DNA from: Candidatus Sumerlaeales bacterium
Lineage (GTDB): Bacteria; Sumerlaeota; Sumerlaeia; Sumerlaeales; Sumerlaeaceae
Length of the DNA: 31,640 nt
Direction of reading: 5' to 3'
Assembly: GCA_038243585.1 (NCBI GenBank)
Contig: JBBSQY010000040.1
Span: 1 to 31,640, forward strand
Below the pieces are notes generated by a model. The model saw only the letters and a list, made by a program, of their open reading frames with translations, ran no database searches and had not been told where the DNA came from. The translations under genes and the position numbers were made by a program. This document shows, in pieces, positions 1-31,640 of this stretch; positions within the stretch are counted from its first letter, which is position 1; every line of letters starts with the position of its first letter.

Positions 1-117
1 ACCGCGCGCCGTGAAACGAAGACCGAAAAACTATCAGAGACTGACGAAACCCAGAAAGGATTTCAAGGAATGTCTTCACCGGAGCCGATACAAGAAACCT
101 TTAACTTAGTGCCATTC
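1..117 (+). mobile_element. Right end of an IS4-family insertion sequence (transposase C-terminus 2..109 plus terminal inverted repeat 101..117)
   Basis: Frame 2 reads PRAVKRRPKNYQRLTKPRKDFKECLHRSRYKKPLT*, and the (E)PRAVKRRPK tail is typical of IS4-family transposases. The stop lies inside TTAACTTAGTGCCATTC, which resembles IS4-type termini ending in GTGCCATT. Truncated by the window edge. Confidence 0.8.
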
Positions 118-296
118 GGGACAGGCACCAATTAAACGGATTTGCGACGTATGGCACTAGTGTGGTGCGTCTATAGCCAGGTTCCGGCTTAGTTCTCTGC
201 GACCCATTCGGGGCCGACCTTTTATGGTCTGTTTGACATCCGATAATGTGCGGTTTAATGCGTCGGGCTTTCAGTCCTGAACTTTTGGGGGTAGCG

Positions 297-702
297 GGAC
301 GCCTGTGCATCTTTTTTAGTCCCAGATTCCTGGGGCTTCGCCCCAGGCTGATGTGTGGTTGCGGTCTTTTTCAATAAGTACGTATTTCTCCGGGTGGGCG
401 CTCCGCTCGGGTTAAGGCGGTGCTGAATCACCGCACTCCAAGATGTTGGTCTTGCTTATTTGCGGGAAGGCAGTGGAACGGTGGGGCGGGTCTGGGAGGG
501 GCGGGAATGTCTGTTGTACTGACAGAGGCCGGACGCCTATGCTGCTTCTTTAATCGCAGAATCCAGGGGGTTGGCCCAGCACTGTATGTGTTGCGGTCTT
601 TTTCAATAAGTTACGTGTTTCTCCTGGTGGTCGCTCCGCTCGGGTTAAGGCGGTGATGAATCACCGCACTCCAGGATGTTGGTCTTGGTTGTTTGCGGGA
701 AG
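297..702. repeat. Imperfect tandem duplication (~297-469 and ~531-702, offset ~233 nt) carrying REP-like hairpins
   Basis: Both copies share GGACGCCT...TTGCGGTCTTTTTCAATAAGT...CGCTCCGCTCGGGTTAAGGCGGTG(C/A)TGAATCACCGCACTCCA...GATGTTGGTCTTG...TTTGCGGGAAG. Hairpins: CCTGGGGC-TTC-GCCCCAGG (329-347) and GCGGTG-N6-CACCGC (417-434, 650-667). Confidence 0.9.
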
Positions 703-767
703 ATGGCGGGTTGGCGGTTTGTGTTTCTGTCCTTGCAAATGCTGGTGGCTGTATCTGTATTTTGATT

Positions 768-2117
768 ATGTGCTTACGATACCTGTCTTCGACTTTTCTG
801 TGTTTTGCATTTCTTATGGTGTGTGGGGTGGGGGGTGGTCATCCGGCGGATGAGAATCCTGATTTGACTTTGCCGGAATCGACGCTGGAGTTTCGTCAGG
901 ATCGGTTTGGTATGTTTATCCACTGGGGCATCTCGAGCGTTTTGTGTGACGGCGATGGGGTGATGAAGGAGCGGCGACTGGCTGTTTCGGATTATGAGAA
1001 GCTGGCGCAGTTTTTTAATCCGGCTGAGTTTAACGCGGCGGAGTGGGTGAGCCTTGCGAAGTCGGCGGGGATGCGCTATGTTGTTTTTACGGCGAAACAC
1101 CATGATGGATTTGCCATGTGGGGGTCGAAGGCCAGCGACTGGAACGTTGTGAAGCTGACGCCGTTTGCCCGGGATGTCGTGAAGGAGCTGGCGGAGGAGT
1201 GCAAACGGGAAAAGATAAAATTATTCCTCGGCTATTCGCAGCTGGACTGGCGTTTTTCGGAGTTGGTCGGGCCTGAGGCCGCACAGACTGTAAACGCCGA
1301 TATTGTCGAAGCGGCGGATGATGACGCCACAACGACGCCTCTCAACTATACTGATGCGCAACTGACGGAACTGCTTACCGATTATGGTAAGATTGATGGC
1401 GTATGGCTGGACGGATGGATGGATCGACCGGGGGCGGAGGCGCAGCTACAGCGCACTTATGGGATCATCCGAAAGTTGCAGCCTGGCGCGCTTATTGGCA
1501 ATAATCATGGCCTGGCGCCGTTGCCGGGTGAGGATTTTCAAATGCGGGTCCAGCAGACCCCTGACCTGAATTCGCGGGACCAGATGGAGACGGGGAATTC
1601 GGATGACCTTGAGTACAGCCCCGTCCCGTTGGAGGTCTCTAATACGATCAATCGCAGCCTGGGATATCGGCTGACTGACGACGATTATAAATCGCTGCGT
1701 GAGCTGATCCACTCGCTGGTGGGGGCGGCGGGGATCGACGCCAATTTGTTGCTGAATGTGGGGGCGATGCCTAATGGGCGGATCCAGCCGGAATTCGCCG
1801 AAAGGCTGCGCCGGATCGGGATGTGGCTGGCGAAGAATGGCGAGTCAATTTATGCGACGCGCGGCGGTCCGGTTGCGCCTCAACCCTGGGGCGTGACGAC
1901 CCATCGGGGTGACAAGGTTTATGTACACGTGCTGGATGCTGAAACCACGTCGGTCACTATCCGGCTCCCGACCAGGCTGCGGACGGCCCGATATCTTGTC
2001 GACGAAAGCGATGTTCCGTTTCAGGAGACAGACGGCACGATTGTTCTGACCCTGCGTCCGGAACGCAGAGGGGAATTGGAACGCCTGCTGGTGTTGCAGA
2101 CGATGCGTCCTCTCTGA
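768..2117 (+). CDS. Secreted GH29 alpha-L-fucosidase-like protein (active site possibly degenerate)
   Basis: RFGMFIHWG, TAKHHDGF, WLDGW (nucleophile Asp), NLLLNVG and WLAKNGESIYATR motifs plus a C-terminal beta domain. ATG 768 gives a signal-peptide-like N-terminus, whereas the track start at 693 lies in the repeat. Confidence 0.88.
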   Translation: MCLRYLSSTFLCFAFLMVCGVGGGHPADENPDLTLPESTLEFRQDRFGMFIHWGISSVLCDGDGVMKERRLAVSDYEKLAQFFNPAEFNAAEWVSLAKSAGMRYVVFTAKHHDGFAMWGSKASDWNVVKLTPFARDVVKELAEECKREKIKLFLGYSQLDWRFSELVGPEAAQTVNADIVEAADDDATTTPLNYTDAQLTELLTDYGKIDGVWLDGWMDRPGAEAQLQRTYGIIRKLQPGALIGNNHGLAPLPGEDFQMRVQQTPDLNSRDQMETGNSDDLEYSPVPLEVSNTINRSLGYRLTDDDYKSLRELIHSLVGAAGIDANLLLNVGAMPNGRIQPEFAERLRRIGMWLAKNGESIYATRGGPVAPQPWGVTTHRGDKVYVHVLDAETTSVTIRLPTRLRTARYLVDESDVPFQETDGTIVLTLRPERRGELERLLVLQTMRPL

Positions 2118-2150
2118 TCCCGTAGCGCGGCGCGGTTCCAGTCCGGAACG

Positions 2151-4664
2151 TTAGTAAAGTTGCCAGTCGCCGACGCTGGTCGATCCTGTGAACTGAGCAG
2201 TAAGTACTTTACTGGTGTCCATGGTGATCGGCAGAGGATTTGCGAATTGCAGGCCTGCCGGAAAGTCTCCGGTCCACCTCATGAAAGAATGGCCCGGCGC
2301 ACCGGTCGCTGTTAGAGTGACGGCTGCGTTGGGAGCGTAAAACGCATCATTGACCGATCTTGATACGGTGCCGTCGATCGCCTTGACCACGAGACTTTTC
2401 GCGGTTCCGGCCACGCCGCGCGCCAGGGTCTGAAACGCTCCGTCGCCGTCCATATCGTCTGCCCACACCACTAGGTAACGTCCGCTTTTGTGAGCGCTGA
2501 CAACCGGATTTTTACGGACCTCGGGTCCGAATTTGTGGGTTACCGCAGTCACCGGGTTTACCCTTATGTCAGCAGCATTAAGCCTCGAACCTGTAATGTT
2601 ATACGCATTGGACATCATCTGATAGCCGGACCCGCTAACGCCGTTGTCTTCCCAGACGGGATACCAATTGCCCAGGGAATCCATGTCGACAGCAGGATTG
2701 ATCTGATTCCCGGTAGAAATAACATTGACGGTACGTTCGGAAAATAGCTCGGCACCCACTGGCGTGAAACCCCTCGCCTTGATCTGGTAGGAACTGTTCA
2801 GGTCGGCATCATCTTCCCACACGACCACGAAGCGGCCTGTGTCGTCCATGGCGATGTCAGGGCTGATCTGTTCTCCTACGGTAGTGGCGTTGGCGAAGAT
2901 CTGTGAGAAGCGTTCGGCCTCATTCGCGAGGAAACCTCTCATGCCCAGGTCCCATGTGCCGGAACTGTCGTCCTCCCAGGCAACTACATAATTACCGTTG
3001 CCCGCCATGGCAATAACCGGATTCACCTGCTGTCCGGCGGCGACCGTGTTAATGGTTTTGGCGGCAAACCGCGGCACGTTGCTCGCGTTAAAGCCACGAG
3101 CCCGGATCTCAAAGAGTCCGTTGCCGTCCGCGTCGTCTGCCCAGACTACGATGAAATTTCCTGCGTTATCCACGGCGACATCAGGATTCGTAACAGTTCC
3201 CGGACCTGTTACGGAAGTGACAACCTGTTCGGCGGCGCCTGTGGGTGTTCCATCTGCGTTATACGATCGCATTTTGATCTCTGTGGTACCGCTCTGCCAT
3301 GCCAAAACGAACTTGCCATCCGGACGCATTGCCATAGATGGATTAACGGCGTTAATGGAATTGACGCCCACGGTGTTAACAATGGTTTTTGCAAAACGAA
3401 CGTTGCCGTCAGAGTCAAAACCTCGCGCAAACAGATGGTAAATGCCGTTGTTATCGTTGTCCTCTTCCCATACGCCTGCCCAGTCGCCATTATCCGCCTG
3501 GCCAATATCCGGGTCAAGCTGATCGCTGTTCAGATCGTTACTGATGCCCATGGCATGGAACCCAACGCTCCGGTTTAAATAGGTATAGGGGGGAGTCGCG
3601 GCAGTCATGTTGTAATTCAACGAGAACAAATGGTCCGCGCCGAGCGGGTTCTTAGAATAAGGTCCGTTATAGAGGGCACTGATCCCGTTAGTAAAAATGG
3701 TCGGATCTCCGGGCGCAGCAGTTATCGTGCTTCCGTTTATCTTGTTAGCGGCGGGGTCAAACTGCATTATGCGCAGCCAGCCGTTGCCGAGATTGTTTCC
3801 GGTTCCTAGCACTTTCTCGCCCTGGTAATCGACCAGCATTTCATAGATGGCGTTGCCGCCGACACCATACTTCGTGTTGGTCACAGATTCCGTTACGTGA
3901 CCGCAAACAACCAAAAACACGTTGCTATGCCGACTCGCGCATTCGTCGAAAATTTCCGCGCCCGCAGCGCCAACCGTTCCCGCGGCCGATCCGGCCTGTC
4001 CGCCGTAATTCCCGCTGGTTGTCATATATCCGTGCGTGAAGATGACAACCCGGTGATTGGGGTGACTGCTGATCAGGTTGTTCGCCCAGGTAAGCACTTC
4101 CTTGCGCGGTGCATATTCCAGTCCGACCACCAGAAAATCGAGCCCGTTGGACGAAAAGTAAGTGTAATTATTTTCATTATGATCCGTGGTTTCGCCCATG
4201 TTTCCGCCATACCAGGATTTGGTATTAAAGCGCTGTGGACCGACTACGGCATTATAGAGGGCAAGATTTCTCAGGTTAGCCCCCGGCCATCCGGTACTTG
4301 TTTTGTAGTCGTGATTGCCCGGAACTACGGCATAGGGAACGTTCGCGTTGTCCAGGATTGTATAAGCGGCGTTTGCGGTGCCCCATTGGGCGAAGGTATT
4401 GTCGTTTGTGAGGTCTCCCAGCCAGATCACATGCTGAGTGTTATACGCGGTTTTGTTGTCACGGATCCAATTTGCCTGGCGGCGATAAATATCGTAGAGG
4501 ACGGGATGATTTGAGGTTGTATAATATTGAGGGTCGGGCATGCAGATGAGGGAAAACGGCTGGGCCTGAACTGTAGACGACGTCAGGATGCCAAAACCTG
4601 TCGCGAGCAGGACAAGAGCGTGCTTGCGCGCGGTTCTGCCGCAATTAGTGATTGGGTGAAACAT
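2151..4664 (-). CDS. Secreted calcineurin-like metallophosphoesterase with ~55-aa beta-propeller-like repeats, an InlB-B-repeat-like domain and a C-terminal VGDWQLY motif
   Basis: Signal peptide ending VQA; PDPQ, GDLT, PGNHD, FTH and GHV metal-site motifs; 6-7 repeats of P.IAMD..G.F.VVWEDD....ARGF...G; VTLTATGAPGHSFMRWTGD. Likely start is ATG 4664 after GGAAGGAAG. Confidence 0.8.
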   Translation of the reverse strand: MFHPITNCGRTARKHALVLLATGFGILTSSTVQAQPFSLICMPDPQYYTTSNHPVLYDIYRRQANWIRDNKTAYNTQHVIWLGDLTNDNTFAQWGTANAAYTILDNANVPYAVVPGNHDYKTSTGWPGANLRNLALYNAVVGPQRFNTKSWYGGNMGETTDHNENNYTYFSSNGLDFLVVGLEYAPRKEVLTWANNLISSHPNHRVVIFTHGYMTTSGNYGGQAGSAAGTVGAAGAEIFDECASRHSNVFLVVCGHVTESVTNTKYGVGGNAIYEMLVDYQGEKVLGTGNNLGNGWLRIMQFDPAANKINGSTITAAPGDPTIFTNGISALYNGPYSKNPLGADHLFSLNYNMTAATPPYTYLNRSVGFHAMGISNDLNSDQLDPDIGQADNGDWAGVWEEDNDNNGIYHLFARGFDSDGNVRFAKTIVNTVGVNSINAVNPSMAMRPDGKFVLAWQSGTTEIKMRSYNADGTPTGAAEQVVTSVTGPGTVTNPDVAVDNAGNFIVVWADDADGNGLFEIRARGFNASNVPRFAAKTINTVAAGQQVNPVIAMAGNGNYVVAWEDDSSGTWDLGMRGFLANEAERFSQIFANATTVGEQISPDIAMDDTGRFVVVWEDDADLNSSYQIKARGFTPVGAELFSERTVNVISTGNQINPAVDMDSLGNWYPVWEDNGVSGSGYQMMSNAYNITGSRLNAADIRVNPVTAVTHKFGPEVRKNPVVSAHKSGRYLVVWADDMDGDGAFQTLARGVAGTAKSLVVKAIDGTVSRSVNDAFYAPNAAVTLTATGAPGHSFMRWTGDFPAGLQFANPLPITMDTSKVLTAQFTGSTSVGDWQLY

Positions 4665-4736
4665 GGAAACTGATACTTCCTTCCGCAAATGGCGTTACCC
4701 CAATAATGATACTTCGCAAATACGCATTCTGGAATA

Positions 4737-4765
4737 CTTATATGGCATCAGGTATTCCGCGTCAA
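4737..4765 (-). promoter_or_regulatory. Putative sigma70 promoter of the metallophosphoesterase gene
   Basis: TTGACG-N17-TATAAG on the minus strand. Confidence 0.5.
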
Positions 4766-5034
4766 GGGGTAAAGTCACGTGTAAATAACGCCGAATAAGG
4801 CAATCTCCAGGGACGAATTACGGGTTGCCTCAAGATTGGTACAGCAGCTCTAGGGCGATGGGCCGTGGAAGATCACTGCCTATTTGGTTCGAAAGCAGTC
4901 TGTCTGCAATTACCCAGTTGACTTTGATGATCCGGAGATATTGAAATTTAATCAACATCAACGGGATCAATATATTGATTCCAACCGGTGCGGCAAGTAC
5001 GCCCGAACAACAAATTCCAGGAGAACAACTACAC

Positions 5035-6153
5035 ATGAAAAAGTTCATTCCGTTATTCCTCGCCCTGCCTCTGATGATGGCCGGCCCCGCAGCATTTGCC
5101 CAGACCACAGGAACCGCAACTGTGACCGAAGACGGCGTCATTGCCGGCACTATGGACATCGTGTTTAAAACCCGCACGGACGTAAATGCCGAAGGCGTAG
5201 CTAACGAAGGGGCAAAGGACGAGTACACGTTTAACCTCGATGTGGCGCAGACCACCAATTACAATGGCAAGATCACCCGCCAGCCAGTCCTGAAAAGCAA
5301 GTATCTGCAACAGGTAACGCAGGAAGCCGGACTCGGCTTTGACGTAAAACTGGTAGTTCGCAATCCCAATGACCTGAAGCAGAAACGCGAAGTGGGCAAG
5401 TGGGTCGGGTTCGCCCCCATTAACCCTGAGACTGGCGTATACAATTTAGCGGGGGGGTCCTCCGTACAGCGTCCTTTGCGTATCGCTGTGGACGCCATTG
5501 GATCTGCATCTGCGTTCCAGGACTCATTTGGCGGTAAAATGGTTGGAAAATCTTCCGACAAAGGAACGCTCAGCGACCAGATATTTAAGCGTATTATTGG
5601 CGGACGCGAAGTAAAGATCGAGGTCAAGAAAAGCGATCCCATGAAGTTCCAGAGCGTGGTGCTCGCCAAAGGCCCCGCGACCAGCTATCCTCGCACCACC
5701 GTGAACGGGCAGCTTGTGTATGATTACGAGACGGGCAACTGGTACACTGACGGCATCAAGTTTAACTACAACCTGAACGGCCAGGAAGTTAACGACGTAA
5801 TGACCGGCTCCATTAAGTGGGAAGAGGATCCGGAACGCAAGGCCAACGGCAAAGGTTCATACGTTTTCAACCTTCGCTTTAACGAAGACAAGCACAAGGC
5901 GCCGCAGACGGAAGCCGCCGCATTTGACCAGATGAGCGAAGAAGACGCATTCTTCGCCGTGGATACCTCCTTGCCTACGTTGACCGGCACCATTGAATAT
6001 GTTGATACATTTATTGCCGGCGGTGGCGACGAGCCAACTCCATCCAGCTCAAAGGTTACCTATAAGCTGAACGCATCCAAGCTGACAAAGGTGCAAATCA
6101 CCAATTTCTTCAAGCTGTGGCTGATCGGCGTAGGACCGACAAACGACGAGTAA
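5035..6153 (+). CDS. Secreted beta-rich hypothetical protein
   Basis: AGGAGA RBS before ATG 5035; Sec signal MKKFIPLFLALPLMMAGPAAFA; long ORF with host-like codon use; no recognised motif. Confidence 0.8.
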   Translation: MKKFIPLFLALPLMMAGPAAFAQTTGTATVTEDGVIAGTMDIVFKTRTDVNAEGVANEGAKDEYTFNLDVAQTTNYNGKITRQPVLKSKYLQQVTQEAGLGFDVKLVVRNPNDLKQKREVGKWVGFAPINPETGVYNLAGGSSVQRPLRIAVDAIGSASAFQDSFGGKMVGKSSDKGTLSDQIFKRIIGGREVKIEVKKSDPMKFQSVVLAKGPATSYPRTTVNGQLVYDYETGNWYTDGIKFNYNLNGQEVNDVMTGSIKWEEDPERKANGKGSYVFNLRFNEDKHKAPQTEAAAFDQMSEEDAFFAVDTSLPTLTGTIEYVDTFIAGGGDEPTPSSSKVTYKLNASKLTKVQITNFFKLWLIGVGPTNDE

Positions 6154-6246
6154 ACCCGTCGGCCGCCGCATTCCCTGCTTTTCCGTTTCTCATGGGCCAG
6201 GTGTCCATGCCACGCTTTTCATTATCCCTCATATGGAGATCATACT

Positions 6247-7788
6247 TTGAGCGCTTTTTACCGCATCCTGCGGCGCATGAACGACCCTGCGGCCCATGAA
6301 GCCGACCGCCTTGCCCGGCGTGAATTTCTGAAAATGATGGCTGCAGGCGTCGGGGCTTTTGCGGTTTCGCAAATTCCGGTGCTGGGCAACGCCGCCAGCA
6401 ATGACTGGGGCACGACCGGAACGCTGAACGCCAAACCGAACGGCAAGAGTGTGATCGTCATCGGAGCTGGCTTTGCCGGTCTGGCGGCGGCTTATGAGCT
6501 GGCCGCCGCCGGCTTCGATGTGACAGTGCTTGAGGCGCGCAATCGAGTGTCTGGCCGGGTGTTGTCCACCGGCGATTTCATCAAGGGCAAAACGGTTGAA
6601 CTAGGCGGCGAACTGATCGGCTCAAATCACCATGCATGGATGCATTACGCCAGTGTGTTCGGGCTGGAATTCATCGATGTCACGGAAGACGAAGAACTGG
6701 ATGCGCCCATCGCGCTGGATGGCAAACTCCTGGGAATGGAAGAAGCAGCGGCGCTCTGGGAAGAGATGGATGCATCGTTAAAACTCATGAACGCCGACGC
6801 GGAAAAAGTGCTTGATCCCACCCAGCCCTGGCTGAGCGTCGATGCGCTTTTCGCAGACAAAATGAGCGTGGATGACTGGATTCAGAAACAACCTGTCTCT
6901 GATACGTGCAAACGCGCCCTGGCGGCTATGCTTACCAATGACAACGCCGTGGATGTGAAAAAGCAGTCGTACCTGGGAATGCTGTCTGCCATCAAGGGCG
7001 GCGAAGGCGACAAGTATTGGACGGATTCCGAGGTCTACCGCTGTAAAGGCGGCAACATGCGACTGGCCCAGGCACTGGCGCACCATCTGGGCAAGCGGGT
7101 TAACCTCGGGCTGGCCGCCACCTCCATCGTCACGACTGCTTCCGGAGTGACGGTAAAGTGCAGGGATGGCCGCACCATTGACGCTGATGAAGTCGTACTG
7201 GCGGTGCCGCCGTCGGTATGGTCGAAGATTTCCATGAACGTGCCGGACGACTATACGACCCAGATGGGCACGGCGGTTAAGTATTTCTCACGGTTTGAGA
7301 CGGCTTTCTGGCTGGACAACAAGCTGAGCCCCTACTCCATCGGAAATGGTGTCGTCGGCTGGACCTGGGATGGCACCGACAACCAGGGCAACGAGCCGGG
7401 TCATTGCCTGACCGCGTTTACCGGCGGACCAAAGGCTGCGGAAGTCGCTGAGATGGGCGAAGATGTCCGCAAGGCCGCTTACAGCAAAGAACTGGAGCAA
7501 CTGTACCCTGGCTATAAAGCCGGTGTGAAAGAGGCGCGGCCTATGCTGTGGCCAAAGGAGCCGTGGACTCTGGCCGGCTATTCCTTCCCTGCGCCAGGCC
7601 AGGTAACCACCGTGGCCCGCAAACTCCACGAGGGCATTGGACGCCTTCATTTTGCCGGAGAGCATACCAGCATGGCTTTTGCCGGCTATATGAACGGCGG
7701 CTTGGAATCAGGGCGAAGAGTGGCCCGCCAGATTGTGGAAAAAAATCGCGCGACAGCAGTACCGGTTCCGGCAGCCATACCGGCCTGA
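6247..7788 (+). CDS. Tat-exported flavin monoamine oxidase / L-amino-acid oxidase family protein
   Basis: Twin-arginine RREFLK plus hydrophobic stretch; IGAGFAGLAAA Rossmann motif; EARNRVSGR; ELGGELI; C-terminal FAGEHT...GYMNGGLESGRRVA. Confidence 0.9.
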   Translation: MSAFYRILRRMNDPAAHEADRLARREFLKMMAAGVGAFAVSQIPVLGNAASNDWGTTGTLNAKPNGKSVIVIGAGFAGLAAAYELAAAGFDVTVLEARNRVSGRVLSTGDFIKGKTVELGGELIGSNHHAWMHYASVFGLEFIDVTEDEELDAPIALDGKLLGMEEAAALWEEMDASLKLMNADAEKVLDPTQPWLSVDALFADKMSVDDWIQKQPVSDTCKRALAAMLTNDNAVDVKKQSYLGMLSAIKGGEGDKYWTDSEVYRCKGGNMRLAQALAHHLGKRVNLGLAATSIVTTASGVTVKCRDGRTIDADEVVLAVPPSVWSKISMNVPDDYTTQMGTAVKYFSRFETAFWLDNKLSPYSIGNGVVGWTWDGTDNQGNEPGHCLTAFTGGPKAAEVAEMGEDVRKAAYSKELEQLYPGYKAGVKEARPMLWPKEPWTLAGYSFPAPGQVTTVARKLHEGIGRLHFAGEHTSMAFAGYMNGGLESGRRVARQIVEKNRATAVPVPAAIPA

Positions 7789-7800
7789 CAATAGCGACAC

Positions 7801-7839
7801 TCGCCTGGTCCGCGGCCTTAGTTTCTGCGGACCAGGCGA
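7801..7839. terminator. 13-bp perfect inverted repeat between convergent genes (possible bidirectional terminator)
   Basis: TCGCCTGGTCCGC (7801-7813) pairs with GCGGACCAGGCGA (7827-7839); no strong U-tract. Confidence 0.5.
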
Positions 7840-9290
7840 AGGCCCTGGCGGATTAAGTGAGGTTGCACCAGCATCAGCAAACCCGCATAAGCAATTGCCG
7901 GTGCAGATGAGGCGATCAGCGCCGTCCAGGGATCACCAGTAAGCCCGGAAACCAAACTAAGCAGGCCGGCGAATACCAGCCACAGCGGCGTCATCCGGAG
8001 CCAGGTCCAGTGAAACGGCCATTGCCCGGCTCCCAACAGATGCGCCAGCATCATGCCCCAATACAGCCAAAGCACGGCTGACGAAACCGCATAAGCCATC
8101 ACGGCTTCCATTACTCCGAAACGCAGCCCCACCACCACTGCCGCCACTCGGATCGCGGTAGCCACAAGGTTCCAATAGAAGCCGTAGTCAGGTCGATCCA
8201 GCAGAATATCGAGGGAGGAAACGGGGGAAAAGAGCGCGGCAAACACGCAGTAGAGGGAGAGCAGCCGCGCCACCGGTGCCGTAGAAGCGACCCAGCTCTG
8301 GCCCAGAAATATTTCGACCAGCGGCTCCGCCATGACCGCCACCCATATCAATACCGGCACAATAAAGGCCGCAGACATTCGCAACATCTCCAGCACCGGC
8401 GCATGCAGCTGCTGTCGAGATCGCCCCGCCAGCGCCGAAAATGTAACCCGGTGCAGCGCCCCGATTAACACGTAGATCGGAACCGTAACCATGAGACTGG
8501 CCATCGAAAACGCGGCGGCGGCCGCTTTTGAAAGGGCAGCCCCGAAAATGATTACCGGGGCGTTTCCGCCGAGGGCGTTTAGGACCTGGTTGCCAGAGTG
8601 GAACAGGCTGAAACGCTTCCACTCCCACCCGCTCCGGCGAAAGGCCCGGAGCGATTCCCACGCTGGCGGAATGGATATTTTAGATCCCCGCCGCAACCAG
8701 TAAAGTTCCGCCACTTCGGCGCAGCCATATGAAATATAAAGACTCCATGCAGAAGGCCAGACGAGGGCAAGAATGATTCCGCCCACACCCGCGACGAAGG
8801 CATAAAGAGTTTCTCCCATGCTGATTTTGCGATAATCCAACTGCGCCGCAAGATCGGTTTTGTATATCAGCTTTCGCGCCTGAATTGCTGTCACGGCGGG
8901 AAACAGCCACAACATTCCACTCCACGGACCAAAGTCCAGCCATCGCACAATCAAGAAATGGCCCGCCACCGAGATAACCGCGATTAACGCGGAAATCAGG
9001 CTGAGCGCGCCCCCCAGCAATAAAAGGAAACTCGGACGGGAGCGCACCTCGCGCACATAAAGCTGATCAAAGCCAAGGGGCAGGAGAACAAACGCAACCA
9101 GGTGTACGGACAAAAGCTGACGGTAGGCGCCAAACTCCGTCTCGGTGAGCAGTCGCGCGACCACGGCCACCGATCCAAAAGTAATCAGGCGCTGCGCGAT
9201 ATTTCCCAGCAGCGACCATCTCATTGCCCGGATGGCGTGGGCGGTAGACGGCGGGGAAGGGGCTTGCGAAGAAGGACTATCAGGGCTCAA
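7818..9290 (-). CDS. Wzx/PST-family polysaccharide (oligosaccharide) flippase
   Basis: About 12-14 hydrophobic segments; N-terminal AMRWS...VVARLLTETEFG pattern; AEPLVEIFLGQSW motif of MOP-superfamily flippases. Confidence 0.85.
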   Translation of the reverse strand: MSPDSPSSQAPSPPSTAHAIRAMRWSLLGNIAQRLITFGSVAVVARLLTETEFGAYRQLLSVHLVAFVLLPLGFDQLYVREVRSRPSFLLLLGGALSLISALIAVISVAGHFLIVRWLDFGPWSGMLWLFPAVTAIQARKLIYKTDLAAQLDYRKISMGETLYAFVAGVGGIILALVWPSAWSLYISYGCAEVAELYWLRRGSKISIPPAWESLRAFRRSGWEWKRFSLFHSGNQVLNALGGNAPVIIFGAALSKAAAAAFSMASLMVTVPIYVLIGALHRVTFSALAGRSRQQLHAPVLEMLRMSAAFIVPVLIWVAVMAEPLVEIFLGQSWVASTAPVARLLSLYCVFAALFSPVSSLDILLDRPDYGFYWNLVATAIRVAAVVVGLRFGVMEAVMAYAVSSAVLWLYWGMMLAHLLGAGQWPFHWTWLRMTPLWLVFAGLLSLVSGLTGDPWTALIASSAPAIAYAGLLMLVQPHLIRQGLRLVRRN

Positions 9291-9299
9291 GTCAGAGCC

Positions 9300-10214
9300 T
9301 TACGCCGTTACGAAACTCAGGTCCCGCACGTGCTGATAAGCTTCGTCAATGCTCACGCCCGGCGTCAACTTGCTTAGCGCCCATTCTTCTTCGTGGGAGA
9401 CGGTTTCGCCAGCCTTGAGAGGAGCCAGGGGACCAAGGGTTTCCAGTTCCAAAAAATTGGCATCTGTAAAAACTTCCCAGTTGCAGCCAAAATCTGGATA
9501 TTCCGCGTCGGGTTTTAATACCGCTTTCTTAACAAAGGCGTTGCTCCCGAGGATGTAGCATCCCCATCCGACGGAGTTGCGTACTCCGAATTTTAACTGG
9601 TCGTTGCGGGATGGGTCTTGCGCGAGAGCCACGTAGCGGGCGGCCCATTTAAAACGAGGGTCTGACATATCCGTATATTGCCACAGCACCAGCGGCCGCG
9701 CCGGCAGCAGCGCTTTCGGGAACGGCACAAAAGGCTCTTGAGGGATGATCGCTGTTCCGCCAGGAGCAAGGACTGTCAAGGCCCAGGGGGCCGCTGTGAT
9801 CTCCCACTGCCCGTGATTAACGAGCTGGTGAGAAACGGAGACGCTGGGGTCAGTCTCGTGAAGTCGAATTTCCACAATTTTCTGAAGCCCGGTAAGCTCC
9901 TCCACAGCTGGAATAAGCCGAAGAACCTTGCCGTCCCACTCGTGGGCTATGGTTGAGTTATCCGGCACGTAGGTCCGCGGCTTGACTTCCGGTCCATGCC
10001 AAAAGCGGTGCCCACCATAAAGTTTAAAATGTTTGCCGCCCGTGACACCTTTGGTTTCGGAGTCAATATAGAACAGCTTATCATTCTGGTTCTTCCAGCC
10101 AAAATGAAGGATGCGGGGCCCGACTTCAGTTGTCACAACCAGTTCCACAACGTCGTTGGAGAGCTCCAGACACTGCGACCAGCCGGCAAATCTTACTTCT
10201 TTTATCTTTATCAT
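9300..10214 (-). CDS. Conserved hypothetical protein, galactose-mutarotase-like fold (DUF4380-like)
   Basis: LSNDVVELVVTTEVGPRI, YGGHRFWHGPE, YPDFGCNWEVF and FLELETLGPL..LKAGETVSHEEEW fit the aldose-epimerase-like beta-sandwich family. Probably cotranscribed with the flippase (9-nt gap). Confidence 0.7.
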   Translation of the reverse strand: MIKIKEVRFAGWSQCLELSNDVVELVVTTEVGPRILHFGWKNQNDKLFYIDSETKGVTGGKHFKLYGGHRFWHGPEVKPRTYVPDNSTIAHEWDGKVLRLIPAVEELTGLQKIVEIRLHETDPSVSVSHQLVNHGQWEITAAPWALTVLAPGGTAIIPQEPFVPFPKALLPARPLVLWQYTDMSDPRFKWAARYVALAQDPSRNDQLKFGVRNSVGWGCYILGSNAFVKKAVLKPDAEYPDFGCNWEVFTDANFLELETLGPLAPLKAGETVSHEEEWALSKLTPGVSIDEAYQHVRDLSFVTA

Positions 10215-10243
10215 AGATCGATATGTCTCACACTGATTTTATA

Positions 10244-10271
10244 AAGTTACAGAGTTATTTTGCTGTAACTT
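10244..10271. promoter_or_regulatory. 9-bp perfect inverted repeat in the divergent intergenic region (candidate operator)
   Basis: AAGTTACAG-N10-CTGTAACTT. Confidence 0.45.
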
Positions 10272-10467
10272 AAGTAAAAACAGAAAATTTTTATTTTTAC
10301 CATTTGAAAACAACGATGGAGGGGGCATTGCGTGGGGATAAAAATATATGCAGTTGAACCCCTTTGTAAAGCGCAACCGCCCTTGACACTACCGACACGG
10401 GCACTGCAGTTCTTATCAATCTTCATACTTTGTTCAGGGTTTGGTTGAAAAGGTGGTTACCATTTAG

Positions 10468-13400
10468 TTGTTGGATAACGAATACATCATAGGCATCGAT
10501 CTCGGGACCACAAATTCTGTTGTGGCAATTCTTGAGGGAGAAAGCCCGAAGGTTATCAGCAACAGCGAGGGCAGCACCCGGACCCCGTCCGTGGTCTCGT
10601 TTCTTGCGGGCGGAGAAATTACGGTTGGAGACGTAGCGCGGCGGCAGGGCGCGGTTAATCCTTCACGAACCGTATACAGCATAAAGCGTCTGATGGGTCG
10701 CACTCCCCAGGATATCGAAGCCTCGGGCATCTACGCCCCCTATACCTTAAAATCAACGGCAGACTCTCAGTTGGTTGTCAGTATTGATGATGCGTTGTAT
10801 ACCCCGGCACAAATTTCTTCTTTTATATTAATGAAGCTGAAGCAGGCGGCCGAAGACCATCTGGGCCAAACCGTGACCAAGGCCATTGTAACGGTGCCGG
10901 CTTATTTTGATGATCTTCAGCGCCAGGCCACCCGCGAAGCCGGACGGCTGGCCGGTCTGGAGATACTGCGCCTGGTAAACGAACCGACCGCCGCTGCGAT
11001 GGCCTATGGCCTTGGCAAGGAAACCAAGGAACGTATCGCCATTTACGACTTTGGCGGCGGCACTTTCGACATGACGATTCTCGAAATTTCGGACGGAACT
11101 TTTGAAGTATTGACGAGCCAGGGAGACACCAGCCTTGGCGGCGACGATATTGATTCCTTACTCGTTCAATTCCTGTTGGATCGTTTCAAGGAGAACACCG
11201 GCGTTAACTTTGAGCCCGACGACATGGCCCGGAGGCGACTAACGGAGGCGGCGGAAAAGGCGAAGTGTGAACTTTCGTTGTCGCCCCAGGCGCTGGTTCA
11301 TTTGCCGTTTCTTGCCCAGGAGAACGGTTCGCCCCTGCATCTGGATACTACGGTGCGCCGGGAGGACTTTGAAGACCTTATCGAGCACCTTGTGGAACGC
11401 AGTCTGGAATGCTGTCGCGCCGCGCTAGCCGATTGCGATTTAAAGGCTACCGAAATTGACAAAGTCATTCTGGTGGGCGGCACCACTCGCATTCCTCTTC
11501 TGCAGGACATGGTGGAGGAACTCTTTGGCGTTGTGCCTTTCAAGGGGATTAATCCCGACGAGATTGTTGCCCTGGGGGCGGCCACCCAGGCGGGGGTTTT
11601 GGCCGGGAAACTCAAAGAAGTCATCCTGCTGGATGTAACCCCGCATACGCTGGGAGTTGAAGTTTCAGAAAACCGGATGACAAAGGTTATCGAAAAAAAC
11701 ACCACCATCCCTGCAAAAGTGGGCCGGCTGTTTACCACCACGGAAGACGGCCAGGAAATGGTGACAATCCACGTATTGCAGGGCGAATCTGAAAAGGCTT
11801 CAGAGAATCGATCCCTTGGCAAGTTTACCCTGACATCCATTGCACCGGCGAAAGCAGGCACTGCGCGGGTGCAGGTTGCGTTTCAGATTAACGCGGACGG
11901 CATGGTAGAGGTTGTGGCAGAGGATATGGCCACGCGGAAACAACAGAGCCTGACCTTGTCTCTCGGTGGCGAGGGTGACACGGTTCAGGCAGCCCGTGAG
12001 CGCGCGACCGGTGCGGTAAGCGCAAGGCGCAAGCGCCGGCGCACACGGACGGGCGAGAGGGTGTCTTCTCCTGAGCAGGGCACCCCAATAGGCGTGCAGG
12101 CGGCTTCGCAGCCGCAGCGCGATCAAACCGGTGCGAGAACGTTACGGAACAGTGATAGTTCGGTAGCCTCGGTTGTCGCGCCTATTGCCAACGTGCCGCA
12201 GTCAATCGCCGCTTCAATGTCACCCGATGTGGCTCCGGCCTCCAATCAGATGCCCGGCCCGGCGACTCCTCCAGCATCACAGGATGGAACTCAACCGGCA
12301 TTGGACAGCTCTGCTGGCGCAAACTCTTCAGAGCCAGGCAATGCCACGGGCTTGTCGCCGCAGGCTATAAAAGCTTTATCGTTAATTGGAGATAAGGCAG
12401 CTTCGGCCACCTCCTATGAAGTTTATCTAAAATCCTATTCGGAACTGCAGGAGTATGTGCGCCGGAATCCTGCTGATTATACGGTGGCTGAAGGCGCGAC
12501 CCGAATCCTGATGACGCTGGGTGAATGCGACGGCGCGAGGGCTTTGCTAAAGATCATGACGGAAGCTCCTGCCGTGGATTCTGAACGCATTTCCCAGCTG
12601 AAAAAAGAATTCCACGCTCGTTTTCCCAACGACGTCAACTCGACGCAGCCCATTACCTCGCCCGCCGGAACAAAGGAAGGCGTCGACACCGCCATTCGCA
12701 GTATGGAAAAGCGGGTTACAAATGATTCCGGCAGCGTCGACGAGATTGATAATCTGATTCAGCTATACCGCCGCAGGCTTGCCCATGCAGATGATCCTGC
12801 GACTCAGTACAAACTGGTGCAACTTCTCGTGCGCCTCGAGCGGGTAGACGAGGCCATTAACATTCTTCAGCGCCTTGTTCAGCATGAATCCTATCGCGGA
12901 CACTCGCTCAAGATCCTTGGTTTGTGCTTCTGGCAAAAGGGACTGCATTACCTGGCATGGCAAAAATTTCAGCAGCTTCCCCCGTCGGATGAAATCAAGG
13001 ATATCCTGTACAGGCTGGCTGCGGACATGGAAGATACCGACCAGCTACTAAACGCGAAGGTCGTATTTCAGCATCTGGTCAATGCAGATCCGGAATTCCG
13101 GGACGGTGCAGATCGACTGAAAAAGATTGAGGGCATCATCCGGATGGAAGCAGGCAACCGGGAAGCCAGTCTGACCCCGTCGATATTCCTGACTTTGAAA
13201 GATTCCCGGTTTGTCGTTCTTGAAGAGGTTAACCGGGGCAGCATGGGCATCGTTTACCGCGCAAGGGATAAGGTGCTTGAAGAAATAGTTGCCCTGAAAA
13301 TCCTGAACGATTATATGACGACTGACCCATCTGCAGTGGAACGATTTAAACGGGAAGCCCGCGCGGCCAAACGCCTTTCTCACCCCCACATCGTGCGCAT

Positions 13401-13989
13401 CCATGATATGTTTGAGTATGGAAATAAGAAGATACTTTCGATGGAGTTTATCGAAGGCGTAGATCTGAAAACCGTGCTCGCGGAACGTAAAACCCTTCCT
13501 CTCTATGAAATCGCCGGCATCGCGCGGCCGGTGTGCGACGCGCTGCAGTATGCCCATCAGCAGTCTATCGTCCATCGCGACATTAAGCCCGCCAACATCA
13601 TGATAACCAATTCGAACCAGGTCAAGGTTACGGATTTCGGCATTGCCAAGGTACTGCTTGCGGGGCGCGATTCCACCCGGTCCGGATCGCAGATTATCGG
13701 GACTCCTCTATATATGTCGCCAGAGCAGATTATGGGCGACGATGTGGACGCCCGGACGGATATCTACAGTTTCGGCGCAACCATGTACGAACTGGCCACA
13801 GGCAAGCCGCCCTTCCTGGACGGCAACATTGAATATCATCACCTTCACACGTTGCCCCCGCCCATGACGGAAACAGTGCCGCTGGCGCTCCAGCAGATCA
13901 TTTTCAAGTGCCTGGAAAAGAAACCGGAAGACCGATATCCAGCGATCAGCCAGGTGGCGGACGCGCTGGTGAAGCTAAGCCAGGGGTAG
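10468..13989 (+). CDS. Hsp70/DnaK-like ATPase and substrate-binding domain fused to a TPR-like helical region and a Hanks-type Ser/Thr kinase
   Basis: Hsp70 part (to ~11960): GIDLGTTNS, TVPAYF, NEPTAAA, DFGGGTFD, VGGTTRIP, VILLDVTP linker, NTTIP and QGE. Then a P/A/S/Q-rich linker, TPR-like helices (~12700-13140), and a kinase from ~13210 with NRGSMG, VALK, HRDIKPAN, DFG, GTPLYMSPE and DIYSFG. Single open frame. Confidence 0.93.
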   Translation: MLDNEYIIGIDLGTTNSVVAILEGESPKVISNSEGSTRTPSVVSFLAGGEITVGDVARRQGAVNPSRTVYSIKRLMGRTPQDIEASGIYAPYTLKSTADSQLVVSIDDALYTPAQISSFILMKLKQAAEDHLGQTVTKAIVTVPAYFDDLQRQATREAGRLAGLEILRLVNEPTAAAMAYGLGKETKERIAIYDFGGGTFDMTILEISDGTFEVLTSQGDTSLGGDDIDSLLVQFLLDRFKENTGVNFEPDDMARRRLTEAAEKAKCELSLSPQALVHLPFLAQENGSPLHLDTTVRREDFEDLIEHLVERSLECCRAALADCDLKATEIDKVILVGGTTRIPLLQDMVEELFGVVPFKGINPDEIVALGAATQAGVLAGKLKEVILLDVTPHTLGVEVSENRMTKVIEKNTTIPAKVGRLFTTTEDGQEMVTIHVLQGESEKASENRSLGKFTLTSIAPAKAGTARVQVAFQINADGMVEVVAEDMATRKQQSLTLSLGGEGDTVQAARERATGAVSARRKRRRTRTGERVSSPEQGTPIGVQAASQPQRDQTGARTLRNSDSSVASVVAPIANVPQSIAASMSPDVAPASNQMPGPATPPASQDGTQPALDSSAGANSSEPGNATGLSPQAIKALSLIGDKAASATSYEVYLKSYSELQEYVRRNPADYTVAEGATRILMTLGECDGARALLKIMTEAPAVDSERISQLKKEFHARFPNDVNSTQPITSPAGTKEGVDTAIRSMEKRVTNDSGSVDEIDNLIQLYRRRLAHADDPATQYKLVQLLVRLERVDEAINILQRLVQHESYRGHSLKILGLCFWQKGLHYLAWQKFQQLPPSDEIKDILYRLAADMEDTDQLLNAKVVFQHLVNADPEFRDGADRLKKIEGIIRMEAGNREASLTPSIFLTLKDSRFVVLEEVNRGSMGIVYRARDKVLEEIVALKILNDYMTTDPSAVERFKREARAAKRLSHPHIVRIHDMFEYGNKKILSMEFIEGVDLKTVLAERKTLPLYEIAGIARPVCDALQYAHQQSIVHRDIKPANIMITNSNQVKVTDFGIAKVLLAGRDSTRSGSQIIGTPLYMSPEQIMGDDVDARTDIYSFGATMYELATGKPPFLDGNIEYHHLHTLPPPMTETVPLALQQIIFKCLEKKPEDRYPAISQVADALVKLSQG

Positions 13990-14150
13990 GCAGTGGGCGA
14001 CAGCGCAAAGCAAAGCAAAGACCTGGTGGGAAACAGGATTTTTCGCAACCGAGAAGATGCCACGTAAGTGGCGAGTTTGTCTGAACTGATATAGCTTTTG
14101 AGTTGTAGGTTTTTTGAAATGAACTTTACACCAACGGCAAAGGACAGGCC

Positions 14151-14651
14151 TTGTCTTCTAACCAACCCTCTCAACTTCGCGGCCTCCTGGAAGAATCCGG
14201 CATGGGCTGGTTGTTTAATAGCGACGATGCCGATGAGCGTGCCTGCGCACTTGCATCGGATTTCCAGTTGGCTGAGTTAACGTACAATAGCCTGTACAGC
14301 AACCAAAAGGACTTTTACCCCCTGGTCTCAAGCGAGACGGGTCAGCTTAAATACAAGGCGTTTCTTCAAAGCTTTGCTTTGCCCCTATCGACAGAAGCCC
14401 GAGTAATTATTTTTCGCATACTGGACGGCGCGGTGATCCGCAATATGGATTTTAGTTATACCAAAGGCTCGACATCCAGACTTCAGATACGGTTCAGCGA
14501 TGATGAGTTTTATATATTGGCCGACGGTGCCTGGGACGTATTGCTAATTAAACAGTTAAGTTTTTTTGAATCTCAGAACCTGCTCGAAGTCGGAAGCATA
14601 AGCCCCTGGGAAAATTTGGCTACTCCGAATTTCAATGAGGATGTAAAGTGA
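14151..14651 (+). CDS. Hypothetical protein, first gene of a coupled three-gene module
   Basis: 166-aa ORF in AT-richer DNA; its stop overlaps the next start (GTGA at 14648-14651). Confidence 0.6.
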   Translation: MSSNQPSQLRGLLEESGMGWLFNSDDADERACALASDFQLAELTYNSLYSNQKDFYPLVSSETGQLKYKAFLQSFALPLSTEARVIIFRILDGAVIRNMDFSYTKGSTSRLQIRFSDDEFYILADGAWDVLLIKQLSFFESQNLLEVGSISPWENLATPNFNEDVK

Positions 14652-15109
14652 CAACCGCGACCAACGAAGCGTCAGATTATGCTGCTATGGCAGGCTCGCC
14701 TTTTAGAACGTCACGGCGCACGGTAGATACAGTCCGATTTCGATCGATGCAAACCGTGCGTGAGCTACAAGCATTAACGCAGGAATGCGGTAGCCCCAAC
14801 TGGGATGGGTATGGAGCCTCACCTGTAATCCCAGAGACTCTTGATTTGGCCCGCCGTCTGGCTTTTGCTCTACCTTTTGACATTCCATTGCCCTCCGTTG
14901 GCGCGGAGGCCGACGGACACCTGACGTTTGAATGGTACGAGGGGCCACGAAACGTCCTGTCTTTAAGTGTTAGTCCTGAAGGATTGCTCTGTTACGCCGC
15001 TCACATCGGGCAAAGCAAACGGTCAGGCACAGAGCCTTTTAATGGTCGGCTTCCAGAAGATGTGGTGCAGATTGTCCGCCGTCTCACCGGGAAGCGAGTG
15101 TTGACATAG
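14648..15109 (+). CDS. Conserved hypothetical protein with NWDGYGA..P motif (candidate antitoxin/partner)
   Basis: GAGG RBS; NWDGYGASP...P.VGAEADGHLTFEW...LSLSV..EG...YAA pattern that I recall from small proteins in sporadically distributed operons. Confidence 0.75.
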   Translation: MTTATNEASDYAAMAGSPFRTSRRTVDTVRFRSMQTVRELQALTQECGSPNWDGYGASPVIPETLDLARRLAFALPFDIPLPSVGAEADGHLTFEWYEGPRNVLSLSVSPEGLLCYAAHIGQSKRSGTEPFNGRLPEDVVQIVRRLTGKRVLT

Positions 15110-15504
15110 AATCCGCGACTGTCGAGGATGACGAGCAACTGGCGCGATATATATTTAAGAAGGAACACCTCCGCGCCGACGGCACCATAAAACCCGATCC
15201 GTTCATTCCATACAAATATGTAGAACTCTCAGTAACCCGGCATGAGAGGCTTAACGAACACGAAATCTGGTTAGCCGGACAATTGGTTGCAAGTCAGGTA
15301 AAGCGACCGTTAGTCGGACGTGCCGACGTTGCAGCAGCGGCTTTTGCACGCGTAGGATTAAAAACTGTTGCAGCGCCCCTGCCTGAAAACTCGAATCATG
15401 CAAACGTTATTGGCTGGCCATCGGATAAGCAGGCTCAAAAGGAAATTGCCTTGGATATTGCTGAAAGTTCAATATTTAAACGTGCTCCGCTGGCCATAGC
15501 ATAA
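15106..15504 (+). CDS. ~132-aa protein with R/S/H motif arrangement (ART/RES-like fold candidate); longer than the ORF-track call 15283..15504
   Basis: The frame is open upstream of 15283 and reads IESATVEDDEQLARYIFKKEHLRADGTIKPDPFIPYKYVELSVTRHERLNEHEIWLAGQLVASQVKRPLVGRADV...PLPENSNHANVIGWPSDKQAQKEIALDIA. The only start-like codon at the gene junction is ATA 15106, overlapping the upstream TAG. Confidence 0.7.
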   Translation: MESATVEDDEQLARYIFKKEHLRADGTIKPDPFIPYKYVELSVTRHERLNEHEIWLAGQLVASQVKRPLVGRADVAAAAFARVGLKTVAAPLPENSNHANVIGWPSDKQAQKEIALDIAESSIFKRAPLAIA

Positions 15505-15629
15505 ACGCAACGCGAGGTCGCCCCCCCCGGCAGTGCAGTCCGATTTCTTCTTAACGGTCCTCATCCCCACCTTTTAAAAACAACCCGCCGCCCATGGAAC
15601 AAACGTTCCGCTGCGCAATATCTCACCCG

Positions 15630-17807
15630 ATGGACACCCGTACAGAAACCCCCTTTAATCTGCAATGCGAGCACGAGCCGGCAGGCGACCAGCCTAAGGC
15701 TATTGAGAGCCTCGTGAGCGGGCTTGATCGTAATATAAAACATCAGGTGCTGCTGGGGGTTACGGGATCCGGCAAGACCTTTACGATGGCTCAGGTGATC
15801 AATCGCACCGGTCGGCCGGCCCTTGTCCTCGCCCATAACAAGACTCTCGCCGCCCAGCTTTACCGCGAATTTAAGGAGCTGTTTCCCGACAACGCCGTCG
15901 AGTATTTCGTATCCTATTACGATTACTATCAGCCGGAAGCCTACATCCCCAGCACCGATACGTATATCGAAAAAGACTCCGCCATTAATGACGAGCTGGA
16001 CAAGATGCGCCTGGCCGCAACGAAGCATCTGCTGGAGCGTCGCGACGTGATCGTGGTCAGCAGCGTGTCGTGTATCTACGGCATTGGTTCGCCGACGGAT
16101 TACGGGCACATGCGCGTGTTTATTGAAGAGGGGCACAAGGAACCGCGCAACGATTTCCTGAAACGGCTGGTGGCAATCCAGTATCGCCGCAACGATTTTG
16201 ATTTCCATCGCGGCACGTTTCGTGTGCGGGGCGACGTGGTGGACATCTTCCCGGCTTACGAAGAACGCTCCGCGTTTCGGCTGGAGTTTTTCGGAAACGA
16301 GATCGAATCCATTTATGAAATAGACCCGCTTACCGGCGACAAAAAAACGCGTCTGCGCCGTGCGGTCGTCTATCCCGGCAGCCATTATGTCACGGAGCGT
16401 CCGAAGCTGGAGCGCGCCATTCGCACCATCGAAGTGGAACTGGAAGACCGCCTGCATGAGTTGCATTCGCAGGGGCGGGTGTTGGAAGCAACGCGCCTGG
16501 ATCAGCGGGTGCGCTATGATCTGGAAATGATCCAGGAGATGGGCACGTGCAGCGGTATCGAAAATTACAGCCGCCATCTGTCCGGACGCAATCCCGGCGA
16601 GCCGCCGTTTACGCTGCTGGATTATTTCCCGGATGATTTCCTGCTGTTCGTGGACGAAAGTCACGTAAGCCTGCCGCAGGTGCGGGCCATGTATGAGGGC
16701 GATCGCAGCCGCAAAGGTATGCTGGTGGAGCACGGCTTTCGCCTGCCCAGCGCCCTGGACAACCGACCTCTTAAGGGCGAAGAGTTCGACGAGCGCATCG
16801 GCCAGACGATCTATGTGAGCGCGACGCCGGGTGAGACGGAACTGGAGCGCAGCATGGGCTTGGTGGCGGAACAGATTATCCGCCCGACCGGACTGATCGA
16901 TCCGGAAATTACGATCAAGCCGGCAAAGGGTCAGGTGGAGGATGTCGTCGGCGAAATCCGTCCGCGCATCGAGGCCGGCGAGCGGACGCTGATTACCTGC
17001 CTGACGAAGCGGTCGGCGGAGGATCTTGCGGAATATATCACTGAGCTTGGCATCAAAGCGAAGTATCTTCACTCGGATATCGACACCATCGAACGGACGG
17101 AAATTATCCGGGATTTGCGCATGGGTAAGTTTGACGTCCTGATCGGGATTAACCTGCTACGCGAAGGGCTTGATCTGCCGGAGGTGTCGCTGGTGGCGAT
17201 TCTCGACGCGGACAAGGAGGGTTTCCTGCGCGGACAGACGGCCCTGATTCAGACATCCGGTCGCGCCGCCCGAAACATCAACGGCCACGTGATCATGTAT
17301 GCTGACCGCATAACGGACGCCATTGAAAAGACTCTCGCGGAAACGGCTCGGCGCCGCGAGCGACAACTGGCCTACAATGATGAACATGGCATCACGCCTC
17401 GCTCTATCAGAAAAAACATCACCAACATTCTGGATACGATCTACGAAGCGGATTACGGCGATCTCCCAATGGCCGCGGAAGGCGTGTCAACCTATGTAGA
17501 TATCTCCGCCCTGCCGAAGCTTATCGAGGAACTGCGCAAGGAGATGCGCGATGCGTCCAAAAAACTGGAATTTGAACTCGCCGCTAACCTGCGGGATCGA
17601 ATGATCGTGCTGGAGAAAACATTCCTCAGCGGCGGTGCCGCACTGCCGGCAGCGCAGGTGCATGCAGCAGTCACCGGACTATCCGGCGCGGCAGCAGCAA
17701 AGGCAGCGGAGAAACTCGCAAAAGACGGCGCGCCCGAACCCCAACCCTACAAACGAGGCAGCACAAGGGCCCGCGCGAAGCTGTTCCGCGCAAAGCGGAA
17801 AGCATAG
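15630..17807 (+). CDS. uvrB: Excinuclease ABC subunit B
   Basis: [61 protein letters not shown] and a C-terminal UVR domain. Start is ATG 15630 or 15594. Confidence 0.98.
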
Positions 17808-17823
17808 AGCGATTAAACTAGCC

Positions 17824-18915
17824 CTATTTTTTCACCACCCGCTCCGAATCTGAAAGACCAGCGCTGCCATAGCTCATCATAGGTTTTCCCCGTTTTAGGC
17901 GCTCCAGAATTGCTTTCATCTCCGGCCGGTCCACCACGGGGTTGCCGGAGAGTTTCTCCTTCTCATACATGGCCAAGGTCTTACGAACAACCTCAGCAGT
18001 TGTCTCTTTTGCCGGAGTCCATTTTGCCCATACTTCGTAAGGACCATCGGCAATTATATTACCTGCGCCGGAAAGCACATTGTAAATCTGGAGGGAATTT
18101 TCCTCGGAGACTCTAAGGTCGATTCGCCCACCCTTCAGCGAGCCCATCTTTTCGTATCCCACAAGCTGCACAAGCGAAAAATCTACCCGGAGAAGTCCGG
18201 GAATATCCACATAAGCACGCTCTGTGTCACCCATTCCTAAGATAGTACCAACGTAAGAATCATAGTTTAATATGACAACGGAATTTTCAAATGTCATTTG
18301 TTCGACCTTTTTAAACGCATCCGCGATCGGTACGGAAACTTCCGGCGCCTTAATTTCCATGCTCGGCACCAGGCTTAATTTATAAACTCGGCCATCTGGA
18401 GCATGGCCAAGTTCTACCGTCTTCGCGTCCAGACTCGAAAGGTCCACTTGAAAAGAGCGGTCCTGGATGACCGCATCCGCGGGCCAGGGAGTCAGCTTAA
18501 CCGCCGTTCCGAATTTTCCGTCTATAAATTGCGGCCGTATCTGCACCCCAAAACTTCTTTCTTCATCAGTGTAAGCTGGCCCGACCATTCCGCCAAGCCC
18601 TGTAATCATGAAACCTGGCCCGGTTGTATCCCGGTAGCTTGCAATGCCCACGGTGGGAATTATGGAAAACAACCTTACATCCAACCGGTGCATCCTTGAT
18701 TCAGTGGAGGCCGCATCGTCAAACGAAGCCGGCGTAACTGCCGCTTGGCTGTCTGAAGTTTGGTAAGTGCTCCGCTCGGCTGTTTCGACGACATTTGCCG
18801 TACCAGTGGTCTGGCCAGTGCTCACAGCTGCGGCGCTCGCCACGATACAACCCAACGCCAAGTTACGAAGCTGGCAAAAATCGAGTTTCCTATTTGAAAG
18901 AAGATCGCTGTTCAT
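17824..18915 (-). CDS. Exported hypothetical protein, third gene of the ECF operon
   Basis: 363-aa ORF with a signal-peptide-like N-terminus; ATGA overlap with the upstream gene. Confidence 0.7.
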   Translation of the reverse strand: MNSDLLSNRKLDFCQLRNLALGCIVASAAAVSTGQTTGTANVVETAERSTYQTSDSQAAVTPASFDDAASTESRMHRLDVRLFSIIPTVGIASYRDTTGPGFMITGLGGMVGPAYTDEERSFGVQIRPQFIDGKFGTAVKLTPWPADAVIQDRSFQVDLSSLDAKTVELGHAPDGRVYKLSLVPSMEIKAPEVSVPIADAFKKVEQMTFENSVVILNYDSYVGTILGMGDTERAYVDIPGLLRVDFSLVQLVGYEKMGSLKGGRIDLRVSEENSLQIYNVLSGAGNIIADGPYEVWAKWTPAKETTAEVVRKTLAMYEKEKLSGNPVVDRPEMKAILERLKRGKPMMSYGSAGLSDSERVVKK

Positions 18916-19397
18916 TGCTGCTCACTTTCACATTTATAATATTGAATCGAGCGAATTGTTCCCAATCCCGCTATGACTGTATGTTCCTGGTAAAATACCG
19001 GCTCACACGCGACAAAACCAGAATTCGGTTTTGAAATCTCCGGCGCGACAGGGGAAGGCAGATTCGCTGCGGAAGGTCGGTTTTCCTGGGTAGCGGCCAT
19101 CCCGATATGGCCTCTGTTGCCGCTGTTCCACATTTGCAAAAAAGACAAAATCACCAGCGCGAACATGACCATCGCCGCCACCGGCAACGGCACTGTAACG
19201 CGTTTTTGCCACCACGACCGGTCCCGTATACGCCTTCCCGGTTTCATCCTGCTTAGTTCCACGGCTATGCGCGCCGCGTTGCCCTCCTGCGTCGACCGCG
19301 GCGGCCCCAACTCCCGCAGAGGCCTCAGTACATCCGCAATATGGTCGGCATCCGCCTGCTGCGGATCATCGGGTAAGTTTCGGCCATCCAGATTCAT
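18912..19397 (-). CDS. Putative single-pass membrane anti-sigma factor
   Basis: Directly downstream of the ECF sigma (ATGA overlap); WW.KRVTVPLPVAAMVMFALVIL transmembrane segment after a short cytoplasmic N-terminus. Confidence 0.7.
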   Translation of the reverse strand: MNLDGRNLPDDPQQADADHIADVLRPLRELGPPRSTQEGNAARIAVELSRMKPGRRIRDRSWWQKRVTVPLPVAAMVMFALVILSFLQMWNSGNRGHIGMAATQENRPSAANLPSPVAPEISKPNSGFVACEPVFYQEHTVIAGLGTIRSIQYYKCESEQQ

Positions 19398-19978
19398 TTA
19401 TCTCTGCTCCCATGACTGGTTTCGTTCGCCTGCATCTGCTGGCGAAGCCGTGCGCAGCTTCGGTGCAAGATGCTTTTCACAGTGTTAAGAGGGATCTCCA
19501 GGGCCACGGAAATCTCCTCCAGTTTGAGTTCCTCCACAAATCGCAGCAGCAGCACTTGCCGTTCGGGGTCGTTGCATTGATTGATCAGCGTCAATGCCTG
19601 CTCCACCTGTTCGCGGTGGACAACGGATTCAAATGTCGATGGTCCCGGCGTCGGTACTTTGGCTAGTTCATCCGCGTCAAGTTGTGCTTCCGATCTACTG
19701 CGCCACCCGCGGCGCTGAACGTTTCGAGCCACTCCGAACACAAACGAACGCAGCGATTCCGGTTCACCGCGCATTTTAGGAAACAAGTGCACGAGCTGAG
19801 CGAACGTCTCGCCGCACTCATCTTCTGCTCGATCATGCCGCCCGTGGGCATAGAAAAAGAATCTGTAAAGTGGAGCCTCAAATCGGGCCAATAAAATATC
19901 AAATGCCTGCGATTCGGATTGGCGTAAGCCCTTTAGCAACTCATCGTTTTCAAGGTGGTCATCAAAAGTAGGATTCAT
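19394..19978 (-). CDS. ECF (sigma-70 group 4) RNA polymerase sigma factor
   Basis: Region 2 (AFDILLARF..PLYRF, RAED, SFVFGVARN) and region 4 (RQVLLLRFVEELKLEEISVALEIPLNTVKSILHR). Likely start ATG 19978. Confidence 0.92.
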   Translation of the reverse strand: MNPTFDDHLENDELLKGLRQSESQAFDILLARFEAPLYRFFFYAHGRHDRAEDECGETFAQLVHLFPKMRGEPESLRSFVFGVARNVQRRGWRSRSEAQLDADELAKVPTPGPSTFESVVHREQVEQALTLINQCNDPERQVLLLRFVEELKLEEISVALEIPLNTVKSILHRSCARLRQQMQANETSHGSRDK

Positions 19979-20020
19979 AGGAAGGCTGACGTTTACCGCA
20001 GATTTCTGTCTCACTGGTAA

Positions 20021-20048
20021 AGTGCCTGCCGAAGGGCAAAAGGTTGCA
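20021..20048 (-). promoter_or_regulatory. Putative autoregulatory ECF promoter
   Basis: TGCAAC-CTTTT...(N16)-GGCACT: AAC-type -35 with a T-tract, ~40 nt upstream of the sigma ATG. Confidence 0.55.
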
Positions 20049-20187
20049 ATTCTATCAGAATTGCTCAATTTTGAAAGCTATTAATTAAAGATTCGCTTTC
20101 GCTACATCACAATGGATGCACCGCATCTGCCGGCGTCTGCTAATTTAAACTGAATTCGCCGTTATGGGCAGGAGCAACAGGCGTATC

Positions 20188-20312
20188 GGTAGTTGACTGG
20201 TAATTGTCAGGATAATACGGCAATCCGCCTACTTCCATTAACATAAGTGCAATACAGTCAGCTGTTCATTAATAAAAACGGTAATTGACTGATAGTTGAT
20301 TGGTAGTTGATC
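20188..20312. repeat. Five 11-bp direct repeats (consensus GGTARTTGAYT) in blocks of 2 and 3
   Basis: GGTAGTTGACT and GGTAATTGTCA (20188-20209); GGTAATTGACT, GATAGTTGATT and GGTAGTTGATC (20280-20312). Confidence 0.75.
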
Positions 20313-20389
20313 GGCGCTCAATCTTTCGCAATCAGAAGTATAGAGAAGACCAGCAATCGCTGGCTCAGGAACGGGATTAAGTAACGTCG

Positions 20390-20764
20390 CTATAACTTCG
20401 CCAGCGCATCGAAATGCTTGTCGCTGTGCCAGATTTCGGCGTTATGCTCATGGGCACAGGCATGTATCAGGATATCCGAGGCAGGAACCGTGATTCCCTT
20501 GGAACGGGCCTTGTCCGCAGTGTGAAAAGCCATCTTCCAGACTGTCTTGCTTACCTCGAGATCGTATACCACGCCTTGGATATGCCGCAGGTTTTTTCGC
20601 TCTTCCGCCCCACGAACGCCGGCCCATATTTCGAGTTGAATCATGTCGCACCAAGCAGCCCTGCCTTCTCGAAGAAGCCGCTGGAAGCGTTCCGCCAATT
20701 TCTCATCCGACTTCTCGCGCAAAATAGCAATCCATATCGACGTATCAATCAATACGACGCTCAT
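20390..20764 (-). CDS. vapC: PIN-domain toxin
   Basis: VLIDTSIWI, LEIWAG, DILI.ACA and SDKHF acidic PIN motifs; ATGA overlap with the antitoxin. Confidence 0.93.
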   Translation of the reverse strand: MSVVLIDTSIWIAILREKSDEKLAERFQRLLREGRAAWCDMIQLEIWAGVRGAEERKNLRHIQGVVYDLEVSKTVWKMAFHTADKARSKGITVPASDILIHACAHEHNAEIWHSDKHFDALAKL

Positions 20765-20970
20765 AAATCTTCTTGTGTTTCCATAGCCTCAATTTCATCG
20801 TTTGTCATTATAGTTTTGAAGGTACCCATCATGGCGATCACCTTTTCCACCCTCCGGTTCTGGTTATACTCCTTTAAAGCAGTCAGTATAACCTCACGCT
20901 TTGTTTTCACGTTTGCATAACTCGCGGCTTCTTCCATAATTACATCGGGAATATCGATTGTCGTTTTCAT
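20761..20970 (-). CDS. vapB: VapB-family (RHH) antitoxin
   Basis: MKTTIDIPD..MEEA.....KTKREVI..ALKEY pattern; GGAAGG RBS; lies upstream of vapC. Confidence 0.9.
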   Translation of the reverse strand: MKTTIDIPDVIMEEAASYANVKTKREVILTALKEYNQNRRVEKVIAMMGTFKTIMTNDEIEAMETQEDL

Positions 20971-21175
20971 AAGATTAACCTTCCGCTAATAAGCATTACT
21001 AAATAAGCATAGAAAGATTTCAAATATCGCATTATCATCCATATTATGAGCTGGTATCTATAATCTAAAACCGGGTCATTGCATAATATTTCATTATGCT
21101 CTCAATCACCTCCAGCCTAACAATTTCCCATAAAACCATCGTCAAATCACCCCACCCCGCATTCTTTCTCAATGA

Positions 21176-22885
<1,710 letters not shown>

Positions 22886-22959
22886 GCCGCTATAACAGAA
22901 GTTTGATCTGCTATTACAAATTCCCTTAATTACCGGGTTCGAGCCAGTCTGAGTTCCGA

Positions 22960-24660
22960 CTAATACATCATCCAATCTTCGATTTGTGTATCTGCAGAGT
23001 TTTCCAGACCGGGTGTTAGTGACGCGGGAATTGTCCATGCAGAGTAGTTATTGAGAGTGAGATCGCCTGCGTTGCGTGAAGCGGAAAGGTCAGATGCCGC
23101 CCCGTTGGCCCAGTAGCTGGTCCACTGGGCGGGGCCTAGAGTGATCAAGCGATTGTTCCCGCTATCCAGGCGAAAATATTTTACCGCGGATGGATCTGGA
23201 GATGCCCAGCCGTACGCTTCCACAACTGTTTCAAAAGTTGCATCTCGGCGAGTCATTGTTTGTTCCACGAGCGCCGCGGCAGTGTTGTTATCATTGTCCA
23301 AAGCGAATCCGGGGATGTTTTGTCGCTGGGTAAGCGGCAGCCTTGATTGTATCAGGTCTTTAATGCCGCTTGATTGACCCGCCTCGTCATAGATTACGAA
23401 GAGTCCACCAGGAGGTACCACACCCAGAAGATCGAAAGCGTACTGCTCGTTTTCCAAAGTCGGAACTGCTGATGGCAGGGGATCCGATTCTTTAATCCAG
23501 TAGTCTATTGGTCCCTTAAGATTAATTTCCCGCCCTCCCACGTTTTTAATCTCCAGGAACGTCTTGTCATTCGTTCCAATGTCGTTGGCGTTATACTCGT
23601 TAAGCACAAGCTGACCCGGCGGGGTCAGGTCTGGCCCCAAAGCATAATCAGTCACTACAGGCAGGTGATCAGAGGCTCCGGATGTATCGTTCACAAGGAT
23701 TCCTCCGGCGGCGGAGCGTGCGGCGGCGGTCATGGTGCGGGAGTTCAACACGAAACCTCCGGTATGGTGGACAACAGAATCGGTGTAGTAGAAGCGGTCA
23801 ATGCGAGAGACGGGATTGGCACTGCCATGAGTCCAGGGCAGACCATTATTGTAATCATAAGGCGACGCATCATAATTATCTGTGCCGTCCCAGTCTGGCG
23901 GTGATGACGTCCCGAAGCGGGCGGTATCATAAATTGTGCCGTCTAGCAGGGTTTTCCGAGGATGATAGGGAGGCGCATCGCCCCGTTCCGCCATATTTGT
24001 GTCGCCCGTAAAGATTATGGGAGTTCCGGCGGGAAGATTAATACTGCCGCCAGCCGTGCGGGCATCCCGCATCCAATTGATGATTGCGTCAGCGTGCTCC
24101 TGACGTTTCTGGTGGTCGAGCGGTTCGCCACCCGCCTTAAAGTGAGCCACCATCAGGTATAGATTTTTGTTATAGGTTGCGTTGGGCAGGTCAATCATGG
24201 CCATGCATACACCACGGATGTCTGAGGTGGGAACGGTATCCTGTCGTGTCATGGAAAGAGGAAACCGCGATGAGATAACATTGCGATTGCTGACGCCGTC
24301 AACGCCACCGTCGGCTTTTCCCAAATAAGTGTGCCACGTGCTGCCGGGGAAATAGGAAACCAGGCGCGCATTAATCTGAGCCACGGTGAGTGAGTGTTCC
24401 ATTTCCTGGAACCCAATAATGTCTGGATTTACCGCCTTGATGACTCGCCGATAAGCTCCGTCGTCCGCCGTCGTGTAAATAAAGTTATTATGAACGTTCC
24501 AGCAGAGGATGCGAACGTGATTCGGATCCCGCTTGGAGAAATCACCTGTGGTTGGATCGAAGGCTCGAGCCTGGGCGGCGGCGAACACGGCAAGCGTTCC
24601 AATCAGAATCACCCGAAAATCTCTTCGACGTGTAAATATGCTGTACAGGCACGTTATCAA
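22960..24660 (-). CDS. Secreted endonuclease/exonuclease/phosphatase (EEP) protein with lamin-tail-like domain and C-terminal IEDWMMY motif
   Basis: GAGGGAG RBS; signal peptide ending ARA; EEP motifs WNV, FQE, GDTN, RIDR and SDHLPV; LTD-like LVLNEY...FLEIKN...VPPGGLFVI...TPGLEN. Confidence 0.85.
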   Translation of the reverse strand: MITCLYSIFTRRRDFRVILIGTLAVFAAAQARAFDPTTGDFSKRDPNHVRILCWNVHNNFIYTTADDGAYRRVIKAVNPDIIGFQEMEHSLTVAQINARLVSYFPGSTWHTYLGKADGGVDGVSNRNVISSRFPLSMTRQDTVPTSDIRGVCMAMIDLPNATYNKNLYLMVAHFKAGGEPLDHQKRQEHADAIINWMRDARTAGGSINLPAGTPIIFTGDTNMAERGDAPPYHPRKTLLDGTIYDTARFGTSSPPDWDGTDNYDASPYDYNNGLPWTHGSANPVSRIDRFYYTDSVVHHTGGFVLNSRTMTAAARSAAGGILVNDTSGASDHLPVVTDYALGPDLTPPGQLVLNEYNANDIGTNDKTFLEIKNVGGREINLKGPIDYWIKESDPLPSAVPTLENEQYAFDLLGVVPPGGLFVIYDEAGQSSGIKDLIQSRLPLTQRQNIPGFALDNDNNTAAALVEQTMTRRDATFETVVEAYGWASPDPSAVKYFRLDSGNNRLITLGPAQWTSYWANGAASDLSASRNAGDLTLNNYSAWTIPASLTPGLENSADTQIEDWMMY

Positions 24661-24847
24661 TAAATCAGGCTCCCTCGGTCCGAAGATAGTTATATGTCAC
24701 GTGTCAGGTAATGCATCGACGGGAAAATTTTTGCTGGATATCGGAGCTGGCGGAACTCACTTCCGCACATCCCAAAAAGGAATTTCCCGTTAGAATTAGA
24801 TAGATCAGAACGTATTGTAGACTCCGACAAAAGCCGGAATAATCCAT

Positions 24848-25126
24848 ACAATCTAAATAAGGCTCTACCCCTATGCCATACTGGCGCAGCGGTCTGGCCG
24901 GCGGCTTCATGTCCATCGCCGCCTATTGGATCGTTATATGGGCGATGACTGTCGCGCCCATCGCCATGGTCGCCGCACTCAGAGAATCCAGCGTTTTGTT
25001 CGCCGCCGCAATATCCATGGTCATTCTCCGGGAGCCGCCGACCCGCTGGCGAATCATCGCCGCGGTAATTATTGTCGTCGGGATTGCTCTCGCCCGGAGT
25101 GGGGCTTAGAGCCTGTATGAGAATGT
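24848..25126. mobile_element. Pair of IS-end-like imperfect inverted repeats bracketing the EamA fragment
   Basis: The reverse complement of 24848-24867 (TAGAGCCTTATTTAGATTGT) matches 25107-25126 (TAGAGCCTGTATGAGAATGT) at 15/20 positions, the first 8 identical. Confidence 0.5.
24873..25109 (+). pseudogene. C-terminal fragment of an EamA/DMT-family transporter
   Basis: AYWIVIWAMTVAPIAMVAALRESSVLFAAAI...LREP...RIIAAVIIVVGI is the last ~3 TM helices of a ~280-aa EamA protein; the N-terminal part is absent. Confidence 0.8.
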
Positions 25127-25128
25127 TC

Positions 25129-27858
25129 TTACTTGCGAAATCCGCCAAGAAACGATTTCACGCTGCCGACGAGTCCCTTTGACTGCCGTTGTGGCTGGGA
25201 ATCTGCAGTGCCCGAGCTGCCCTCAAAACCGGACGGCACATTTCCAGGAGTTGGTTCCGCGGTGGTCCTTGCGGCGCCTTCGGCCCCAGACCGATTCTCT
25301 GGAATATCCCCTTCCGTAGACTTGGTAACCACCCACCCGTTACTTTTAAAGGATTCAGGAGTAGGCGCTGCAGTGGGCGGTGCCTGCGCGCCCGCTTGGA
25401 GCGCGGCAGCCTGAAGGGCGGCGTTCGGGTCCATGGGAGCAGACCCTGCTGGCCAGGCAGCCTGGTTAGTTGAATTCTGCCCGTAGGCGCTAACTTCGTT
25501 CGTAGTACCGGGCGGATAATTAACACTAACCGATTCTGGCATGGAGAGCGGATTCTGCACCGGTGCGGCAGGCTGTCCTCCTGCCTGATAGGCCGGAGGC
25601 GGCTGACCGCCCGCCATCTGTTGCACCTGGGTTCCAGGTGCATACAGCACCTGGTTTTGCGCGCCCGGCTCCTGCGGCATAGCCTCAGTAAGTTGTTGCC
25701 TCTTCGCAGCATTCTTGAGTCTGGCAGCCTCGGCCATCACCTGCTGCGCCCTTTCACGACGTGCCGCCTTGACCTGGTCGTCAGGGGCAGTCTCTGGCGC
25801 TACGGCCACTTCGGCTTTCTCAGAGCCAACTTTTACTTTTTCTGAGGAAGCCGTTTGAACTTCTTCTTTCACCAGTTCCCCGGATTCAAGCTTCTCCCGA
25901 GACTCTTCAAAGCAGGTTTCTCTAATAGGTGTTTTTAGCTCCGCCACGACAAGATCCTTGCCGCCTTCGAAATCGTTTTTCGCCTCCCGAACATCCACCA
26001 GCTTATAGATGCGATACCCTGCGGGCTCTTCCAATACTTCGGTCACCTCGCCCGGCTTAAGCTTCGATATGGCGCTGTCCCGCTCTTCGTCCGCATCTTG
26101 TTCCGGCGTAATCCAGCCAAGATCACCACTCTTTACCTTGGTCGGCGCCTGGCTGGCCTGGCGCGCCAGTAATCCAAAATCCGTGCCGCCGGCTGCCTGT
26201 CTCTGCAGCCTGCGCATCTGGGCTATTATCTTTTCGGCCTGCTTATCATCTTCCGGCTTTTCCTTGAAAATTTCGCGCAGATGAACCTCGCGCTTCGTTG
26301 CGTATTGAGACGGCTTTTTTTCATAGGCTTTGCGAATCTCATCCGCGCCAATTTCCTTCTCGAACTGCTGCTCTACCAGCTTCTCGCTGAGAGCGATATC
26401 GGAAAGATTTTCCCGGATTTCCTTTTCAGAGAAACCTTTTTCGTTCATCGCAACCTGCCAGTCCGCAGGCTCAAAATCGGGCCGCATAGAGGCGTACCGT
26501 TCAACATCAGGTGGAGACACGCTAAGTCCGGTTTCCGTGGCCACTGCTGCGGCGAGGGTGATTTCCTCCCATACCGTGGCGGCTTTTTTCGTTTCCTCTT
26601 TGCGCTGGTCAGCAGTCAGGGTTTTATCTTTTACTTTAAAGCTCACTTCCGCGAGCCGCAGGGCCTGATCCATCGTTAGCGTTTTCTCTTTAACCCGTGC
26701 TACAACGGCTGGCTCATCCGAAGGCGTCTTATCCCCTGAAACAGCAAGCGCCTGACCGCTTGATCCGTCAGGATTCAGGCTGTCAGGCGTCTCAGTTTCG
26801 GAAGGTTCCGATTCCGCATCGGATCGCCGTCGGTCAGGATCCTGGATCGGAGGCGGCCTAAGCGTGGGGGCCGGAGGAAGATCCCATTTTTCTGCTCCAG
26901 ACTGCGGTTGTGGCGCCAGCAGAAGAGGCTGGTCAAGCCCACCTAACCCGGTCGGTGCAGGTCCAGTTGATAACGACGGAGGGGCAGAAGACGGCGTTCC
27001 AGGCGTAGCAGAGCCTTGCTGAGTGATAACATTTTCATATCCGGGCGGCGGCGCGGCGCCGGGTGCCGAACGTCCGTCACTAATCATCATGCCGTCCTGC
27101 TGGCCGCCAGGCAAGCTGCGCACTCCGACCATGTTGGAAGCGGTCGGCTTCGCCTGGACGGGGTCCCATTTGTTTGCGGCATTGGTTGAATTGCCAAGGC
27201 TTGGCGTCGCGTAAAGGCCGCCGGCTCCGACACTACCCGTAGCACCCTGATATCCAGTGGCGGGCGGTGGCACACTGCCCATGCCGGGAGGTCCTCCGCC
27301 GCCAGGTCCAATATTACTTTGCAGCGGCAGAAAAGCGGCAGGCGTGTAGCGGGGTTGGGCGGGAGCCTGCTGTCCAGCCCCAACGGGCGTTGTCATACCT
27401 GGAGGCACGGCCAGACCAGGAACAGTCGAGGCCTGGATGGATGCGTCTATTCCCGCTTTCCCCATCAGGGCTCGCGCGATGTCTTCCGGGTCACGGCCCT
27501 GCATGGGATTGACAACGGCGGCCGGAGGCGGGGTGGCAACCTGTTGAACAGAATCCGCCAGGTGAGGAGCTACCGGAAGATCGACGAGATTCGCCTCGTC
27601 TGCCGTCGGAGACGACTCAGCCGCGGCGGATTTCTTCTGGTCCGGATTCGCCGGCTTGCGGCGGCCCCAGTCATCATCGCCGTCAGAATCGCCGCGACGA
27701 TCGAAATCATCGCGATTCTCTCCCGCGCGATCGTCCTCATAAAAGGAGTCGTAATCATTCTTAGGCGCGCGATCAACAAACGCCACTGCGACTATCACAC
27801 AGATGATAAACGAAAAGACAAACAGAGCTGTTGTAAATGAAACTTTAAATTTACCCAT
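25129..27858 (-). CDS. Membrane-anchored SurA/PrsA-like parvulin-domain chaperone with long low-complexity arms
   Basis: N-terminal TM helix; VVARVKEKTLT SurA-N-like start; DFGLLARQAS..PTKVKSGDLGWI...LKPGEVTEVLE...GY rotamase motif; P/A/G/Q-rich regions on both sides. Confidence 0.85.
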   Translation of the reverse strand: MGKFKVSFTTALFVFSFIICVIVAVAFVDRAPKNDYDSFYEDDRAGENRDDFDRRGDSDGDDDWGRRKPANPDQKKSAAAESSPTADEANLVDLPVAPHLADSVQQVATPPPAAVVNPMQGRDPEDIARALMGKAGIDASIQASTVPGLAVPPGMTTPVGAGQQAPAQPRYTPAAFLPLQSNIGPGGGGPPGMGSVPPPATGYQGATGSVGAGGLYATPSLGNSTNAANKWDPVQAKPTASNMVGVRSLPGGQQDGMMISDGRSAPGAAPPPGYENVITQQGSATPGTPSSAPPSLSTGPAPTGLGGLDQPLLLAPQPQSGAEKWDLPPAPTLRPPPIQDPDRRRSDAESEPSETETPDSLNPDGSSGQALAVSGDKTPSDEPAVVARVKEKTLTMDQALRLAEVSFKVKDKTLTADQRKEETKKAATVWEEITLAAAVATETGLSVSPPDVERYASMRPDFEPADWQVAMNEKGFSEKEIRENLSDIALSEKLVEQQFEKEIGADEIRKAYEKKPSQYATKREVHLREIFKEKPEDDKQAEKIIAQMRRLQRQAAGGTDFGLLARQASQAPTKVKSGDLGWITPEQDADEERDSAISKLKPGEVTEVLEEPAGYRIYKLVDVREAKNDFEGGKDLVVAELKTPIRETCFEESREKLESGELVKEEVQTASSEKVKVGSEKAEVAVAPETAPDDQVKAARRERAQQVMAEAARLKNAAKRQQLTEAMPQEPGAQNQVLYAPGTQVQQMAGGQPPPAYQAGGQPAAPVQNPLSMPESVSVNYPPGTTNEVSAYGQNSTNQAAWPAGSAPMDPNAALQAAALQAGAQAPPTAAPTPESFKSNGWVVTKSTEGDIPENRSGAEGAARTTAEPTPGNVPSGFEGSSGTADSQPQRQSKGLVGSVKSFLGGFRK

Positions 27859-28001
27859 TTTTATACACCACCAACTTTACCGCTACATCCTGTCGGTTTG
27901 CTGGACAGCAAGCTGACACTGTAGCTGAGGCTGCAAAATTCAGACACGCGCGCAAGAAGAATCGTGATGAAGGGCCAGGAGGTTCTGATGAAAAAATACA
28001 G

Positions 28002-28062
28002 GTAGGGATGGATCGCCGAGCCGTCCGCTAAGTCCAGCCAGGGATGGCTCGCCGAGCCGTCC
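28002..28062 (+). repeat. Two GTAG-type REP elements
   Basis: GTAGGGATGGATCGCCGAGCCGTCC (28002-28026) and (CC)AGGGATGGCTCGCCGAGCCGTCC (28040-28062); a third copy is at 29511. Confidence 0.85.
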
Positions 28063-28069
28063 GCTCAAC

Positions 28070-28110
28070 AAAAAAACCCGGATATGGAGACGGCACGGCC
28101 CCATACCCGG
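28070..28110 (-). terminator. Rho-independent terminator of rpmE
   Basis: Minus strand CCGGGTATGGGG...CTCCATATCCGG stem (12 bp, 2 G-U) followed by G and T7. Confidence 0.8.
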
Positions 28111-28159
28111 AAAAGGTACTTCCATTAAAATCATTGGCCTGCAGCGCGAACTGCGCTTA

Positions 28160-28414
28160 TCAGGCGGATGCTTCTTGAGTTGCTTCTTGTTCTGTAGATT
28201 CTGCGGGTACTTCTTTTTTCGTGTTGTAACGCTGACGGAATTTTTCCACGCGGCCGGCCGTGTCGATAAACCGTTGTTTGCCGGTGAAGAAAGGGTGGCA
28301 CGCAGCGCAGATTTCAAGCTTCTGCTCAGGCTTCGTGCTGCGAACCTTATATACCGCGCCACACGCGCAAGAGATGGTGGCCATCTCGTAGTCCGGGTGA
28401 GTTTCTTTTTTCAT
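28160..28414 (-). CDS. rpmE: 50S ribosomal protein L31 (Zn-binding C+ type)
   Basis: [48 protein letters not shown]. Confidence 0.98.
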
Positions 28415-28668
28415 AAGTAATGCTCCTTTGAATTCCGCCGGCGCTGGATCGAAGCTGTCGCCAGGAGTTCCGTACGGCAGATGTTACGTAACGCCGCTTT
28501 TACCATGGAATTGACAACGTATTTAAAACCGACGCCAAATAGGCGGGATTAAGCGATATGGCAAATTAAGTGGTGGCCTCCGTGAGGTCCGACGGTTCTG
28601 CAATGTCCGACAATTCCGACTAAAAAACCCTGTTGCGCTCCTGCGTCAAATATCGCAGCAATTTCATC

Positions 28669-29514
28669 ATGCCCACCACCCCAACCGCCGACCGCATTCA
28701 ATGCGTGGCCTGCCGCGCCCGCCTCACCCAGAGGGATTCCCTTCCCGCCGCCCCAACAGCCGCTGCCCGCTATGTCCAATGCCGCCGCTGTGGTTCCATG
28801 CAGCTCCATCCGCTGCCTGCCCGCGAGACCAACCAGGCGTTTGAAACGGAAGAAACCGCCTTGCGCATGGCTGCGATAGACGACCGACGCCTCACCTACC
28901 TGCGCCGCCGCCTGGCGCTGCTTTGCCCGCCCTCGTCGCCGCCGCAACCGCCGGCCACCCGGCCCCGCCTCCTCGATGTCGGTTGCTCTACCGGGCGGCT
29001 CATGGGCCTGGCCAGCCACTCCGGCTGGGATCCCACAGGCATTGAAATGTCGGAACCATTGGCGGCCGAGGCCCGCCGCCATCAACCGGGATCCACCATT
29101 AAAGTCGGCGACATAATGCAAATAGACGTCACCGCTCTGCCTCCCTTTGACGCTGTAGTCGCCCTTGACGTCATCGAACATGTTCTTGATCCAGACGAAT
29201 TTCTGAGGCGGCTGCATGGCCTGCTCCGTCCAGGGGGACAACTTCTTTTGCAAACCCCCAACGTCCGTTCTCTGCGCGCGCGCCTTCACGGCCCCCGCTG
29301 GAACATGCTCATCCCGGAATACCACTTTCACCTGTATTCCCCCAAAGGCCTTACCCTGGCCCTGGAGCGGGCTGGCTTCAGCAACATTAGAACCTCCACC
29401 GCCAGCGGATCAGGCACAGAAACCGGCGCAGCCGCAGCAGCCGCCAGGGCAAAGGAACTCCTGCTGAACCAATGCGCCCTGGGCAACGCGCTAGTAGCCA
29501 TCACCCTAAGGTAG
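28669..29514 (+). CDS. Class I SAM-dependent methyltransferase with N-terminal CxxC...CxxC (glycan-modifying type)
   Basis: CVAC/CRRC; LLDVGCSTG motif I; FDAVVALDVIEHV; LLRPGGQLLLQTPN; PEYHFHLYS. Confidence 0.9.
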   Translation: MPTTPTADRIQCVACRARLTQRDSLPAAPTAAARYVQCRRCGSMQLHPLPARETNQAFETEETALRMAAIDDRRLTYLRRRLALLCPPSSPPQPPATRPRLLDVGCSTGRLMGLASHSGWDPTGIEMSEPLAAEARRHQPGSTIKVGDIMQIDVTALPPFDAVVALDVIEHVLDPDEFLRRLHGLLRPGGQLLLQTPNVRSLRARLHGPRWNMLIPEYHFHLYSPKGLTLALERAGFSNIRTSTASGSGTETGAAAAAARAKELLLNQCALGNALVAITLR

Positions 29515-29535
29515 GGATGGCTCGCCGAGCCGTCC
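29511..29535 (+). repeat. GTAG-type REP element overlapping the methyltransferase stop codon
   Basis: GTAGGGATGGCTCGCCGAGCCGTCC; its TAG (29512-29514) is the stop. Confidence 0.85.
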
Positions 29536-29773
29536 GAAACGCAAACGCAAACCGTTCCCCCGCTTTTCTTGCTTTTGCATTTCCTTCGTGCTTTCGAGTC
29601 TTCGTGTCAAATTTGCCCCGGCACCCACAATTCAACCCACACCAAAATATTTCTTTTCGCCCGCACGCATTTTAGGCTTGCCCGTGCAGCCTTTGCCGGG
29701 TTGGCCTTACGGTGATTTCCTGCCCGGAAATGATGACGAAAGCCCATCACTTAAAAATGTGTGGTCTCGCTTG

Positions 29774-29803
29774 TTGACACTTTTTCATGTGAGGTCATAT
29801 AGT
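29774..29803 (+). promoter_or_regulatory. Sigma70 promoter of the pilin cluster
   Basis: TTGACA-N18-TATAGT ending 18 nt before ATG 29822. Confidence 0.65.
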
Positions 29804-29821
29804 TAGCGGGAATAGACGACC

Positions 29822-30676
29822 ATGACAAAAACTATGAAAAATAAAATGACCCCGACAAAACGCACAGGCGGCTTCACCCTTATCGAGATGCTCGTGGTGG
29901 CAGCTCTCATCGCCATCTTCGCCGGTCTCGCTGTTTTCAACGTCGTTGAACAGCTCAACCGCGAAAAAGAAAAAGCAGCCCTCGCCGAAGCCCGGAGCAT
30001 AGCGACGGCAATGTCTTTCGCTTATGATGACATGGGCTTCTTTCCGAAAATTTGTTTTCTCCGCTTCGGCGTTGACGAGTTTCTTCGGGTCATCGGCACC
30101 ACAGCCCCGGAAGCCAAAAATCTTTCGGCGGACGCTATTGACTGGTTCGGCGTTGCCACTCCCGCTTCGAACATGGGAACAAAGATTACCAATAACTGGG
30201 GCGAGAAGTATATGTCCGGGTCAATGCCCGACAAGTACGTGGAAATGCGGTTCCCAACCTCGGGCGGCGCAGAGTCGTTTGACTGGCCCGCCGATCCATT
30301 TAGACAGCCTTACATGGCTTACCTCATTAAGGCTGAGCCTCCTGCGAACTCCGCTCCTGGCACGCCTGCGGTAATTGACTGGGCCAACGATAGCCTGGGC
30401 GATAAGCCTAACTATTTCGCCGGCATCGTAAGCTACGGACGGAACAAGGTGCCCGGCCTGAGATGGGATGCGACCCCAGCAGATATAAATAATTCGGGTC
30501 GCGCTGCCGGTCGTCTTTACACGGAAGCGGTTGATGGTACTACCGGCAAACCGTATTTCACTACGGGACCAGCCCTGTACAATCAGGCACGCCTGGATTT
30601 ATTTGTAACGCCTAACGGTGGAACGGACTATAATATGCGTGAAGCCGGATCCGATGATAAGTATTTTGAGTTTTGA
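29822..30676 (+). CDS. Type IV pilin / T2SS pseudopilin-like protein
   Basis: Prepilin cleavage/methylation site G|FTLIEMLVV; GspG-like DPFRQPY and SYGRN...DD motifs. Confidence 0.9.
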   Translation: MTKTMKNKMTPTKRTGGFTLIEMLVVAALIAIFAGLAVFNVVEQLNREKEKAALAEARSIATAMSFAYDDMGFFPKICFLRFGVDEFLRVIGTTAPEAKNLSADAIDWFGVATPASNMGTKITNNWGEKYMSGSMPDKYVEMRFPTSGGAESFDWPADPFRQPYMAYLIKAEPPANSAPGTPAVIDWANDSLGDKPNYFAGIVSYGRNKVPGLRWDATPADINNSGRAAGRLYTEAVDGTTGKPYFTTGPALYNQARLDLFVTPNGGTDYNMREAGSDDKYFEF

Positions 30677-30695
30677 CAGCCCAAGGAACGGAATT

Positions 30696-31532
30696 ATGAT
30701 GATGCTTGAGAAAGTGAAAATGAAAAAGGGAACTCTCAAGACAGCTGCGCCTCGCGGCGACGCGGGTTTTACCGCAGTGGAAATTGCCATGGTGGCGGCG
30801 GTCATTGCCATTCTGTCGCTGATTGTGCTCCCTATCTTCCGCAACCGCGTGGAAGACGCTAAAGTCGCCGCCGCGCAGGCCGACCTCCGAGCGCTGATGC
30901 TGGCGCAACAGGTGGTTCAGGCCGATACAGACGTCTTTGCCCGCCTGGAGGATCTGGATAATGTGCAGCTATTTGGCTACTTAACAAACCCCGCCGGAGG
31001 TGTTGACAAGGAAGTCCCCTTCTTTAAGTATATCAAGCCGACCCCGGGCGTTACACCGCCTGAAACCCGCCGTGTGATGCTGGACAATGCCGAACGCGTG
31101 CGTTTTGCGGGTACGGAACAAAATCCCATCTGGCGCGGTCCGTATATCGCCTTCCAACGTTCCATTACTTATGAGAACCTCTTGGCAAATGGCCTTGCTG
31201 ACGTTTTGCTGGCCAGCATAAACGTTAGCTATCGGGCGGCCATACAGGATGTTTCAGACAATGGATTTAACGACCATGTTGACAACCGCTATCCCGTTGA
31301 TCCCTGGGGAAACCCTTATATGTTCTTCGCCCCCACGGGCAACAGTGCCGATCCGGCGGTAACGGACGAGTTTCCTACTTCGGCAATCTACTGCCTTGGC
31401 CCAAACGGCCTGGCAGGAGACGGGTCTAGGCCGGTGGATGCAAACGCATATACCCGTGAGGGAGCCGCTGCAAGTGCTCCTACTGACTTTGGCGTCATTG
31501 GTAAAGATGACGACTTGATGGTGGAATTCTGA
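30696..31532 (+). CDS. GspG-like pseudopilin
   Basis: G|FTAVEIAMV; AKVAAAQADL; WRGPY; DPWGNPY; CLGPNG...DDD. Likely start ATG 30696 after AAGGA. Confidence 0.9.
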   Translation: MMMLEKVKMKKGTLKTAAPRGDAGFTAVEIAMVAAVIAILSLIVLPIFRNRVEDAKVAAAQADLRALMLAQQVVQADTDVFARLEDLDNVQLFGYLTNPAGGVDKEVPFFKYIKPTPGVTPPETRRVMLDNAERVRFAGTEQNPIWRGPYIAFQRSITYENLLANGLADVLLASINVSYRAAIQDVSDNGFNDHVDNRYPVDPWGNPYMFFAPTGNSADPAVTDEFPTSAIYCLGPNGLAGDGSRPVDANAYTREGAAASAPTDFGVIGKDDDLMVEF

Positions 31533-31546
31533 TGAGAGCAGGAACC

Positions 31547-31640
31547 ATGAAATATACAGCCAACCGCCGCGAAAGCGGCTTCACGATGGTGGAACTTCTT
31601 ATCGCGATCATTATCATCGGTATCCTGGTGACGATTATCG
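31547..31640 (+). CDS. Third prepilin-type protein (partial; not in the ORF track)
   Basis: MKYTANRRESG|FTMVELLIAIIIIGILVTII..., running off the window end. Confidence 0.9.
   Translation, partial: MKYTANRRESGFTMVELLIAIIIIGILVTII

What the first reader, a model, noticed from the sequence alone, without database searches (positions are those of the whole stretch)
10468..13989. Lid-less Hsp70 fused to TPRs and a Ser/Thr kinase: a candidate chaperone-gated signalling kinase
Seen: one reading frame holds a full Hsp70 ATPase domain, the allosteric linker (VILLD) and the beta substrate-binding domain. The alpha-helical lid is replaced by a basic stretch (RRKRRRTR) and a disordered linker, followed by TPR-like helices and an intact kinase (VALK, HRD, DFG, SPE). 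There is no TM segment, no grpE, dnaJ or hrcA neighbour and no CIRCE. By hand alignment, the E. coli DnaK substrate-arch residues M404/A429 are S/T. Known: housekeeping DnaK needs the lid and cochaperones, and its GGGT threonine (T199) can be phosphorylated. Inference: the Hsp70 module senses unfolded or foreign (e.g. phage) peptides and controls the kinase, as a cytoplasmic stress or conflict switch.
Basis: partly seen in the sequence, partly recalled or inferred. Interest (0 to 1): 0.85.

Follow-up and report, generated by a model that had tools for sequence, protein, structure and literature searches.

The report
Lid-less Hsp70 fused to TPR-kinase
One intact gene, conserved across most of the uncultured bacterial phylum Sumerlaeota, joins a working-looking Hsp70 chaperone that lacks its lid to a TPR domain and a protein kinase, so it may report protein-folding trouble directly by phosphorylation; nobody has tested this.

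Summary
Window 10468-13989 (+) is one 1173-aa frame with five parts:
- Hsp70 ATPase domain
- VILLD linker
- beta substrate-binding domain
- about 127 disordered residues starting with a basic run
- a TPR superhelix of 13 predicted helices, then an intact Hanks-type Ser/Thr kinase

It is not an assembly chimera. Both halves lie in one frame in 51 of 75 Sumerlaeota genomes, and 14 more hold ortholog-grade fragments. It was not found in 10, including all 7 genomes of one family.

The genome has a separate canonical DnaK and two accessory Hsp70 systems. The fused Hsp70 groups nearest the accessory paralog that sits beside a J-domain/TPR cochaperone gene.

The last TPR hairpins plus kinase form a cassette. 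The same cassette follows sensor domains (FG-GAP, CHASE2) in receptor-type kinases. So Hsp70 sits in the input slot.

Other Hsp70-kinase fusions, in both gene orders, are also mostly lid-less.

Best reading, inferred only: a cytoplasmic chaperone-gated kinase, a one-chain analogue of BiP-IRE1/PERK. The phage-conflict idea has no support from gene context.

This scan found the same family before on other DNA (e1-4539523, e1-3401452). In print I found only a 2005 survey listing kinase+HSP70 in Pirellula.

The parts
10450..10456 (+). Shine-Dalgarno-like AAGGTGG, 11 nt before the TTG start
   Evidence: Read directly from the sequence.
10468..13989 (+). Whole gene: Hsp70-TPR-kinase fusion (called HTK here), 1173 aa plus stop
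   Evidence: Open frame. Full-length relatives at 44-84% identity. Both parts in one frame in 51 of 75 phylum genomes.
10468..11607 (+). Hsp70 nucleotide-binding (ATPase) domain, residues 1-380
   Evidence: Pfam HSP70. Alignment to DnaK structures. Catalytic residues K73, E172, D194, T199 in 90 of 90. pLDDT about 90-98.
11620..11634 (+). Interdomain allosteric linker VILLD, residues 385-389
   Evidence: Aligns to VLLLD of E. coli DnaK. The final residue is D in 83 and E in 7 of 90.
11635..11961 (+). Beta substrate-binding domain, residues 390-498. The pocket is kept; the arch is changed (S400 for M404, T425 for A429) and His393 is family-specific.
   Evidence: Strands 386-497 in the model.
11962..12342 (+). 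Predicted disordered linker, residues 499-625, in place of the lid. It holds a weak helix-A remnant (505-520).
   Evidence: pLDDT below 50 over 499-625. The Pfam HSP70 profile ends at 503 of 599. Linker length is 94-281 aa in 90 members and it is rich in A, P, S and R.
12025..12048 (+). Basic run RRKRRRTR, residues 520-527
   Evidence: A run of this kind is present in 60 of 90 members, against a mean of 4.1 in shuffled linkers.
12358..13158 (+). TPR superhelix, residues 631-897, 13 helices in two blocks (631-718 and 736-897)
   Evidence: AlphaFold2 models. Foldseek best matches are consensus-TPR and OGT TPR domains, E 3.5e-7 and up. Pfam TPR_19 at its cut-off.
12886..13137 (+). Conserved pre-kinase cassette, residues 807-890 (KILGLCFWQKGLHYLAWQKF...EIKDILYRLA.DME). 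It is shared with receptor-type kinases.
   Evidence: C820, K824, W831, Y848 and L850 are invariant in 29 of 29 sequences and conserved in at least 90% of 90. BLASTP E 1e-15 to a CHASE2 kinase and E 1e-16 to the FG-GAP/TM/TPR kinase paralog.
13201..13977 (+). Hanks-type Ser/Thr kinase domain, residues 912-1170. All catalytic motifs are present; the activation loop is 1062-1072 with T1070.
   Evidence: Pfam Pkinase E 2e-53. Invariant motifs. NCBIfam PknB model 294 bits, below its cut-off of 450. The loop has low pLDDT.

Best explanation
What is shown: the gene encodes a soluble cytoplasmic protein, called HTK here. An ATPase-competent, allosterically intact but lid-less Hsp70 is tethered through a disordered, basic and Ser/Thr/Pro-rich linker to a TPR superhelix and an active Hanks-type Ser/Thr kinase. 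HTK is an old paralog found across most of Sumerlaeota, separate from the housekeeping DnaK.

What is inferred: the Hsp70 part is the sensor of the kinase. Its open, lid-less peptide site captures exposed hydrophobic segments under ATP control, probably helped by a J-protein. Occupancy of that site then sets the kinase's oligomeric state.

Two sub-models fit equally well:
(a) Titration. Without clients the substrate site holds HTK's own disordered linker, or that of a neighbouring HTK, and keeps the kinase monomeric. Unfolded proteins compete this away, as proposed for BiP on IRE1.
(b) Induced proximity. Several HTK molecules on one unfolded or aggregated client bring kinase domains together.

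In either case activation-loop trans-autophosphorylation (candidate site T1070) would switch on phosphorylation of downstream targets. Those targets are unknown.
For: 1. The Hsp70 machinery is under selection. K70, E171, D194 and T199 equivalents and pocket residues F426 and V436 are kept in 90 of 90. The J-domain face is kept in 89-90 of 90. The linker Asp is D or E in 90 of 90.

2. The kinase catalytic motifs are invariant in 90 of 90.

3. The lid is absent. The hydrophobic arch residue is lost: M in 2 of 90, while 7 of 8 canonical-type DnaKs of the phylum have L and one has M.

4. The slot argument.
- The last about 85 TPR residues plus kinase recur behind FG-GAP plus one TM helix in a 1611-aa Sumerlaeota paralog.
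- They also recur behind CHASE2 in kinases of a Terriglobia MAG and three Deltaproteobacteria-type MAGs.
- So Hsp70 occupies the place of a sensor domain.

5. Recurrence. Among the best 150 of 1.84 billion representatives there are three groups:
- 11 HTK-type proteins;
- 10 other Hsp70-first kinase fusions;
- 13 kinase-first fusions.
Of 6 non-HTK fusions scanned, 5 end the HSP70 profile at 500-515 of 599. On the Hsp70 tree starred branches force at least 5 (kinase-first) and 3 (Hsp70-first) label changes, so the fusions did not arise once.

6. It is a stand-alone gene. No neighbour is conserved across 19 orthologous loci plus the window.

7. A candidate cochaperone exists.
- HTK's Hsp70 groups next to paralog p2 (FastTree support 97).
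- A constrained HTK+p2 tree is not rejected: AU p 0.59, log-likelihood 6.4 higher than the free search.
- p2 sits beside a J-domain (HPD)/TPR gene in 5 of 5 genomes checked.
Against: - Nothing computed here shows that client binding changes kinase activity.
- The AlphaFold2 full-length model has pTM 0.52 and no confident segment inside the linker. So no docking motif is predicted for this member.
- The linker sequence is poorly conserved. Short motifs are shared only within subclades, which shared descent alone could explain.
- J-protein and HTK co-distribution is imperfect. With this query the J-TPR gene was not found in 6 genomes that have HTK or an HTK fragment (G059, G031, G032, G035, G043, G053). 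The shared absences come from few lineages (f16, G064), so they are few independent events.
- No RNA data, substrates or phosphatase partner were identified.
Confidence: 0.5

Rival explanations
1. Client-marking kinase. The Hsp70 part is a substrate-recruiting arm. It holds unfolded or nascent proteins so that the tethered kinase phosphorylates them, for example as a tag for degradation or sequestration. This resembles what I recall of the arginine kinase McsB, which marks proteins for ClpCP in Bacillus.
For: The same anatomy fits. An open, lid-less binding site sits on a tether 94-281 residues long (median 149), next to an active kinase. The stand-alone gene needs no dedicated partner. Fusions occur in both gene orders, which suits a proximity device.
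Against: The kinase cassette is the one used by receptor-type kinases with sensor domains. That points to signalling rather than bulk tagging. No protease or adaptor gene is linked. The McsB parallel is from memory and McsB is not a Hanks kinase.
Confidence: 0.2
2. Self-regulated specialised chaperone. The main job is chaperoning, as a holdase for a narrow client set. The kinase tunes the Hsp70 cycle by phosphorylating the ATPase domain, the linker or the cochaperone.
For: The linker is rich in Ser and Thr: 27 of the 120 residues 511-630. T199 is invariant. The sister paralog p2 is a full Hsp70 with its own J-protein, so the lineage began as a chaperone.
Against: Loss of the lid recurs in kinase fusions. 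By my recall of DnaK lid-truncation studies, lid loss weakens client holding. The TPR-kinase cassette is shared with signalling receptors.
Confidence: 0.12
3. Anti-phage or conflict sensor. The Hsp70 part detects phage proteins and the kinase triggers a defence response.
For: The kinase domain hits PADLOC PD-T4-6 models (E 2e-81), mad6 and PglW, and NCBIfam MADS6 and PglW below their cut-offs.
Against: Those hits cover only residues 909-1173. The same residues score 294 bits on the PknB model, so they reflect the generic kinase fold. The gene is present across most of the phylum. It lies among housekeeping and polysaccharide genes (uvrB, pyrG, flippase). There are no defence-family neighbours and no conserved island.
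Confidence: 0.05
4. Assembly chimera or mis-joined reading frame.
For: None found. The window comes from a metagenome-type assembly of 99 contigs.
Against: Both parts share one frame in 51 of 75 genomes. Logan's own contig of run X1 spans 10300-14200 with 0 differences, although that run may be the source sample. A second contig of about 80% identity in the same run is collinear across the gene, except that the linker and first TPR block (about 12017-12752) did not align at the 80% threshold. Pieces at about 83-94% identity come from another study.
Confidence: 0.01

Closest known systems
Bacterial DnaK (Hsp70), e.g. E. coli DnaK (PDB 2KHO, 4B9Q), and the genome's own canonical DnaK
   Same: The ATPase domain, VLLLD-type linker and beta substrate-binding domain align end to end. 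E is 1e-154 to 2KHO, and identity to the own DnaK is 53%. Catalytic, J-face and pocket residues are kept.
   Different: - No alpha-helical lid.
- Arch residues are changed.
- A family-specific His replaces L397 in 84 of 90.
- It carries 670 extra residues with a TPR domain and a kinase.
- It fails 3 of 4 NCBIfam DnaK equivalog cut-offs.
BiP (Hsp70) control of the stress kinases IRE1 and PERK, with J-protein ERdj4 (PMC5733394, PMC6996924, PMC4337721; search listing and abstract starts only)
   Same: An Hsp70 is coupled to a dimerisation-activated Ser/Thr kinase. Disordered regions are the proposed chaperone-binding sites, and a J-protein loads the chaperone.
   Different: There the chaperone and kinase are separate proteins on opposite sides of a membrane and the Hsp70 has its lid. 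Here they are one cytoplasmic chain. The kinases are not orthologous. The functional parallel is inference only.
'Kinase + HSP70' architecture noted in Pirellula sp. (gi 32474490) by Krupa and Srinivasan 2005 (PMC1262709; passages read)
   Same: A bacterial Hanks-type kinase and an Hsp70 in one polypeptide. It was recorded only as a domain combination.
   Different: That protein has the kinase first and Hsp70 last, and no TPR is reported. In my Hsp70 tree the kinase-first fusions are scattered and lie apart from the HTK clade.
Receptor-type TPR kinases: the Sumerlaeota FG-GAP/TM/TPR/kinase paralog (L014) and CHASE2 kinases of a Terriglobia MAG and Deltaproteobacteria-type MAGs (L137, L110, L125, L120)
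   Same: They share the pre-kinase TPR hairpins plus kinase. The pre-kinase segment alone is 37-38% identical, E 1e-15 and 1e-16.
   Different: Their N-terminal input is an extracytoplasmic sensor with a membrane helix. HTK has Hsp70 there and no membrane segment.
PknG of Mycobacterium tuberculosis and other TPR-bearing bacterial kinase families (bioRxiv 10.1101/2025.01.12.632604; passages read)
   Same: A soluble Hanks-type kinase with a TPR domain thought to mediate protein interaction or dimerisation.
   Different: In those families the TPR is C-terminal to the kinase. That atlas holds neither 'DnaK' nor 'chaperone' in its main text and no 'Hsp70'; only its main text was searched.

Membership tests
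Hsp70 superfamily (Pfam PF00012) | Actin-like ATPase domain with catalytic D8, K70, E171, D194, T199 (E. coli numbering) | tested here: met
   Alignment to 2KHO. K, E, D194 and T199 in 90 of 90; D8 in 87 of 90 with 3 gaps.
Hsp70 superfamily (Pfam PF00012) | Conserved hydrophobic interdomain linker and beta-sandwich substrate-binding domain with a hydrophobic pocket | tested here: met
   The linker is VILLD. F426 and V436 equivalents in 90 of 90; I401 and I438 equivalents are I, V or L in 90 of 90.
Canonical DnaK (NCBIfam equivalogs) | Alpha-helical lid (SBD-alpha) over the binding site | tested here: not met
   The Pfam profile is matched only to 503 of 599. AlphaFold2 gives one low-confidence helix at 505-520 and then disorder.
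Canonical DnaK (NCBIfam equivalogs) | Score above the curated equivalog cut-off | tested here: inconclusive
   PRK00290 scores 684.7 against 648 (passes). TIGR02350 scores 661 against 822, PRK13411 594 against 1002, and PRK13410 587 against 1019 (all fail).
Canonical DnaK (NCBIfam equivalogs) | It is the housekeeping copy of the genome | tested here: not met
   A 634-aa full-length DnaK (903 bits on PF00012) lies on another contig. HTK's Hsp70 lies outside the canonical clade.
Hanks-type (eukaryote-like) Ser/Thr kinases (PF00069) | Gly-rich loop, beta3 Lys, alphaC Glu, HRD, DFG and APE-type motifs, all intact | tested here: met
   G924-S-M-G927, K944, E963, H1036-R-D, N1043, D1056, G1058 and P1085-E1086 are invariant in 90 of 90; F1057 is conserved in at least 90%. 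Pfam E 2e-53.
PknB/Stk1 PASTA kinases (NF033483) | Membrane helix and extracellular PASTA repeats; score above the cut-off | tested here: not met
   294 bits against 450, and only the kinase part matches. No TM segment.
TPR repeat proteins | Stacked helix-turn-helix repeats forming a superhelix | tested here: met
   14 helices in the domain model, pLDDT 88. The Foldseek top 10 are all TPR proteins, E 3.5e-7 to 4.5e-5, though TM is only 0.3-0.4. Pfam TPR_19 scores 25.4 against 25. Relatives score higher.
Chaperone-gated stress kinases (BiP-IRE1/PERK type), by working principle | Kinase activity set by Hsp70 occupancy or unfolded-protein load | not testable with these tools
   Only anatomy and comparative context support it.
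Anti-phage kinase systems (PD-T4-6, MADS Mad6, BREX PglW) | Match over the system protein beyond the kinase fold, and a defence-island or system context | tested here: not met
   PADLOC matches cover residues 909-1173 only. Seven neighbouring ORFs gave no PADLOC hit. NCBIfam MADS6 scores 150 against 460 and PglW 65 against 990. The context is housekeeping.

The most novel reading that the evidence does not exclude
HTK is a built-in cytoplasmic unfolded-protein sensor. It would be the first case where substrate capture by an Hsp70 is passed on within the same polypeptide as Ser/Thr phosphorylation. Evolution has reached this solution repeatedly: Hsp70-first and kinase-first fusions, some with GrpE or HEAT/LRV spacers. 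Each time the lid was dropped, which turns a foldase into a fast-exchange detector. The Sumerlaeota version would work with the p2-linked J-domain/TPR cochaperone as a three-part stress circuit.
Probability: 0.35. Interest if true: 0.85.

Novelty: new variant of a known kind. Interest (0 to 1): 0.65.

Why it matters
Hsp70s are known to regulate signalling proteins in trans: sigma-32 in E. coli, and IRE1, PERK and HRI in eukaryotes. How chaperone occupancy becomes a signal is still debated.

A natural single-chain Hsp70-kinase would give a simple, purifiable system for that question. It is soluble and has intact catalytic sites in both enzymes. Mutations in the ATPase, the peptide pocket, the linker and the kinase can all be read out as autophosphorylation.

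Lid loss recurs in independent kinase fusions, which suggests a design rule for turning a chaperone into a sensor.

Databases label these proteins 'molecular chaperone DnaK'. That label hides the kinase and would mislead metabolic and stress reconstructions of this phylum.

Tried and rejected
- Complex prediction, Hsp70 (1-505) against TPR-kinase core (735-1173): no verdict, score 0.00 in two runs, controls not run. It says nothing either way.
- Looking for a docking motif in the linker through raised pLDDT in the full-length model: none in 499-625.
- The search for related loci in genome contigs with the TPR-kinase alignment. It chose generic kinase patterns, so 71 of the 79 loci were kinase-domain-only matches. 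It gave only one HTK fragment (L066). It did turn up the CHASE2 kinases.
- The listing of cluster members for 10 other fusions gave no organism names, so I cannot say which phyla hold them.
- RNA evidence: no RNA holder listed.
- CIRCE: none in the window, and one 3-mismatch site elsewhere in the genome. Uninformative.
- Sigma-70 and terminator scans: 5 and 9 sites against 2.6 and 5.2 expected, with no + strand promoter match before the gene. Uninformative.
- Similarity of HTK's TPR to the TPR proteins next to p2 and p3: best E 0.004, so no case for common origin.
- A full-length query over the phylum undercounts (28 of 75). Long divergent linkers split the matches and only 9 candidates per genome were scored. 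I therefore combined.
- Downstream small ORFs as conserved partners: no similarity to the ORF downstream of the G066 ortholog.
- Literature searches, with reads, found no study of this protein. The bacterial Hsp70 review PMC8215388 has 0 occurrences of 'kinase' or 'fused'. The Sumerlaeota paper PMC8092238 has 0 of 'DnaK' or 'Hsp70'. Supplements were not read.


Full report
THE OBSERVATION

Window 10468-13989 (+) is a single open frame of 1173 codons. It starts at TTG, 11 nt after an AAGGTGG.

Pfam finds three things:
- HSP70 over residues 7-504. Only profile positions 1-503 of 599 are covered, so the lid part of the profile is unmatched.
- A borderline TPR_19 at 773-805.
- Pkinase at 917-1159.

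NCBIfam's DnaK models match positions 3-497 only. The protein passes one of four DnaK equivalog cut-offs.

I aligned the protein to solved E. coli DnaK and counted residues over 90 family members:
- The catalytic residues, the J-domain-binding face, the VLLLD-type linker and the hydrophobic pocket are all kept.
- The A429T change is family-wide (88 of 90).
- The M404 position is variable but almost never hydrophobic (K 37, E 21, M 2 of 90). Of the phylum's 8 canonical-type DnaKs examined, 7 have L there and one has M.
- A His in place of L397 (84 of 90) is a further family signature.

The kinase has every catalytic motif, invariant in 90 of 90.

There is no membrane segment. The window has no grpE, dnaJ or hrcA and no CIRCE.

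AlphaFold2 with a 90-row alignment gives mean pLDDT 83.8 and pTM 0.52. The Hsp70 part, a helical repeat at 631-897 and the kinase are confident. Residues 499-625 are below 50, with only a weak helix at 505-520 where lid helix A would begin.

The helical domain folded alone reaches pLDDT 88. In the PDB it matches consensus-TPR, OGT, APC, PEX5 and P58IPK TPR domains, so 'TPR-like' is correct.

IS IT REAL?

The search for homologous proteins returned full-length relatives at 44-84% identity with the same Pfam set. The 120 best are listed. Where sources name them, the names are 'molecular chaperone DnaK' or 'Hsp70 family protein' of Candidatus Sumerlaeota.

I tallied the 75 genomes held for the phylum (own genome included):
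- 51 genomes: Hsp70 and TPR-kinase lie in one open frame.
  - 45 have a frame of at least 1150 aa with an ortholog-grade TPR-kinase match.
  - In 6 more (G059, G010, G022, G028, G063, G074) collinear matches put both parts in one frame.
- 14 genomes: ortholog-grade fragments on short contigs.
- 10 genomes: not found.
  - These are all 7 of family f16, including the single-contig 6.0-Mb genome G069, whose only Hsp70-like frames are 661, 601 and 360 aa.
  - The others are G014, G064 and G013 (G013 has a kinase fragment only).

Logan's own contig of run X1 spans the whole gene with no difference, although that run may be the source sample. A second contig of about 80% identity is collinear across the gene, except that the linker and first TPR block did not align at the 80% threshold. 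Pieces at about 83-94% identity come from another study.

A chimera is excluded for practical purposes.

THE GENOME'S OTHER Hsp70s

The own genome has three more Hsp70s:
- a 634-aa canonical DnaK with a lid;
- paralog p2 (619 aa, with lid), next to a 250-aa J-domain (HPD)/TPR gene;
- paralog p3 (584 aa), next to grpE and a TPR gene.

HTK's Hsp70 is 53%, 46% and 42% identical to these three.

In a FastTree of 84 Hsp70 domains the HTK sequences form one clade (support 99) whose neighbour is the p2 clade (97).

In an IQ-TREE quick run of 48 rows:
- HTK is again one clade (97).
- HTK and p2 both lie outside the group holding the canonical DnaKs (93).
- A tree that forces HTK and p2 together is not rejected (AU p 0.59) and scores 6.4 log-likelihood units better than the free search.

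The root is unknown, so 'sister' means nearest neighbour on an unrooted tree.

The J-TPR gene is found in 59 of 75 genomes and in 0 of 7 of f16. It lies beside p2 in 5 of 5 genomes checked. It shares HTK's absences in f16 and G064, and in G014 it carries a stop codon. It was not found in 6 genomes that have HTK or a fragment. Related genomes are not independent, so this is a weak pointer to a shared cochaperone.

SURROUNDINGS

In the window the gene sits between:
- divergent polysaccharide genes (a flippase-type protein and a DUF4380-like protein);
- three small unknown ORFs followed by uvrB.

An ECF sigma gene and pyrG lie further on.

Across 19 orthologous loci plus the window no neighbour is conserved phylum-wide. 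There are only lineage-level neighbours:
- a response regulator and a DUF4388 protein in 4 genomes;
- a secreted dockerin-like protein in 5.

So HTK is a stand-alone gene. PADLOC finds nothing in 7 neighbouring ORFs. On HTK it hits only the kinase domain.

THE KINASE HALF ELSEWHERE

The TPR-kinase query also finds paralogs of about 1600-1750 aa in most Sumerlaeota, f16 included. The one in G066 reads: signal-like N-terminus, FG-GAP repeats, one membrane helix, many TPRs, kinase.

The last 81-90 residues before the kinase (HTK 800-890 and 807-887) are 38% identical to that paralog (E 1e-16). They are 37% identical to the same position in a CHASE2 receptor kinase of a Terriglobia MAG (E 1e-15). 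Three further CHASE2 kinases from Deltaproteobacteria-type MAGs match likewise.

So 'terminal TPR hairpins plus kinase' is a cassette that normally follows a sensor domain. In HTK, Hsp70 stands in that place.

OTHER Hsp70-KINASE FUSIONS

In the exhaustive search of 1.84 billion representatives, I sorted the best 150 by BLAST against HTK's parts:

| Group | Count |
|---|---|
| HTK-type (several more are fragments) | 11 |
| Hsp70-first kinase fusions without the HTK cassette | 10 |
| Kinase-first fusions | 13 |

I scanned 6 of the non-HTK fusions on Pfam. Five end the HSP70 profile at 500-515 of 599 and one ends at 572. One carries GrpE between the two enzymes and another carries LRV/HEAT repeats.

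By length, at least nine of the 13 kinase-first proteins stop within about 30 residues of the beta domain.

On the Hsp70 tree these fusions are scattered. Starred branches force at least 5 and 3 changes of label. Lid loss together with a kinase therefore looks recurrent. I could not obtain their taxonomy.

HOW IT MOST LIKELY WORKS

What is shown: both enzymes have intact catalytic sets under purifying selection. The lid and the hydrophobic arch are gone. The tether is long, disordered, basic at its start and rich in Ser, Thr and Pro. The kinase cassette is a signalling cassette.

What is inferred: the Hsp70 is the input. It could act by titration, where the substrate site holds HTK's own linker until unfolded proteins compete. 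Or it could act by induced proximity, where several HTKs sit on one client. Either would end in activation-loop trans-autophosphorylation; T1070 is nearly invariant.

The nearest working parallel is BiP with IRE1 and PERK, including a J-protein loader and disordered binding regions (PMC5733394, PMC6996924, PMC4337721; I saw only the listing and abstract starts). I put this at 0.5.

Rivals:
- client-marking kinase, 0.2
- kinase-tuned chaperone, 0.12
- phage or conflict sensor, 0.05
- artefact, 0.01

WHAT IS KNOWN

The only mention in print that I found is a 2005 survey. It lists 'Kinase + HSP70' in Pirellula sp. with the kinase first (PMC1262709; passages read).

Four other sources hold nothing on such a fusion in the text I could search:
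- a 2021 review of bacterial Hsp70 machines;
- the 2021 Sumerlaeota genome paper;
- a 2025 atlas of bacterial Ser/Thr kinases;
- the 2020 conflict-systems paper.

Supplements were not read.

Earlier agents of this scan reported the same family from two other Sumerlaeota genomes (e1-4539523, e1-3401452) with the same reading. They also reported an archaeal Hsp70-GrpE-kinase (e1-3147007), which resembles my P0165.

VERDICT

This is a real, conserved, undescribed variant built from known parts. The mechanism is plausible but untested.

Noticed in passing
window 14151-15504 (+): Three co-directional small ORFs lie between HTK and uvrB: 166 aa, 153 aa (overlapping the first by 4 nt), and a 73-aa or longer frame without an obvious start. 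The stretch has about 49% G+C. The three have no PADLOC hit; the first two, the only ones scanned on Pfam, have no Pfam hit either. The two longer ORFs have no similarity to the ORF downstream of the G066 ortholog. It may be a small inserted module.
   Followed up: partly
L014:1927-6762 (G066) and about 1600-1750-aa frames in most phylum genomes: A receptor-like paralog: signal-like start, FG-GAP repeats, one TM helix, a long TPR array, then the same TPR-cap plus kinase cassette as HTK. It is also present in family f16, which lacks HTK. It was not found in the assembled part of the window's own genome.
   Followed up: partly
L002 (G000 contig C6) and L004 (G000 contig C39): Two accessory Hsp70 systems. 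One is p2 with a J-domain(HPD)/TPR gene. The other is p3 with grpE and a TPR gene. The canonical dnaK (L001) has neither grpE nor dnaJ beside it.
   Followed up: partly
G014, G064, G031 (other genomes): G014 has no HTK, and its J-TPR gene carries a TAA. G064 lacks both genes. The G031 HTK has 2 TGA inside the Hsp70 part. These could be co-loss or decay, or sequencing errors.
   Followed up: no
P0165, P0176, P0130 and 20 other representatives: Independent Hsp70-kinase fusions outside the HTK family. Some are Hsp70-first, one with a GrpE domain between the enzymes. Some are kinase-first, one with LRV/HEAT repeats. Their organisms are unknown to me.
   Followed up: partly
window 17824-20068 (-): An ECF-type sigma-70 gene (19394-20068) is followed on the same strand by two ORFs without family hits (161 aa and 363 aa). 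These could be its anti-sigma partners.
   Followed up: no
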